Shown here in pieces: positions 1 to 64,000 of a stretch of 64,000 nucleotides of DNA. The DNA lies in the NCBI GenBank assembly GCA_963769025.1, contig CAVYKI010000009.1:1184001-1248000 (forward strand). The letters run 5' to 3'. Numbering within the stretch: position 1 is the stretch's first letter; each line of letters begins with the position of its first letter. The notes under the pieces are model-generated. The model was not told the DNA's origin and did not search any database. It saw nothing but the letters and a program-made list of their open reading frames with translations. The translations under genes were made by a program, and so were the position numbers. This stretch comes from an uncultured Verrucomicrobiae bacterium (lineage in GTDB: Bacteria > Verrucomicrobiota > Verrucomicrobiia > Chthoniobacterales > Chthoniobacteraceae).

Positions 1-2
1 GT

Positions 3-977
3 CTGCGCGGCCTCGGAGCTTTCGAGGCGGCGGATGTCGGTGACGACCCCCCTGTCCCGGGCCTGCATGTCCTTGAGGCGCGGGCCGTCGCCGGCCTTCT
101 TCACTTCGGGATAGAATTCGTTCGGCTGCCCGAGGGCCTCGCGGGCGATGGCTTCGACGAGCCGGCGGTGGAGGTCCTGGCGCTCATCGATCTCAGTCTT
201 CGTTTTTGCGAGCGTCTCCTTTTGCGCCTCGATCTGCGCGATGACGGCACGCGTGGCACCGCTCGCAGGGGCGACAAAATCGGGTTCCCCCGCCCTCTTG
301 CGCTCCTCCTCCATCCGTTCGTCGGCGTAGGTCTCGGTGTTGATGATCGCCTTTTGCAGCTCGGGAAGCTGCGCCATGAGCGCGTCGCGCTTGGTGTTGT
401 AGTCGGCGATGACCTGCTTGCGCGCGGCGGCTTCACCGTCGCGGATTTTTTCGAGCGCGACAGCGAGTTCCTTGCGCTTCACGGCTTCCTCCTCGCGGAG
501 TTTGTTCAGGCGTCCCTGGACTTCGGTCTGGTAGCGGTACTTGATGGCGGGCCGGTACTGATCGAGGCAGAACGGGAACGCGATGGCCACGCTCACCACG
601 GCGGCCAGCGCAAAGCGGAAGCAGATCTGCAGCAGCTTGCGCCACCAGGCCTGGAACGGCCGATACGTCGCGAGCAGGATGCGGTCGGTGTTCATGATGA
701 CGAACGCCCACGCGACCGAGATTCCGAAGACCGCGAGCCACGGCGGCTCGGCGAAGCGGCTCTTCGCGTAAAAGATCATCCCGAGGAAAGACATCACCGT
801 CGGAATCAGCACCGTGCTGCCGATCACCGCAACGCGCTCGCGTTCCGTCGCCGGGCAATGCTGGAGCGTCTCCCACCGCGCCCCGGCGAGCCAGTAAAGC
901 GGACGCATCCATTTGTCGGCGCTCGACGGCGCATCGGCTTCGGGCGGGAGAGGATTTTCGGGTGGCTGCCAGTGCAT
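3..977 (-). CDS. DUF4407-like membrane/coiled-coil protein, runs off the left edge
   Basis: Own translation from ATG 977: MHWQPPENP...LYWLAGARWETLQHCPATERERVAVIGSTVLIP..., three hydrophobic segments, NTDRILL motif, then a long coiled coil. No stop before the window edge, so absent from the ORF track. Confidence 0.65.
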   Translation of the reverse strand, partial: MHWQPPENPLPPEADAPSSADKWMRPLYWLAGARWETLQHCPATERERVAVIGSTVLIPTVMSFLGMIFYAKSRFAEPPWLAVFGISVAWAFVIMNTDRILLATYRPFQAWWRKLLQICFRFALAAVVSVAIAFPFCLDQYRPAIKYRYQTEVQGRLNKLREEEAVKRKELAVALEKIRDGEAAARKQVIADYNTKRDALMAQLPELQKAIINTETYADERMEEERKRAGEPDFVAPASGATRAVIAQIEAQKETLAKTKTEIDERQDLHRRLVEAIAREALGQPNEFYPEVKKAGDGPRLKDMQARDRGVVTDIRRLESSEAAQ

Positions 978-1057
978 GGGGCCGGGAGGGTATCGGTGGA
1001 AAGCGGATGCGCCAGATTTGAAAACCGCACAATCACGATTCCCCGCCTAACAAAACT

Positions 1058-1894
1058 TCACTCCGAGATCCCCGTCCGGGAGCAAAGCTTGTCCCGTCCT
1101 TTATCGAGCACTTTGCGCTCGGCGCGGCTCAGGCTCTGAATGCCGTCCCGGGAGATTTTCTCGAGGATGGGATCGATCTCCATGCGCATGAAATCGTCCG
1201 GGCTCATCCGCTCCATGCGCATCTCGCGCTGCCGACGCTCGAAGGCCCGGCGCTGAAACCACATCGGATTGCCGAAACCCAGTTTTCGCGCCCACGCCCA
1301 GCCGAGCACCGTGCCGGTGAGGATCCCGGCGGGACCGATCGCGCCGAGGGTGCCCGTCGCCGCGCATCCCGCGGCAAAGAGCACCATCGCGAAGGCGAGA
1401 TACTTTGCGCGGAAGCGCAGTGGGAAGAGGTGGAAGAAGGAAATGCCGGTCTCCAGTTCCGGCATGATCGTCGCGTAGGCCGCGAGGACCGCCGCGACCG
1501 CCGCGGAGAATCCGACCACCGCCACACCGCCGGTCGCGATGCACGCCACGCCGCCGATCGCATTGGCGAGCAGGCAGAGCCAGATGAATTGCACGCGCCC
1601 GACGATCGGCTCGATCTCACGCCCGGCAAACCACAGCACAAGCAGGTTCACGAAGAAATGCCCGGGCCCCGCGTGGAGGAACTGGTAGCTGAACAGCCGC
1701 CAATATTCCCCGGCGAAAAACTGCGACGCCTCGAGCCGGAGCAGCTTCAGCGGTTCATCCACCCCGGCCCACCAGAGCGTGGCCTGCGTCGTGCCCCAGA
1801 AGATCATCGTCCAAAAAAACACCAGCACTCCGGACGAACGGCCCTGCGCCCATACGCGCTGAAATGACGAGGTCTGACGTCGTGGGAGGCTCAT
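1058..1894 (-). CDS. Rhomboid family intramembrane protease with C-terminal cytoplasmic extension
   Basis: WRLFSYQFLH-x-G-x-x-HFFVN motif, GFSA serine motif, multiple TM helices, C-terminal IDPILEKISRDGIQSLS tail. Confidence 0.85.
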   Translation of the reverse strand: MSLPRRQTSSFQRVWAQGRSSGVLVFFWTMIFWGTTQATLWWAGVDEPLKLLRLEASQFFAGEYWRLFSYQFLHAGPGHFFVNLLVLWFAGREIEPIVGRVQFIWLCLLANAIGGVACIATGGVAVVGFSAAVAAVLAAYATIMPELETGISFFHLFPLRFRAKYLAFAMVLFAAGCAATGTLGAIGPAGILTGTVLGWAWARKLGFGNPMWFQRRAFERRQREMRMERMSPDDFMRMEIDPILEKISRDGIQSLSRAERKVLDKGRDKLCSRTGISE

Positions 1895-1946
1895 GAAGCA
1901 GGTCTGGGATTAATGCCCCTTTCCGCCCGTTTGTAAAAGGGGAATT

Positions 1947-2798
1947 CTACGGCACGCACAGCCGCAGTTTGCCCGCCACGCGGAAGGTCACTGGCAGCAC
2001 GCCGGAAAGCTCGCCATCCACCTCCACCGGCACCTCCTGCGCGGAGCGGACCGTCGCCTCCGCCACCTGGAAATACTCCACCCCAGCCATGCCCGTGTGC
2101 CGCCCCACGAGGACGCCCGCGAGATATTTTGCGAGGTCGAGGTAGCCGATATTCTTGAAAATGAGCACGTCCAGCAGGCCGTCATCGACGCGTGCCTTTG
2201 GAAAAAGTGTGAGCTTCGTGCCGTAGTAACGTCCGTTCCCGACGAGCACGAACGAGCCTTCGCTTTGCACCCCGCCCGCCTCGACGACGAGCTTCGGCGG
2301 CGTGCGCGCGGCGATCTGCGCGGCGCTGATGAGGTAGCTCAGCGGCCCGAGGTTTTTCTTCGATTCCCAAGTCGTCTCCTTCACCACCTGCGCGTCGAGC
2401 CCCACACCCGCGAGCTGGATGAAGTACGCGTCGTTCGCCGCGAGCAGATCGATTTCCCGGCGGCGTCCCGCACGGATCACCGCCCACGCCTCCTCCAGCT
2501 TCTCCGGCAGCGCGTGCTCCTTGGAAAAGACATTCATCGTGCCGACGGGGAGCACGCCGAGCGCCACGTCCGTTCCCGCGAGTCCGTTCGCGACTCCGTT
2601 CACCGTGCCGTCTCCACCCGCCGCGGCCACCACGCGAAAGCCCTCCCGCGCCGCCTCCGCCGCGAGCCGGCGCGCATCGTCGGGGCCGGCGGTCATCCGC
2701 AATTCCGCCTCAGGCGCCACCTCGCGCAGCACGTCCGCGAGGTCGCGCGATTTTTCGCCTCGGGCCTTGGGATTGAAAATGATGACGGTATCGGGCAC
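1947..2798 (-). CDS. Diacylglycerol kinase family lipid kinase (YegS/BmrU-like)
   Basis: IIFNPKA, AAGGDGTVNGV, LPVGTMNVF, GNGRYYG and VEVDGE motifs; GTG start inferred at 2798. Confidence 0.9.
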   Translation of the reverse strand: MPDTVIIFNPKARGEKSRDLADVLREVAPEAELRMTAGPDDARRLAAEAAREGFRVVAAAGGDGTVNGVANGLAGTDVALGVLPVGTMNVFSKEHALPEKLEEAWAVIRAGRRREIDLLAANDAYFIQLAGVGLDAQVVKETTWESKKNLGPLSYLISAAQIAARTPPKLVVEAGGVQSEGSFVLVGNGRYYGTKLTLFPKARVDDGLLDVLIFKNIGYLDLAKYLAGVLVGRHTGMAGVEYFQVAEATVRSAQEVPVEVDGELSGVLPVTFRVAGKLRLCVP

Positions 2799-2893
2799 GG
2801 CTGAGTGTGGCTGTTCTATGCACCGCGGCAGCCGTGTTGCCAGACACTTTCCGCCCTTTCCTTTGCGCACCGCGCCGCTAGCTTCCCGGCGCT

Positions 2894-4315
2894 TTGAGAC
2901 GCTTCGCAAAATATCTCGCCATCACCTCCATCGCGGTGGCGCTCCTGCCCGCCGCAGGCGGATGGTTCATGAACCGCTGGGCGCAATCCCCTGCCGGTCG
3001 CGCGAGCATCGAGGCGCAACTCAGCAGCGCGCTGCGCCTGCCTCTCAAGATCGCGAGCCTCGACTTCTCCGCATGGCGCGGACTCACGGCCAAAGGGATC
3101 ACTGTGTCCGGCCCCGATGGCATTCTGTTTGAGGCCGCCGGCATCTCGGCCAGCCACCGCTTCTTCCCGCTGCTCCGCGGCAGCTTGGCGCTAGATGAAG
3201 TGCGCATCGAACAGCCGCAGTTCCGACTCGTCGAGGATGCGGCCGGCAAATGGAAGCTCTCGCAAGCGCCGATCGCCGCGCCTACGGCCATCACCGAGAT
3301 CCCGCCGCCCGTGATCTCCCAGCCCGCGGCAACCGCGACCCCTGCGCCGCGAAAATCATCCGGCATTTCCATTGGCAAAATCACCGTGCAAGGCGGCACC
3401 GCCGAACTCATCGACAAGGCCCGCCGCCCCTTCGCAAACATCACGGGGCTGAGCATCACCCTGCGCGATGTGACGGACCGCGGCTTCGCCGGTGACTTCG
3501 CAGTCGAGCGCGCGATACTCCACGGCTGGTTCGCGCTCGAGAACCTGAGCGGCACCGCGAATCGCGCCGGGCAGGACATTCAGATCCGGAAACTCACGGC
3601 CACCGCCGGCGGAGGCGCTGTCACCGGCGAAGCCACTTGGTCCGCCGTCTCCCAAACGGCGAGCGCCGCTCTGCATCTCGAAGGCATCGGTCTCGCGCGC
3701 ACCACGCAGGACGCCGGACTCACCGGCCAGAGGATTTCCGGGACGCTCAGCGGCGATGCGCAGTTCGCTGGGCTCGGTTCCGACAAAAAGGGCATCACCG
3801 GCAAAGGCACCCTTGCCCTCAAGAGCGGCAATTGCAGCCAGATCGAGGCGCTGCGGCAAATCGGCGACGTGCTGCGACTCGCCTCGCTCGCCAATTTTGA
3901 AATCGCAGATGCGACGGCCAATTTCCAAGTCGCCAACGAGCAGGTCGTCCTCGCGCCGCTCGATGTCTCGGCACCGCCCGTCGGCATCACGCTCACCGGC
4001 CCCGCGACGTTCGACGGCACGCTGAACCTCTCCGGACTGCTGCACGCACCCGCAGATCTCGTCGAGCGTCAGGGCATCGTCGCGGGAAAATTTTCACCGG
4101 CGGATGCGCAGAACCGGCGGAGCGTGCCGTTCAACATCACCGGCCTGCTCAAGAAGCCGAAACAGAACCTCGCCGAGAGCCTCACCGGCACGAAGGACCG
4201 CAAGCAGCAGCGCATCATCGCCGCCGAGTCGATCATCTCCGCGCTCATGCAGCGCAACAAGCCCAAGGCAGAACAACCCGCGCCGCCACCGCAGCCCGTC
4301 CCGGCGCAGCCATGA
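2894..4315 (+). CDS. AsmA-like lipid-transport superfamily protein
   Basis: N-terminal TM anchor, beta-rich repeats, C-terminal GPATFDGTLNL...VPFNITGLLKKP. Confidence 0.7.
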   Translation: MRRFAKYLAITSIAVALLPAAGGWFMNRWAQSPAGRASIEAQLSSALRLPLKIASLDFSAWRGLTAKGITVSGPDGILFEAAGISASHRFFPLLRGSLALDEVRIEQPQFRLVEDAAGKWKLSQAPIAAPTAITEIPPPVISQPAATATPAPRKSSGISIGKITVQGGTAELIDKARRPFANITGLSITLRDVTDRGFAGDFAVERAILHGWFALENLSGTANRAGQDIQIRKLTATAGGGAVTGEATWSAVSQTASAALHLEGIGLARTTQDAGLTGQRISGTLSGDAQFAGLGSDKKGITGKGTLALKSGNCSQIEALRQIGDVLRLASLANFEIADATANFQVANEQVVLAPLDVSAPPVGITLTGPATFDGTLNLSGLLHAPADLVERQGIVAGKFSPADAQNRRSVPFNITGLLKKPKQNLAESLTGTKDRKQQRIIAAESIISALMQRNKPKAEQPAPPPQPVPAQP

Positions 4316-4887
4316 GGGTCGTCGGCGGCATCGCTGGCGGCATCCCGCTCCAGGTCCCGAAGACCGATCTGCGCCCGACGATGGACGTGGTGAAAAATGC
4401 GATCTTCAACAGCCTCGTGGAATTCGTCCCCGGCACGCGCGTGCTCGATCTTTTTGCCGGCACCGGCGGCCTCGGCATCGAGGCGCTCAGCCGCGGGGCG
4501 GTTTCGTGCACGTTTGTCGAAAGTGATCGCCGCGCGTGTGACAGCATCCGGCGCAACCTCGAAAAGACAAAGCTCGCCGGCGGCACGCTCGCCTGCGCCG
4601 ACGCGCTGCGCTGGGTCGAACGCAATGCGCAACCCGCGACGTTCGACCTCATCCTCGCCGACCCGCCCTACGCGCGCAGGGACGGGGAGCGCGATTTTGC
4701 AAGGGAACTGATCGCGCTCGCCGGAATCCGCAGCGCGCTTGCGCCGGGCGGGATTTTCATCCTCGAGCATCGGCCGGACGAACCGCTGCCGCTCGGCCCG
4801 GACTGGGAATGCACGCGCGACAAGCGCTATGGCGCGACTGCCGTGGCCTTCCTGCGCGCAACGCAACCTGCACCTTCCAACCCGTGA
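4312..4887 (+). CDS. rsmD: 16S rRNA (guanine966-N2)-methyltransferase
   Basis: MRVVGG...LRPTMD, VLDLFAGTGGLGIEALSRGA and DPPY motifs; ATGA overlap with the upstream gene. Confidence 0.93.
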   Translation: MRVVGGIAGGIPLQVPKTDLRPTMDVVKNAIFNSLVEFVPGTRVLDLFAGTGGLGIEALSRGAVSCTFVESDRRACDSIRRNLEKTKLAGGTLACADALRWVERNAQPATFDLILADPPYARRDGERDFARELIALAGIRSALAPGGIFILEHRPDEPLPLGPDWECTRDKRYGATAVAFLRATQPAPSNP

Positions 4888-5516
4888 CCAATCAAACCCA
4901 ACAGGAACAACACGCCGCCTTCCTCGCGGCGGCGGACCAAGCACTGTGGCAGCCCGGCGACCACGTACGGCGCGCCGGGATGTCCGAGATTTTTGCGCGA
5001 CCCGCGCCGCTGGAAATCGACTTCGGCTGCGGCGACGGCTCGTTCCTGCTCGCGATGGCGAAGCGTTTTCCGGAGCGGAATTTCCTCGGCACCGAACGCA
5101 TGCTCGGGCGCGTGGAAAAAGTTTCCCGCGCCATCGCGCGCAACCATCTCACAAACACCCGCGTCATCCGCCTCGAAAGCAACTACGTGGCGAAATGGCT
5201 CCTTCCCGTGGGCTGCGCGGAGATCGTCCATATCGGCTTCCCCGACCCGTGGCCGAAGCGCCATCACCACGAGCGGCGGCTGTTTCAGGACGAATTCATG
5301 GATTCGCTGCATCAGGTTCTCGCACCCGGCGCGGAAGTCCGCATCAAGACCGACGACCAGCCGTATTTTCTCTGGATCGAAAAAGTGATCGCCCGCGCGA
5401 AAGGCTTCGAGCGCATCGAGTGGCCCGAGGAGCCGGATTACCCGAAGACGGATTTCGAGCAGCACTTCGTGGATCAGGGCCTGCCGATCTACCGCGCGCG
5501 GCTGAGAAAGGTCTGA
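4884..5516 (+). CDS. trmB: tRNA (guanine46-N7)-methyltransferase
   Basis: LEIDFGCGDG, FPDPWPKRHH, IKTD and TDFE motifs; GTGA overlap with rsmD. Confidence 0.92.
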   Translation: MTNQTQQEQHAAFLAAADQALWQPGDHVRRAGMSEIFARPAPLEIDFGCGDGSFLLAMAKRFPERNFLGTERMLGRVEKVSRAIARNHLTNTRVIRLESNYVAKWLLPVGCAEIVHIGFPDPWPKRHHHERRLFQDEFMDSLHQVLAPGAEVRIKTDDQPYFLWIEKVIARAKGFERIEWPEEPDYPKTDFEQHFVDQGLPIYRARLRKV

Positions 5517-7798
5517 CCGCCGAGGTAAGTCTGCAGGACGAACCCGTCGTCGCGCAGTTCGACCCGCACCGCACCGCAGTGTTCCTGCTGAAACGGCACT
5601 GCCCCGACCGCGCGGACATTGCGCTCCCATTCCGCGACTCGCTCCGGCGGCGAGCCAAATGGCGGACGCGAGCAAACGGCCGCAGCCGGACGAACGGCCG
5701 ACAGGAAATCCGGCGTGCCGGAGATATCCCGCGAATGCCAGCCCGTCACGAGGACGTCCGCGCGCAGGTCGGGCTCATTTTCGAGCAGCCAACGCTCGGT
5801 GGAAAAACCCGCATCCGACGCGAGCAACACCCGGAGCCCGGCGGCCTCGATCCGGCAGACGAGCGCCTTGTCGTCGGCCTGCGGACGCACGATTTCCGGC
5901 GGCGGGAAAAGCACCTTCATCGTGACGCCAAGCCCGAGCGTGAACGTTTCACCACGCTCCAGGTAGCGCCGTCCGAACGTCGCCTCGGCCAGCCGCGCAT
6001 GGACGTCCCTGCGCACCGGCGAGCGATCCGCATACGTCGTGTCGGCCATCCAGCGCGGATGAAAATCCCCGAACACGGGCCACGCCCCGCCGACGTGCGC
6101 CGTGTCGCCGTGAGTGAGGACCACGCCGTCGAGCCGGTTCACCCCGCGCGAGCGGAGATACGGCAGCACCGCGCCGACGTAATCGCGCACACCGCCACAA
6201 TCCACGAGCCAGTCTCCCCTTCCAGCACGCACATGAATCGCCGCAGCCCTCGCCGGTTTCCAAGGCGACGATTTCGCACGCGGCTGCGCGCTCAAAACGC
6301 GGCACTTCGACGTAGATGTAGCCGCCCGGCACCTTTGAAAAAAGCGCGAGGCTCGCGAGCAGCGCCTTGGCGGCGATCCAGTTGGCCTGATTCACCACCA
6401 TCGCGAGCGCCAGCGGAAACCACTCCGCACAGCAGGCTCATCAATCCCAGCGCGAGCACGCAAAACGCGAGCGGCACCGCGACCGCATTCGCGACGATCG
6501 CGACCGGTGAGATGAGATGAAAGTAGCCAGCCATGAAAGCAAACGACCCGATCCACGCGGCAAGCGTGACTCCCGCCGCCTGCGCAATCTGCCCCCAAAG
6601 CACTACGCGCCCCCGTTCGCCGCGCGACCACAACTCGCGCGGGATGAAATCATCCGGCTGCGCCAAACGGCTCCATCCGCCGGGCGATGGGAGCCGAGAG
6701 CGCCATGATGAAAACGACCAGCACGAACGAAAGCTGAAAGCCCGGCGTGAACAGTTCGTTCGTATCCCACGCCAGAATCACGACCGCGGATGCCGCGAGA
6801 CTGTTCATCGCCACCGCGGGCCGGTCGAGCAACTGCCCGAGCAGAATGAACGACGCCATCACCGTCGCGCGCACGCAACTCGCGCTCAGTCCCGTGACCA
6901 GCGCGTACGCGCACAGCAACGGGATGATGATCACCACCGCCGCACGTCGCGAAAACCGGAGGGGCTTCAGCAGATACCACGCGATGCCCGCGAGCATCGC
7001 CACATTCAGCCCGCTCACGGCAAAAAGATGCAGCGTCCCCGTTTTTTGAAAAAGCCCCTTCATCTCCGGCGGAGTCTCGCCTCGAAGGCCGAGCACCATG
7101 CTCTCGATCAGCATTGTCAGGTCCGGTTCATCGGCCAGACCCAGCTTCAGTTTGCCACGGATCCATTCCCGCGCCGCGATCGCAAAAGTCATCGCCGCCG
7201 ATCCCCGTCCATGCCCGGTCACCGTGCAGTCCGTCGCATTACGTGCCGCGACTTCGAACCCCACACCCTTGCGCCGCAGCCAACCCGCGACATCAAACTG
7301 CCCCGGATTCGTCACCTCCTGAAGCACCCGCGCCGAGCCCTCGATGGCGACCACATCACCGTACGTCGGCGCGCTCCCGACCCATCGCACGAGGCACAAT
7401 CCCGAGAATGGAACCGCATCCGCATCGAGACGGAGCGACTCCGCCTTCAGCCAGAAACTCGCCCGCGCCTCCCCGCGCGAACCGGTGTGGCTCGCCGGTT
7501 CCGACCACACGATCCCGCTCACCGATGCCGTACGCTGGCCGCTCCGCAATAGCCCGTCGAGCGCGGCTTCCGCCGAATGGTGATGCCTCATCTCATGCAG
7601 CGCAAAGAAGGCCGCTCCAGCGAACGTGACGCACGTCCACCGCCTTGGAAAAAGGAACACCGCCAGCGCCAGCAAGACCGCCACACCGAATCCCCACTCG
7701 GCCGGAACCCGCCATAAGTCTGCCAGGAGGATGCCCGCAATCGCACCCATGCCGATGCCGAGAAATGGCTTCCTGGGACGGAGGGAGATCATCTGCAT
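5489..7798 (-). CDS. comEC: ComEC/Rec2 competence protein (frameshifted near 6650, 6410, 6290)
   Basis: NPGQFD, TGTLHLFAVSGLNV, RATVM, GFQLSF and metallo-beta-lactamase-like LTHGDTAHVGG, spread over three ORF pieces. Confidence 0.88.
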
Positions 7799-7952
7799 AA
7801 AGCCGTTTTAGCATGCGAGCAGGACAGACCGCCTGCGGCAAGATTGTTCACCGCGCGCCCGCCCACGGTCCTGAAATCTAGTGTTCGGCAGCAGTGCGCA
7901 GCCGTATCAAATTTTCGGTCGTAGTGACACCATAGTGACAACATCGTAATTC

Positions 7953-8687
7953 ATGAGACTTAACAGGAATGCTCCCGTGAAATACGCGATCCTCTGCACG
8001 CAGCGCTGCGGCAGCATTTACTTGGGCAGTGTGTTGAGAAACGCGGGCCTTGGAGTCTCCGGCGAATACTTCTATCCGGAAAGTCTGCAGGAACGCATCG
8101 CGACATGGTGGCTCGATGAAGCGTTCCGACCTCAGCCCGACGCATCGCCGAAGCAATTTCTCGACGCCGTCATCCGAGCGCAGGGAGACGTCGCCGGCAT
8201 CAAGCTCAACTGGCTTTCGCTCCTGATCTTCATGCGCGACATGGGCTGCAGGCCGGAGGACCTGGGATTCCGAATCATCTACCTCACCCGGCGGGACAAA
8301 TTGCGCCAGGCCATCAGTTGGTACCGGGCGGTCGCCACGGGAGAGTGGGCTCAAAGCGGGCAGCAACCCGCCACAGCTCCACCCTTTGACTGGACGAAAA
8401 TCAACTTCTGGCTCCAGAACATCACCCTCGACGAAGTCCGCTGGGAAAACTCCCTGAGCAGCGTCGAGAGCCCGGTTCTCCGGCTCGTCTACGAGGAGGT
8501 TTCGGACGCCACGGTCGCGGAGGTCGGCGCATTCCTCGGCAGGGAGGTGCCACCCCAAAAGCGGGAATCCTATTTGAAGGTTCAGCGTGACGAAACCACC
8601 GATCACTGGGTGGAGCAGTTCCTGAAGACGGTGGAGGCTCCGATTCTTGGATCGGACGAGATAAAGCGGGAGCTCGCCTCGCGGTGA
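7953..8687 (+). CDS. Stf0/NodH-like sulfotransferase
   Basis: YAILCTQRCGS PAPS-binding loop, GIKLNW, IYLTRRDKLRQAISWYRA..TGEW, LVYEE. Confidence 0.8.
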   Translation: MRLNRNAPVKYAILCTQRCGSIYLGSVLRNAGLGVSGEYFYPESLQERIATWWLDEAFRPQPDASPKQFLDAVIRAQGDVAGIKLNWLSLLIFMRDMGCRPEDLGFRIIYLTRRDKLRQAISWYRAVATGEWAQSGQQPATAPPFDWTKINFWLQNITLDEVRWENSLSSVESPVLRLVYEEVSDATVAEVGAFLGREVPPQKRESYLKVQRDETTDHWVEQFLKTVEAPILGSDEIKRELASR

Positions 8688-8783
8688 ACGCGGGAGCCAC
8701 CTCGTAACGGGCTCGTGGTATCCGATGTGAGCGCCGTGCGACCGATGGATTGCTGAAGGATGGAAATTCCCAGCGCGTTGCGT

Positions 8784-9455
8784 ATGATCCGACGCATGCA
8801 GCCACTCAAAGACGAGCACTTCGTGAGCTGGGAGCAGTCGCCGGAGCAGATGGATGCGCTCTGGGCGAAAGGCTGGCGTCACTTTGGTCCGATTTTTTAC
8901 CGCTACCGCCAGTGCCTCACGCCGGCCGGGCTTCGCAATGTGCAGCCGCTCCGCGTCGATGCGACACGTTTCCAGCCCGGAAAGAGCCAGCGGCGCGTGC
9001 TGCGGAGGAACGAGGACCTCGAAATCCGCGTGCGCACAGCGGAGTTGCTGGATGACCGCCGCGAGCTTTTCGACCTCCACAAGCAGCGTTTCCAGGACAA
9101 CGTGCCGAATTCGCTCGAGGATTTCCTCGGCCCCGCGCCGCACGCCGGCCCGTGCCAGACGCTGGAACTCGGCGCATTCCTCGGCGACCGTCTGCTCGCC
9201 GCGAGCTACCTCGATGTCGGGGCGACCAGCGTGTCCAGCATCTACGCGTTCTTCGACCCCCGCGAATCCGCACGCTCGCTCGGCACCGCCACGCTGATGT
9301 GGGAAATCCTGCTTGCGCGGCAGACCGGCAGGCACTGGCACTATCCCGGCTACGCCTACGTCGAACCCTCCGCCTACGACTACAAAAGGCGGTTCGGCCC
9401 GATGGAACGGTACGACTGGGATTCGTGGGAACCGATCGACGTCCCCTCGGCCTGA
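8784..9455 (+). CDS. Arginyl-tRNA-protein transferase / Bpt-like aminoacyl transferase (N-degron pathway)
   Basis: GWRHFG, KSQRRVLRRN, SSIYAFFDP, SLGT and YPGY...YDYK motifs; start could be 8760 or 8796. Confidence 0.85.
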   Translation: MIRRMQPLKDEHFVSWEQSPEQMDALWAKGWRHFGPIFYRYRQCLTPAGLRNVQPLRVDATRFQPGKSQRRVLRRNEDLEIRVRTAELLDDRRELFDLHKQRFQDNVPNSLEDFLGPAPHAGPCQTLELGAFLGDRLLAASYLDVGATSVSSIYAFFDPRESARSLGTATLMWEILLARQTGRHWHYPGYAYVEPSAYDYKRRFGPMERYDWDSWEPIDVPSA

Positions 9456-9597
9456 GGACGCGCCGCCAAGCAGCCGCGACCGCAGCCGGAACCGCGCATT
9501 CCGCCCGGCGCAGACGCCTCGCCCGGTTCCGTCCTCCACCAAAAAAGATCGGAATCGCTGAAAGATCGGTCCCGCAGTGGCCGTTCTCTCTGCAAGT

Positions 9598-12500
9598 ATG
9601 CAACACTCCGTCTTTCTCCGTCCGTTCGCCTTCATCGGCCGCGCCGTTTCGCGCCTCCTCTCGCTCTTCTTCGGTTCGCTGAAACTGGCATGGACTCCCC
9701 CGCCTTGGTTGCTCGCCGCCGGGCGCGGCTTTGCACGGCACTCCCGTGTCGCCGTGCTGCTGCTCATCGTCGTCGTTGCCGCCGCATACGGGATGTGGCG
9801 CACCACCTTGGAGCGCCATGCAGGCAAGCCGCGCACGAGCCTCACCGCAGCCGCCCTCGACACTCAGCCCGCGCCTGCTGCGAAGCCCGCATCCCAGCCC
9901 ACAGTCCCCGCCCCAAAGGCAGACGCCGACGTCCGCGATACTTCCAAGCCCCCCATCCGCAGCGTGACCGCACACGTGCGCTGGCAGCAGGTCGGCTGGA
10001 ATGAACAGCAGAAGAAGGGCGTGGGGCCTGCGCTCGTCATCCAGTTCGACTCGCCCGCCGCACCCATCGCGCTGATCGGGAAAGCGGCTGCACCCGACAC
10101 GGCGCAAGATCGCGCCCGAAGTCCCCGGCACGTGGAGATGGCTCAACGCGCAGCAACTCGCATTCGACGCGCAGACCGGCTGGATGCCGCCGCGCGATTA
10201 CGACTTCAAGCTCGGCGAGGCCGGCTTCGCAACGGACTGCACGGTCACCTTGAAAAAGGAGAACCGCTTTTCCTGGCAGTCGCCGAAGCTCACCGCCTCG
10301 TTCGGCGAGAAGTCCTTCTACGTGGACCCCGCCACGCCCTCACTGCAGCAGACCGTCGCGACGGTCACCTTCAGCCAGCCCGTGTCGCGCGACGAAGTCC
10401 TCCGCTGCCTCACCGTCGTGAACGTCAGCGAAACGCCCCTCTTCATGCCCGGCGGAAAGCCGCAGGTGATCGCGGATGAAAAGAATCCCATGCGGTTTTT
10501 CCTCCGCTCGCCGCTCATCAAACCGGGTGAAAAGGAAGACCTTGTGCGCTTCCAGATCGCACCCGGACTGCTCGCGCTCTCGGGCGGCGATCCGATGGAA
10601 AAGGAGGCGGTGACGAAAATCGCCAGCCCGTCGCGCTACTCCGGATTCGTGTTCAACAGCGCGAAGGCGCAACTCGTGCAAGGCGACGAGGACGAGCCGC
10701 GGCAGTTTGTCTTCCTTGAAAGCAGCATCGCCGCGAATGGCGCGACCGTCGCGAAGTCCACAAAAGCGTGGCAACTCCCCCCGCCGCCAAAGGACAAGGA
10801 TGGCGAGGAAGTGCCGTGGACGCCGGAAACCGTGACGCCTGAAGTGCTGGCGAAAGCGAAGGTCGTGCCGATGGAATTCATGCCCGGCGAAGACGCACCG
10901 CCAATCGCGAACGTGTTCGGTTTCCGTCTCGCGCCGCGGGTGCCGTCGAGGCTTTTCGTGCGCGTGGCAAAGGATACGCCCGCGCCTGGCGGCTTCGCGC
11001 TGCACGAGGATTTCGACGCCATCGTGGACGTCCCGATGTTCCCGCGCGAGGCGCGCGTGCTCGGGAACGGCGGCATCCTCGCGCTCGGCGGCGAACGCAA
11101 GCTGAACATCAAATCACGCGGCTACGAACACCTGCGCTACACGCTCGCCCGCGTGCCTGCGGGGCAGATTCATCACCTCGTCTCGCAGACGAACGGCAGC
11201 TTCGAGTCGCCCGGTTTTCCCGGCAAAATCGGCTTCGACAATCTCGCGAATTTCCACTCCTCGGTGCAGACGCTCGTGAAGAAAGAACGACCACGAGGTG
11301 AACTACTCGGCGTTCGATTTCGCGCCCTCGCTCCTCCGCATCGAGCCGGGCGGCGAAGATGCGCAGCGCGGGCTTTTCCATCTCGCCGTCGAAGGAGTCC
11401 GCCGCCGCACGCCCGACGACGCAAAGCCGGGCGACAACGATCCCGACCCCGAGTGGATCGCGTTGGGCGATGCGAACAACGCCGAGCGGCGGAACTCCCG
11501 CCGTCATCGCGGTGACGACGAGGAGGAAAATGATGCCGCCGACAATGGCGGCTCCGGCGACTCGCGCTTCGTGCTCATCACCGACCTCGGCCTCATCGTG
11601 AAGCGCAACGCCGACGGCACGCGCGATGTCTTCGTGCAGTCATTCAAGGACCGCGTGCCCGTCGCAGGCGTGCATCTCGCCGCGCTCGGGAAAAACGGCA
11701 GCACGCTCGCCGAAGGCGACACCGATGCCCAGGGCCGCGTGTCGCTGCCCGGCGCTCGATGGCCTGATGCGCGAGAAAAAGCCCGTCGCCCTCGTCGCGC
11801 GCAAAGGCGCGGACCTGGCCTTCATCCCGTGGGCGCGCGAGGACCGCGCGGTCGAGCTGTCGCGCTTCGACATCGGCGGCGTGAGCCGAAGCGACGTCAG
11901 CGCGCTCGACGCGTTCCTTTTCACCGAACGCGGCATCTACCGCCCGGGTGATTCGATCCAGCTCGGCGCGATCGTCCGCCGCCGCGACTGGACCGGATCG
12001 CTCGCGGGCCTGCCCGTCGAGGTCGCGCTCATCAATGCGAAGGAGGAAGCCGCCGGCGTCTTCCCGACAAAGCTCAACGCGGATGGATTCATCGAACTCA
12101 CGCTCCCCACGAGCGAGACCGCACCGACCGGCGTGTGGCGCATCGAGCTTCGCCGCCCCGACGACGGCAAAAAGAAGAAGCGCACGGACGACGAGGAACG
12201 AAGCCGACGAAAGGCACCTCGGCCACATGCTCGTGCGCGTGGAGGAGTTCCAGCCCGACCGGCTCAAGCTCGCCGCGAAGGTTGAACCCGCCGCGCAAGC
12301 CGCGTGGCTCCCGCCGGAAAATCTCACGGCAAATGTCGAGTTGCAGACGCTCTTCGGCATCGCCGCCGCCGACCGCCGCGTGACGGCGAAGCTGCGCATC
12401 GCGCCCGGCTCGCCGCAGTTTCGAGCAGTGGCCCGGCTGGAGCTTCGGATTGCCAAAGCATGAACGCTTCGAGCCTCGCGAAATCGATCTTGGCGAGACG

Positions 12501-15500
12501 AAGACCGACGCGGAAGGCCGCGCGAAGTTTGCACTCGCCCTGGAAGCCTACGCCGCGCCTCTGCTGCGCGTGTCGGTCGAACTGGAGGCCTTCGAGGCCG
12601 ATGGCGGACGCGGTGTCCGCGGCGCGCTCGGCACGCTCGTCTCGCGCCAGCCGTACCTCCTCGGCTGGAAGACCTCGGACGATATCGCATTCATCCCGCG
12701 CGACGTTCCGCGCGCCTTTGAAATCGTCGCCATCGGCCCCGATGCAAAGCCCGTCGCCGCGCCGGGACTGAAGCGCGTGCTCGTCGAGACGCGCCACACT
12801 TCCGTGCTCACCAAGCAGGACAACGGCACGCTCGCCTACGTCTCGCGCGAGCAGGACAAGGAACTCGAGACCGCCGACGGCTCGCTGCCCGTCGGCGCGA
12901 TGAAGGTGTCAGTTGCCCGTGAACCGCGCAGGCCGCTTCCGCTACGAGTGGCGCGATGCCGCCGGTGCGACGCTGATCATCGTTCCGTTCACGGTCGTCG
13001 GCCCCGGCGAAGCCAGCCGCAATCTCGAACGCGACTCCGAACTCGAAATCACGCTGCCGGACAAAGTGTGGAAGCCGGGCGAACAACTCGAAGTCTCACT
13101 CCGCGCGCCATACGCCGGCGCGGGACTCATCACCATCGAGCGCGAGCGCGTGCTCTCCGCGCAGTGGTTCAAGGCCGACACCGCATCCAGCGTGCAGCAC
13201 ATCACCGTGCCCGAAGGCATCGAGGGCGGCGCGTATGTGAGCGTGGCATTTGTGCGCGCGCTCGACTCGCCCGAGATTTTCACCAGCCCGCTCAGCACCG
13301 GCGTCGCGCCGTTCAAGGTGACGCTGGAACGCCGCCAGCTCACGGTGAAGCTCGACGCGCCCGAGCGCGCAAAGCCCGGCGAGCGCGTGCGCATCGGATT
13401 CACCACGCCGCGCCCGTCGCGCATCGTCGTGTGGGCGGTGGACGAAGGCATCCACCGCGTGACGAGCTACCGCGCGCCGCAGCCGCTCTCGCAGCTCATC
13501 CGCAAGCCATCGCTCGAAGTCGGCACCTGGCAGCTCCTCGATTTGCTGCTGCCGGAGTATTCGCTGCTGAAAAGCGCGAAGGCATTTGGCGGCGACGGCG
13601 ACGAACCGCCGGAACTGAAACTCGGCCTGAATCCGTTCAAGCGCCGCCGCGTCGCGCCGGTCGTGTACTGGAGCGGCATCATCGAGAGCGGCCCGGAGCG
13701 CCGCGAAGTCTTCTACGACGTGCCGGATTACTTCGCCGGCCGGCTCAACATCATGGCCGCCGCCGTCGCACCGGATGCCGTCGGCATCGCGGAAAAGCAC
13801 ACCGTCGTGAAAGGCCCGTTCGTCCTCACGCCGAACGCGCCGTTCTTCGTGGCGCCGGGCGACGAGTTCAACGCGTCGCTCACCGTCGCGAACCAGCTCG
13901 AAGGCGACGCCATCACGGATCATGTCGCCATCGCAGCGGAGCCAATCGGCGGACTTGAAATCATCGAGTCGCCGCAATCGCCGATCACGATCGCCGTCGG
14001 CAAAGAAGTGACCGTGCGCTTCCGCGTCCGCGTGAAGGACGCGCTTGGAAATGCGGAGCTGAAATTCTCCGCGAGCGCCGGCAAGGAACGCACCGAGCAG
14101 CGCGCGACCATGAGCGTGCGCCCCGGCGTGCCGCGCGCGGCCATCGTGCAGAGCGGATGGTTCCGCAAGGACACGCACGATGTCCCGATGCAGCGCCAGT
14201 TCTTCGCCGAATTTGCAAAGCGGGAAGCAGTCGTCTCCACGACGCCGCTCGGCCTCGCACGCGGGCTCGCCGCCTATCTCCGCGAGTATCCGCACGGCTG
14301 CAGCGAGCAGATCACCAGCCGCGCATTCCCGTGGCTCGTGCTGCGCGACGATGCGGACTTTGGCATGGACAAGTCGGAGGCGGAGAAAGACGGTGCGCGA
14401 GACGATCTCCCTGCTCGCCCGGAGGCAGCACGGCGACGGCGGCTTCGGCTACTGGTCATCGTCGAACAGCGCAGGACGGCTTCGACTACCTGAGCGTGTA
14501 TGTGACCTTCTTCCTCACGGAAGCGAAGGCCAGCGGCTTCACCGTGCCTGGGCCGATGCTCGACGCCGCGCTGCGCCGCGTGCGGCTGATGGCGGACGCG
14601 AAGCTCTCCGACCCGTGGCGCGACGATCGCGGAGTGATGCACTACGAGCGGACGCGCGGCGAAGCGAACATCCAGGCCGCCGCGATCTACCTGCTCACGC
14701 GCAACGAGGAGGTGACGACGAACTACGCGCTGAAGATGCGCGACTTTCTCGAAAAGAAAGTGCCCGCCGAACTGTGGCAGCGCGACCCGGCCGCCGCATG
14801 GCTCGCCGCGACGTGGCGGATGCTGAAAAAGGACGACGAGGCGAAGAAGCTGATCGCCATCCACCGCAAGGCGCGCGCAGGCGCACCGCGGAATTGGGAC
14901 CGGAGCTAGTACTACGAGTCGGACCTCACGCGCGAGGCAATGACGTTCACCGTGCTGTGCCGTCACTTCCCGGAAATCGCGGGCGTCTTCGGCTACGATG
15001 ATCTGCGGCCCATCACGGAGCCAATCGAGAACGGGCGACTTCCACACGCTCTCCGCCGCATGGAGCGTGCTCGCGCTGAAATCCTACGCCGCCCTCGCGA
15101 AGGACAGCGGCGTGAAGGCAGGCATCGCGGAGGTCACCGGCACCGGTGCGACAAGACGCTCGTCGAACCGCGCGCGGGAATCGCGACCGCGAAAGCTCAC
15201 CAGCGGAGGCGGCAGTCGCGCGCTTCCTCCTCACGCGTCCGGACGGCGCGGCAAAGATCGGTGCCTGGTATCAGGCCATCGAGACGGGCTTCGACCGCAC
15301 GCTGCCCGCGGCCGCGGACGCACACGGCATCGAGGTCTTCCGCGAAATCCTCGATGAACAGGGCGACGTCGCCACGATGGCGAAGATCGGCGAGACGCTG
15401 ATCGTGCGCCTGCGCGTCCGAAACGTCAGCACGACCGCACAGCCGCACATCGCGCTGAGCGAACTGCTGCCCGGCGCATTCGATTTCGCCCCGCAAGGCG

Positions 15501-15745
15501 AGGAGCACGCGCTGAAGCCCGGCCTCGGCACTCTGCCCGGCGCGGAATACGTGGACGTGCGCGAAGACCGCGCGTTGATCTTCTGCGACCTCGCGCACGG
15601 GGAGACGAAGACGTTCGAGTATTCCGTGCGCCCGACGTGCGCCGGCGCATTCATCATCCCGCCCGCGTACGCCGAGAGCATGTATGACCGCGCGGTGAAT
15701 TCGCGCGGCGTCGCCGGGAAATTCACCGTGTTGCCGCGCGAATGA
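9598..15745 (+). CDS. Bacterial alpha-2-macroglobulin (many frameshifts, one in-frame TAG at 14907-14909)
   Basis: LITDLGL, FLFTERGIYRPGD, RVEEFQPDR, WAVDEGI, thioester motif YPHGCSEQ and C-terminal PPAYAESMYD; directly upstream of pbpC as is typical. Confidence 0.9.
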
Positions 15746-17972
15746 AAATGATGCGCCGCTGGCTCAAACGATGCGCGTGGGGCTCTGGCTTCCTCGCCGT
15801 CGCCCTGTGGATCGCGTGGCTGCTGCTGCCGAAGCCGGAGCTGCTGCCGCAGGGCGCGGAGTTCTCGCGCGTGGTGCTGGATCGCGACGGGCGCGTGCTC
15901 TTCGTCACGCTCACGCAGCGACGGGAAATATCGGCTGCCCGCGAAGCTCGTCCGAACTTTCCCCGGAGATGCTCGCGGCGACGCTCGAGATGGAGGACCG
16001 GCGGTTCTTTTCCCACCACGGCGCGGATCTGCGCTCGCTCGTCCGCTCGGCTGTGGGGCGTGGTGTCGCGGCAACGGCTCGGCGGCGGTTCGACGCTCAC
16101 CATGCAATACGCGCGGCTGCGCTGGCATCTCGACACACGCTCGGTGTGGGGAAAGCTCACGCAGGTTTTCCGCGCGGTGCAGCTTGAGCGGCACTACGGC
16201 AAGACGGAACTGGCCGAGGCGTATTTCACCTTCGCGCCGTATGGCGGAAATGTCGAAGGCGTCCCCGCCGCGAGCCTGCTGTGGTGCGGGAAGCCGGCGC
16301 GCGACCTTTCGCTGCGCGAAGCGGCGGCTCTCAGCGTGCTGCCGCAAAGCCCCACGGCGCGTCGTCCGCGCGCTGGCAGAAATCCCGCGCTCGCAACGGC
16401 GCAAGGGCGGCTGATGGCCCGACTGCGCGCGGCGCGCGGTGAACCGGCGAGCGAACTGGACTGCCGAGTTTTCACTGCGCCCCGCGCCGGTGCCGCGTCT
16501 TGCGCCGCACTACGCGCGGCGGATTCTGAACGAGCATCCGGAAGCCGCGATCGCGCCGACCCGCCTCGACCTCACACAGCAGGAGACGATGGAACGCAGC
16601 ATCGCGGACTTTCTCTCCCGGGAGCGAAGCAAGGGACTGCGTAATGCCGCGGCCATTCTTGTTCATGCGCCGACGCGCGAGGTGCGCGGCTACGTCGGCT
16701 CCGCGGGATTTTTCAACGACGGCATCCAAGGCCAGGTGGATGGCGTGACGGCCCGGCGCTCGCCCGGCTCCGCACTGAAGCCGTTCATCTACGCGCTCGC
16801 GATTCGACGCGGGCCTCATCCAGCCGCGCACGCTGCTCGACGACGCGCCGCGGCGCTTCGCGGGCTACAATCCCGAAAACTCGGATCGCGGATTCCTCGG
16901 CCCGATCCCCGCGGCGGAGGCGCTGCGACGCAGCCGAAATGTGCCCGCGGTCGAGTTGCTCGCGCGTCTGCATGGCGGCGGGCTGGACTCGTTCCTGCGG
17001 AACGCCGGCGTGAAGCTCGCGAAAGCGCCCGGTGAATACGGACTCTCGCTCGCGCTCGGCGGTGCGGAGGTTTCGCTGGAGGAACTGGCCATGCTTTACG
17101 CCGGCCTCGCGTGCGGCGGCCCCGGTTCCGCGCTGTCCCGTTCCGCGTGCTGGCTCACGCTTGATGCGCTGCACGGGAACGAACCGGGCGCGCCGGGCGG
17201 TCTGTCCTGGAAGACCGGCACATCGCACGGCTTTCGCGACGCATGGGCGTGCGGCATCGCGGGCGACTGGGTGCTGTGCGTGTGGATCGGGAACTTCGAC
17301 GGCAGGCCGATGCCGGGACTCTTCGCACGCGACACGGCGGCTCCCCTGCTCTTCCAGACCGTCACGCGGCTCGGGTTGCGCGGGAAATTGCAACCGCGTC
17401 CCGCCGAGATTGCGAACGTGCCGCTCTGCGGCGACTCCGGCTCGCTCGCCGGGCCTCATTGCCCGCACCGCACGCACGGCGATTTCATCGCCGGAGTGTC
17501 GCCGATCGATGCCTGCTCCGTGCATCGCGAGATCCTTCTCGATGAAAGCGGACGCCGCGTGGCTCTCACGGACGGCCGACCGGGCCTGCGCCGCGAGGTC
17601 GCGGAGTTCTGGCCCGCGCAGAGGCTGGAACAGTTCCGCCGCGCGGGTCTGCCCCGCAAGGAACCGCCGCCGCTCGCCCCCGATGTGGCTGCGCGCGAGT
17701 CCGGCACCGCACCGCGCATTGTGTCACCGCAGAACGCGCTGACCTACGTGCTCCGCGCAGGCGACGCTGCAAAGGATTCCATCCCGCTCGAAGCCGATGC
17801 CGCGGCGGAGGCGCGTGAGATTCACTGGTTCGCCGGGGCGCACTATCTCGGCGCGAGCGCGCCATCGCACCCGCTCATGTGGAAGGCTGCGCCAGGTCGC
17901 TGGCAGATTCAGGCCGTGGACGATTCCGGGCGCGTGGCGAGAACGTCCGTCACGATCGTGGCAGCGCAGTGA
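15742..17972 (+). CDS. pbpC: Penicillin-binding protein 1C (frameshifted)
   Basis: Transglycosylase EDRRF, GGSTLTMQYAR, APYGGNVEG; transpeptidase SPGSALKPFIY, SRN, KTGTS; C-terminal PBP1C domain. Confidence 0.9.
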
Positions 17973-17975
17973 CAG

Positions 17976-18045
17976 GCAGGGCGCTTTCGCCGAAAGCGTC
18001 CCGATCGTCCCTTGAATGTGGGCGGCCTCGGCGAGGCCGCCCTAC
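17976..18045. repeat. Inverted pair of REP-like palindromes between convergent pbpC and carB
   Basis: GCAG-GGCGCTTTCG-C-CGAAAGCGTCC on + and GTAG-GGCGGCCTCG-C-CGAGGCCGCC on -, facing each other. Confidence 0.6.
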
Positions 18046-18046
18046 C

Positions 18047-21392
<3,346 letters not shown>

Positions 21393-21539
21393 GAAATGGA
21401 ACGGGCTGAGCCCGGGAAAAGTCCGCGCGGTGTAGCAGGCGTGCCGGGAGTCGGCAATGGGACGTTGCGGAAAAACGCGGAAAGAATCCCCTTTTCATTC
21501 CGAGACGAATGCACGGATCGGGCATTGTTTGAAAAACCT

Positions 21540-23292
21540 TCAAAAGGCGTGTGTATGCCGCGCTTGCCGACGGGCGGAGCGGATGGCGGCGGGCTTCAGG
21601 GGCGCGGGGGCGGAGGGAACTCCGCGGAGGCTGAGGGATTCGCGGCCGGCGGTGCGGCGCCAGTCGGCTTGCAGCGCGTCGGCGACGGTCGCGCTATCCG
21701 CGCCATTTTCCACCGTGAGGAAGTCGAAGAGGCCCTGCGCGACGGACTGGAGGGCGATCTGGTGCGTGCGGCGCAGCGTGGCGTGGAGCCAGTCGCTGAA
21801 GCGGAGGAAGGAAGCAAACGCGGAGCGCGAAACGGGGCACGCGGAAAGTTCCGCCGCCTCGCCAGCTCCGCATTCTGAACGCTCCGCTTCACACTTTGCG
21901 ATCGTTTCGTCCTTTCCGCGTTCCGCGTTTCGCGCTCCGCGTTCCCACAGCATCGGCAGCGTGGTGGCGAACTGGCCGCTGTTCGCCACGATGTCCCAGT
22001 AGCGGGCGAAGCGGCGCATGCGCTGCATGTCGGGGAAGGTGATGTCGCGTGTGGCGAGGATTTCGTAGGGCGGATGCGGCGCGTAGCTCATGGCGAATTC
22101 GACGTCGTGCCGGACGATGGGCGTGCCGCGCAGGCGCTTCAGGATGCCGACCTGGATCTCCTGCGGGCCGAGCGCGACGAGCCGGTCGAAGCCGCGGCCA
22201 AAGCTTTCCATCCCCTCGCCGGGCAGGCCGACGATGAGGTCCGCGTGGACATGCACGCCCGTCTCCTCGCGGAGAAAGCGGAGGTTGTCGGCGAGGCGTT
22301 CGAGGTTCTGGCGGCGGCTGATGTTCTTCGAGGTGGCGTCGTCGAACGTCTGGATGCCGACCTCGAACTGCACCGCGCCCGGCGGGAATTTCGCGGATGA
22401 GCGCGCGGAGCTGTTCCGGCAGCCGGTCGGGGATCATCTCGAAGTGCAGGAAGAGCCCGTCGCGCCAGCGGTCGAGGAAGAACTGGAGGATGCCCATGCT
22501 CGTCGGGAGATGGAGATTGAAGGTGCGGTCCACGAACTTGAACTGCGTCGCGCCGCGGTCGAGCAGCCGCTGCATGGCGGCGAGGAAGGCATCGAGCGGA
22601 AACGCGCGCACGGGGACATCGAGCGACGAGAGGCAGAACTCGCAGGTGAACGGGCAGCCGCGGGACGCCTCGACGTAGACGACGCGGTGGGCGAGGTCTT
22701 CGTCGGTGTAAAAATCGTATGGCGAAGCGAGACGGTCGATCGACGGGAGTTCGGCGGGGATGACTTTGGGAAGCGCGGAACGCGGAATGCGGAACGCGGA
22801 AAGAGTGCCTGCGTCGTCCCGCTGGTGCGGTGCGGAAAGTCGATCGTGGAAGTCGGATGGATCGGCGGCCCCGTCGTTTCCGCGTTCCGCGCTCCGCGTT
22901 CCGCGTTCGAGCAATTCGCAGCAGACTTCCGCAAATTTCACATCCGCCTCACCGGTGATTACGTGGTCGGCGAGCGCGACGATTTCCTGCCCGTCCGTCT
23001 CGTAGGAAACCTCCGGGCCACCGACGATGATGATCAGTTCGGGACGGATGCGCTTCAGCAGCGCCACGACCTCGGTGGTCTGATCGACATTCCAGATATA
23101 CACGCCGAAGCCGACGATGCGCGGATCGTGCAAAAGGATCGCCTCGGTGATTTCGAGCGGCGTCTGGTTGATGTGAGACTCCGCGATGCACGCGCGCTCC
23201 CGCAGACCGCCGAGATTCGCCATGAGGTAGCGCAGCCCGAACGAGGCGTGGATGTATTTTGCGTTGAGCGTGGCAAGGACGATGTCCGGCAT
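21540..23292 (-). CDS. B12-binding radical SAM protein (frameshift near 22390)
   Basis: [31 protein letters not shown] (CxxxCxxC), [18 protein letters not shown]. Confidence 0.9.
21817..21943. repeat. Palindromic heptamer-based element inserted in frame in the radical SAM gene
   Basis: Arms 21817-21848 and 21912-21943 are reverse complements at 30/32 nt, built of GCGGAAC-like units. Confidence 0.8.
22773..22908. repeat. Second palindromic heptamer-based element inserted in frame in the radical SAM gene
   Basis: Left arm GCGGAACGCGGAATGCGGAACGCGGAAA; right arm TTTCCGCGTTCCGCGCTCCGCGTTCCGC. Confidence 0.8.
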
Positions 23293-23422
23293 GGGCGCGC
23301 ACTGTGGCCGATCCCGCCGCGCACGGCAAACGGCACTTCACCGGCGCAGACGCGGAATCGAACTGCAGTCCGTGCGCGGGAATTGCTGCTGACAGGCCCG
23401 TCCCGCCATGCACGTTACCGCC

Positions 23423-25153
23423 ATGTCAGCCACCGCATCGCCCCACCCTTCCTCCGGGCGGCTGCTCCGGCTGTTTGTCTGGCTGCGCTGGCGCAGCCTC
23501 GCCGCGCACTTTGCAAAGTCCCGCCGCGAATCGCCGCTGCTCGTCTTCATCCTCGCGGGATTCGTGCTGTGCTACCTCGTGTTCGGGTTCGTGCTTTTCC
23601 GCTCCGGGCTCGCGTATCTCTACCGCTTCCCGCTGGTCGGCAGCCTGCTCGCGGAGCGCATCCTGTATCTCATCTTCGGGTTCTTTTTCCTCATGCTCGT
23701 GGTGTCGAACCTCATCATCGGCTACTCGACGCTATTCCGGAATCGCGAGGCGCAATGGTTTCTCTCGCTGCCCATCCGCCACCGCGACGTGTACCGCTGG
23801 AAATTCATCGAGGCCCTCGGCATTTCGTCGTGGGCGCTCGTCTTTCTCAGCGCGCCGATGCTCGCGGCGTACGGCGTGGTGCACGACGTGCCGTGGAAAT
23901 TCTATTTCCAAGTCGCGCTCGGCTACCTGCCGTTTGTGATCATCCCCGCCGTCGCAGGTTCGTGGCTGATCCTGCTCCTCGTACGGATGCTCTCCACCCG
24001 GTGGGCCAAGCCCGTGTTCCTCGGCGCTGCTGCGATTCTCCTGGCGTACATTTTCCTCGGATCAAAGCCGGTCACGGAAACCGAAGCCGCGAACGCCGGC
24101 GAGGTGCTGATATTTCCAAAGCTCATGCAGGGCTCGCGGGCGGCGACGAATCCGTTCCTGCCGAGCTCGTGGCTCGCGATGGCGATCCGGAGCTGGAGCA
24201 TCGAAGGCATGGGAAGGAGCGGGCTGTTCTTCTTCCTGCTGCTGCTGAGCTACGCGCTGTTCGGGCTGGTGCTTGCGTTTGAACTGGCGGGCCGCGCCTA
24301 CTACGGGAGCTGGTCCGCGGCGCTCGGCTCGCAGGCGGAACGCCAGCAGCGCGACAGCGCGGCCAAGCGGCAGCGCAACCGGCGCATCACGCCGCTCGCC
24401 TGGCTCCAGGCAAAACTGCGCCCGCTCTCGCCGCGCATGGTCGCTCTCGTCTTCAAGGACATCCGAGTCTTCTGGCGCGACCCGGTGCAGTGGACGCAGT
24501 TCATGATTTTCTTCGGCCTGCTCTGCATCTACGTGGCGAATCTGCGGAACGTGTCCATCGAGTTCCAGCAAGGCTACTGGGAGACGCTCATCAGCTACCT
24601 GAACCTCGCCGCCAGCGCGCTCACGCTGAGCACGCTCACGACTCGCTTCGTGTTTCCGATGTTCAGCCTCGAGGGGCGCCGCGTGTGGATCCTCGGGCTC
24701 TCTCCCGTCGGCCTGCGTGGCGTGGTGCTGCAGAAATTCTGGTCGAGCTTCATCGCGTCGGCCCTCATCACGGTGCTGCTCATGAGTGCGTCGTCCGTCA
24801 TTCTTCGCCTCGGCTGGTCGCGCGGGCTGTACTTCGGCTCGGCCATCCTGCTCATGAGCGCCGCGCTCTCCGGCCTCGCGGCCGGGCTCGGCGCGCTCTT
24901 TCCCGCGTTCAAGGAGGAGAATCCATCGAAGATCGTCTCAAGCTTCGGCGGCACGCTGTGCCTTGTCATCAGCTTCGTGTTCAACACGGCGGTCGTCGCC
25001 ATCCTCGCGGTGCCGGACATGTTCGCGACCACCGGACATCCGCTGCCGATTCCCCGCTGGCTCGCGCCCTCGATCGCGGCCGCGATCTGCCTGGCGGTTG
25101 CGGTCATTCCGATGTCACTTGCACTTCGGCGCGTGAAAAGTCTGGAAATCTAG
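23423..25153 (+). CDS. Putative ABC transporter permease
   Basis: About 12 TM segments; FLSLPI, KDIRVFWRD and FSLEGRRVWIL motifs. Confidence 0.8.
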   Translation: MSATASPHPSSGRLLRLFVWLRWRSLAAHFAKSRRESPLLVFILAGFVLCYLVFGFVLFRSGLAYLYRFPLVGSLLAERILYLIFGFFFLMLVVSNLIIGYSTLFRNREAQWFLSLPIRHRDVYRWKFIEALGISSWALVFLSAPMLAAYGVVHDVPWKFYFQVALGYLPFVIIPAVAGSWLILLLVRMLSTRWAKPVFLGAAAILLAYIFLGSKPVTETEAANAGEVLIFPKLMQGSRAATNPFLPSSWLAMAIRSWSIEGMGRSGLFFFLLLLSYALFGLVLAFELAGRAYYGSWSAALGSQAERQQRDSAAKRQRNRRITPLAWLQAKLRPLSPRMVALVFKDIRVFWRDPVQWTQFMIFFGLLCIYVANLRNVSIEFQQGYWETLISYLNLAASALTLSTLTTRFVFPMFSLEGRRVWILGLSPVGLRGVVLQKFWSSFIASALITVLLMSASSVILRLGWSRGLYFGSAILLMSAALSGLAAGLGALFPAFKEENPSKIVSSFGGTLCLVISFVFNTAVVAILAVPDMFATTGHPLPIPRWLAPSIAAAICLAVAVIPMSLALRRVKSLEI

Positions 25154-25190
25154 CGGAGGCCCGGCATGGTGCGCATCGCTGCCCAGCGAC

Positions 25191-25811
25191 ATGCCCAACC
25201 CACCGCGCGACCAATTCCTCGACCTGCCAGAAGGCGACCCACTCTCTACGGAACACCTCGACGAAAAGGTCCAGCAAGCGGAGCAGCAGGAGCAATCGCT
25301 GAAGCGGCAACTCGAGACGATCGAGAAGCAGAAGCGCGAGCTTGAGGACCTCAGCCGCCGCCAGGAAGCCTTCACCTCCGGGCGCAACGACGCCGTGGAC
25401 AAGCTCACCCGCGCCCTCGTCGTGGTCGAGCGCGAGACGATGGATGCCAGCAAGCGCCTCGAACTGCTTCAGAACATCAGCGCCTCGTTTGCCCAGCACC
25501 TTGAGATGATCGAGTCCATCAATCCCAAGTCGTGGGAGGGTGCCGACATCAACAAGGAGCTGACGCGAGCCATGGCCGCCGTGGACGACGCGCGCGGGGA
25601 ATACAACCGTTCCTTTCCCAAGATTTGCATCATCCCCGACCAGACCGTGGGCGACCCCGCCACCGATCAGGGATACGCCGGAGACCCGACCGGCGGCGAC
25701 GGCAAGGATTTCATCGGCTGGCTGAAAATCGGGTTCGCATTTTCGCTGCCGCTCATCGTTCTCGGGCTCATCGCCCTCGTCGTCATCGCCAGCCGCCTGC
25801 CGGCAAAGTAG
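25191..25811 (+). CDS. Hypothetical coiled-coil protein with C-terminal TM helix
   Basis: Intact ORF with host-like codon usage, heptad pattern and hydrophobic C-terminus. Confidence 0.8.
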   Translation: MPNPPRDQFLDLPEGDPLSTEHLDEKVQQAEQQEQSLKRQLETIEKQKRELEDLSRRQEAFTSGRNDAVDKLTRALVVVERETMDASKRLELLQNISASFAQHLEMIESINPKSWEGADINKELTRAMAAVDDARGEYNRSFPKICIIPDQTVGDPATDQGYAGDPTGGDGKDFIGWLKIGFAFSLPLIVLGLIALVVIASRLPAK

Positions 25812-25813
25812 CC

Positions 25814-26182
25814 ATGGCCCGGAAACCCGATCGCAACTCCAAAGGTGAGTCTCCGATTCACTCCAAACAGCAGCAGCTCGCGCAGCAGGAAGAGCACTTG
25901 AAGGCGCGCCTGAACCAGACGCGCGATTTCCTGAAGAAGGTCCCCGCGCTCAAGGACGAGGTGCAGAAGAAGCAGCAGCGCGAAATCATCGACCGGTTCA
26001 ACCACCCGGCAAGACTGGAAGGCCCGACGGATTTCCGCCTCAACTTCGACCACGGCCGCAATGCAAAGCCACCGCCGAAACTCCGCAAGGAACGCAGCAA
26101 GGCCCCGCTCTTCACGCTTCTCCTTCTCGTCATCTTCGTCGTGGTGGCCTACTTCGCCTGGAAGGCGCTCTGGCAGGGCTGA
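25814..26182 (+). CDS. Hypothetical protein with C-terminal TM helix
   Basis: ATG 2 nt after the upstream stop; MARKPDRN...LLLLVIFVVVAYFAWKALWQG. Confidence 0.75.
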   Translation: MARKPDRNSKGESPIHSKQQQLAQQEEHLKARLNQTRDFLKKVPALKDEVQKKQQREIIDRFNHPARLEGPTDFRLNFDHGRNAKPPPKLRKERSKAPLFTLLLLVIFVVVAYFAWKALWQG

Positions 26183-26247
26183 GCAGACGGCACGTCGCAG
26201 GAAAGCAGCATTGCGGCGAAGTGCCGCGTCACCGCATAAAGGCGTGC

Positions 26248-27436
26248 ATGTATTACCGCCGCTTCGGTCGCACGAATTTGCAAATGCCGGTCTTCTCCTG
26301 CGGGGGGATGCGATACCAGCAGAGCTGGGATGATGTGAAGCCGGAGGCGGTCGAGGAGGCGGGGCAGCGGAATCTGGAGGCGACGATCCTGCGTTCGCTG
26401 GAACTGGGCATCAACCACATCGAGACGGCGCGCGGCTATGGCAGCAGCGAGATGCAGCTCGGCTGGATCCTGCCGCGACTGCCGAGGGAAAAGATGATCG
26501 TGCAGACGAAGATCGCGCCGTTCGCCACGGCGCGGGAGTTTCGCGAGACGTTCGACAAATCGATGGCGTACCTGAAGCTCGACCACGTGGACCTTCTCTC
26601 GCTCCACGGGATCAACAACGCGGAGCTTCTCGACTGGTCGCTGCGCAAGGGCGGCTGCCTGGACGAGGCGCGCAAGCTCCAGCGCGAGGGTCGCTGCCGG
26701 TTCATCGGCTTCAGCACGCACGCGACGACGGACCTGATCGTGAAGGCCATCGAGAGCGACGGGTTCGATTACATCAATGTCCACTGGTACTTTGTGAACG
26801 AGATGAACTGGGCCGCGGTGCAGGCGGCGACGGCGCGCGACATGGGCGTGTTCATCATCAGCCCCACGGACAAGGGCGGGAAGCTCTACACGCCGCCGCA
26901 GAAGCTCACGGAGCTCTGCGCGCCGCTGTCGCCGATCCAGTTCAACGACCTGTGGTGCCTCGCGCGCCCGGAGGTCCACACGCTGAGCGTCGGCGCGGCA
27001 AAGCCGTCCGATTTCGACGAGCACATCGCCGTCGCTCGCGCATTACGACGAGGCGCGGGAGATCACGGCACCCATCGAGGCGCGCCTGCGCGAAGCGATG
27101 CAGGGTGAACTCGGCGCGGAATGGTGCGCGCGGTGGGGCGAGGGGCTGCCGAATTACACGGACGTGCCCGGCGAGGTGAACGTGCAGGAGATCCTCCGGC
27201 TCTACACTTACGCCCGCGGGCTCGACCTCACGGATTGGGGCAAGATGCGATACAACCTGATGGGCAACGCCGGGCACTGGTTCCCCGGCGCCAACGCGGC
27301 GGCCTTCGACGCGGCGGCAGTGCGCGCCGCGTGTTCAAGGAGCCCGTTTGCCGACCGCATTCCGCAGGTTCTCACCGAGGCGCACGCGCTCCTTCATGAC
27401 GCACCGAAGAAAAGGCTGAGCGAAGGCGGTGCGTGA
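26248..27436 (+). CDS. Aldo/keto reductase family oxidoreductase (frameshift near 27035)
   Basis: YRRFGRT, GINHIETARGYGSSE, IGFSTH; C-terminal RYNLMGNAGHWFPG. Confidence 0.88.
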
Positions 27437-27473
27437 GGCGGGCCAAGCGGTGCCGAGAAGTGGCCGGCATCCG

Positions 27474-28169
27474 CTACCAGTTCTTCACCCAGTTTGCCCA
27501 CACCACGTCGTCGGTCTCACTGGATTTCCTGGAGGTCTTGCCGCCAGTGGACCAAAGATCGAAGCTCCCCGGGTTGAAGCCTTGAAGCGCATTGCCACTC
27601 GGGCGGACGATCGAACTCCTGTTATTGGGGTTTAGCAGCAGCTGCTTCTGGTAGTCCTGCTCATTCTTCGCGGCCGCTGTCGAGTAGGCGTAGGGAAATC
27701 CAAACGGGTCCTGGAGGTAATTGACTCCGGTGATCGCCTTGGTCGTGGAGTTCTTGGTCGCGTTCAGGATGCGCGGTTCGAACTCCTTCATGTAGCGCGG
27801 CTCCCCGTCGTCAGGAATGCCGTCCGGCTTGGTGCCGTTGCCCTTTTTGTCACCGGTGAGCTCCTTGTAGAGGAAGAGCGAGGAGTCCGAGTATTTCGTG
27901 GTCGTCGGTATGAAATCGGTCTTGGGCGAAATCACGTCCGTCACACTGGTGCCGTTGGTGGGAACGTCCCGCGGGTAGTTGCCGTTGTCGGACTTGTAGC
28001 TCTCGCACGCGGAGCTGAGCATCGCGATTTCCCCTGCCGCCCGCGAAAGCGCGCTCTTCTTTTGCACGTAGCCGCCGACCGACAGCACCAGGCCGGCGAG
28101 GACGACGATGATCGCGAGCACCGTCAGCATTTCGAGCAGCGTGAACGCGGATGTGGGGGTCTTTCTCAT
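27474..28169 (-). CDS. Prepilin-type N-terminal cleavage/methylation protein (GspG-like pilin)
   Basis: AFTLLEMLTVLAIIVVLAGL, DPFGFPYAY, FDLWSTG and terminal NW. Confidence 0.9.
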   Translation of the reverse strand: MRKTPTSAFTLLEMLTVLAIIVVLAGLVLSVGGYVQKKSALSRAAGEIAMLSSACESYKSDNGNYPRDVPTNGTSVTDVISPKTDFIPTTTKYSDSSLFLYKELTGDKKGNGTKPDGIPDDGEPRYMKEFEPRILNATKNSTTKAITGVNYLQDPFGFPYAYSTAAAKNEQDYQKQLLLNPNNRSSIVRPSGNALQGFNPGSFDLWSTGGKTSRKSSETDDVVWANWVKNW

Positions 28170-28211
28170 GGTCGGAAAATATCCGCTTCCCCCGGCGGGG
28201 CCATCGGATTC

Positions 28212-29520
28212 TCAGTTCGTGTTGCGTCTGCATCTTCTCGATGATTTTGATCAGCGGGAGGAAGAGCGCGATGACGATGGTGCCGACGATGAACGCGAGG
28301 AACACGATCATGATCGGCTCGAGGAGCGAGGTGAGGCTCTCGACGGCGTTGTCCACTTCGTCGTCATAGACCTCGGCCACCTTCAGCAGCATCTCGGGGA
28401 GCTGGCCGGTCTCCTCGCCGACGTCCACCATGCTGATCACCATCGGCGGGAAAACGCCGCTCGCCTCGAGGGGCGACACGATGCTTTCGCCTTCCTTCAC
28501 GGCGTCGTGGACCTTGGTGATCGCGTCCGCGAGGACGACGTTGCCCGCGGTTTCCTTCGTGATGTTGAGCGCCTGGAGAATCGGCACGCCGCTGGTCACG
28601 AGCGTGCCCAGGGTGCGGGTGAAGCGCGCGATCGCGCCCTTGCGCGAAATGTCGCCAAAGATGGGCAGGCGCAGCTTCATCCTGTCGAGGAACTCGCGCC
28701 CCTTCTCCGTGTTGTTCAGCGACCACCAGCCGCCGCCGATCGCCCCGATCGCGATCAGCGTGAACCAGAGGTTTGGCGGAACGAACATGCCCTTCACAAA
28801 ATCGCTGGTGGCCATGACCCACAGGGTCAGCGCCGGCAGCTTCTCGCTCTCGCCGAGCATGTCCTTGAAGATCTGCGCAAACTTCGGAACGATCGTCGTG
28901 AGGAGGAACACGAGGATGAGGAGCGCGATCACCAGCACCACGACCGGGTAGGTCATCGCCGACTTGATCTTGTTCTTCAGCTTCTGCGCCTTTTCCTGGA
29001 ATTCCGCCAGACGGGTCAGCACGAGCTCAAGCACGCCGCCGATTTCGCCCGCCTTCACCATGCTCACGTAGAGCCGCTGAAAAATCCGCGGATGCTGCCC
29101 CATGGCCTCGGAGAAAGTGCTGCCTCCCTGCACGGACTCCGCGATTGCGACGATCGATTCGCGCAGGACGGGATCCTTTTCCTGCTTGGCGAGCACGTTC
29201 AGGCCCTTGAGCAGCGGCAAGCCCGCATCGATGAGCGTCGCCAGCTGGCGCGTGAAGATCATCAGCGTCTTGGTCGGGATGGTCTTCCGCTTGAAAAGTG
29301 TGAAGCCCTTTTTCTCCGACGACCTTGCCACCACTGCGGTCTTTGCGGCGGCCTTGCCGGCTTTCGCGGGCTTCTTCGCCTGTCCCTCGGGCGCTACGCT
29401 CGTGGGGAAAAATCCCTGCTGCCTCAATTGCGCGACCACATCGTTTTGCGAGGAGGCTTCGACGACTCCCTGGGACTCGGCGCCCCGGGCGTCGAGGGCG
29501 GTATATTCAAATCTCGGCAT
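28212..29520 (-). CDS. pilC: Type II secretion F / type IV pilus platform protein (indel near the 3' end removes the stop)
   Basis: FTRQLATLIDAGLPL, MVKAGEIGG, SAMTYP, VGEETGQL, LLEPIMIV; likely true stop TGA at 28212-28214. Confidence 0.9.
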
Positions 29521-29608
29521 ATGATGGGGCTTGGGGGCTCTGTGCGTGGATGTTGGTCGCGACGGGAAATCTTGTCCATCCGAATCCCGGCCGCACCTGA
29601 ATAACCCG

Positions 29609-31296
29609 TTACGTGTACTTGAGCACCTCTTCGATGGTGGTCTCGCCGAGGTAAATCGAACGCAGGCCGTCCTGCCGCAGCGTGTCCATGCCGAGTTCGA
29701 TGGCCTTCTGCTTCATCACCACGGACGGGGCGCGCTCGTTGATGAGCTGGCGCAGCGGATCGGTGATGTCGAGCAGCTCGTAGATGCCCTTTCGGCCGCG
29801 GTAGCCGGTGTTGTTGCAGACGTCGCAACCGCCGCCGTAGTAAAAGCTCTTGTCGCCGATTTCCTGCGGCGTGAGGCCGAGCTGGGCGAGCACGCTCTCG
29901 CTCGGCTCGTACGGCTTCCGGCACGTCGGGCAAATGCGGCGGATGAGGCGCTGGCCGAGCACCGCCTCGAGCGACGCCGAGATGAGGAACGGCTCCACGC
30001 CCATGTCGATGAGACGGGTCACCGCACCGGGCGCGTCGTTCGTGTGCAGCGTGGTGAAGACGAGATGCCCGGTGAGCGAGGCCTGGATCGCGATCTGCGC
30101 CGTCTCCACGTCGCGCGTTTCACCGACCATGATGCGGTCGGGGTCCTGACGCAGGAACGCGCGCAGCACGCGCGCAAAATTCAGCCCGATGCCCTCGTTG
30201 ATCGGCACCTGGATGATGCCCTCGATTTCGTACTCCACCGGGTCCTCCGCCGTGAGCACCTTCGAGTCCACCGTGTTGATCTTGTTCAGGCACGCATAGA
30301 GCGTCGTCGTCTTGCCCGAGCCGGTCGGTCCGGTGACGATGAAGATGCCGTTCGGCTGCTCGATCGTGTTCAGCAGGTATTTGTAGATGTTGTCCGGCAT
30401 TCCGAGCGACTCGAGCTCCAGCTTCACCGTGCTGCGATCGAGCACGCGGAGCACGACCGATTCGCCAAACTGCGTGGGCAGCGTGCTCACGCGGAGGTCC
30501 ACCTGGCGGCCCGCGATGTGCGTCTGGATGCGCCCGTCCTGCGGGATGCGGCGCTCGGCGATGTTCAGGTTCGACATCACCTTCACGCGCGAAATCACCG
30601 GGTTCGCGAGATGCCGCGGCGGCGGCGACATTTCGTAAAGCGCGCCGTCCACCCGGTAGCGGATCTTGAACTCCGTCTCGAACGGCTCGAAGTGAATGTC
30701 GCTCGCGCGGTCCTGGATGGCCTGCGCCAGCACGAGGTCCACGTAGCGGATGATCGGCGCGGCATTCGCCTCAGTTCTCGATTTCCTTGATGTCGAGATC
30801 CTTGCCTTCGCCGCCAAACTGAATGCCTCCGCCGAGCTCGGCCAGGATCGAGTCGAGGCTCGCGGCATCCGAGCCGTAGTGCTTCTTGATCAGATCTTCG
30901 ATCTGGTAAACGGCCGCGACGACGGGATGGACGTCCTTCCCGATCGCGAACCGCAGATCCTCCACAGTCTGCGCATTCAGCGGATCGACCAGCGCGACCT
31001 GCAGCATGTTGTCCTCATACCCGAGCGGGAATGCGCGGTGAAGCTGCGCCAGCCCGGCAGGCAGCAGCTTCAGCAGCTCGGCCGGCGGCGAAAAATCCTT
31101 CAAGTTCACAAACTCCGAACCGATCGCATTCGCGAGCGTCTGGTAGTAGCCCTCCTCGGTCACCGCCTGGTACTCCACGAGCACGTCGCACAGGGTCTTC
31201 CCCGTCCTGGCGACCTCCTGCAAAATGTCGTCCTGCGACGGCCTGGTCCACGAGTCCCTGTTCGACGAAGATGGCGAGTGTTTGTCTTGCGTTCAT
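29609..31296 (-). CDS. pilB: GspE/PilB family assembly ATPase (frameshifts near 31240 and 30780)
   Basis: [14 protein letters not shown], Walker [30 protein letters not shown]-like FTTLHTND and tetracysteine motif. Confidence 0.9.
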
Positions 31297-31314
31297 TGGT
31301 GCGAAATCAGCGTG

Positions 31315-32499
31315 TCAGCGTCGGGGTTCGCGCCCGGCGAGCAGTTGGGCGACAAGCTCGGGATCCTGGGCTTTTCCGAAGACCTCCTCCCGCGCGATGA
31401 CGCCGCCAAGGTAGAGGTCCACGAGGGATTGCTCGATGGTGTTCATGCCGTACTTCGCGCCGGTCTGGATTTCGGTCGCGAGGCGGAAGGTCTTGTTGTC
31501 GCGGATGAGCGCGGCGACGGAGGGCGTGTTCACCATCACTTCGAAAACGGCGATGCGCCCCGGACGATCGATCCGCGGGACGAGGAGCTGGGAAATCACC
31601 GCCTTCAGGTTCGTCGAGAGCTGCACGCGGATCTGCTCCTGCTGGTGCGCGGGAAATGAATCCACGATGCGATCCACCGTCCGGCCCGCGCCGGTCGTGT
31701 GGAGCGTGGAAAAGACGAGATGCCCCGTCTCCGCGGCGCGGATCGCCGTCTCCATCGTCTCGAGGTCGCGCATTTCGCCGACCAGGATCACGTCCGGATC
31801 CTGCCGCAGCGCGCGGCGGAGCCCGTCGGCAAACGATGACACGTCCGTGCCGACTTCCCGCTGGTTCACCATGCCCGCCTGATGCTCGTGAATGTATTCG
31901 ATCGGGTCTTCGATCGTCACGATGTGATGCCCGAGGTGCGTGTTGATCTCGTTCAGCATCGCCGCAAGCGTGGTCGTCTTGCCGGATCCGGTGGGGCCGG
32001 TCACCAGCACGAGCCCGCGCGGGAGCCGGATGAGCTCGGCCACGATCGGAGGCAGCCCGATGTCGGTGTAGGAAAGCATCTCGCGCGGCAGCAGGCGCAA
32101 CGCGATCGCGGTGGTGCGCTTCTGCCGGTAGAGGCTGATGCGAAAGCGATTCCTCCCCGAGCTCGTGATCGCAAAATCCACGGTGCCCTCGGTCCGCAGC
32201 TTGTGGATCTGCTCCCCGTTCGCGAGCTCGGTCGCGATGTTGTCCGTGTCCTCGGCAAACAGTGCGCGCGTCTCCAGCCGGACCAGCCGGCCGTGAATGC
32301 GCAGCACCGGCGGCGTCCCGACGGACAGGTGCAAATCCGAAGCTCCCGATTCCACGGTGAGGCGCATGATGTCCTCGATCGGCGCAAACGCTCCGCGTCC
32401 TCCCGCAGACAGGACCGGAGCCGGCGGCTCCGGAGCGGCGGCGGCCTCGGCGGCAGGTTCCTCCCCCGCCACAGTCTTGCCAAATCGGAAGATGCCCAT
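31315..32499 (-). CDS. pilT: Type IV pilus retraction ATPase
   Basis: [60 protein letters not shown]. Confidence 0.93.
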   Translation of the reverse strand: MGIFRFGKTVAGEEPAAEAAAAPEPPAPVLSAGGRGAFAPIEDIMRLTVESGASDLHLSVGTPPVLRIHGRLVRLETRALFAEDTDNIATELANGEQIHKLRTEGTVDFAITSSGRNRFRISLYRQKRTTAIALRLLPREMLSYTDIGLPPIVAELIRLPRGLVLVTGPTGSGKTTTLAAMLNEINTHLGHHIVTIEDPIEYIHEHQAGMVNQREVGTDVSSFADGLRRALRQDPDVILVGEMRDLETMETAIRAAETGHLVFSTLHTTGAGRTVDRIVDSFPAHQQEQIRVQLSTNLKAVISQLLVPRIDRPGRIAVFEVMVNTPSVAALIRDNKTFRLATEIQTGAKYGMNTIEQSLVDLYLGGVIAREEVFGKAQDPELVAQLLAGREPRR

Positions 32500-32508
32500 G
32501 GTCGCTCC

Positions 32509-34211
32509 TTACTCGTCGTCCGACATTGTCGCGCTGATGACTTCCTCCGCCGTCGTCATGCCCGGAGAGCACTTTGCGGATGCCGTCCTCGCGCAGCGTG
32601 CGCATGCCCATTTCGCGTGCCCGCTTGCGCAGGTCCACGGTCGTCGCCCGCGTGTTCACCATGTGGCGCACCGTGTCGTCCACCTCGAAAATCTCGAAGA
32701 TGCCCATCCGGCCCTTTGCACCGAGCCCCTTGCACTTTTCGCAACCCGTCCCATGCGCGACGCTCGCCTCGCTGAGCTGCGATGCGTCGATGCCCGAGCG
32801 CGCTGATCTCCACCGCAGTCAGCTCCGTGGGCTGCTTGCAGTTCGGGCAAATCTTGCGGACCAGCCGCTGCGCAATCATCGCTCGCACCGCGGAGGACAC
32901 GAGGAACGGCTGCACGCCGATATCCACAAGACGCGCGATGGCGCTCGGCGCGTCGTTCGTGTGCAGCGTGGAAAAGACGAGATGGCCGGTGAGCGCGGCG
33001 TTGATCGCGATGTTCGCGGTTTCCGGATCGCGAATTTCACCGATCATGATGATGTTCGGCGCCTGGCGCAGCATCGCGCGGAGCGCTGCCGGGAAGGTCA
33101 TCCCGACCTCCGCATTCACCTGCACCTGGTTGATGCCGCTCATCTGATACTCCACGGGATCCTCGACCGTGATGAGCTTCTTGTCCGGCTTGTTGATGTA
33201 GTTGAGGCACGCGTACAGCGTCGTCGTCTTTCCGGAACCGGTCGGGCCGGTGACGAGCAGGATCCCATCCGGCAGGCGCAGCAGCCGTTCAAAGACCTCC
33301 TGGTCGTCGCTCAAAAATCCGAGCTGCGGCAGACCGAGCGAAAGCGACGTCTTGTCGAGAATACGCATGACCACCGACTCGCCGTGCGCGGTCGGGATCG
33401 TCGAAACGCGCAGGTCCAGGCTTTTCTTGCCCATCTTTACCTGGATGCGTCCGTCCTGCGGCAGGCGCTTCTCGGCGATGGACATCGTGCCCGTCATGAT
33501 CTTCAGGCGCGACACGATCGCCGCCTGCAGCTTTTTCGGCGGGTTCTGCATCTCGTGCAGCACGCCATCGATCCGGAAGCGGACCCGCAGCCGCTTTTCC
33601 AGCGGCTCCACGTGGATGTCCGAAGTCCGCGAGTTGTACGCCTCCACCAGCATCATCGTCACGAGCTTGATGATCGGCGCATCGCCCACCTCCCCTTGCG
33701 CGCCTTCCACGTCCACCTCCTGCCCGCCGATCTGGATTCCTCCCGCAAGGTTTTCCATCGTCGCCACCGCATCCTCGGCGGTGCCGTAGTATTTCATCAG
33801 CGCCGCCTTCATCGAATCCGGCGTCGTGCAAAGGAACTCCACCTCGCGCTGGAGCACCGCCTGGATCGCATCGAGCGTGTCGAAATTCAGCGGGTCATCC
33901 ACCGCGACCACCACACCGCCGAGTTCGGTCGTCGCCACCGGCACCACGCGGTAACGCCGTGCGGTATCGGCGGGGATCAACTCGAGCACGTCCTGCGAAA
34001 CGGTGATTCCGTCGAGAACCACGAAATCCATCGCCGCGTTCGAAGCCACCGCCCGCGCCACATCCTCCTGCGTGATCAAATTCCGGTCGATCATCGCCTG
34101 GATCACCGTCTTTCCCGGCTTCAGCCCCTGGCGGACCTCCTCCACCTGGCTCGTGGTGACCAGCGCGTTCTCGATGAGGATTTCCAGGATGTAATCGTCG
34201 TTTGCAGCCAC
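32509..34211 (-). CDS. pilB: Second GspE/PilB family ATPase (3' frameshifts)
   Basis: [34 protein letters not shown]-terminus MRTLREDG...SDDE ends at TAA 32509-32511; GTG start inferred. Confidence 0.88.
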
Positions 34212-34396
34212 GGTCAGGGATGGTTCTCGGGAAAGATGTTCGGGGTCGGGCTGTTTCGCTCGGTGCCCGGGGACGATTTCAAACATTCCTCGTTTCTTAT
34301 CAACCACGGATTTGAGGAATTGTCTGTTTTGACCGTTGCGCAACGCGCCAGTCCGCCCTTGCCGCAACCTCGCAGCGCGGCTATGGACGCGCCCTC

Positions 34397-34921
34397 ATGA
34401 AATCACTCCTCGCCCTCGTTTGCGCCATTTTCGTCACCACAGTCCACGCCGGAGACTCCGGAAAATTCACCGTCGGCGCATATAACTTCTCCCGCCCCGC
34501 CGATTGGAAATCCATCGAGCCCACCTCGCCCATGCGCAAGGCCCAGCTCCAGGTCCCCGGCAAGGACGGCGGCAAGCCGGCCGACATCACGTTCTTCTTT
34601 TTCGGCGAAGGAAACGGCGGCGGCGTCCAGCCGAATGTGCAGCGCTGGCTCGGCCAGATCGCCGGCAAGCCCGACGCGAACAAGGTCGATACCCAGGAGT
34701 TCAACGGCGTGAAAGTCACCGTCGTCTCCGCCGAAGGCACGCTCAAGGCCGCCCCGATGGCAGGAATCGCCGAGGAACTCACCGATGCCGCCCTCCTCGG
34801 CGCCATCATCGAGCACGGGGAAGGCGCGGTCTTCGTCAAGATGACCGGCCCCGCCCCGCTGGTGAAAGAGAACCGCGAAAAGTTCCTCGGCCTCATCAAA
34901 TCCGCGACGGAGAAAAAGTAA
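34397..34921 (+). CDS. Hypothetical secreted protein
   Basis: Signal peptide; SPMRKAQ, GGGVQPNVQRWLGQ and FVKMTGP motifs. Confidence 0.8.
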   Translation: MKSLLALVCAIFVTTVHAGDSGKFTVGAYNFSRPADWKSIEPTSPMRKAQLQVPGKDGGKPADITFFFFGEGNGGGVQPNVQRWLGQIAGKPDANKVDTQEFNGVKVTVVSAEGTLKAAPMAGIAEELTDAALLGAIIEHGEGAVFVKMTGPAPLVKENREKFLGLIKSATEKK

Positions 34922-34923
34922 CC

Positions 34924-35298
34924 ATGGCCGATCTGCCGACGAGTTACTACGTCCACTCGCTGATCGAGATTCTCCACTACATCAGCGACGACCTGCTGCA
35001 GTGCGACTCCGGCACCACCGTCGCCGAACTCTTCAGCGACGACTTCGACGACCTCGACTTCGAGCTCGCGCTCACGTGCTTTGAAGGGACCCACCGGCTC
35101 GCCTTCAAGGAGCACGTCTGGAAGGACGAACTCGCGAGCTTCGAGGAAAAGACCATCGAGGAATTCGTCGAGGAATACCTCGATCCCCGTGAGCAAAAGG
35201 ATCCCCTGTTCGTCACCAAGCGCTTCCTCTTCTACGAGAAGTCCCTCGCCGAAGCCCTCCGCGAGGAATACGAGTCCCCGCCCCCAGGCGATTACTAA
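34924..35298 (+). CDS. Hypothetical acidic protein (ACP-like pattern)
   Basis: ATG 2 nt after the upstream stop; host codon usage; very D/E-rich. Confidence 0.75.
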   Translation: MADLPTSYYVHSLIEILHYISDDLLQCDSGTTVAELFSDDFDDLDFELALTCFEGTHRLAFKEHVWKDELASFEEKTIEEFVEEYLDPREQKDPLFVTKRFLFYEKSLAEALREEYESPPPGDY

Positions 35299-35557
35299 TC
35301 CCGCACCCGCGGGCCGCGGCGCCCGCGGAGTGAACGCCAGCGCACCGTCTGCAAGCGGACTCCACCGGCCCTTTCGCAAAGCGCGCCAACGGATCTCCCG
35401 CGAACGGACACCAGCGGCGTTCCATCAACCAGCCCAGGGTCGCGAGGAACGAGCTCCCCTGGGTTCCGTCATCAAAACGAATCCCACCGGGCTTCCACTC
35501 GCATTCCGCCGAAAGACTTGCCCCGCGTTTCGCGTTCCGCCATTTCCGTGGGCTACG

Positions 35558-36034
35558 ATGAAAACCACCTTCTTTTTCCTGCTCGGCGCCTCGATCCTCC
35601 CCCATACCCTCCCGGCCGCTTCCAACGCCGCGATGGAAAAGGAGTATCAGCAGGTCCGCACCATCGCGCTCCGCGACCCGCGCGTGCAGTCCGCCTATCG
35701 CGATGCCGACCGCAGGCTGGATGAAAAGATGATCCGCATCGACCCCGCCTTGGAATCCTACGTGAAAGCCAAGCAAGCCGCCCGCGAAGGCACTGCCGCT
35801 CCGAAGCCCGCGGCACCTTTCACCCGCTCCATCTTCGGCAGGAGCACCGCGCCCAAGACCACCCACGCGGTCGCCGCGGGCGAAACGCTCGGCTCCATCG
35901 CCGCGAAGCACCGCATCACGGTCGCGTCGCTCAGAATGGCAAACCACATCAAGGACGAGCGCAAAATTCCCGTCGGCCAGGTGCTCACAATCCCCGCCCC
36001 CGCATCCGCCGGTCGCACGCGCTCGACGCGTTGA
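35558..36034 (+). CDS. Secreted LysM domain protein
   Basis: Signal peptide; C-terminal HAVAAGETLGSIAAKHRITVASLRMANHI...IPVGQVLTIP. Confidence 0.85.
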   Translation: MKTTFFFLLGASILPHTLPAASNAAMEKEYQQVRTIALRDPRVQSAYRDADRRLDEKMIRIDPALESYVKAKQAAREGTAAPKPAAPFTRSIFGRSTAPKTTHAVAAGETLGSIAAKHRITVASLRMANHIKDERKIPVGQVLTIPAPASAGRTRSTR

Positions 36035-36158
36035 GGCTGCGATTTCGCAGCCGCGCACATCCAGCCCCGCCTTGTCTGCGCCTCCATCCTGCGACGCAGC
36101 CTAATGCAGCATTGCAACTGAGGCGAAAGACCTGCCCGGGATGAGGGAGGCGGCGCTT

Positions 36159-36329
36159 CTACTGCGCCTGCTGCACCTCCGGGCCGGTGTCCTCGGAAAT
36201 CAGCCAGAGGATGTTGGGCTTCGCCGGCCTGTCCGCCGCCGCGGCCTCACGCAAAGGAGCGGAGATGCTGGGGACTGAGAGCAGCAGGGCCGCGGCGGAG
36301 CGGACGGTTCTGAGGGAGCTGTGGTTCAT
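36159..36329 (-). pseudogene. Truncated sulfatase N-terminus (56 aa)
   Basis: MNHSSLRTVRSAAALLL...ADRPAKPNILWLISEDTGP, then an early TAG; no continuation seen. Confidence 0.6.
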
Positions 36330-36450
36330 GAGGGATGAAGCATCGGAGGGTTATCTGCGCGAGGGGAGAAAGTGGCCGCGTTCGGCGATGTCGTGGAGCA
36401 ACAGTGCGGCACAAATCAGGCTTTCACCGCCTCAGCGCCGTCGTCGGCAC

Positions 36451-37941
36451 TCAGTCGAAACTCGGATCCGCCGCCAGCGCCATCTCGCGCCGGCGCTCGC
36501 TCTCGGGCTTGCCGGTGTTGCCGGCCCCGCGCTTGCGCTTCGCCTTTCCCTCGCCGCCGGTCAGCGAAAGATCGGAGTCATTCTTCTGTGCCTCGCCCGG
36601 CGTGCTGCGCCCGCGGGCGATGTAGGTTTGCATCAGCGCAGTCAGCTTCGTCGCGATTTCACCATTCGCCGCGAGCACGTCCTTCGTCTCGCTCAAGTCG
36701 TCGGCGAGATTGAAGAGTTCCCGCTTCCCCGTCTTGTGAAAGATCGCCTTCCACGGACCCTGGCGGATGGCGAGATCGCCGGCCGCGGACTGGTGCACGG
36801 TGGCTTCGCGCACGCCGTCCTTTGCGGTGCCGGAAAATTCCGGGAGCAGGCTCACGCTGTCTTCGCCGGCGTTGGCGGGCAGTTTCGCGCCGACGATTTC
36901 CGCGGCGGTCGCCATCAGATCATTGAGGCAGACGGTGTGAACGTTCACCGAGCCGGGCTTGATTTTCCCCGGCCATCGCGCAGCGAACGGCACGCGGTGC
37001 CCGCCCTCGTAAATGCTGCGCTTCGATTCGCGCAACGGCTCGTAGGCGCGGTGCTCGGCGCCGTTGTCGCTCGTCGCGATGACGAGCGTGTTGTCCGCAA
37101 GATGATTGCGCTCCAGCGCGTCGAGAAGCTGCCCGAGCATCGCATCGCCCTGTCTGAGCCAGTCGCCGTATTTCGGATCCTTCTTCACCAGATCCTGCGC
37201 GCCGCTTTTCCCCACATGGTCCGGTGCCGGCACGATCGGCTCATGGGGCGGACACATCGGGAAATAGAGGAAGAATGGTTCCCCCTGCTTCCGCTGCCCG
37301 ATCCACTCGACCGCTTTCCTGATCATCAGCGGCTGATTTTCCACCGCCCCGACATGCGCCACCACGCGATCCTGCTCGATGATCGTGCCGATGTTCCGCG
37401 CATGGGTGAAACCGTAAAAGTAATCGAAGCCGATGGCGTTCGGCCCGTCCGTCATCTTCGCGCCGATGGGCACTTCCTTATCGGTGCCCGGCTTGCCATC
37501 CACCCAGTTCATCCCGAGATGCCACTTGCCGATGCACGCGGTCGCGTAGCCGTTCTGCTTCAGCAGCGACGCCACCGTGAGCCGGCTCGCCGGGATGATC
37601 GGCGTTGAAAAAGTCGTGAGCACCCCGAACTGCCCGATTCGCGAAGGATACCTCCCCGTGAGCACGCCGTAACGCGTGGGTGTGCAGACTGCGGAACCCG
37701 TGTGCGCATCCGTAAAGCGCATTCCCTGCTGCGCAAGACGGTCGAGGTTCGGCGTGCGCAAAGCGGAACCGGCATTGTAACTTTGCGGCTGCCCCCAGCC
37801 CATGTCATCGAACAGGACGAAGATGATGTTCGGCTTTGCGGCCGTGCTCGCATCGGCGGCATGCACCGTTGGCAGCGCCGCCAGCGCAAAAGCTGCGCCA
37901 ATCACAAACGCGATGGGTGTCGGGGAGTTGCTTTGTCTCAT
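36451..37941 (-). CDS. Arylsulfatase (formylglycine-dependent)
   Basis: KPNIIFVLFDDMG, CTPTR, GKWHLG, SDNG and YEGGHRVP; signal peptide. Confidence 0.95.
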   Translation of the reverse strand: MRQSNSPTPIAFVIGAAFALAALPTVHAADASTAAKPNIIFVLFDDMGWGQPQSYNAGSALRTPNLDRLAQQGMRFTDAHTGSAVCTPTRYGVLTGRYPSRIGQFGVLTTFSTPIIPASRLTVASLLKQNGYATACIGKWHLGMNWVDGKPGTDKEVPIGAKMTDGPNAIGFDYFYGFTHARNIGTIIEQDRVVAHVGAVENQPLMIRKAVEWIGQRKQGEPFFLYFPMCPPHEPIVPAPDHVGKSGAQDLVKKDPKYGDWLRQGDAMLGQLLDALERNHLADNTLVIATSDNGAEHRAYEPLRESKRSIYEGGHRVPFAARWPGKIKPGSVNVHTVCLNDLMATAAEIVGAKLPANAGEDSVSLLPEFSGTAKDGVREATVHQSAAGDLAIRQGPWKAIFHKTGKRELFNLADDLSETKDVLAANGEIATKLTALMQTYIARGRSTPGEAQKNDSDLSLTGGEGKAKRKRGAGNTGKPESERRREMALAADPSFD

Positions 37942-38280
37942 GGTCAGGATTGGGGGTCTTGTTGGGGAATATGATCAGAGACACTTCAAACAACGGCAAT
38001 CGTCCCGATTCGGACTGCGGAATGTCGTCACTGCATTGCGAGCGCGGCCGGTTTTCGGGTGCCGCCAGTATCGGGGGCGTCCATGACGGCTTCACGACGA
38101 ACAATCCAGCTACTTCCGCTCCGTCGCCGCCGCGACGCTTGGTCGGATGGGCAAAGCCTTCGGACTGGAAACTGCCGACTCGTCGGGATCGATGCCCTTC
38201 CGGCCGCCTACAAATTGCGAATCCCTCAATTTCGCGATTGCGCGAATCCCGAACTCCCTTTAGTTACCGCCCCCCTTTCC

Positions 38281-38354
38281 TGCCTCATGGTGTAACGGTA
38301 GCACAGCAGACTCTGAATCTGCTTGTCTAGGTTCAAATCCTAGTGAGGCAACCA
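38281..38354 (+). tRNA. tRNA-Gln (anticodon CTG)
   Basis: TGCCTCA/TGAGGCA acceptor stem, anticodon arm GCAGA-CTCTGAA-TCTGC, GTTCAAATC T-loop, encoded CCA. Confidence 0.97.
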
Positions 38355-38482
38355 TCTCGCGGCCGCGCCAGGAAAGTGCATCCGCCGACGTGGCGACAGC
38401 GCGCAATCCCCTTCCCCGCCGGCCTGTTTCTTCGCCGCCTTGCGCCGCCTCGCCTGCTCCGGTCATCAGCATCCTTGCGGCT

Positions 38483-39160
38483 GGATTTCGGGCTCAAAAC
38501 CCATTGTTTCTGGTGGCCCACCCGGCCCGGCCGTCTCAATAAGCAATCATTCCTGAGAGACACGAGACTCCGGGTCGTGGCCAGACAATCGTTCCCGGCG
38601 GACACCTCGCTCCGGTGGGTGCGCAGACAATCGTTTTCAAGGATCACCTCGCTCCGGCGTGCTGAAACACAATCGTTTTCCGGGGACATCAGGCTCTGGT
38701 TCCGCGAAAGACAATCATTCCTGAGAGGCACCCCGCTCCGGTCTCTCAGGAACGATTCGTTTTGGCGTCCGACCCTCTCATTCCTGCCCAAACGCAATCG
38801 TTCCTGAGAGTCCCCAGCTTTCCGGGTGAGAAAACACAATCATTGCTGAGAGTCCCGAGCCTCCCGTCTGCCAATTCGGATTGTCGCGCAAGGCTCCGGA
38901 GCCTCCTGTCTGCCAATTCGGATTGTCGCGCGGGGTTCCGGAGCCTCCCGTCTGCCAATTTGGATTGTCGCGCGGGGCTCCGGAGCCTCCCGGCAACGAA
39001 TTTGGATTGTCGCGCGGGGCTCCGGAGCCTCCCGGCAACGAATTTGGATTGTCTGGCCGCGTTCCGGAGCGGGTTGTCCCTCCAAAACGATCATCTGCTG
39101 ATTGTCCCGAGCCTCCCGGCAGTCAGGACGGATTGGTTTTTCACGCGCCCGAACTTCGAA
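38483..39160. repeat. Degenerate 42-bp-period array (about 15 units) with internal orientation switch
   Basis: CAATC at 38544, 38586, 38628, 38670, 38712, 38795, 38837; its reverse complement GATTG at 38879, 38921, 38963, 39005, 39047, 39131; CTCCGG/CCGGAG in phase. Confidence 0.9.
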
Positions 39161-39316
39161 ACAAGGGCCGAGGCCATACCGCGGACCGGCGCCTTCCTCC
39201 GCCGCGAGCGGCACCGCGCCGGCTGCGGGTCGGCCCGGACCGGACCAGCCTCGGGGCAACGATTGCTCGGAAATAGGTTGCCGCAAAGCCGCGCACCACT
39301 TCCCTTTCCCGCCCAC

Positions 39317-42300
39317 GTGAAACCCGGCGCTCCGAATCTGCTCGATGCCATCGGCCGTGAGCCTTCGCTTGCGGCGAAGCTGCGCGCAGTGACGGAGGGC
39401 GGCGACGGGATTGTCTTCGAGCAGGTGACGGAGGGAGCGCATTCGGCATTGTGCGCGGCCATCGCGCGGGCCGCGCAGCCGACGGGAAGCCGGGTGTGGC
39501 TCGTGTGCCCGGCCCTGCGGGCGCAGGAGCAGCTGCACAACGAGCTGCTGCAATGGACGCCCGACGCGCTCTTTTTCCCGGAGCTGGAAGTGGCCCCCGT
39601 GGAGGGCGCGATTCCGGACCCCGAGACGGTGGCCGAGCGGCTCGCCATCATCCACCGGCTCAATGCGCGCGACGACGGGAAGAAGCCGCTCGTGATCGTG
39701 CTCACGAGGGCGGCGCTGGAAGAGGCGGTGCCGGACTCGGAGGAGATGCAGGCGCTGGAAATGCGGCTTTCGCGCGGCGAAACGGTGATGCGCGAAATGC
39801 TCCTCGGACGGCTGAGCGCGGCGGGCTACGAGCAGGCGGCGCAGGTCTCGCAGCGCGGGCAGTTCGCGGTGCGCGGCGGCATTGTCGATGTTTTCAGCTT
39901 TCACCACACGCTGCCGACGCGGCTGGAGTTCTTCGGCGACGAACTGGAGAGCATCCGGCAGTTCGACCTCGATGCGCAGACAAGCGTGGAGCAGCTCCCG
40001 TCCTGCACGATCCTCCTCGGCCAGGCGGTGCCTCGCGCGCGACGGCTGCGCGACTGCATCCGGGAGCGGGACATCACCGTGGATGTCGGCGCGGACTGGC
40101 TGGAGGCGAAGGTGACGATCAGTGCTGGATCGGTCGGCGGAGAATTCACCACGGAGGACACGGAGAACACGGAGGGAGTCACAGGAGATTCTGACTACGA
40201 CTCTTTGCATACCTCCGTGCCCTCTGTGGTTGAATCACAAGCATTCGACTACTCGCTTGCCTTCTTTGACAACGGGCTCGGGGAATTTGAGGCGGGCGAT
40301 TTCGTCGTCGATGAGGCGCGGCGCGAGCGGTTCTTCGCGCAGCTCACGGAATGGCGCACGCAAGGGTGGAGCACCTTCGTCTTTTGCAACAACGAGGGCG
40401 AAATCGAGCGGCTGCGCGATCTGATCCCCGCGGTGGAGGCGGACGCGCTGCAATTTTCGGAGGGCACGCTCGGGCGCGGGTTCACCTTCCCGGCCGGACG
40501 CGTCGCGGTGCTCAGCGACTCGGAGCTCTTCGGCCGCTACCGCAACACCCGCGCGCGGCGGATCGCACTGAAGCGCTCGCGGGAGATCGTCAGCCGTTCG
40601 CAGATTGATTTCAGCGAACTGATTGAGGGCGAACTCGTCGTGCATCTCGAACACGGCATCGCGCGCTTCGAGGCGCTGAAGCAGCTCGCGAACGGCGAGG
40701 ACGTGCTCGCGCTGGAATTTGCCGAGGACGCCAGGCTCTACGTGCCGCTCGACCAGAGCTACCTCATCGCGCGCTACGTGGGCATCGGGAAAAAGCATCC
40801 GCCGCTCAGCAAGCTCGGCGATGCGGCGTGGACGAACGCGAAGAAGAAGGCGGAGAAGGCGGCGTTCGACTACGCGGGCAAACTGCTCGAAACGCACGCG
40901 GCGCGCGAGACGCAGAAGGGCTTCACCTTTCCGCCCGACAGCAAGTGGGTGCGCGAATTCGAGGCGTCGTTTCTTTACAAGGAAACGCCGGACCAGCTCA
41001 CCGCCATCGCCGACACGAAGGCCGACATGGAGACGGAACAGCCGATGGACCGGCTCATCTGCGGCGACGTGGGCTTTGGAAAAACGGAGGTGGCGATCCG
41101 CGCGGCGTTCAAGGCGGTGTGCGCGGGCAAGCAGGTCGCCATCCTCGTGCCGACGACCGTGCTCGCGGAGCAGCACTGGCGGAATTTTCGCGAGCGCATG
41201 AGCGACTACCCGGTGACGGTGGACATGCTCAGCCGCTTCCGCACGCGCGGGCAGCAGGTGAAGACGCTCGCGGGAGTGAAGGACGGCACCGTGGACATCG
41301 TCATCGGCACGCACCGGCTCATCTCGAAGGATGTGGAGTTCAAGGATCTCGGGCTCGTGGTGATCGACGAGGAGCAGCGCTTCGGCGTGCTGCACAAGGA
41401 GCGCTTCAAGCAGATGTGGCCGCTGGTGGATTTGCTCACGCTCTCGGCGACGCCGATCCCGCGCACGCTCTACCTCTCGCTCATGGGCGCGAAGGACATG
41501 AGCACCATCGAGACCGCGCCGCTGAACCGCATCCCGGTCGAGACGCTCATCTGCCCGTACGACGAGCGCATCATCCGCGACGCGATCCAGCGTGAGCTGA
41601 AGCGGCAGGGCCAGGTGTTCTTTCTCCACAACCGCGTCGGCGACATCCAGAGCGTGGAGGCAAAAATCCGCATGCTCGTCCCCGGCGCGCGCACACTCGT
41701 CGGCCACGGGCAGATGGCGGAGCATGAGCTGGAGGAAGTGATGCACCAGTTTGTGAAAGGCGACGCGGATGTGCTCATCTCCACGACGATCATCGAGAGC
41801 GGCGTGGATATCCCGAACGCGAACACGATCATCATCGACCGCGCCGACCGTTTCGGGCTCGCCGATCTCTACCAGCTCCGCGGACGCGTCGGGCGTGCGC
41901 AGCACAAGGCGTACGCCTACCTGATGCTGCCGCGCGACATGCTCGGCACGGGCGAGGCGAGGAAGCGCATCAATGCGATCAAGCAATACGGCTCGCTGGG
42001 CGCAGGTTTCAAAATCGCGATGCGGGATCTGGAAATTCGCGGCGCGGGCAACATCCTCGGCACCGCGCAGAGCGGGCACATTGTGACCATCGGCTTCGAG
42101 CTTTACTGCGCGATGCTGCGCCAGGCGATCGCGAAGCTGAAAGGCGAACGCAGGAAATCGCGAATCGAGGTCGCGCTGCATCTGGACTTTGTCGTGCTGC
42201 GCGAGCCCGGCTTCCTCGAAAAGGAGCGCAAGGCCGGCTGGGCGCCCGCATTTCTGCCGACCGGCTACATCGAGGAGACGCACGCGCGCATCGCCGCGTA

Positions 42301-42589
42301 CCGCCACCTCAACGAACTCAGCACGCAGGAGGCGCTCGACAAGCTCCGCAAGGACTGGCGCGACCGCTTCGGCCGTTTCCCGGAGGCGGTGGAAAACCTC
42401 CTCACGCTCGCCGAGCTGCGCATTTCCTCCGCGGCGCGGAAGATCACGGTGGTCGAGGTGAAGGACGACAAGCTGATGCTCACGCGCGGCGGCGACTTCA
42501 TCCTCATCGGCGGGAAATTCCCGCGCCTCACGGCCAAGGGCGGAACCCCGCGGCTGCGCGAGACGTTGAAAATGATCCGCAGCCTGTGA
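39317..42589 (+). CDS. mfd: Transcription-repair coupling factor
   Basis: [19 protein letters not shown] (RNAP-interacting domain), [45 protein letters not shown] and TRCF domain; GTG start inferred. Confidence 0.96.
40144..40235. repeat. Palindromic 9-mer-based element inserted in frame in mfd
   Basis: ACCACGGAGGACACGGAG (40148-40165) vs CTCCGTGCCCTCTGTGGT (40213-40230), 16/18 complementary; encodes [11 protein letters not shown]...SVPSVV. Confidence 0.75.
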
Positions 42590-42638
42590 GCGCCGCAGGC
42601 TTGCCTTCCAGCGGCCTTTCTCTAAGCCGCACTGCGCT

Positions 42639-43475
42639 GTGAAGATCCTCCGTACCATCGCCGCCACCCGCCGCTTCCGCGCGCAGGCGCGGGGACGCGT
42701 GGTGCTCGTGCCGACGATGGGCGCGCTCCACGAAGGACACGCCGCGCTGGTCCGGCGGGCGCGCCGCGTCGCGGGAAAGGGCGGCACGGTCGTCGTGAGC
42801 ATTTTTGTGAATCCCACGCAGTTTGGCCCGAAGGAGGATCTCTCGCGCTACCCCCGCCCTTTCGCCGAGGACAGGAAGCTCTGCGCGTCGCTCGGCGTGG
42901 ACGCGATTTTCCATCCGCCGGCCCACGAGATGTATCGCGAGGATTTCTCGACGTGGGTGAACGAGGAGCGCGTATCGCGCGGGCTGTGCGGAGCATCGCG
43001 GCCCGGGCACTTCCGCGGAGTCTGCACGGTGGTGCTGAAGCTGTTCACGATCGTCCAGCCCGACGCCGCCATTTTTGGACTGAAGGATTTCCAGCAGTGC
43101 GGTGTGATCGCGCGGATGGTGCGCGACCTTGATTTGCCGGTGCGACTCGTCTTCGCGCCTACGGTCCGCGAACGCGACGGCCTCGCGCTCAGTTCCCGCA
43201 ATGCATTCCTATCGCCGGAGGAGCGCGCCGAGGCGCCCACGCTCCGCAGCGCACTGCTCGCGGCGCGTGGCGCATTTCTCAAGGGCGAGCGCAGCGCGGC
43301 CAAGCTCACGCATCTCGCAAGACGGCAAATTTCACGCAGCGCGCGCGTGGATTACATCGAAGTCGTGGACGCCGTCTCGCTGGCTCCCGTGCGGAAGCCG
43401 CGCGAGGATGACGCGATGGCGGTGGCGGCGTTCTTTGGCCGCACCCGGCTGATCGATAACATCCAGTTCCGCTAG
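42639..43475 (+). CDS. panC: Pantoate-beta-alanine ligase
   Basis: VPTMGALHEGH, SIFVNPTQF, RPGHFRGV, GLALSSRN, RLIDN. Confidence 0.96.
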   Translation: MKILRTIAATRRFRAQARGRVVLVPTMGALHEGHAALVRRARRVAGKGGTVVVSIFVNPTQFGPKEDLSRYPRPFAEDRKLCASLGVDAIFHPPAHEMYREDFSTWVNEERVSRGLCGASRPGHFRGVCTVVLKLFTIVQPDAAIFGLKDFQQCGVIARMVRDLDLPVRLVFAPTVRERDGLALSSRNAFLSPEERAEAPTLRSALLAARGAFLKGERSAAKLTHLARRQISRSARVDYIEVVDAVSLAPVRKPREDDAMAVAAFFGRTRLIDNIQFR

Positions 43476-43493
43476 CCCGCCCGTTTCCAAAAC

Positions 43494-45080
43494 ATGCTTC
43501 ATTTCGACTACGCAGTCATCGGCAGCGGCCTCGCGGGGCTGAGCTTTGCGCTCAAGGCGGCGCGCAACGGCACGGTTGTCATCATCACGAAGAAGGCAAA
43601 GGCCGAGTCGAACACCGCCTGGGCGCAGGGAGGCATCGCCTGCGTGACGGACGAGACGGACAGCATCGAATCCCACGTGCAGGACACGCTCATCGCCGGC
43701 GCGGGGCTGTGCGACGAGAAGGTCGTGCGCAGTATCGTGAGGGACGGGCCGGGGCGCATCGCGGAACTGATGGAGATTGGAGTGGTGTTTGATCAGCATG
43801 CCGATGGCCGGCCGGATCTCACGCGCGAGGGCGGACATGCGGCGCGGCGCATCCTGCATGCTCGCGACGCGACGGGCCGGGAGATCGAGCGCGCGCTGCT
43901 GGAGGCGGTCGCGAAGGAGCCGCGCATCACGCTGCTCGAAAATCACATGGCGGTGGACCTGATCACCTTGCGAAAGCTCGGGCTCTCCGCAGTGGAGGAT
44001 CGCTGCGTCGGGGCCTACGTGCTGAACGAGACGACCGGCGAAGTGCTGACGTTGCGCACGGACCGCGTGCTCCTCGCCACCGGCGGCTGCGGGAAGGTCT
44101 ATCGTTACACGACGAACCCGAGCATCGCGACCGGAGACGGCGTGGCGATGGCGTGGCGCGCGGGCGCCCCGGTCGCGAACATGGAGTTCATCCAGTTCCA
44201 CCCGACGTGCCTGTTTCATCCCGAGGCGCGAAGTTTCCTGATCACCGAGGCGATGCGCGGCGAAGGCGCGAGGCTCGTGGATGCGAACGGGAAGGAATTT
44301 GCACAGCGTTACGATCCGCGGGGCGCGCTGGCACCGCGTGACATCGTCGCCCGCGCGATCGATGCGGAGATGAAGCGCACCGGCAGCCCGTGCGTGTATC
44401 TGGACATCACCCACAAGCCCGCGGAATTCGTCCGCTCGCATTTCCCGACGATCCATGAGCGCTGCCTCGGGCTCGGCATCGACATCACGAAGGATCCCAT
44501 CCCCGTCGTGCCAGCGGCGCATTACCAATGCGGCGGAGTTGTCACCGACGACGATGGCGCCACGCCGCTGCCCGGCCTTCACGCGATCGGCGAAGTCGCG
44601 TGCACCGGGCTCCATGGCGCGAACCGGCTTGCGAGCAACAGCCTCCTCGAAGCCGTCGTCCTCGCGCACCGCGCCTTCCACGACCTCGCAAAATCGCAGC
44701 CGCCTTCCGAGCCCATGCTCACGGATCTGCCCGAGTGGAAGAGCGGCGACGCGACCCATGTGGACGAGCTCGTGGTGATTTACCACAACTGGGGCGAAAT
44801 CCGGCGGTTGATGTGGGACTATGTCGGCATCGTCCGCACCGACAAGCGGCTCAAGCGCGCCGGCGCACGGTTGCGGAATCTGCTCCAGGAAATTCAGGAG
44901 TTTTACTGGGACTTCAAGGTGACTACCGACCTGCTTGAGCTGCGAAACCTCGCGACGGTCGCCAGCCTGATCGTGGACAGCGCACTCCTCAGAAAGGAAA
45001 GCCGCGGCCTCCATTACACCCTGGACTACCTGCAGCAGGATGAGCGTTACCAGAGGCCGACGCTGCTGCGGAAGGTCTGA
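43494..45080 (+). CDS. nadB: L-aspartate oxidase
   Basis: IGSGLAG, WAQGGIA, EGGH, QFHPT, LAPRDIVARAI, HGANRLASNSLLE, ESRGLHY. Confidence 0.95.
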   Translation: MLHFDYAVIGSGLAGLSFALKAARNGTVVIITKKAKAESNTAWAQGGIACVTDETDSIESHVQDTLIAGAGLCDEKVVRSIVRDGPGRIAELMEIGVVFDQHADGRPDLTREGGHAARRILHARDATGREIERALLEAVAKEPRITLLENHMAVDLITLRKLGLSAVEDRCVGAYVLNETTGEVLTLRTDRVLLATGGCGKVYRYTTNPSIATGDGVAMAWRAGAPVANMEFIQFHPTCLFHPEARSFLITEAMRGEGARLVDANGKEFAQRYDPRGALAPRDIVARAIDAEMKRTGSPCVYLDITHKPAEFVRSHFPTIHERCLGLGIDITKDPIPVVPAAHYQCGGVVTDDDGATPLPGLHAIGEVACTGLHGANRLASNSLLEAVVLAHRAFHDLAKSQPPSEPMLTDLPEWKSGDATHVDELVVIYHNWGEIRRLMWDYVGIVRTDKRLKRAGARLRNLLQEIQEFYWDFKVTTDLLELRNLATVASLIVDSALLRKESRGLHYTLDYLQQDERYQRPTLLRKV

Positions 45081-45152
45081 GGAATTCGACGGCTGCCATA
45101 GCCCTCAGACTTTGGGCACCGGGTTGGCATCCTCATTGCTACCCTCACAGGT

Positions 45153-46370
45153 ATGCAAACTTTTGCCTACCAAGCCCGCGACGCCGCCGGAAAAATCTCG
45201 ACCGGTGTCCAAGAGGGAATGAACGAAGAAAACGCCGTGAACGCACTGATGTCCCGGGGCCTTCTGGTCCTGTCCATCCAGCAGAAATCGGCTAGCAAGC
45301 TCGTCCGTGGCAAGGCGAAGGTTCCCGATTCAGACCTCGTGATGTTCACCCGCCAGCTCGCGACGATGGTCGATGCGGGCCTGCCGCTCGTCACCGCGCT
45401 GACGGCGCTTTTTGAGCAGTCGGATCCGAAGAAACAGCCCGGTTTGCGCCGCGTGATCGGCGAGATCACAGCGCAGGTGCAGGATGGTTCCACCTTTAAC
45501 GACGCAATCCTGAAGCACCCGAAGGTCTTCTCGCGCCTCTACAGTTCGATGGTGAAGGCCGGTGAATCCGGCGGCATGCTCTCGGAAGTTCTCGACCGCC
45601 TCGCCGGGTTCCTCGAAGCGTCGGCTCGTCTTCGCAAGAAGGTGAAGTCGGCGATGACCTATCCGGCCATCGTCATTTCCATCGCGCTGGCCATCACGAC
45701 GTTCCTCATCGTGAAGGTCGTGCCGGTCTTCGGCAGCATCTTTGCCGACTTCGGTGCGAAGCTCCCGGCGCCCACTCAGTTCCTCATCGACCTGTCGGCG
45801 TTCGTCCGGGGCAACTGGTACTTCATCGTCGGCGCCATCGTCGGTGTGTTCTACGCGATTCGTGCATGGCTCAACACGGCGAAGGGCGCGGACACCTGGG
45901 ACCGCTGGAAACTCAAGCTGCCGATCTTCGGCCCGCTCACGCACAAGATTTGCATGAGCCGCTTTTCACGCACGTTTGCGCAGCTCATCCGCTCGGGTGT
46001 GCCGATTCTCGAGGTCATGCAAATCGTCGGCGACACGTCCGGCAACAGCGTGGTGACCAAGGCCATCAAGTCCGTCTCCGCCGATGTCGAGAAGGGCGAT
46101 CACCTCACTGCTTCGCTCAGCCGGCAGGCAATTTTCCCGCCGATGATGCTCCGCATGGTCGCCGCCGGCGAGAGCACCGGCAAAATCGACACCATGCTCG
46201 AGAAGATGGCGGATTTCTGGGACGAGGAGATCGAGGCGACGCTTGCCGCGCTGACTTCCCTGCTGGAGCCGCTGCTCATCGTTTTCCTTGGCGTGATCGT
46301 CGGCGGCATCGTCATCGCGATGTTCCTCCCGATCTTCAAGCTGAACGATATCGTCTCAGCGAACAAATAG
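45153..46370 (+). CDS. pilC: Type II secretion F family protein (stand-alone PilC paralog)
   Basis: FTRQLATMVDAGLPL, MVKAGESGG, SAMTYP, AGESTGKI, LLEPLLIV. Confidence 0.9.
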   Translation: MQTFAYQARDAAGKISTGVQEGMNEENAVNALMSRGLLVLSIQQKSASKLVRGKAKVPDSDLVMFTRQLATMVDAGLPLVTALTALFEQSDPKKQPGLRRVIGEITAQVQDGSTFNDAILKHPKVFSRLYSSMVKAGESGGMLSEVLDRLAGFLEASARLRKKVKSAMTYPAIVISIALAITTFLIVKVVPVFGSIFADFGAKLPAPTQFLIDLSAFVRGNWYFIVGAIVGVFYAIRAWLNTAKGADTWDRWKLKLPIFGPLTHKICMSRFSRTFAQLIRSGVPILEVMQIVGDTSGNSVVTKAIKSVSADVEKGDHLTASLSRQAIFPPMMLRMVAAGESTGKIDTMLEKMADFWDEEIEATLAALTSLLEPLLIVFLGVIVGGIVIAMFLPIFKLNDIVSANK

Positions 46371-46913
46371 GCCGCCGGCCACCAGCAACGCTCCATAGGC
46401 GAGCCCGGCGAAAGCCGCGGCTCGCCAGCGTTTTTCGGAGGAACTCAGCCAGGAGATCTGGTCGCGCAACGTGTAAGGCATGCCCACCCAGAACATGCCG
46501 AGCAGCACCCACACATAGACCAGCACGACGAGGAGTAGACGGATGCTTTCCGGGCGCATGAATGCGGACTCCAGCAGCGGTTCAGCCGCCAGCAGCGCGC
46601 AGGTGCCGAGGGCGCGGACGGAGAGAAAATCGGGGATGAACAGAATCGCCAGCGCCGTCGCGATGGGAGTGCCCACGAGCACAGTGTTCCGCCACGGGTC
46701 GAAGTCGCCGAGATCCATTTTCTGCACGAGGAAGAAAAACCACGCACCGGCGACCAGGGCGAGGACGACGCCGGCCTCGCGGCTCCGGTGAAATTTCTGC
46801 AGCCAGTCCCGGACTTCTTCGCCCTTCGCGATTGCGAACATATGCACAAGGAACATGATCCCGCCGATTGCGAGCATCGTGAGCTTGAGGGTCAGCCAGG
46901 AGGGATAAATCAT
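46356..46913 (-). CDS. Hypothetical membrane protein
   Basis: About 6 TM segments; DFLSVRALG and PYTLRDQI motifs. Confidence 0.8.
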   Translation of the reverse strand: MIYPSWLTLKLTMLAIGGIMFLVHMFAIAKGEEVRDWLQKFHRSREAGVVLALVAGAWFFFLVQKMDLGDFDPWRNTVLVGTPIATALAILFIPDFLSVRALGTCALLAAEPLLESAFMRPESIRLLLVVLVYVWVLLGMFWVGMPYTLRDQISWLSSSEKRWRAAAFAGLAYGALLVAGGLFVR

Positions 46914-46973
46914 TCGAAAGGTCGCGTATGCAATGGAGCCGGCCCCTGCGCGGCAAGCGAAAAGCCCCGACGG

Positions 46974-47675
46974 CTATGCCACGAGCGCTTTTGCGAGCGT
47001 CGCCACCAACGAATCGAACACCACCCGGCCGTCCTCGCTGAGCAGTGCGCTGTCGCACGCGCGCTCGGGATGCGGCATCAGGCCGAACACATTCCGCTTC
47101 GCATTGCAGATGCCCGCGATGTTTTCCGCGGAGCCATTCGGGTTCGCTGCGGGCGTGATGCGCCCCGCCCCGTCGCAGTAGCGCAGGAGCACGCGTGACT
47201 CGTCGTTCAGCGTCCGGAGCGTCCCGGCGTCCGCCGTGTAGCTGCCTTCGCCGTGGGCGATCGGGATGTTCAACACGCGACCGTTTTCGGATGCGCAGAG
47301 GAAAGGGTTCGCCGTGTTCTCGACGCGGAGCAGCACGTGCTCGCAGCGGAAGTGCAGGTCTCGATTGCGGATGAGCGCGCCGGGGAGCAGACCGCTTTCG
47401 CAGAGGATTTGGAAGCCGTTGCAGATGCCCAGCACCAGCACGCCCCGGCCGGCCTGCTCGACGACGGATTTCATCACCGGGGAATACCGCGCAATGGAAC
47501 CGCAGCGGAGGTAGTCGCCGTAGCTGAACCCGCCCGGGAGGACGATGAGATCGTAGCCCGCGGCGCTGGTTTCCTTGTGCCAGAGGAAGTCGGTGTCGAA
47601 GCCGAATTCGCGCAGGACGAAGTGGCAGTCCTGATCGCAGTTTGAGCCCGGGAAGCGGATGACGGCGGCGCGCAT
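46974..47675 (-). CDS. purQ: Phosphoribosylformylglycinamidine synthase glutaminase subunit
   Basis: [35 protein letters not shown]. Confidence 0.96.
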
Positions 47676-47678
47676 GTC

Positions 47679-47909
47679 CTACTTCTCCAACACGAGTTGG
47701 TAATCTTCAATGACCGGATTGCTCAGGAGGTCGCGGCAGATTTCATGCATCTGCGCCTCATCGGCGCCCTCCACTTCGACTTCGAGCATTTTCCCGACGC
47801 GCACGCTTTTCACACCGGGCAGGCCGTGGTGGCGCATGGCTTCCCGCACGGCGACGCCCTGCGGGTCGAGGATGCTTTGTTTCGGCATCACGATGACTTT
47901 TGCTTTCAT
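47679..47909 (-). CDS. purS: Phosphoribosylformylglycinamidine synthase subunit PurS
   Basis: ILDPQG, VRVGK and LSNPVIEDY. Confidence 0.95.
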   Translation of the reverse strand: MKAKVIVMPKQSILDPQGVAVREAMRHHGLPGVKSVRVGKMLEVEVEGADEAQMHEICRDLLSNPVIEDYQLVLEK

Positions 47910-48031
47910 AGGAGGCGCGGCTTTTAGAGAGCCCGGCATCACGTGTCGAGCACTCCGCGATTCGTTCGGGAAAATTCCGCACACCGAGTCTCGGCTCGAC
48001 ACCCTTCCCCGCCCGCGGCTACCGTCCCTGC

Positions 48032-48835
48032 ATGTCTTTCCGTGCCTGCCTGTCCGCCTTTTTCGGGCTGGCTGCGTGTGCGCTCGCCGAGGTCCCCGCG
48101 CCCCAACCGCTCGCCGAAGAACAGATCCGCACGGCTGAATTTCTCGACCTTTCCATCCCGAATCCGGGCGAGTTGTTCGCGGCCTACGGCAAGGTGGCGG
48201 TGCCCGACTGGGCCGCGCTTTTCCGCAAGCCGCCGCAAACCTCCCACATCACCCGGCCCCACATCGCACTCAACCTGGGCACGCTCATCGCGGAGGGCTT
48301 TCTCGCGGCCGAGGCACAGGACAAGCAGCAGGTGAAAAACGTTTCCAGGGAGATCAAGCTGCTCGCGAAGGGCCTCGGCCGGGAACAGGAATTCATGGTG
48401 CGAAACAACAGCATCGCGGACTTTGCCGACAGCCGTCGCTGGGACGCGCTCGACGAGGAACTCGAGGCGGTGCAGAGCGAATTTGCGTCCGCAATGAACG
48501 CGCAGCACGACGAAGAGCTCGTGACACTCATGTCGCTCGGCTGCTGGCTTCGCGCGCTGGAAGTCGTGAGTTCGCACCTTGCCGCCAAGTACACGCCCGA
48601 GGGTGCGGCGATTCTCCGCCAGCCGGGAGTCGGGGAATTTTTCGTCGCCCGGATGGACGCGCTGCCGGAGAAGATGAAAGCCATCCCGGTCGTCGCCGAA
48701 ATCCGCCGTCGCATGCCCGAGCTCGCCACGGCATTGTCGCTGCCCGTGGAAACGCCGCCCACCAGCGAAGCCGTGACTGGCCTCCAGAGCCTCACCACGG
48801 GGATCCTCAATCTCGTCACCGCGCCCGAAAAATGA
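48032..48835 (+). CDS. Hypothetical secreted helical protein
   Basis: Signal peptide; IPNPGELFAA and ALNLGTLIAEGFLAAEAQD; ATGA overlap with the next gene. Confidence 0.8.
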   Translation: MSFRACLSAFFGLAACALAEVPAPQPLAEEQIRTAEFLDLSIPNPGELFAAYGKVAVPDWAALFRKPPQTSHITRPHIALNLGTLIAEGFLAAEAQDKQQVKNVSREIKLLAKGLGREQEFMVRNNSIADFADSRRWDALDEELEAVQSEFASAMNAQHDEELVTLMSLGCWLRALEVVSSHLAAKYTPEGAAILRQPGVGEFFVARMDALPEKMKAIPVVAEIRRRMPELATALSLPVETPPTSEAVTGLQSLTTGILNLVTAPEK

Positions 48836-49266
48836 ACCCGGCCATTTTTCCCGCATCCGTGCTCGCGCTCGCGACGGCCCTCAATGCCGCACCGGTGAGC
48901 AGCGACGCCGTGGTCACCAGCCGTCGCGCCGCGCTTGAGCTCGCAGGCGCGTGGACAAACGACGGCTTCCGGCTCCGCGAGCGCTCGTGGACTGGCACGC
49001 TCCCCGGCGACAAGCCGGCCCTCGCTCGCGTGAACCTGCTCGCGGGAAACCGCTACTGGTTCACTGTCGCCACCAATGCGGCCTCGACGACGCTTTCGTT
49101 GAACATTTACGACGAACGCGGAATGCCCGTGACCTCGGAAAACTATCAGGACGGCCCGGTGGCCGCCGCGGGTTTCGCCCCGCCGGCGAGCGGGTCTTAC
49201 CTCATCGCCATCAGCGAATCCACCGGCACGCCAGTGCCTTTCTGCCTCATCTATTCCTACAAATAG
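48832..49266 (+). CDS. Hypothetical secreted protein (PPC-like beta-sandwich)
   Basis: Signal peptide; LLAGNRYWF, LNIYDERG, PPASGSY. Confidence 0.75.
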   Translation: MNPAIFPASVLALATALNAAPVSSDAVVTSRRAALELAGAWTNDGFRLRERSWTGTLPGDKPALARVNLLAGNRYWFTVATNAASTTLSLNIYDERGMPVTSENYQDGPVAAAGFAPPASGSYLIAISESTGTPVPFCLIYSYK

Positions 49267-49268
49267 CA

Positions 49269-49745
49269 ATGCCTACCAAGACCCCGACCACCAAATCCGC
49301 CGGAACCCGGGCCGCCCGCGAGCGCGTCGTCCAGTTCAGCATCTTCCTCCGCAACAAAGTCGGCGCCTTTCTGGATGTGGTGAGGCTGCTGCGCGAACAC
49401 AGCGTCCAAGTCCTCGGCACCACCATCGAACCGAGCGCGGACACCGCAATCGTCCGCATCGTCGTCAGCGATCCGGAGGCGGTGGAGGAAATCTTTCATT
49501 TGCACTCAATCCCCTATTCCACCTGGCCGCTGGTGGTGGTGGAGCTCAAGGAAGCCGCGCACTTCAGTGAAGTCCTCACGGCATTGCTCGCCGCGGAGGT
49601 GAACATCTACGGGGCCTATGCGCTGCTCACCCGGCCGCGCGGGCACGCGACGCTGGCGCTGCACGTGGAAGATAACGACTGCGCGACCTCCGTGCTCAGC
49701 GGCAGCGGGTTCATCATCCTGAATCAGGACGATCTCTCCCGCTGA
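49269..49745 (+). CDS. Tandem ACT domain protein
   Basis: QFSIFLRNKVG, AIVRIVVSDP, AEVNIYGAY. Confidence 0.85.
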   Translation: MPTKTPTTKSAGTRAARERVVQFSIFLRNKVGAFLDVVRLLREHSVQVLGTTIEPSADTAIVRIVVSDPEAVEEIFHLHSIPYSTWPLVVVELKEAAHFSEVLTALLAAEVNIYGAYALLTRPRGHATLALHVEDNDCATSVLSGSGFIILNQDDLSR

Positions 49746-49751
49746 GGTCCG

Positions 49752-50366
49752 CTACTGCGCGGCCCGCTCCGTCACGACAGCGGCAGCAATCCGCGCCCCG
49801 GGGAGCTCCGTCGCAGGACCGACATCCGGCAGCGGAAGGAATTCGTTGACGATCCTCACCTTCGCGCCGACGCCCACCGTGTTGTAAAGTTTGACCACGT
49901 CGGAAGAGCGCATCCGGATGCAGCCGTAGCTCGCCGGTGTGCCGATCTTCGACTCCTCGGCAGTGCCGTGAATGTAAATGTAGCGGCTGTATGAATTGCG
50001 GTTCGAAGGCTCCTTACCGCTCAGCCACAGGATGCGCGATACGATCGGGTCACGGCCCGGGGCGTTGGGCTTCACAATCTCGCCGGTGGGCCGGCAGCTT
50101 TTGAATTTCATCCCCTGCGGCTGGCCGCCGCCAATCTTCCGCGCCACCTCATGCTCGCCGAGCGGCGTCCCGTAGCTTCCGCTCCGGCTGCTCAGGCAGA
50201 ATTTCGACGTGGAGACATCATACACACGCACCAGCGTTCCCTTGCGATAGAGCGCGAGTTTCTGCTCCGGGACGCTCACGACCATCGTATGCACCGTGTC
50301 CCTCGCGCAGGAGGCGAGAAACAAACTGAACCCAAGTGAGAGAAGCCGGAATAATGGTGTCCGCAT
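49752..50366 (-). CDS. L,D-transpeptidase (YkuD) lipoprotein
   Basis: Lipobox LASC, TPLG and catalytic motif IYIHGT...ASYGCIRM. Confidence 0.92.
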   Translation of the reverse strand: MRTPLFRLLSLGFSLFLASCARDTVHTMVVSVPEQKLALYRKGTLVRVYDVSTSKFCLSSRSGSYGTPLGEHEVARKIGGGQPQGMKFKSCRPTGEIVKPNAPGRDPIVSRILWLSGKEPSNRNSYSRYIYIHGTAEESKIGTPASYGCIRMRSSDVVKLYNTVGVGAKVRIVNEFLPLPDVGPATELPGARIAAAVVTERAAQ

Positions 50367-50374
50367 AATCGCTC

Positions 50375-50403
50375 ACAATACACCCACGAGTAGCGCCTCG
50401 CAA
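50375..50403 (-). promoter_or_regulatory. Putative sigma70 promoter of the L,D-transpeptidase gene
   Basis: TTGCGA-N17-TATTGT, ending 8 nt before the ATG. Confidence 0.5.
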
Positions 50404-50470
50404 ATGGGAGTTTCTTGCCGGACGGATTTACCTTGAGACACGCACTTCCGTCCCCATCCTTTCGACCACA

Positions 50471-51899
50471 ATGATTCAGCGCCTTTTCACAATCTCCGCA
50501 GCACTGCTCTTTTCCCTCGCAGCAGCCTGCGCCGCGTTGAAGCCGGGCGAGACCGCTCCAAACCCAAAACCTGACGCCCCCGCTGCCGCACCCTCCACCG
50601 GCCCCGTGTACGTTTTTCCGTTCAAGGATGAGGTCAGCCCCGCCAATCTCGCCTTCCTCCGCCGTTCGCTGAAGGAAGCCGAGCGCGCGGGTGCCAGCGC
50701 CTTCATCATCGACATGGACACGCCCGGCGGGCGGCTCGACGTGACGCTCGATATTTTCGAACTCATGCGCCGGACGAAGCTGCCAACGATCACATTCGTG
50801 AATCCGAACGCACTGTCCGCAGGGGCGCTGATTTCGCTCTCCACGCCGAAGATCTATATGCGCCCCGACGCAACCATCGGTGCGGCGGCCGTCGTGGGTG
50901 GCGAAGGCGCGGACATCCAGAATACGATGAAGTCGAAAATCGACTCATTCATGACGGCGAAGATGCGCGGTGTGGCCGTGGCGAACGGCCATAACCCGGA
51001 CATCGCGGAGGCATTCATGATCCTCGGCAAGGAGATCAAGATCGGAGACGAACTTGTGAACTCGAAGGACAGGCTCCTCAGCCTGAATGGCCGCGAGGCT
51101 GCGAAGCTGTACGACGGCAAACCGCTCCTCGCCGCGGGCCTCGCCGAGAACGTGGAGGAGGTGCTCAAACTCGAAGGGCTCACCGGCCCGGTGGTGCGAA
51201 TCACCGCGACGGGCTTTGAAAAGGTTGCCTTTTGGATCACGATGCTCGCCCCCATTTTGCTCATGGGCGGCATCATCGGCGCATACGTCGAAATCAAGTC
51301 TCCCGGCTTCGGCATCCCCGGAATCGCGTCGCTCATCTGCTTCGCGCTTTTCTTCGGCGGTCATCTCATCGCCGGCCTTGCCGGATGGGAGGCGGTCGTC
51401 ATTTTCGCCATCGGCGTGGTGCTGATCCTTCTCGAGTTTTTCGTGATGCCGGGCACTTTCCTGCCAGGAATCGCCGGCACTTTTCTCATCCTGGGCTCCG
51501 TGGTGTGGGCGATGGTGGATCGCTGGCCGAGCCAGACGGGTCTTCCTTCCAGCGAGTCGCTCCAGCAGCCGTTGTTCAATCTGCTCGTTGGCGCGGGCGG
51601 TGCCGCCGTCGCCGCCGCAGTCATCATGAAGTTCCTTCCGAAGACCGCATTTTACCGGCGCCTCGTGCTCGGCGACTTCCTCCGCGAGCGGCCCGGCCAT
51701 CACCGTGCCCACCGTCAACCTGACTGTGCGCGTGGGCGAGATCGGCGTCGCCACCACCACGCTGCGCCCCTCGGGAAAGGCGACCTTCCGCGGCGAGCCC
51801 CACGATGTCGTCACCGGGGGCGATTACATCAACGCAGGCACAAGCGTGAAGGTCATCAGCGTCGATGGCATGCGGGTGATCGTCGAGCCCGAGGGCTAG
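50471..51899 (+). CDS. nfeD: NfeD-family membrane-bound ClpP-class protease (frameshift near 51680)
   Basis: IDMDTPGG, ALSAGALI, IGAA, EIKSPGFG, and C-terminal TLRPSGKA OB-fold. Confidence 0.88.
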
Positions 51900-51995
51900 T
51901 TCCTCGGACACGAATCGAATCCCGCAGGGCGGATCCTGAAAAGCATCCGTGCATTGCCAACCGCACGCCCCGCGCCTAACGCTCCCCTCTTTCCA

Positions 51996-53126
51996 ATGAC
52001 CATGACCTCCGCCAGCCAAGTCAACCCCGCCGAACGCATCCTCATGGGCCCCGGCCCCAGCAGCGTCCCGCATCGCGTGCTCCGCGCGATGGGCGCGCCG
52101 ACGCTCGGCCATCTCGACCCGCAGTATCTCGCGATCATGGACGAGACGTGCGAAATGCTCCGGCAGGTCTTTCGCACCGCGAACAAGCTCACCTTCCCCG
52201 TCAGCGGCACCGGCATGGCCGGCATGGAATGCATCGCGACGAATCTCCTCGAACGCGGCGACGAAGCCATCGTGTGCGTGAACGGCGTCTTCGGCAGTCG
52301 CATGAAGGACGTGATGGAACGCTGCGGCGCAACCGTCCACGCGATCGAAGCGCCGTGGGGCGACATCATTTCCAAGGAGCAAGTCGCCGCCGCACTCGAC
52401 GCGCACCCGAAGGCGAAGCTGCTCGGCATCGTCCACGCCGAGACGAGCACCGGCGCGCTCCAGCCGCTCGAAGGACTCTCCGCGCTCTGCCGTGAAAAAG
52501 GCGCGCTGTTCGTCGTGGATGCCGTCACTTCCCTCGGCGGCCACGAACTGCGCGTGGACGACTGGGGCATCGACGCGATCTACAGCGGCACGCAGAAATG
52601 CCTCTCGTGCCCGCCCGGCCTCTCGCCCGTGAGCTTCGGCGACCGCGCCCTCGCGGTGATGGATGCACGAAAGACAAAAGTGCAGTCCTGGTATCTCGAT
52701 GTCTCGTTGCTGCGGAAGTATTACATGAACCCCGGCGCCGGCGGCGGCCGCGTGTATCACCACACCGCGCCGATCAACATGACCTACGCGCTGCGCGAGT
52801 CCCTCGCCATCCTCCTCGAGGAAGGACTCGACGCGCGCATCGAACGCCACCGCATCATGCACCTGCGCCTGCGTGCCGGATTGGAAAAACTCGGCCTGAG
52901 CTACGTGCCGAAGCATTCGCTGCACACGCTGAACTGCATCCACGCCCCCGAAGGCCGCGACGAGGCCGCGCTGCGCAAGCGCCTGCTCGAGGAATACGGA
53001 ATCGAAATCGGCGCCGGCCTCGGCCCGATGGCGGGCAAGGCCATCCGCATCGGCCTCATGGGCCACTCCGCCTCGCAGCGGAATGTGGATCTCGTCCTCG
53101 CCGCGCTCGCGGAAATCCTCCGCTGA
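51996..53126 (+). CDS. Alanine/serine-glyoxylate aminotransferase (class V PLP)
   Basis: LMGPGPS, VHAETSTG, VDAVTSLGG, SGTQKCL (PLP lysine), YHHTAP. Confidence 0.92.
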   Translation: MTMTSASQVNPAERILMGPGPSSVPHRVLRAMGAPTLGHLDPQYLAIMDETCEMLRQVFRTANKLTFPVSGTGMAGMECIATNLLERGDEAIVCVNGVFGSRMKDVMERCGATVHAIEAPWGDIISKEQVAAALDAHPKAKLLGIVHAETSTGALQPLEGLSALCREKGALFVVDAVTSLGGHELRVDDWGIDAIYSGTQKCLSCPPGLSPVSFGDRALAVMDARKTKVQSWYLDVSLLRKYYMNPGAGGGRVYHHTAPINMTYALRESLAILLEEGLDARIERHRIMHLRLRAGLEKLGLSYVPKHSLHTLNCIHAPEGRDEAALRKRLLEEYGIEIGAGLGPMAGKAIRIGLMGHSASQRNVDLVLAALAEILR

Positions 53127-53135
53127 GGAAACGCC

Positions 53136-54574
53136 ATGAACCCGCTCGAACGCTTCCGCACCGTGTTTCCCGCGGAGCGGATGCTCACCGGGCCCGCGCA
53201 ACTCGGCGCGTATGAGTCCGACGGGCTCACCGCCTTTCACGCGCGCCCGCTCGGCATCGTCGTGCCGGAGACGCAGGAGGAAGTGATCGCCGCGGTCCGC
53301 CTCTGCCGCGAACTCGCGCTGCCCTTCGTCGCACGCGGCAGCGGCACGAGCCTCTCGGGCGGATCGCTGCCGGTGGAAAATGGAATCGTCATCGCGCTGA
53401 ACCGGCTCAACCGCATCCTTCGCCTCGATCCGCGCGAACGCATCGCCGTCGTCGAGCCGGGCGTCATCAACACGCAGGTGACCGCCGCCGCGGAAGAGCA
53501 CGGGCTCCACTACGCGCCCGACCCGTCGTCGCAGACCATCTGCACCATCGGCGGAAATGTCGCCTTCAACTCCGGCGGCGCGCACTGCCTGAAGTACGGC
53601 ATGACGTCGAACCACGTCCTCGGCATCAAGGCCGTGCTCGCGACCGGCGAAGTCGTGGAATTTGGCGGAGCGAGCCGCGAGCAGGTCGGCGCGGACTTCA
53701 CCGGACTGTTCACCGGCAACGAAGGCCTCTTCGGCATCGCGCTTGAAATCACCTGCAACTGCTGCCGCGCGCCGAGTGCTTTCACACCGTCCTCGCCGGC
53801 TACCGCACGCTCGAGGAAGCCGGCAACGCCGTGAGCGCCGTGGTCGCCAGCGGGCTGCTGCCGGGCGCAATCGAGATCATGGATACGCTCGCGATCCAAG
53901 CCGCCGAGGCCGCTGTCCATGCCAACTACCCGCGCGATTGCGAAGCGATGCTCATCGTCGAACTTGAAGGCCCGCGCGAGAAAGTCGCGGTCGAGCGCGC
54001 TCATCTCGATGCACTCCTCGCCGCATCGCAGCCGGTCGAGACACGCGTCGCACGCAATGGCTCAGAGCGCGGCGCGATCTGGAAAGGCCGCAAGTGCGCG
54101 TTCAGCGCCGTCGGACGCCTGTCGCCGGACTTCATCGTGCAGGACGGCGTCGTCCCACGCCAGCGGCTCGGCGAAGCGCTCCGGCGCATCGGCGAAATGA
54201 GCACCGCCGCCGGCCTGCGCGTCGCGAATGTCTTCCATGCCGGCGATGGCAATCTGCACCCGCTCATCCTCTACAATGGCCGCGAAGCCGGGGCGCTCGC
54301 CCGCGCGGAGGAACTCGCCGGCCGCATCCTGCGCATGTGCGTGGAAATGGGCGGCAGCCTCACCGGCGAGCACGGCATCGGCATGGAAAAGCGCGATTAC
54401 CTTGGCGACATGTTCAGCGCCGCGGAGATCGATCTTATGCAGCGCCTGCGCGCCGCATTCGACCCGCTCGGAATTTCCAATCCCGGAAAAATGTTCCCCG
54501 GCGGCAATGCGCCCGCGCTCGTGCAACACGGCCTCCACCCGCTCGAAGCCTCCGGCCTGCTCAGCCGGGAGTGA
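53136..54574 (+). CDS. glcD: FAD-linked oxidase, glycolate oxidase subunit GlcD-like (frameshift near 53755)
   Basis: [49 protein letters not shown]. Confidence 0.88.
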
Positions 54575-54579
54575 GGGGA

Positions 54580-54707
54580 TGTTGAGGGTTAAGAGTTGAA
54601 GGTTGAGAGGAAGAAAAGCGATCCGTCGCAGGCCGCGCGTTCTCCGACAACAATCAGCGGCTTGAAACGGCGCCCCCTCTCAGCTCTCAACCCTCAACTT
54701 TCAACTC
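54580..54707. repeat. Intergenic palindromic heptamer element / possible bidirectional terminator
   Basis: GTTGAGG-GTTAAGA-GTTGAAG-GTTGAGAGG vs CCTCTCAGC-TCTCAAC-CCTCAAC-TTTCAAC, between convergent genes. Confidence 0.75.
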
Positions 54708-54711
54708 CCCC

Positions 54712-55272
54712 TCACCGCACCGGCACGACCGTCCGACTCGTGCGCAGGCGCTCAAAGCTCGGAAAGTACGCTTCGATGACCACGGGCCGCCCCACCGCCA
54801 TGTCGCGGGTCGAGACTCGCGCGTTGTATTCCAGGCGCTCCTTCGGGTTCACGATCACCACCGCGGGCTCCTTTTCAATCCGCTGATCGTCCGACCACCG
54901 CGAGACGACTTTGCCGCCCCCGTCCTTCACGACCACCTCCATGCGCAGCGAACTGGGAAACTCGAGCCGCACCGCCTCCTTGCCCTTGTTCACCACGGAG
55001 ATCGTCACGTCGATCACGCGCGTATCCGGGAGGCGCACCTGCGCGGGCTCCAGCTTCATCGTCACCGAGAGATTCTGCCATGCGACCGCGCCCGGCGACT
55101 CGTCCGCAGTGTTCCGGCGGCCGCGCGGCGTCACGATTTCGGCGGCTTTCTTTCCGACGTTCTTCGTCGCATTCCAAGTGCGCTGCCAAAAACCCGGCTT
55201 CGCCGGCGGCTCGTCCGCTGCGCGCAGCGGAATAAGACTGGCGATGCAAAAGGCGAGGCACAGTTTCTTCAT
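54712..55272 (-). CDS. Secreted protein with BsuPI-like (intracellular proteinase inhibitor) domain
   Basis: Signal peptide; VVNKGKEAVRLEFPSSLRMEVVVKD..GKVVSRWS. Confidence 0.7.
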   Translation of the reverse strand: MKKLCLAFCIASLIPLRAADEPPAKPGFWQRTWNATKNVGKKAAEIVTPRGRRNTADESPGAVAWQNLSVTMKLEPAQVRLPDTRVIDVTISVVNKGKEAVRLEFPSSLRMEVVVKDGGGKVVSRWSDDQRIEKEPAVVIVNPKERLEYNARVSTRDMAVGRPVVIEAYFPSFERLRTSRTVVPVR

Positions 55273-55338
55273 GGCGGCAATGTGACCGAGGTCCTTCGCG
55301 TGTTGCAAATCGCATTTCGGACCGCGAAGCTCCGCCCC

Positions 55339-55986
55339 ATGTCCCTACGGCGTCTTTGTTTTGCCCTCGCGTTGCTCGCGCTGCCCTTTTCAGCGCCCGC
55401 CATGTCGAAAAAGGCGGAGGTCTCGATCCGCTTTCACACCGAGGCCAACGCGAATGACAGCGAGGCGTTTTCCATCCCCGTGAATCTCCTTTATCAGCGG
55501 CGTCAGGTGTATCTGAGCCGCGTCCCGGATTTCAGCGAAAAGCAGATCGATCGCATCTTCCCCTTTCCTGCCAAGGACGGCTCGTGGGGCTGCGTGTTCA
55601 AGCTGAATCCCCAGGGCCGCATCCGGCTCGAGACCATGAGCGGGGAAATCCGGGGTTCCGCGCTGGTTGTATTCATCGCCACCAAAGCCGGACGCCGTCA
55701 GGTCACGGACATGATCATCGATCGCCCGGTCAGCGACGGCATCATCACCATTCCGCGCGGGCTCACCGCATTCGAAGTCGAGGCGCTGAAAAAGGAGTTC
55801 AAGACAGTCGGCGAAAAGGAAAAGAAGCCATGGGGTGAGAAGCCGAGGGAGAAGGTGGAGCAACTCCCGGGCGCCCCCGCGGACCGCCACCAAACCCGGC
55901 CCTCGCTCCTCGAACCGCTCTCCACGGCGACGCCGTCGCGGGGCCGCGCGAAAACGGAACCGGACCTCCCCCGCCTCGCTGAGTGA
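55339..55986 (+). CDS. Hypothetical secreted protein
   Basis: Signal peptide; IRFHTEAN and MIIDRPVSDGII. Confidence 0.75.
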   Translation: MSLRRLCFALALLALPFSAPAMSKKAEVSIRFHTEANANDSEAFSIPVNLLYQRRQVYLSRVPDFSEKQIDRIFPFPAKDGSWGCVFKLNPQGRIRLETMSGEIRGSALVVFIATKAGRRQVTDMIIDRPVSDGIITIPRGLTAFEVEALKKEFKTVGEKEKKPWGEKPREKVEQLPGAPADRHQTRPSLLEPLSTATPSRGRAKTEPDLPRLAE

Positions 55987-56053
55987 GTCTGGCAACACGG
56001 ACCACATCCCGCGCCGACCGCCGCCAATGCGGACGCCCGCCTGATTCGCGAGG

Positions 56054-56996
56054 ATGAAAATCACCTACGCCTCGCTGCTGGCTGCCGTCGTGCCGACGTT
56101 TGTGGTCCTCGCGTGCGGCTTTGCGTTGCGGCGGTTTCGCGGCCTCCGCTCGGAGGCCGACGCGAGCCTGCTTACCGTCGCGGTCAATTTCCTCTATCCG
56201 TGCTTCATCGCGGACACCATCCTGCGCAGCCCCGCATTGCGCGACGTGCGAACGGTGGCGAGCGCACCGGCGATCGGCTTTGTCCTGCTGCTGCTGTGTT
56301 TTGCGCTCGCGGCTCTCGCCGCGAAATTGCTCCCGCTGAAATGGCCGCAGCCCGCGCGGACCTTTGCGTTCAGCGCGGCGATTCCGAATTGGGGCTATCT
56401 CCCGGTGCCCCTCGTGCAGCAGCTCTTCGGCACGGACACGATGGGCGTCCTCTTCGTCCACAACATCGGCCTCGAACTCGCGCTGTGGTCCGCCGGCGTC
56501 TGGCTGCTCTCGGGGAGCGGTTCGTGGCGGCGGGTCCTCACGGTTCCGTTCTTCGCGATCCTCGGGGCGCTCGCGCTGAATCTCGTCCACGCCGGAGACT
56601 GGCTGCCCGGCGTGGTGCTCGAGTCGCTGCACCTGCTCGGCCAGGCGGCGATTCCCCTCTCGCTCCTGCTCACCGGCGCGGTGCTGGCGGACTCCGTCGT
56701 CTCGCTCCGCGACGACCGCCGCCCGTTGATCACGGTGGCCGGCTGTGTCGTCCGACTCGCGCTGCTCCCGCCGCTGTTCCTCGCCGCCGCGCACTGGCTC
56801 CCGGTGTCGCTGGACCTCAAGCGCGTGCTCGCCGTGCAGGCCGCGATGCCGTGCGCGATGGTCCCCATCCTCCTCTCGCGTCATTACCGCGGAGACATCG
56901 GGATCGCCGTCCAGATCGTCCTCGCGAGCACCGCGCTGGGATTGCTCACGATCCCGCTTCTGGCTGCGCATCGGCTTCGCGTGGCTCGGGCTTTAA
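56054..56996 (+). CDS. AEC (auxin efflux carrier) family transporter (indel near 56958 artificially fuses it to the next ORF)
   Basis: PNWGYLPVP, AIPLSLLLTG, QAAMP; C-terminus WLRIGFAWLGL-TAA in another frame. Confidence 0.85.
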
Positions 56997-57076
56997 AGGG
57001 GTACCGTCGGACTTTCCACCCACGCCGCGGGTTCGACAGCCGCCCGGCCTTCTGCCACAACTCCCCGGCAAAGCCC

Positions 57077-57568
57077 ATGCCCTCCTCACCAAACAACGCC
57101 GCCGTCTTTGCCCTCGATGCCGACTTCCTCTGGGACGACTTGGAGGACGCCATGGCCGGATGCGTGAACTGGCAGAGCGCGAAGCGCGGCAAGATCATCC
57201 CCCTCCTCTTCTTCGCGCCGATGACCGCCCCGGCAAACCCCGACGCGTGGGAACCCCTCCAGGGCCCGCCGCAGCACCTCCTCATCATCTCCATCGAGCA
57301 CAGCTCCGATGCCACCCTCCGCCGCGCCATCCGCCACGCGTCCGGTGTCCTCGGCGAACTCCATGAGCCGGCCAACTGTCCCCACGTGGACATCGCCTTC
57401 GACGGGCATCCCATCGCCGAAGCCTATGCGCAGATGGAGGCTGCCGACATCACCGCCTACCGCTACAGCAGTCTCGTGAAGGACGACGTCTCCTTCTTCT
57501 TCATCCGGGGGCCCGAAGCCGTGCAGGCCTTCGGCCAAGGTCTCCGCCGCGCGACTGCGGGGAAGTAA
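57077..57568 (+). CDS. Hypothetical protein
   Basis: MPSSPNNAAVFALDADFLWDD...; strong C-ending codon bias; no family recognised. Confidence 0.65.
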   Translation: MPSSPNNAAVFALDADFLWDDLEDAMAGCVNWQSAKRGKIIPLLFFAPMTAPANPDAWEPLQGPPQHLLIISIEHSSDATLRRAIRHASGVLGELHEPANCPHVDIAFDGHPIAEAYAQMEAADITAYRYSSLVKDDVSFFFIRGPEAVQAFGQGLRRATAGK

Positions 57569-57755
57569 CATCGCCGCACTGCCGGGCTACCGCTCCATCG
57601 GCACCGGGAACCGGACACGAAGGACGCGGCGTACGGACCACTCGATGACCTTCCGGTCCTTCCGGGAAGTGATTGCCCCTAGCCGCACCTTCGCAGGCGA
57701 GGCCGGATCGTCGGGAACGGGGGAGAAATTCGGATTATCAGCCTGCCCTCGCCCC

Positions 57756-58122
57756 TCAGGCCTCAAACGGATTGATGAGTCGCAGCCCGCTGACGTGTTT
57801 GAAGTCGTCCACGTTCCGCGTCACCAGTTCCAAGCCATGCACCAGGGCCGTAGCGGCGATGATGGCGTCCGCTAGTGCCCATCCTGCTTTCCTGCCGCAA
57901 CGCGATGGCCCGATCGATGACCGCCGTATCCAGCGGATGCACCGTCAGGCGGCGAAACAAAATGTCGAGCGCGGCTTTCTCCTCCGGTTTCAGCCCCGTG
58001 AACCCATACACCTCGATCGGTGTGACGCTGGCCACCCCATTGTCCCCGGAGACCACCAGCGCCTCGATTTCCGGCACGGTCTGGTTCGCTGCGTAAATCA
58101 GAATGTTGCTGTCCAGGAGCAT
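57756..58122 (-). CDS. vapC: PIN-domain toxin (frameshift near 57876)
   Basis: MLLDSNILIY, IEV, then DAIIAATALVHGLELVTRNVDDF in the shifted frame. Confidence 0.88.
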
Positions 58123-58125
58123 CGC

Positions 58126-58386
58126 TCAATCCCGGCCCGGCATCGGACGGTCTTTGCGGATTTCCCGCTGCCAGGCCACGGGGTCGGTGATCTCCTTGAA
58201 CGTGCCCATCTCCCGCAACCGCTTGAGCGCGGCCAGCGCCGCCTCCCGCGTCGGTCGTTCGCTTTCCTCGGACGCAGCTTCGATGGTGGCCGTCACTTTC
58301 AACTTGGAATTGCGCAACTCTGCCGGCAGCGGCAGATGCACCGTGCCATCGGCGTCGGCTTCCAAAATCGCGGTGATCGTGCTCAC
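58126..58386 (-). CDS. Antitoxin paired with VapC
   Basis: 86 aa directly upstream of vapC; AbrB-like ADGTVHLPLP N-terminus and DPVAWQREIR C-terminus. Confidence 0.75.
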   Translation of the reverse strand: MSTITAILEADADGTVHLPLPAELRNSKLKVTATIEAASEESERPTREAALAALKRLREMGTFKEITDPVAWQREIRKDRPMPGRD

Positions 58387-58392
58387 GCAAAG

Positions 58393-58421
58393 AGATTACC
58401 CCGGCGCGTGCCCTGCGTAAA
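58393..58421 (-). promoter_or_regulatory. Putative sigma70 promoter of the TA operon (leaderless)
   Basis: TTTACG-N17-TAATCT, 6 nt before the GTG start; no Shine-Dalgarno. Confidence 0.45.
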
Positions 58422-58497
58422 GCCGCGACTCGCCCGCTTTCTCGTTCCAATCGCGCTCCAAGGCTCCCAGTCCTCGGCTTGCGGAGGCGTCTGCCAA

Positions 58498-61400
58498 TTA
58501 CCCTTTGAGAACCTTCTCCCGCCACCGCCGCACGCTGCTCAGGTCCAGCCGTTCGCCTTTGAACTCGATCTGCTTCACCGGCTTCGTCCCGTTCGCGCTT
58601 TCGCGTTGGAGCACGCTCGATGATTTCCATCCAGCGCACGTCGGCGAATTCCAGCTTCGTCACTGCCGATCGCGCGCTCGTCGTCCTCCGAGAAGGTGCC
58701 GATCACCAGCATCACCGGATGCGGCTGCTGGATCCACGTCTTCACCCAGCGCTGCTTCTTGATCGTGAAAACCTCCGCGCCGTCGGTCTTGCGCTTCGTG
58801 AGGTGGGAATTGCCGGACTTGAGTTGCAGGTAGAGGCCGGCGTGCCGATGCCGTTCGCCGTCGTCATTGGTGAACTCGAGCTCAGCATATCCAGCCCGTC
58901 GTCCTCCGTCCGCCGGAATCTCGAAGCACTTCTGATCGGCGCTGGTGATGCGCGCGCCGACCTCCAGCGCCAGCAGCTTCCCGCGTCGGCGGGTACTCCA
59001 GCTTCGCGAGATCATCGGCCTGCAGTTGCTCGACCTGCGCGCGCACCGCGTCGCTGGCAAACTTCTTCTCCAGCGCATCCCACAGCGGGAAGCGCTCGCC
59101 GCAGTCGTCGCATTCCGTGTCGGCGTTCTGCTTTTCGCGCAGCAGCTTCTTCATCAGCACCTCGGGATTGCCTTTCGGCGCGTGACACTTCGGGCAGACG
59201 TAGTGCCGGAGCCGTTGCGCCTGTTCGCAGGAGGTCTGGAGGTGCGCGTGGATGTAGTTGGCAAAGATCACCTGCTCCTGCTGCGTCACGCCCTTGCCGA
59301 AATAGACGCTGATGTCCCCGTCGCTGCCGCTCTCGCGCGTGAGCTTGAGGCCCATGTGATGATCGCCCGCGAGCGTCACGAAGTCCGCGGCGTCGCGCCA
59401 GAGTTCCTTGAGTTGTGAAGGACTCGCTGTCCGCCAGCTTCACCACCAGCGTCGCGTAGATGTCGTCGAGAAAGCCCTTCACCGCGTAGCTCACGAAGAC
59501 CGACGGATGCTCCAGCACCGCCGGGCGGTCGCGTCCGCAATGGCTCGGGAAGACGAGCTTGTCGCCCTGGCGCAGGCAGAGGCCGCGCTGCTCCAGTTGC
59601 CGCTCCATCTCGCCCAGCACCACGCGCTCCTCGGCGGGCGGCAGGCGCTTCATCTCCACGGGAGCGCCGTCGCGCCCGATGCTCTGGTAGATCAGCTTCC
59701 CTTCCGCGATGCTGCGCAGCGGCAGCACGCCGAGATCGTTCTCCGCGCTGCGCAGGGTGCGAATCACGGCTTGCGCGTAGGCATTGATCCACTCCGGCGC
59801 GAGCAGGATGTAGGTGCCGTAGTCGAGTTCCTTCACCACGCCGGGACCGTCCAGCAGGCCGATCACCGTCTGCAAGGTCTCGTCCGTGAAGCGCGGTTCG
59901 TCCGGCAGGCGCCGCCAGAGCAGTTCGCGCAGTTCCTTGAAGGTGTGCAGCACCTGCCCTTCGTCCCGCAGCTTCAGGATCTCGTCCTTGATCAGTTTGA
60001 AAATGCGCGGCGACGTGCGCTTCTCCATCTGCGCCCAGGATGCCGGCGATCATGGCCGCGCGCAGTTCGTCGCAGCCGGTGCCGTCCTTCGCGCTCGTCT
60101 CATGGTAGGCGAGCCCCTGTTCCTTCGCAAAGGCTTGCAGCTTTCCCCGGCTCGCCTTGAAGCCGGTATCGATCCGCCCGGCCACGAGGAAGTGCGAAAT
60201 CTTCTCCTTCACGCTGCGCCGCAGAGCCGTCTGCCAGTCGCGCAGACCGGGCAGGACATCCTCTTGGTCCGCATTGAACAGTAGCAGGATGAGTGCGGTG
60301 CGATCCATGTAGAGCTGGTGAATGAGGCGTTGATCCGCCTGCCCGCCGAAATCCCATAGCCAGATGTCCCGTTCTACACCTTGCTCCACACTGGCGGCCT
60401 TGAGTTGCCACTGCGTGGACCACGCGCCAACCGTGGAGTCTTCACTCGGCTTCCATTCGCCGGTGGCGAGACGGTGCGTCAACCCGGTCTTGCCCGAGTG
60501 AGTATCGCCGACCAGGAGGACTTTGGCGTTGGTATATTCAATTTGGTCGCGCCAGAGAGGTAGGTCGTACGCGCGAGATGCGGACGCTCGTGCTTCAGCA
60601 GTTAATTCTTCCAAATCCCACACCCTAATTCCTCCGCGCTTGTCGCCGGAGAACGCGTAGCGTTGTTCTGCGCTCCACGCCACGATGCGGATTTCGTGTT
60701 TGTGACCTCTGAGCACTAGCAAACAGCGGCCAGTCTCGATATCCCAAAGGCGCACGGTGTTATCTGACGAACCAGACAATGCACGGCTCGCATCGCTGTT
60801 CAAAGCCAAGCTCGTAACTCGATTCGCATGGCCTTCGAGCACACGTAAACATCGCGCCGAGTCCGCCTCCCAAACACGAATAGTTCTATCGTGTGAACCG
60901 GACAATATGAGACGTTGATCGGCACTCCACGCTATACTCCGAACCTGACCAGTATGGCCTCCAAACACGCGAAGACACTCTCCGGTCTCAATGTCCCATT
61001 GGCGCACACTGTGGTCGTCAGAGCATGACAAGCCGCGGCGCTGGTCAGCACTCCACATTACACGCCAAACTAGAGAATAGTGTCCTTCAAACACGCGAAG
61101 ACATTGGCCTGTCTCAATATCCCATAGCCGCATCGTGCCATCGTCCGAGCCCGAAAGTGCGCGAGCGTTGTCCGCGCTCCACTCGGCGTGCCGAACCGCG
61201 TTTGTGTGACCCTGAAAGACTCGATTACGTCTCCGTGAATTAAAATCCCACATTCGCATGGTCTTGTCCGAAGAGCATGTGAGAATACGCCGCTGGTCAT
61301 TGCTCAGGGCGACACTGTTCACACGACTAGCATGGCCTCTGAAAGTAAGGAGGCACAATCCCGTCTTCGCATCCCAAAGCCGCGCTATGTTCTCAGTCCC

Positions 61401-61925
61401 ACCTGTTAGCGCGTGGTTACCGCTTGGGCTGAACACAAACGCTAAAAGCCTCCCCTTCGATCGAAGCTGGACGGCATTTGCCTCAACCTCCTCCTCCTCT
61501 TCCGTCGGCATCGTAGGAGGCGGCCGGCACGCTTCGAGGAGCTTCACATATTCCTGCTCGCGCTCTGCCGGGCGCCAGTTGATGTAAAGGAATTGCGCCA
61601 GGGAGCCTTTGATGGGGGCGTCGTCGAGGCGCAGGGGAAGGAAGCGGCGCTCCTTGTTCAGCGGGTCGCGAAAGCGGAACGTGCCGGACTCCAACTGCGC
61701 CCAGTCCGAGCCGAACGCATTCGCCGACATGCAGAGCACGAGCACGCGGGAGCGCTCCAGCCCTTCCTCGATCTTCGCCGGAATGCTGTCGCCGGGCCGG
61801 ATCTCCCATTCATCGAACCACACCCGCAGCCCGTCCTTCCTCAGCCGCTCCGCCACGTCGCGCACGACCGGCTTGTCCTTCGCGCTGTGGCTCAGGAAGA
61901 CGTCGTAGGGGAAATCCTCAGGCAT
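58498..61925 (-). CDS. TIR-WD40-Roc/COR-Zn ribbon-DUF4365-like nuclease multidomain protein (several frameshifts in the 3' half)
   Basis: TIR YDVFLSH...SDWAQLE; 7 WD40 blades; Roc GDTHSGKT, WDFGGQ, ETSAK; COR LAPEWINAY, LVFPS; CPKC/CDDC; DDGLD..LEF...LYLQLKSGNS; stop TAA at 58498-58500. Confidence 0.85.
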
Positions 61926-62184
61926 AAGGCGGTGGCATTTGGGACGGCGAGGACTGCGCGGCGTTTACATTTGCCGCTGCGTCCGCTGCGCCGCCGGGTG
62001 CTGTCTCGTGTGTCATGCCGCGTGGGAGGATGGAGATTCGCCGCGGAGGATGCACGATCGCGGGAAGCGAGGCGAGGAGGAAAAGCAGGACTTGGATTCG
62101 AGTGGAACGAAAAGCCTGCCGCAGGCAGCCCGAAGGGCAGCGCCGGAGGGCGCTGGCAAGCTTGGAGACGCGGGACTGGAGAGT

Positions 62185-62469
62185 TCACCAGCGGCGCGCC
62201 CCTTGCCGGGCGAAGGGCGGGCGGCGGCAGATGACTACGGTGACGGCTTCCAGCGCGGCGGCGAGGCGGTTCTCGACGCAGAGCTTGTCGAGGATGCGGC
62301 GGACGTGGGTGGAGACGGTGAAGTTGCGGAGGTCCATGATGCCGGCGATTTCGGGGTCGGTCTTGGCGTGGAGGATCCATCGCAGCACTTCGCCCTCGCT
62401 CGGGGTGAGCAGGGGGAATGAATCGCGGAGGGTGACGGGCGTGAGTTCGTAGGGAGCGGGAATTTTCAT
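62185..62469 (-). CDS. Stand-alone LuxR-type helix-turn-helix regulator
   Basis: LTPSEGEVLRWILHAKTDPEIAGIMDLRNFTVSTHVRRILDKLCVENR. Confidence 0.85.
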   Translation of the reverse strand: MKIPAPYELTPVTLRDSFPLLTPSEGEVLRWILHAKTDPEIAGIMDLRNFTVSTHVRRILDKLCVENRLAAALEAVTVVICRRPPFARQGARRW

Positions 62470-62838
62470 GGCACAGCCATTTCAGATAGCGTGCCAAGTG
62501 GCATCCGTAGGTCTCGGTATGGTGGGAAGAAGGGCCGGGTGCCAGCATCCGCGCCATGAAACGGAGTAAGCCGCACACTTCTCTCGCCGCCACTGGCGGC
62601 AATGCGTGTTCCCTCCACAGCACGGCGGCCGTGTTCAGGCGCGGCGGATGGCGCGGGCCGGGACATGTGGTGGTGGGCGGTGACACCTTCCGTGGCATGG
62701 GGACGTCAGTCATGGCTGTCTATTTTCAGGGGAAGGAGTGGCAAATGACTGCCACGGGCGTCGCTGCGGGGGCAGGACGCCTGCTTGGTTCGGAAACTGC
62801 ATTCCGTCCGATGCGCGGGGGCCTTTCCGAACCCGCAG

Positions 62839-63258
62839 CAACAGTTGCCGGAGCATGGGGGAGACTCCTCCGGCCTTGGACAACACTTGCCGGAGCATGG
62901 GGGAGACTCCCCCGGCCTTGGACAACACTTGCCGGAGCTTGGGGGAGACTCCCCCGGCCTTGGACAACACTTGCCGGAGCATGGGGGAGACTCCCCCGGC
63001 CTTGGGCAACACTTGCCGGAGCATGGGGGCGACTCCTCCGGCCTTGGACAACACTTGCCGGAGCATGGGGGAAACTCTCCCGGCCTTGGACAACACTTGC
63101 CGGAGCATGGGGGAGACTCCCCCGGCCTTGGACAACACTTGCCGGAGCATGGGGGAGACTCCCCCGGCCTTGGGCAACACTTGGTGGCGCCTGGGGGAGA
63201 CTCCTTCACCTCCGGACAACAGTTGGCACAGCTTTGGGGAGGCTCCTTTGCCTCGGAA
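62839..63258. repeat. 42-bp tandem repeat: 8 near-identical plus 2 degenerate units
   Basis: Unit CAACACTTGCCGGAGCATGGGGGAGACTCCCCCGGCCTTGGA at 62839, 62881, 62923, 62965, 63007, 63049, 63091, 63133; degenerate at 63175 and 63217. Confidence 0.97.
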
Positions 63259-63305
63259 AACGCCTGTTTTCCGGCTTGGCCGCCCTGATTACCCCCGCGC
63301 CCGCG

Positions 63306-64000
63306 ATGGCGGCGTGGGATGAAGGGGCCTGGGATGATGGATTCTGGGACACGCCGACGCCGCCCGCCTTTCCGCTGATTCCGCAGGCCAAAAAACCAAC
63401 CAACCGAAAAACCATGGCTACAAACCCAACCCCCGATGACGATGACGTGCTCATCTCCCTGACCGAAGAACTCGCCGACGGCTGCCACCTGCACGAGGTG
63501 GCCCTCGGCATCAAGCAACAGACCGAGGCGGTCATGCGCGCCGGCCTGCTGGCGTCCAAGACCGCCCTCCTGGGCCTCGGCGCCGCGCGCGTGCTGGTGG
63601 ACCAGAAGAACGACCTCTTCCAGGCGGCGGACGCCGCGGGCGAGACCGTGCTGAAGAACTGCCGCCTGCGGCTGGTGAAACTCTTCGGCACGCAATACAA
63701 CTCCAACTGGCAGGCCGCGGGCTGGCCCGACCAGTCCACGAAAATCCCGCTCAGCCAGGACAAGCGCCTGACGCTGCTCGGCGCGCTGGATCTCTACTTC
63801 ACCGCCAATCCCTCCGCGGAGAGCGAGGACATGGACGCGACCGCCGCCATCTGCCACACCGCGCACGAGGCCATCAGCGATGCGCGGGGCGCGGTGAATG
63901 TGGCGGATTCCGGAGTGACGACGGCGAAGAACACGCTGACGAGCACGATGAAGACCCTGCGCAAGCGGGTGCGCGGCCTCATCGTGGAACTGGGCACGCT
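63306..64000 (+). CDS. Hypothetical helical protein, partial; resembles the N-terminal part of PVC proteins that end in a fibronectin type III domain
   Basis: Open frame from ATG 63306 (or 63414, MATNPTPDD...) to the window end with strong GC3 bias; YNSNWQAAGW motif. The Fn3 call is recalled resemblance; that domain is not inside the window. Confidence 0.7.
   Translation, partial: MAAWDEGAWDDGFWDTPTPPAFPLIPQAKKPTNRKTMATNPTPDDDDVLISLTEELADGCHLHEVALGIKQQTEAVMRAGLLASKTALLGLGAARVLVDQKNDLFQAADAAGETVLKNCRLRLVKLFGTQYNSNWQAAGWPDQSTKIPLSQDKRLTLLGALDLYFTANPSAESEDMDATAAICHTAHEAISDARGAVNVADSGVTTAKNTLTSTMKTLRKRVRGLIVELGT

Follow-up and report, generated by a model that had tools for sequence, protein, structure and literature searches.

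In the 64,000-nucleotide stretch of DNA analyzed here (hereafter, the window), the array of 42-bp units that follows a tRNA-Gln gene belongs to a conserved non-coding module, of which it represents an orphan copy with a slight truncation. The module itself is a divergent representative of a class of tandem arrays with a period of 41/42 bp. Arrays of this class lie upstream of unknown surface-type genes in soil Verrucomicrobia and are previously undescribed. The link to this gene family, together with a second array of the same class within the window, provides the context that explains the fold-back block. Judging from sequence, the arrays may well be helically phased lattices of putative protein-binding sites that control the downstream gene, a reading to which we give slightly less than an even chance.

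Architecture of the Window Copy

When laid out in rows of 42 nt, the block behind tRNA-Gln resolves into 15 in-phase units of 42 bp (38533–39157). TRF reported 2.1 copies at 38568–38657 (77%) and 4.8 copies at 38853–39053 (92%), and the rows and TRF together bear out the approximately 15 units of 42 bp described in the first-pass annotation. Box A starts as CAATC at 38544, 38586, 38628, 38670, 38712, 38795, and 38837 and as GATTG at 38879, 38921, 38963, 39005, 39047, and 39131. These cores form a single lattice, from which only an off-phase GATTG at 39100 and a slip of 1 nt, located between 38712 and 38795, depart. The extended core ACAATC is concentrated in the block, with 11 of its 26 matches in the 64-kb window falling in 38585–39105. 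The left units combine boxes of ~9 and ~13 nt with variable parts of ~8 and ~11 nt to give a 42-nt unit; variable parts are absent from the right units and from the canonical arrays described below. The palindromic boxes have centers of 1–3 nt.

The tRNA-Gln gene (anticodon CTG; 38281–38354, forward strand; ARAGORN, and Rfam tRNA at 67.6 bits) is the sole tRNA in the window and a neighbor that lies outside the element. It is separated from the array by a unique, unstranded spacer (38355–38532) for which neither the other copies nor relatives have an equivalent; similarity to the copy on contig C6 of the same assembly is lost left of GTCTCA. The left block (38533–38742, forward strand) comprises five heterogeneous forward units, starts with the GTCTCAATA terminus, carries GCTCCGG as box B, and can be matched unit for unit to the C6, G014, and metagenome copies described below. 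The center (38703–38818, forward strand) comprises two nested or alternative hairpins with arms at 38703–38727/38743–38767 (80% complementary) and 38735–38765/38788–38818 (81%), and it includes the 1-nt slip and a single inverted unit that forms the return arm of the first hairpin. These central hairpins are kept in five of five copies. Two further forward units (38777–38860, forward strand; CAATC at 38795 and 38837) precede a right block of about five near-identical inverted units delimited by TRF (38853–39053, forward strand; GATTG at 38879–39047) with the palindromic box GCTCCGGAGC. The array ends in two degenerate inverted units (39054–39157, forward strand), marked by CGATC at ~39089 and GGATTGG at 39131.

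The orientation series of the window copy is therefore five forward, one inverted, two forward, and seven inverted units, which replaces the division into a forward left block and an inverted right block that had been proposed at first. The accompanying proposal that both boxes invert while keeping the same phase survives for box A, which changes from CAATC to GATTG. It does not extend to box B, whose right-half form is the palindrome CTCCGGAG, so that CTCCGG and CCGGAG are both present there. The apparent inversion of right-half box B is thus uninformative, and only box A truly flips. The description of the block as an imperfect fold-back was accurate, with arms of 45 nt at 38546–38590 and 39047–39091 that are 71% complementary.

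Distribution of the Module

A genome-wide motif search, which the first-pass annotation had recommended, recovered a second copy of the module in the assembly that contains the window (G000), at G000:C6:653855–654440. It and the window copy align at the level of individual units, and no further copies are present in the assembly. Among 61 related genomes searched at the DNA level, the module was identified in three (G000, G004, and G014), all of one genus. A pattern scan for the central hairpin gave one locus, on the metagenome contig L197, which represents a fifth copy. The five copies have a common unit order and occupy five different contexts, namely the tRNA–mfd junction and the surroundings of an IS5 transposase gene, an XRE gene, a convergent sulfatase gene, and a TIR gene.

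In the C6 and G014 copies, the module comprises 14 units of 42 bp, and the distance between the two GTCTCA termini is exactly 579 nt. At its ends, the module carries GTCTCAATA in direct, not inverted, orientation. The window copy departs from the others by a 1-nt slip, by the replacement of heterogeneous right-arm units with five near-identical units, and by the loss of ~60 bp at one end. The near-identical units represent a secondary expansion confined to the window copy, the right arm being heterogeneous in the other copies. Homology to the other copies stops after 39157, such that approximately the last 60 bp, including the right GTCTCAA terminus, are absent. We also observed that the GTCTCAATA termini resemble a degenerate GGGGAG-N-CTCCCC box and that, in G014, a further unit starting with GGAGTCTC follows 42 bp after the module terminus. 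At least 120 stretches carried three ACAATC motifs at 42-bp spacing and, among the matches listed, nhmmer identified none that was related to the module (best E = 0.39).

An assembly or fold-back read artefact had been raised as a possible source of the orientation switch. The switch does lie inside a repeat, and the short contigs obtained from four DNA runs, which cover 38331–38523, 38957–39028, the tRNA, and mfd, do not bridge the array. However, the same forward–inverted–forward–inverted order is found in the four other copies, which were assembled independently and differ by 19–31% substitutions. Because this order recurs in genomes that were assembled independently, a chimeric read or assembly is ruled out, and we consider that an artefact has next to no probability.

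Probable Constraint on Unit Spacing

Ungapped comparison of the C6 copy with its counterpart on contig C4 of G014 showed that the array is 72% identical (416/579) and the gene downstream 77% identical (793/1026). By comparison, identity drops to 33% (89/270) in the 270-nt spacer between array and ATG and to 27% (81/300) in the 300 nt that precede the array. The array is thus conserved at close to the level of a coding sequence between flanks that are unalignable. The C6 and G014 copies differ by 160 substitutions over 571 aligned positions with no indels, and adding the L197 copy to this alignment introduced one 1-nt indel over ~600 nt. In these alignments, the array identity and the absence of indels point to probable selection on spacing.

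Protein coding does not account for this pattern. The fold-back contains stops in all six frames, and the substitutions between C6 and G014 are distributed over codon positions as 45/57/58. The stops and the absence of a period-3 substitution bias rule out coding repeats of 14 codons, as do the 41-bp period of the arrays in one genus and the conserved start codon downstream of the canonical arrays. In addition, orthologous canonical units differ mostly non-synonymously when read in the frame of the gene.

The same data bear on whether the module spreads by duplication and recombination, either as a satellite (selfish or neutral) or as a portable non-autonomous unit. Under such a scenario, the fold-back would be a functionless relic of one inverted duplication and the window copy would be debris of a rearrangement junction. 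The occurrence of five copies in five contexts, the patchy distribution (3 of 61 related genomes), the location of the truncated window copy inside a 914-bp segment absent from five relatives, and the homogenization of units within arrays (92–95% identity, against ~70% between orthologous arrays) are all consistent with this scenario. However, 28% divergence without an indel between unalignable flanks argues for constraint, and the period is kept across genera despite unrelated units. Likewise, the five contexts support the suggestion in the first-pass annotation of a mobile element, but no terminal inverted repeats and no target duplications were found at the module copies; the ends are direct copies of GTCTCAATA and G000 has two copies. 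We therefore regard a satellite or portable module as an unlikely explanation.

A Verrucomicrobiota-Specific Gene Family

At both C6 and G014:C4, the module lies 270 nt upstream of an unannotated gene on the same strand. The products of these linked genes (P0001 and P0002) are 69% identical. The linked protein matched no Pfam, NCBIfam, or PHROG family. The AF2 model (pLDDT 87.9) comprises long helical hairpins and a C-terminal FN3 domain, and FN3 domains were its sole matches in the PDB and BFVD libraries. Matches in the protein atlas were restricted to Verrucomicrobiota hypotheticals, and no relative of the linked protein was found on viral contigs. We scored 8000 candidates and identified 249 relatives at E ≤ 1e-5, a few of which are named ‘fibronectin type III domain-containing protein’ (in MAGs of Chthoniobacteraceae or Verrucomicrobiaceae). 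Homologs are present in 16 of 61 genomes and in 8 of the 29 genera of the taxonomic family, and they are multi-copy (4 matches in G000, 7 in G004, and 8 in G014). Collectively, the gene family is specific to Verrucomicrobiota, and its products are likely surface proteins. The start of the family genes is conserved. Collagen-like neighbors were observed beside family genes, and many family gene matches were located at contig ends.

Arrays are a recurrent feature of these loci. TRF was applied to 33 fetched family loci, five of which had <500 bp upstream and were set aside. A 41/42-bp tandem array was identified ~20–650 bp upstream of the gene in 20 of the remaining 28 loci, and no array was reported by TRF in the other 8. 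The period is 41 only in three genomes of one genus and is otherwise 42. Six canonical arrays, with 8.7–10.2 copies and 88–95% identity, lie 37–307 bp upstream of start codons. Unit sequences are unrelated between loci, and most contain a short palindrome, often GGGGAG-N-CTCCCC; this motif occurs 12 times in G000, each time inside one of its two canonical arrays. Units are 92–95% alike within an array and ~70% alike between orthologous arrays.

The second array of the window is canonical (62839–63204, forward strand; TRF, 8.7 copies, 94%), with the unit palindrome GGGGGAG-A-CTCCCCC. All six of its frames are open, but the start codon is downstream. It lies between a divergent gene for a small GerE/LuxR-type HTH protein of 94 aa (62185–62469, reverse strand; Pfam GerE, E = 1.4e-11) and a member of the FN3 family (63306–64000, forward strand; start M-A-A-W-D-E...). 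The latter leaves the window, extends over G000:C9:1247303–1248331, and is 50% identical to P0002. A terminator scan gave two overlapping terminator-like sites at 62114–62128, past where the GerE gene ends, which is no more than shuffled sequences yield.

Periods of two and four times 10.5 bp are also prominent across G000 as a whole. Among TRF rows with three or more copies and a period of 15 bp or longer, period 21 was the most frequent (19 rows), followed by 42 (11 rows) and 18 (7 rows); once overlapping rows had been merged, periods of 21 or 42 accounted for 15 of 41 loci. Four 21-bp arrays have 17.5–22.9 copies and extend over ~370–480 bp, near the span of the 42-bp arrays. Other 21/42-bp arrays in G000 adjoin unrelated genes, some at 3′ ends. 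Going by titles and the starts of abstracts, the papers listed for 42-bp repeats described no such bacterial array, and nothing on these repeats in Verrucomicrobia was found.

Arrays of this kind could also act as contingency loci, in which the gain or loss of 42-bp units alters promoter geometry and turns surface-type genes on or off. This would fit units that are near-identical and slippage-prone (8.7–10.2 copies, 88–95%), a multi-copy family whose products are likely surface proteins and whose neighbors are collagen-like, and the many gene matches at contig ends, as expected of unstable or unassemblable repeats. However, copy number is narrow (~9–10) among the six canonical arrays, which come from different genomes, and the heterogeneous fold-back, which slips poorly, is nonetheless conserved. 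A contingency role is thus quite improbable in our assessment.

The Window Copy as an Orphan

In a BLASTN comparison of 35500–39700 with the mfd loci of five relatives, homology begins at 39269, which leaves 33 bp to the start of mfd. Around tRNA-Gln, homology with five relatives ends at ~38354–38362, at the 3′ end of the tRNA. The tRNA-Gln match and mfd are on different contigs in G004, G012, G014, and G015, and no clear tRNA-Gln match was located in G007 (best 84% identity). No tRNA was found within 1–1.5 kb upstream of mfd in G004, G007, G012, G014, or G015. The 914-bp segment that contains the array (38355–39268) is therefore a junction peculiar to G000 among the relatives compared, an outcome of inspecting the tRNA-Gln–mfd interval in relatives as the first-pass annotation had advised. 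Its last part is a unique, unstranded junction segment (39158–39268) that ends where BLASTN homology to relatives begins. The adjacent mfd gene, for transcription-repair coupling factor (39302–42589, forward strand), encodes the Pfam domains DEAD, UvrB_inter, Helicase_C, TRCF, and CarD_TRCF_RID. Genes flanking the array in the window encode a sulfatase, a LysM protein, and Mfd.

Since the copy sits in a junction that five relatives do not have, its link with the tRNA is incidental. Co-transcription with the tRNA, which had been suggested from the window alone, is not supported: the other four copies have no tRNA neighbor and the flank of tRNA-Gln differs in five relatives. No member of the gene family directly follows the window copy, since mfd starts at 39302, and the family is likewise not found directly after the G004 and L197 copies. 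A promoter scan identified no sigma-70-like promoter near either window array, and a terminator scan identified no terminator-like site at 38000–39500. We conclude that the window copy probably has no dedicated target gene and is probably inert debris of little consequence for tRNA-Gln or mfd.

Evaluation of an RNA Function

The fold-back structure raises the possibility that the arrays function as RNA, either as long 5′ leaders or as stand-alone RNAs built of tandem 42-nt hairpin modules that affect stability or translation or that titrate an RNA-binding protein. The fold-back version would form a hairpin of ~250 bp. Predicted folding is strong, with an MFE of −282.9 kcal/mol for the window copy (z = −4.7, against 20 shuffles) and −299.8 kcal/mol for the C6 copy (z = −10.4), which folds even better. 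In addition, RNAalifold of the C6 and G014 copies yielded 18 of 153 pairs that were changed on both sides, compared with 0–3 in slid controls. The location of the canonical arrays, 37–307 bp upstream of start codons, and the conserved hairpin-like segments between array and ATG would also be in keeping with a leader.

However, the RNAalifold result is circular, given that the structure was fitted to the sequences being tested. When one copy was folded and the other scored, pairs changed on both sides were kept in 6 cases and broken in 9, and the reverse comparison kept 13 and broke 8; slid controls in this cross-test keep 2–10 such pairs, and two to three full-length independent copies were available for assessing covariation. 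One-sided changes break 50–51 pairs and keep 18–20. These counts suggest that the pairing is decaying rather than being maintained, and the fold-back looks like the remnant of an old event in which a block of units was duplicated in inverted orientation. Better folding of the sense strand was seen in 10 of 15 arrays, but this tracks G+T content and is not seen in the fold-backs, such that there is no consistent folding bias between sense and antisense strands (15 arrays and 4 fold-backs). Many of the palindromes have 1-nt centers, which RNA hairpins cannot fully use, and an RNA provides no rationale for a period at multiples of the DNA helical repeat. Lastly, there is no Rfam match at threshold: in a search of Rfam 15, the tRNA alone passed the gathering score and all other hits were microRNA-like hairpins far below threshold. 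The suggestion of a hairpin RNA made together with the tRNA is thus sound as to strong folding but is weakened by the results of the covariation cross-test, the strand comparison, and Rfam. Overall, we consider a role as RNA improbable, although it deserves some weight.

A Model for Phased Arrays

One helical turn of DNA comprises 10.5 bp, and 21 and 42 bp thus correspond to two and four turns. HTH dimers bind palindromes with short centers. If the arrays are phased lattices, each unit would offer two short sites ~21 bp apart, one at box A (CAATC/GATTG) and one at box B, which would be the palindrome CTCCGGAG or, in canonical arrays, GGGGAG-N-CTCCCC. With one site every two turns, all sites would face the same side of the helix, and a dimeric DNA-binding protein could cooperatively coat ~400–600 bp, thereby switching the downstream promoter. 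Candidates for this coat protein are the small XRE or GerE HTH proteins that are encoded beside many arrays. Since a flipped unit would keep the center of its site on the same face of the helix, the lattice model predicts that orientation may change and phase may not. It further predicts that phase is invariant while unit sequence and orientation are free, that palindromes have very short centers, and that small HTH genes are neighbors of the arrays.

Several observations are consistent with these predictions. The period of 41/42 (and 21) bp is kept across unrelated unit sequences, and the array evolves without indels. Integer-turn spacing is thereby kept in evolution, which places these loci in a class of phased arrays defined by how they would work rather than in a curated family. 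The gene immediately beside the array was scanned in 13 loci, and a small HTH gene was identified in six of these: XRE-type at G014:C4, G014:C9, and G007:C29, with a match below the Pfam cut-off at G104:C25, and GerE-type in the window and at G091:C103. In the other seven loci, the neighbor had no family (two) or was a PAS, integrase, LRR, TPR, or IS5 transposase gene. On the basis of adjacency, the neighboring HTH proteins are candidate binders of the arrays.

Evidence against the lattice model includes the 7 of 13 arrays that lack a recognizable HTH neighbor, the 8 of 28 family loci in which TRF reported no array, the three of five fold-back copies that do not precede a member of the gene family, the 21/42-bp arrays of G000 that adjoin unrelated genes, the lack of a sigma-70-like promoter hit near either window array, and box A, which is not palindromic. 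In addition, the folding of the fold-back (z = −10.4 in C6) would also be explained by a role as RNA or as a cruciform. Of the three options put forward in the first-pass annotation, namely a phased lattice of binding sites, a hairpin RNA, and a mobile element, the lattice provides the best fit, with the period, the absence of indels, the short palindrome centers, and the HTH genes in 6 of 13 loci suggesting, at the level of sequence, that it may apply.

We tentatively extend this model, as a single and somewhat speculative proposal that we think has less chance of being right than of being wrong, to an undescribed form of cis-regulation in Verrucomicrobia. Lattices of sites at 21/42 bp that extend over ~400 bp, with ~10 units of 42 bp or 18–23 units of 21 bp, would nucleate a filament of a locus-specific HTH protein or a DNA loop and thereby switch FN3/collagen-like surface genes. 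Unit sequence and regulator would co-diversify between loci while phase and total length stay fixed, and the fold-back version would be a portable form of the switch. Such regulation might be found in soil Verrucomicrobia of the Chthoniobacterales type and perhaps in the phylum more widely. Phased operator lattices, if this is what the arrays are, would constitute a natural system that keeps helical phase and array length but not sequence, and would provide a clean test bed for cooperative, face-of-helix control in a poorly studied phylum. They would also provide an initial entry point into the biology of an abundant but uncharacterized gene family. At a practical level, the arrays break short-read assemblies and can be mistaken for CRISPR or TIGR arrays.

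Comparison With Known Systems

Miniature inverted-repeat (MITE) and fold-back transposons have terminal inverted repeats, a target-site duplication, and many dispersed copies. The module resembles these elements in being a non-coding unit of ~600 bp with long imperfect inverted arms in several unrelated contexts. It differs in that its ends are direct repeats, no target-site duplication was seen, G000 contains two copies, and its internal 42-bp phase is strict. A MITE or fold-back transposon was rejected on the basis of the direct GTCTCAATA ends, the lack of a visible duplication, the two copies in G000, and the presence in 3 of 61 genomes.

Plasmid iterons and phage operator clusters carry sites for repressors of the XRE/Cro-CI type at intervals of about two turns, with 3–7 sites. 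The arrays share the spacing of approximately two turns (21–22 bp) and adjoin small HTH genes in 6 of 13 loci. Unlike iterons and operator clusters, they comprise 10–23 sites and are without rep or prophage genes. An iteron origin was rejected because no Rep domain was identified in the scanned flanks.

The sopC locus of plasmid F comprises 12 direct repeats of 43 bp, and every repeat includes an inverted-repeat site for SopB. Similarities to sopC include tandem units of about four turns with a short palindrome, about ten units, and a presumed cooperative coat. However, the arrays described here are chromosomal, are found at multiple loci before a specific gene family, and have locus-specific units, some of them inverted. 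The 42-bp palindromic units would fit a centromere of the sopC/parS type, but no ParA or ParB domains were identified among the scanned flank proteins, and this candidate was rejected. A CRISPR array was rejected because whole units repeat without unique spacers and no cas domains are present in the flanks.

The remaining alternative is that the arrays are guide arrays similar to TIGR or CRISPR or, failing that, a plasmid-type centromere or iteron origin. TIGR arrays likewise have two conserved boxes that alternate with two short variable segments (PMC12045711). Tandem 42-bp units with a palindrome resemble sopC. However, the ‘variable’ segments of the fold-back are shared by copies in different genomes and are absent from canonical arrays, there are no cas, par, or rep genes in any flank scanned, and the linked gene has no relative on viral contigs. 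The Nop domain (PF01798) gave no match in the whole G000 assembly, which is 83% complete, and was matched in 4 of 14 control genomes, which justifies the doubt about TIGR expressed in the first-pass annotation. We judge guide arrays, centromeres, and iteron origins, taken as one alternative, to be very improbable.

TIGR-Tas arrays are accompanied by a Nop-domain Tas gene, with two alternating 8–12-nt repeats and 9–12-nt spacers in units of ~36 nt, the repeats being bracketed by box D (UG) and box C (CCA) motifs (PMC12045711). Compared with that description, the module is alike in its two alternating short boxes, its two short, less-conserved segments, and its 5–15 units (PMC12045711). Its unit is 42 nt rather than 36 nt, and its boxes, ACAATCRTT and GCTCCGG, are without the UG...CCA arrangement of box D/C motifs. 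Unlike the spacers of TIGR arrays, the segments in the spacer position are conserved between genomes and mirrored between the two arms of the fold-back (PMC12045711).

Genes Adjoining the Arrays

The second array in the window (62839-63204; 8.7 copies, 94%) is a canonical 42-bp array and is the best-preserved representative of the array class within the window. It is flanked on one side by a GerE-type HTH gene in divergent orientation (window 62185-62469) and on the other by one of the FN3-family genes (window 63306-64000). An 849-aa protein comprising TIR_2, WD40 repeats, and a Ras/Roc GTPase domain (window 59376-61925 (-)) adjoins this locus, and a TIR-domain gene (L197 1003-2001 (-)) also adjoins the fold-back module in its metagenomic copy.

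Two further pairs of paralogous proteins without a known family adjoin other arrays of the source assembly (G000), with periods of 42 bp or 21/22 bp. The first pair (L176 2222-3016 (-) and L181 3376-4164 (+)) is 34% identical and the second (L178 3417-4025 (-) and L180 3142-3876 (-)) is 30% identical. Linkage to such arrays may thus extend beyond the FN3 family.

The module copy on contig C6 of the source assembly is directly preceded upstream by an IS5-type DDE transposase (L001 4507-5496 (-)), a position that is occupied by an XRE gene at the corresponding locus of a same-genus genome (G014:C4). At both loci (L134 and L133, respectively), precisely 270 nt separate the right terminus of the module from the ATG, and the two spacers are unrelated in sequence (33% ungapped identity).

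Distribution of the 21-bp Period

Periods of 21 and 42 predominate among tandem repeats of the G000 genome. Four long 21-bp arrays (C9:210326-210705, C9:1126605-1127085, C10:337034-337400, and C13:22037-22428) comprise 17.5-22.9 copies of units that are 92-96% alike; one unit is common to three of them, and the genes that border the four are unrelated. Roughly 18 tandem 21-bp units, each beginning with AAACAAT or AAGCAAT, were identified in the chromosome of Oleiharenicola sp. Vm1 (L084, about 2920-3300). This organism belongs to another verrucomicrobial order, which suggests that 21-bp quantisation extends beyond one family. In one genus, represented by three genomes, the arrays upstream of FN3-family genes (L150, L154, L155, and L163) repeat every 41 bp rather than every 42.

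Short Repeats Flanking FN3-Family Genes

The two closest FN3-family paralogues carry four to five heptad repeats that abut the start codon (L133 2527-2558; L136 about 1590-1626), and the CAATCC core of these repeats is the same as that of box A of the fold-back module. Immediately 3' of FN3-family stop codons lie runs of tandem 7-8-nt repeats, after which the reverse complements of these repeats appear (L133 1191-1485; L134 2559-2721; L137 2508-2666). These runs form long hairpins, for which Rfam returned sub-threshold microRNA-like matches, and their forward-then-inverted style resembles that of the 42-bp module.

Follow-up and report, generated by a model that had tools for sequence, protein, structure and literature searches.

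A TIR-WD40-Roc-DUF4365 gene in a genomic island of an uncultured Verrucomicrobiae bacterium: a candidate Roco-type conflict-system protein

The window, i.e. the whole stretch of 64,000 nucleotides that was analysed, carries on its minus strand a gene that starts with an ATG at 61925 and ends with a TAA stop codon at 58498–58500. The gene has to be read in three frames because of seven indels. Its predicted product has the domain order TIR, WD40, Roc, COR-like region, Zn ribbon and DUF4365 (Table 1), which agrees with the sensor-switch-effector arrangement proposed for this locus in the initial annotation. That annotation had listed an N-terminal TIR domain with the W-x-x-x-E glutamate, a 7-blade WD40 propeller, a Roc GTPase with the motifs GDTHSGKT and DFGGQ, a CxxC...CxxC ribbon and a C-terminal D-x-G-x-D...QLK nuclease-like domain, and each of these was recovered by profile match or by motif.

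Table 1. Features of the gene and of the island around it, in window positions
Feature	Position	Strand	Remarks
Whole gene, TIR-WD40-Roc-COR-like-Zn ribbon-DUF4365	58498..61925	minus	about 1140 codons, three frames, 7 indels
TIR domain, residues 1-140	61506..61925	minus	Pfam TIR_2 5.3e-29, residues 9-129
Seven-blade WD40 propeller, likely ligand sensor	60561..61463	minus	Pfam WD40 1.7e-64
Roc (Ras-of-complex) GTPase	60051..60524	minus	Pfam Roc 3.4e-19, Ras 1.3e-19, residues 468-625
COR-like region, 207 residues	59417..60037	minus	97% identical to P0073
Middle region with four-Cys zinc ribbon	58996..59415	minus	CPKC 59185-59196, CDDC 59101-59112
DUF4365 (SPARDA 'DREN'-type PD-(D/E)xK nuclease, predicted), D-G-D...E...Q-L-K	58498..58994	minus	4 of the 7 frameshifts inside
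Island, part in window	56999..64000		8.2-kb island, continues to about window-equivalent 65221
PIN-like ORF and small upstream ORF	57763-58386	minus	in island; 'PIN-like' judged by eye
GerE/LuxR gene	62185-62469	minus	in island
ORF with 42-bp repeats	62556 to about 64331	plus	in island

The glutamate of the TIR domain is E79 in the motif SDWAQLE (61689–61709, W75...E79) and all 40 family members have it. The nearest solved chains are 7uxr_A (8.7e-15), 3h16_A and 8g83_A (2.8e-13), the last of them titled NAD(+) hydrolase AbTIR, and the W..E residues are aligned with theirs. Judged by its fold and by the conserved Glu, the domain is assigned to the putatively catalytic ones of the NADase type. 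The TIR group of the nearest solved chains, AbTIR included, makes cyclic ADP-ribose isomers.

In the WD40 region, GH occurs six times and WD or WE seven times at a spacing of 42 residues, which gives seven blades. A tandem repeat at the DNA level was not found in this region. Identity to the intact homologue P0073 is 49% in the WD40 part as compared to 90% in Roc and 97% in the COR-like region. Similarly, no two members are more than 75% identical in WD40, the maximum being 91–100% in every other domain. Hypervariability is confined to 5 of the 42 positions of the repeat, more specifically to positions 18, 19, 21, 37 and 39. Our comparisons indicate that the WD40 sensor evolves fast, and it is likely that the propeller senses a ligand. 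The WD40 part together with the preceding linker (60560–61505) has a GC content of 0.554 against 0.645 in the genome, which places the cassette in the window 9 points under the genome's value.

The Roc domain has the P-loop GDTHSGKT (60486–60509), DFGGQ (60339–60353), AGRID as a variant of NKxD, and ETSAK. Residues G477, G482, K483, D529, G532, Q533, R588 and D590 are invariant in the family alignment (A1). Note that the G4 motif is GRID and not NKxD, and GTP specificity is therefore assumed.

The zinc ribbon has three invariant cysteines (C915, C918 and C943) and a fourth, C946, that is found in at least 90% of alignment A1; the window retains all four. The nuclease domain that follows contains the motifs DDGLD (58889–58903) and LQLK (58812–58829). 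Pfam DUF4365 matches the broken piece 58578–59150 with 2.6e-5 and the intact homologue P0073 with 2.3e-14. A phmmer search of the PDB with the DUF4365 part gave no match. A profile of 45 homologues matches 9qbq_A (2.6e-4) and the DREN-APAZ chain 9jsb_D (0.31), and the QLK is aligned on QVK/QIK of solved DREN chains. Residues D1016, E1020, Q1036 and K1038 are conserved in the family and present in the window. In the SPARDA DUF4365 nuclease TmuRE, Q62 and K64 are described as potential active-site residues, and Q62A/K64A served as the inactive control (PMC10810196). By profile and motif, the C-terminus is thus assigned as a DUF4365 nuclease of the PD-(D/E)xK type with Q-x-K.

The gene is located in a variable island, as the initial annotation had expected. 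The 8.2-kb island is missing at the same site in three same-genus genomes: homology ends at 56990–56998 and restarts at window-equivalent 65212–65233, and in the relatives the flanks are 39–65 bp apart. The island ends have neither terminal repeats nor a tRNA, and no integrase family was matched among the island ORFs scanned. Pfam and PADLOC scans of the ORFs recognised no defence gene in the window's island, and neither database matched the PIN-like and antitoxin-like ORFs that lie below the gene. A search for a sigma-70-like promoter found none.

Relatives of the gene are encoded in 267 of 273 candidate stretches from species-representative genomes of many phyla. A single ORF of 1115–1175 aa is present in 45 of the 80 loci kept, and intact homologues of 1128–1160 aa cover 100% of the query with 56–67% identity. 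Copies occur, among others, in Nitrotoga sp. M5 (locus L008) and Acaryochloris marina. On the tree the phyla are interleaved, with at least six forced changes for Acidobacteriota, and within the genus the module is found in 3 of 30 genomes. Among plasmids there are solely two distant matches (31% identity, on Nostoc megaplasmids); phages gave zero matches to the gene. Judged by tree and occurrence, the family is horizontally mixed and patchily distributed. There is no conserved neighbour gene, the largest neighbour cluster covering 7 of 80 loci. Enrichment of homologues beside known defence genes, also anticipated, was not seen: in two samples of 150 genes each, drawn from 288 near and 191 far genes, PADLOC (E<=1e-8) matched 12 of the near genes and 14 of those seven to eight genes away, i.e. 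without a gradient, in a near-versus-far comparison on our own crude ORF calls. In two of the 80 loci (L068 and L073) the frame reads through into a PtuA-like ATPase (E 1e-46), and in L073 this fusion is directly followed by PtuB (8.9e-76). A PtuA-like fusion is likewise present in 3 of 14 odd-length representatives (P0149, P0230 and P0155).

The idea behind this design is not new. Roc/COR ('AP-GTPase') counter-invader systems were predicted by Kaur, Iyer, Burroughs and Aravind (eLife 2021, PMC8195603), and in their Figure 6 source data/supplementary file 6 the architecture 'TIR+BetaPropeller+AP-GTPase' occurs 28 times; the entries are 1000–1449 aa long and some of them bear the NCBI name 'DUF4365 domain-containing'. 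By its domain composition, our gene is a further member of this computationally predicted and already catalogued family. In the literature searched we found no experimental work on the TIR-WD40-Roc-DUF4365 architecture, which agrees with the earlier statement that none was known.

The gene shows a GTPase core, fast-evolving repeats, variable effectors and a catalogued architecture, the features by which AP-GTPase systems are recognised. As these systems are presented by Kaur et al. (PMC8195603), they share with it the Roc-type GTPase core, fast-evolving N-terminal repeats and exchangeable effectors, TIR and REase among them. According to the same source, one genome may carry several copies with different effectors, and the genome studied here also encodes an LRR-Roc-COR-TIR protein. 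The text of Kaur et al. gives the order LRR-GTPase-COR-effector, whereas here the sensor is WD40 and the TIR domain is N-terminal; the architecture string in their file carries no annotation of a C-terminal COR-like region, Zn ribbon or DUF4365. With Roco proteins of the LRRK2 type and CtRoco of Chlorobium tepidum (PDB 3dpu, 6hlu, 8r4b), for which a GTP-linked dimer-monomer cycle is reported (PMC5714945, PMC11052575), the gene shares Roc, a following region that is weakly alignable with COR-A/COR-B, and repeats N-terminal to Roc. It differs from them in having WD40 instead of LRR, a COR-like region so divergent that Pfam does not recognise it, GRID instead of NKxD as the G4 motif, and predicted enzymatic effectors at both ends.

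SPARDA has in common with the gene the DUF4365 nuclease family and its Q-x-K motif. The SPARDA nuclease is described as inactive as a monomer and switched on by induced tetramerisation (PMC12205087), and by analogy the same logic may apply here. There is, however, no Argonaute, no APAZ and no sign of a nucleic-acid guide in our case; the trigger would be the propeller and the GTPase switch in the same polypeptide. A SPARDA system was rejected, Argonaute and APAZ being missing among the island ORFs and a conserved neighbour being absent in 80 loci. STAND receptors (Avs, bacterial NLR-like proteins, TIR-NLR) likewise combine effector, NTPase switch and repeat sensor in a single polypeptide and may have a TIR effector. 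Here the switch is a Ras-like GTPase and not a STAND ATPase, and the order is effector-sensor-switch-effector. The PADLOC TIR-NLR model matches the TIR part only (residues 9–79; 3.2e-7 in homologue P0052 and 4.5e-7 in the window piece). Assignment to the STAND NLR-like group (Avs, bNACHT, TIR-NLR) was rejected, since Ras, Roc and Arf were the only NTPase families matched. A link to Septu exists through the relatives whose reading frame continues into a PtuA-like ATPase, with PtuB as the next gene in L073; membership of the island itself in Septu was rejected, as PADLOC scans of its ORFs matched neither PtuA nor PtuB.

On balance, and with modest confidence, we consider that the locus probably holds one functional gene in an indel-ridden assembly, which would encode a stand-alone Roco-type (Roc plus divergent COR) conflict-system protein. 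We infer its immune role from domains and distribution. The protein may work as follows. An invader (phage) protein would be captured by the WD40 propeller at its hypervariable top face; binding would free the Roc/COR switch, whose nucleotide and oligomeric state would change. The resulting assembly would gather the N-terminal TIR domains, leading to NAD+ cleavage or an NAD-derived product, and could also gather the C-terminal DUF4365 nuclease domains, leading to indiscriminate DNA degradation. The infected cell would then stop or die (abortive infection). A more general proposal, which we put forward tentatively and would rate as somewhat short of probable, is that the family forms a GTPase-switched, non-STAND class of pattern-recognition receptors. 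In such a class, ligand capture by WD40 would drive Roc/COR-dependent assembly and the TIR NADase and the SPARDA-type collateral nuclease would fire together; the constant parts (TIR and the stretch from Roc to the nuclease) would pass between phyla nearly unchanged, while the WD40 cassette would be exchanged or diversified.

To our knowledge, the Chlorobium tepidum protein is the sole well-studied prokaryotic Roco (LRRK2-like) GTPase, serving as a structural stand-in for LRRK2. If the receptor interpretation is true, prokaryotic Roco proteins gain a defined function and the LRRK2/DAPK switch would be rooted in immunity. The family offers a testable answer on their role, as it consists of a single self-contained gene with a sensor that differs among close relatives; working assays exist for both the NADase and the DNase chemistry, and the residues of the switch lend themselves well to mutagenesis. 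Were a member to protect against phage, the bacterial NLR-like receptors would gain a branch built on a GTPase, a dual-effector abortive system would be demonstrated, and an origin of the Roc-COR switch in immunity would be supported. The copy in the window adds little over the family, save for the cleanly bounded island and a warning about the assembly.

The strongest competitor is a function other than anti-phage defence, which we regard as fairly unlikely. The protein could control cell death in self/non-self recognition or in development, as the fungal HET-E/NWD proteins with WD40 repeats do, or it could be a general stress-signalling Roco GTPase with a TIR domain that makes a signal instead of killing. 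The WD40 part fits such a role, being a conserved scaffold with few hypervariable positions, as in the WD40 genes of fungal allorecognition. Defence genes are also not in excess beside the homologues, and the chain titled NAD(+) hydrolase AbTIR is among the nearest solved TIR domains. On the other hand, there is no conserved partner that could read a TIR signal, and in some relatives the gene forms an in-frame fusion with PtuA, the ATPase of the anti-phage system Septu, with PtuB downstream. The single-copy island location, the patchy spread and the mixing across phyla suit defence genes. Moreover, DUF4365 is a defence effector by experiment, as reported for SPARDA (PMC10810196, PMC12205087).

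The Roco-type anti-phage protein that we favour also depends on how the region after Roc is read. Of the Roc/COR pair named in the initial annotation the Roc part stood, while Pfam COR-A and COR-B gave no match at E<=1 in the window pieces or in the intact homologue; by comparison, the canonical LRR-Roc-COR-TIR protein of the same genome matches COR-A with 9.9e-25. A phmmer search of the PDB with the COR-like part alone gave no match, a PDB profile search with the COR-like region and Zn ribbon gave solely C2H2 zinc fingers (E>0.08), and hhalign of the latter profile against this genome's single canonical Roco found no match. These results would be expected if a Ras-like GTPase were fused to unrelated helical and winged-helix domains; the region would then not be COR, and the switch would therefore be unlike the Roco dimer. 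We consider this unlikely. HMMER alignments to the Roco chains 3dpu_A, 6hlu_A, 8r4b_A and 4wnr_A continue for some 100 residues after the G domain; Rab matches end with that domain, so that the extension is limited to solved Roco chains. In hhalign against canonical Roc-COR-TIR proteins there is one match, collinear over exactly COR-A and COR-B (E 0.0022, probability 13%). In the ESM Atlas feature search, 13 of 30 matches fall in COR-A/COR-B clusters, the best at 0.92 and 0.91. These signs weakly suggest that the region after Roc is COR. A homodimer prediction for the COR-like and Zn-ribbon part (A4, two copies) scored 0.40 against a mark of 0.42 and carries no weight in either direction.

As regards the reading frame, the seven frameshifts are at about 60038, 59416, 58995, 58910, 58885, 58658 and 58621, and the gene probably looks broken because the assembly is error-ridden. 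The pieces join into one ORF once the indels are removed, as had been foreseen, when judged against intact homologues and short-read contigs of relatives; of the 1134 codons aligned with the intact homologue P0073, 842 are identical. At six of the seven sites, contigs from four runs and four studies have frame-restoring indels (58622 −1, 58884 −2, 58911 −1, 58996 −1, 59416 −1 and 60037 +CG), these contigs being short-read and from relatives, not from the source organism. The WD40 part 60578–61545 has almost no contig cover at >=88% likeness in the four runs and is not counted as evidence. A further 16 runs, with 20–29% of the words, were left out of the evidence, also as regards habitat. Other genes are split as well. 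In the source genome rpoB is in nine frame pieces and rpoC gives nine separate matches, two of them in one shared open frame; in the window an FAD oxidase gene (53127–54571) and a DUF485 gene are split. Our results thus point to errors of the assembly as the most likely source of the seven frameshifts. A true pseudogene with genuine indels, decaying as the dead remnant of an acquired island, is very unlikely: the frameshift density of about 4.5/kb (7 in 1.55 kb), as compared to about 2/kb in rpoB, and the imbalance with the frameshift-free first 1.9 kb, which homopolymer density does not account for, speak for it, but the essential genes rpoB and rpoC are fragmented likewise, one near-identical contig of 677 letters shows only 2 substitutions and 1 indel relative to the window (a ratio typical of consensus errors and not of decay), the COR-like piece is nearly identical to that of the intact homologue, and the catalytic residues are all in place: 23 key residues out of 30 listed motif positions were checked, and every one is kept.

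It is important to note that the 3' 1.55 kb of the gene contains all seven frameshifts, the 5' 1.9 kb being free of them, which is uneven for random errors. The locus is a clear warning on the use of indel-ridden assemblies.

The initial annotation described a single multidomain Roco-type gene, and Pfam matches, motifs and the ends of its reading frame bear this out. Its coding sequence is spread across all three minus-strand frames. We placed the frameshifts using tblastn with two intact homologues and a custom protein-to-DNA alignment that allows frameshifts, in which 842 of 1134 aligned codons are identical to those of P0073, the closest intact homologue. A motif search of the window located all previously named motifs at their positions, and six GH and seven WD/WE marks with a 42-residue period fit the proposed seven-blade propeller.

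Features of the Roco-type gene, its surroundings and related loci (window coordinates unless a locus is named)
Feature	Position	Strand	Evidence or remark
Start codon ATG	61925	minus	
Stop codon TAA, ending the last piece	58498-58500	minus	
Coding sequence	58498..61925	minus	
TIR_2		minus	Pfam 5.3e-29
WD40		minus	Pfam 1.7e-64
Roc		minus	Pfam 3.4e-19
DUF4365 (broken piece)		minus	Pfam 2.6e-5
Seven frameshifts	~60038, 59416, 58995, 58910, 58885, 58658, 58621	minus	tblastn + alignment
One base fewer in public contigs	58622, 58911, 58996, 59416		contig alignment
Two bases fewer in public contigs	58884		contig alignment
CG inserted in public contigs	after 60037		contig alignment
Matches of short-read contigs	58520-60100, 61546-61908		Roc-to-end and TIR parts
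Homology with relatives ends	56990-56998		left island end
Homology with relatives restarts	65212-65233 (window-equivalent)		slightly past window end
FAD-oxidase gene	53127-54571		split in two by frame break
Transporter ORF	56054-57568	plus	
Two small ORFs	57763-58386	minus	immediately 3' of gene
Repeat ORF	from 62556, past window end	plus	
42-bp tandem repeat, at least 9 copies	62755-63289		within repeat ORF
GAAGGAT inverted arms	L087:10340-10449 (window-equivalent 64340-64449)		close to right island end
DUF485 gene	L002:8090-8551		in two pieces
Canonical Roco, 977 aa	L083:460-3393 (~G000:C9:1350951-1353884)	minus	LRR_4, Roc 1e-14, COR-A 9.9e-25, COR-B 8.1e-5, C-terminal TIR_2 1e-12
PtuA-like fusions (Acidobacteriota)	L068:9992-15193, L073:9977-15190		
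PtuB	L073:15138-15986		next gene after fusion

The assembly is error-ridden. In the source genome (5.34 Mb, 13 contigs, marker completeness 83%) rpoB consists of nine frame pieces, and for rpoC there are nine distinct matches, two lying in a single open frame. Since frame breaks occur genome-wide, every 'pseudogene' call in this assembly requires read support. Could the frameshifts nevertheless be real in this organism, making the gene a true pseudogene? All seven fall in the final 1.55 kb of the gene, whose first 1.9 kb is free of them; homopolymer density fails to account for this clustering. Against this stand the breaks in rpoB and rpoC, which are essential genes, and the assembled contigs from four public runs (four studies) that we aligned to the gene. 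These contigs carry frame-restoring indels at six of the seven sites, although they belong to relatives and not to the same organism, a point that counts against reading the frameshifts as artefacts; site 58658 is absent among the contig differences listed, and the contigs stop there with loose ends. Between a 677-letter contig and the window there are two differing letters and a single gap, and this indel to substitution ratio argues for consensus error rather than decay. Moreover, no key residue is lost in the window copy (23 of 23, from 30 motif positions examined). We consider a true pseudogene improbable; the frameshifts are most likely assembly errors, and the claim that the pieces join into one ORF agrees with the repaired sites and the match to P0073.

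The short-read contigs that match the gene come from four unrelated studies (freshwater sediment, sediment, glacier, biocrust) and have 88-99% DNA identity to its TIR and Roc-to-end parts, which is striking given the spread of the gene over several phyla. Broken frames are also seen in the FAD-oxidase gene and in the DUF485 gene near the Roco-type gene.

A 632-residue N-terminal query found many proteins of 1128-1160 residues with full coverage and 56-67% identity. A second group of homologues (~1400 residues, double propeller) includes Acaryochloris marina proteins named 'TIR domain-containing'. Scanning one genome per species gave 273 stretches; 267 of them code for relatives, and 80 loci were retained. 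They are mostly from Acidobacteriota, with others from Verrucomicrobiota, Planctomycetota, several Pseudomonadota, Bacteroidota, Zixibacteria, Deferribacterota and further groups; a single ORF of 1115-1175 codons is present in 45. A tree built by a quick method from the Roc-to-end part of these 45 intact loci (35 broken, cut-off or longer loci and the window left out) has the phyla interleaved. Well-supported branches force at least six changes for Acidobacteriota and three each for Verrucomicrobiota and Pseudomonadota, numbers to which binning errors and paralogy could add. With the COR-like piece as query, 898 cluster representatives among 1.84 billion match at E<=0.001 and 90 at E<=1e-30. 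Among metagenome proteins, P0220 joins Roc-COR-like-DUF4365 to a phage-integrase domain, in P0201 a response-regulator receiver at the N-terminus precedes TIR-WD40-Roc, and P0188 contains two stretches of DUF4365 type.

Prokaryotic counter-invader systems built on 'AP-GTPase' (Roc) and COR with fast-evolving LRRs, and with at least 24 effector domains, have been described by Kaur et al. 2021 (PMC8195603). The Roc core is common to those systems and the window gene, while the sensor is LRR in those that their text describes and WD40 here. In the source data of their Figure 6 the architecture 'TIR+BetaPropeller+AP-GTPase' is given for proteins 1000-1449 residues long, which come from Acidobacteria, Chlorobi, Geobacteraceae, Kentron, Methanoperedens and Acaryochloris. 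The gene is thus a member of a computationally predicted family that is already catalogued: the sensor-switch-effector interpretation is supported without being new. In line with the initial annotation, searching the literature for Roco together with phage defence turned up no experimental work.

In an alignment of 40 full-length members the catalytic-type TIR glutamate (E79), the P-loop residues G477, G482 and K483, D529, G532 and Q533 of DxxGQ, G4-like R588 and D590, three zinc-ribbon cysteines and the nuclease residue E1020 are invariant. The fourth cysteine and each of D1012, G1014, D1016, Q1036 and K1038 of the nuclease are present in at least 90%.

Roc identity is clear. The assignment of COR stood less well, as Pfam COR-A and COR-B give no match at E<=1 in the COR-like region, and a PDB profile search with it finds no COR; the same COR-A model does match the canonical Roco of the source genome. 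Three signs point weakly to a divergent COR. HMMER alignments reach ~100 residues beyond the G domain solely for the solved Roco chains 3dpu, 6hlu, 8r4b and 4wnr, whereas those of Rab chains end at the G-domain limit. Comparing profiles with 23 canonical Roc-COR-TIR proteins yields a single collinear alignment, 257 columns long and exactly over their COR-A and COR-B (E 0.0022, probability 13%). In an ESM Atlas feature search with residues 633-985, COR-A/COR-B clusters are nearest (0.92 and 0.91), and 13 of 30 hits belong to that family set. The canonical Roco lies ~105 kb past the window, and of 151 genomes sampled from the phylum the source genome is the only one in which COR-A was found.

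Both proposed effectors gain support. The solved chains nearest to the TIR domain are bacterial TIRs, including one titled NAD(+) hydrolase AbTIR, with W...E aligned. The intact C-terminal part of P0073 matches Pfam DUF4365 at 2.3e-14, and a profile of 45 family C-termini finds the solved chains 9qbq_A (2.6e-4) and 9jsb_D (0.31), whose QVK/QIK align with the family QLK. SPARDA short-Argonaute systems have DUF4365 as their nuclease (PMC10810196, PMC12205087). In TmuRE, Q62 and K64 were proposed as potential active-site residues and Q62A/K64A was made to serve as the inactive mutant (PMC10810196); in NbaSPARDA the domain alone is an inactive monomer, and filament formation leads to a DUF4365 tetramer and collateral nuclease (PMC12205087).

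The propeller is the most divergent part between the window protein and P0073, with 49% identity as compared to 74% for TIR, 90% for Roc, 97% for the COR-like region, 76% for middle and ribbon and 79% for the nuclease. WD40 identity is at most 75% for any two of the 40 members, while in the other domains the best pair is 91-100% identical. A total of 239 repeats share conserved scaffold positions, and five of the 42 positions are hypervariable: 18, 19 and 21 after GH, and 37 and 39 flanking the conserved Asp. These would be the positions through which the top face of a WD40 propeller makes its contacts. GC content of the WD40 DNA is 55.4% versus 64.5% for the genome, and only 0.9% of 900-base windows are as low; no DNA-level tandem repeat was found in this region.

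PADLOC matches occur in 12 of 150 near and 14 of 150 far neighbours, counts without a baseline. PADLOC has no whole-protein model, and the TIR part alone matches (PDC-S66, ThsB and others). The stronger link to defence comes from in-frame fusions to a Septu-type ATPase: in two Acidobacteriota loci the family ORF continues without a stop, first across a HEAT-like segment and then across a PtuA-like ATPase (~1e-46), and one of them has PtuB as the next gene. Such fusions are also carried by P0149, P0230 and P0155 (three of 14 odd-length representatives, metagenome proteins), P0149 being without a propeller. Judged from sequence, the protein most likely works as sensor, switch and effector. The hypervariable face would capture an invader protein, upon which the Roc/COR switch would shift its nucleotide and assembly state. 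Induced assembly could then gather TIR domains and allow DUF4365 domains their active oligomer, and NAD+ depletion together with indiscriminate DNA cleavage would halt the infected cell.

No conserved neighbour gene exists within 10 kb either side of the 80 loci (the largest neighbour cluster covers seven), therefore the gene stands alone. It resides within an island. The flanking transporter and lactate-permease genes share a contig in six of 12 same-genus genomes, with 1.9-2.2 kb between them, as against 10.1 kb in the source genome. In alignments with three of those six the site is without insert, the flanks being separated by 39-65 bp. No tRNA or terminal repeats were found at the island, and the scanned ORFs match no integrase family. 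Of 30 genomes from the genus, three were found to carry the COR-like module, in one case only as a contig-end fragment and in another as a distant paralogue.

The 42-bp tandem repeat of the island encodes a 14-residue, TLAGAWGRLPRPWT-like unit, and the C-terminal part of its ORF resembles only unnamed clusters in ESM Atlas (0.93). Just past the window a run of GAAGGAT heptamers stands opposite its own reverse complement, with 33-50 bases between the 38-nt, 89% complementary arms. By eye, the two small ORFs look like a PIN-type toxin and antitoxin; neither Pfam nor PADLOC matches them, and the larger may be cut by a frameshift. The transporter ORF is ~190 codons longer than in relatives (316-330 aa), and because the island starts at its natural 3' end, the extra codons are probably in-frame island sequence.
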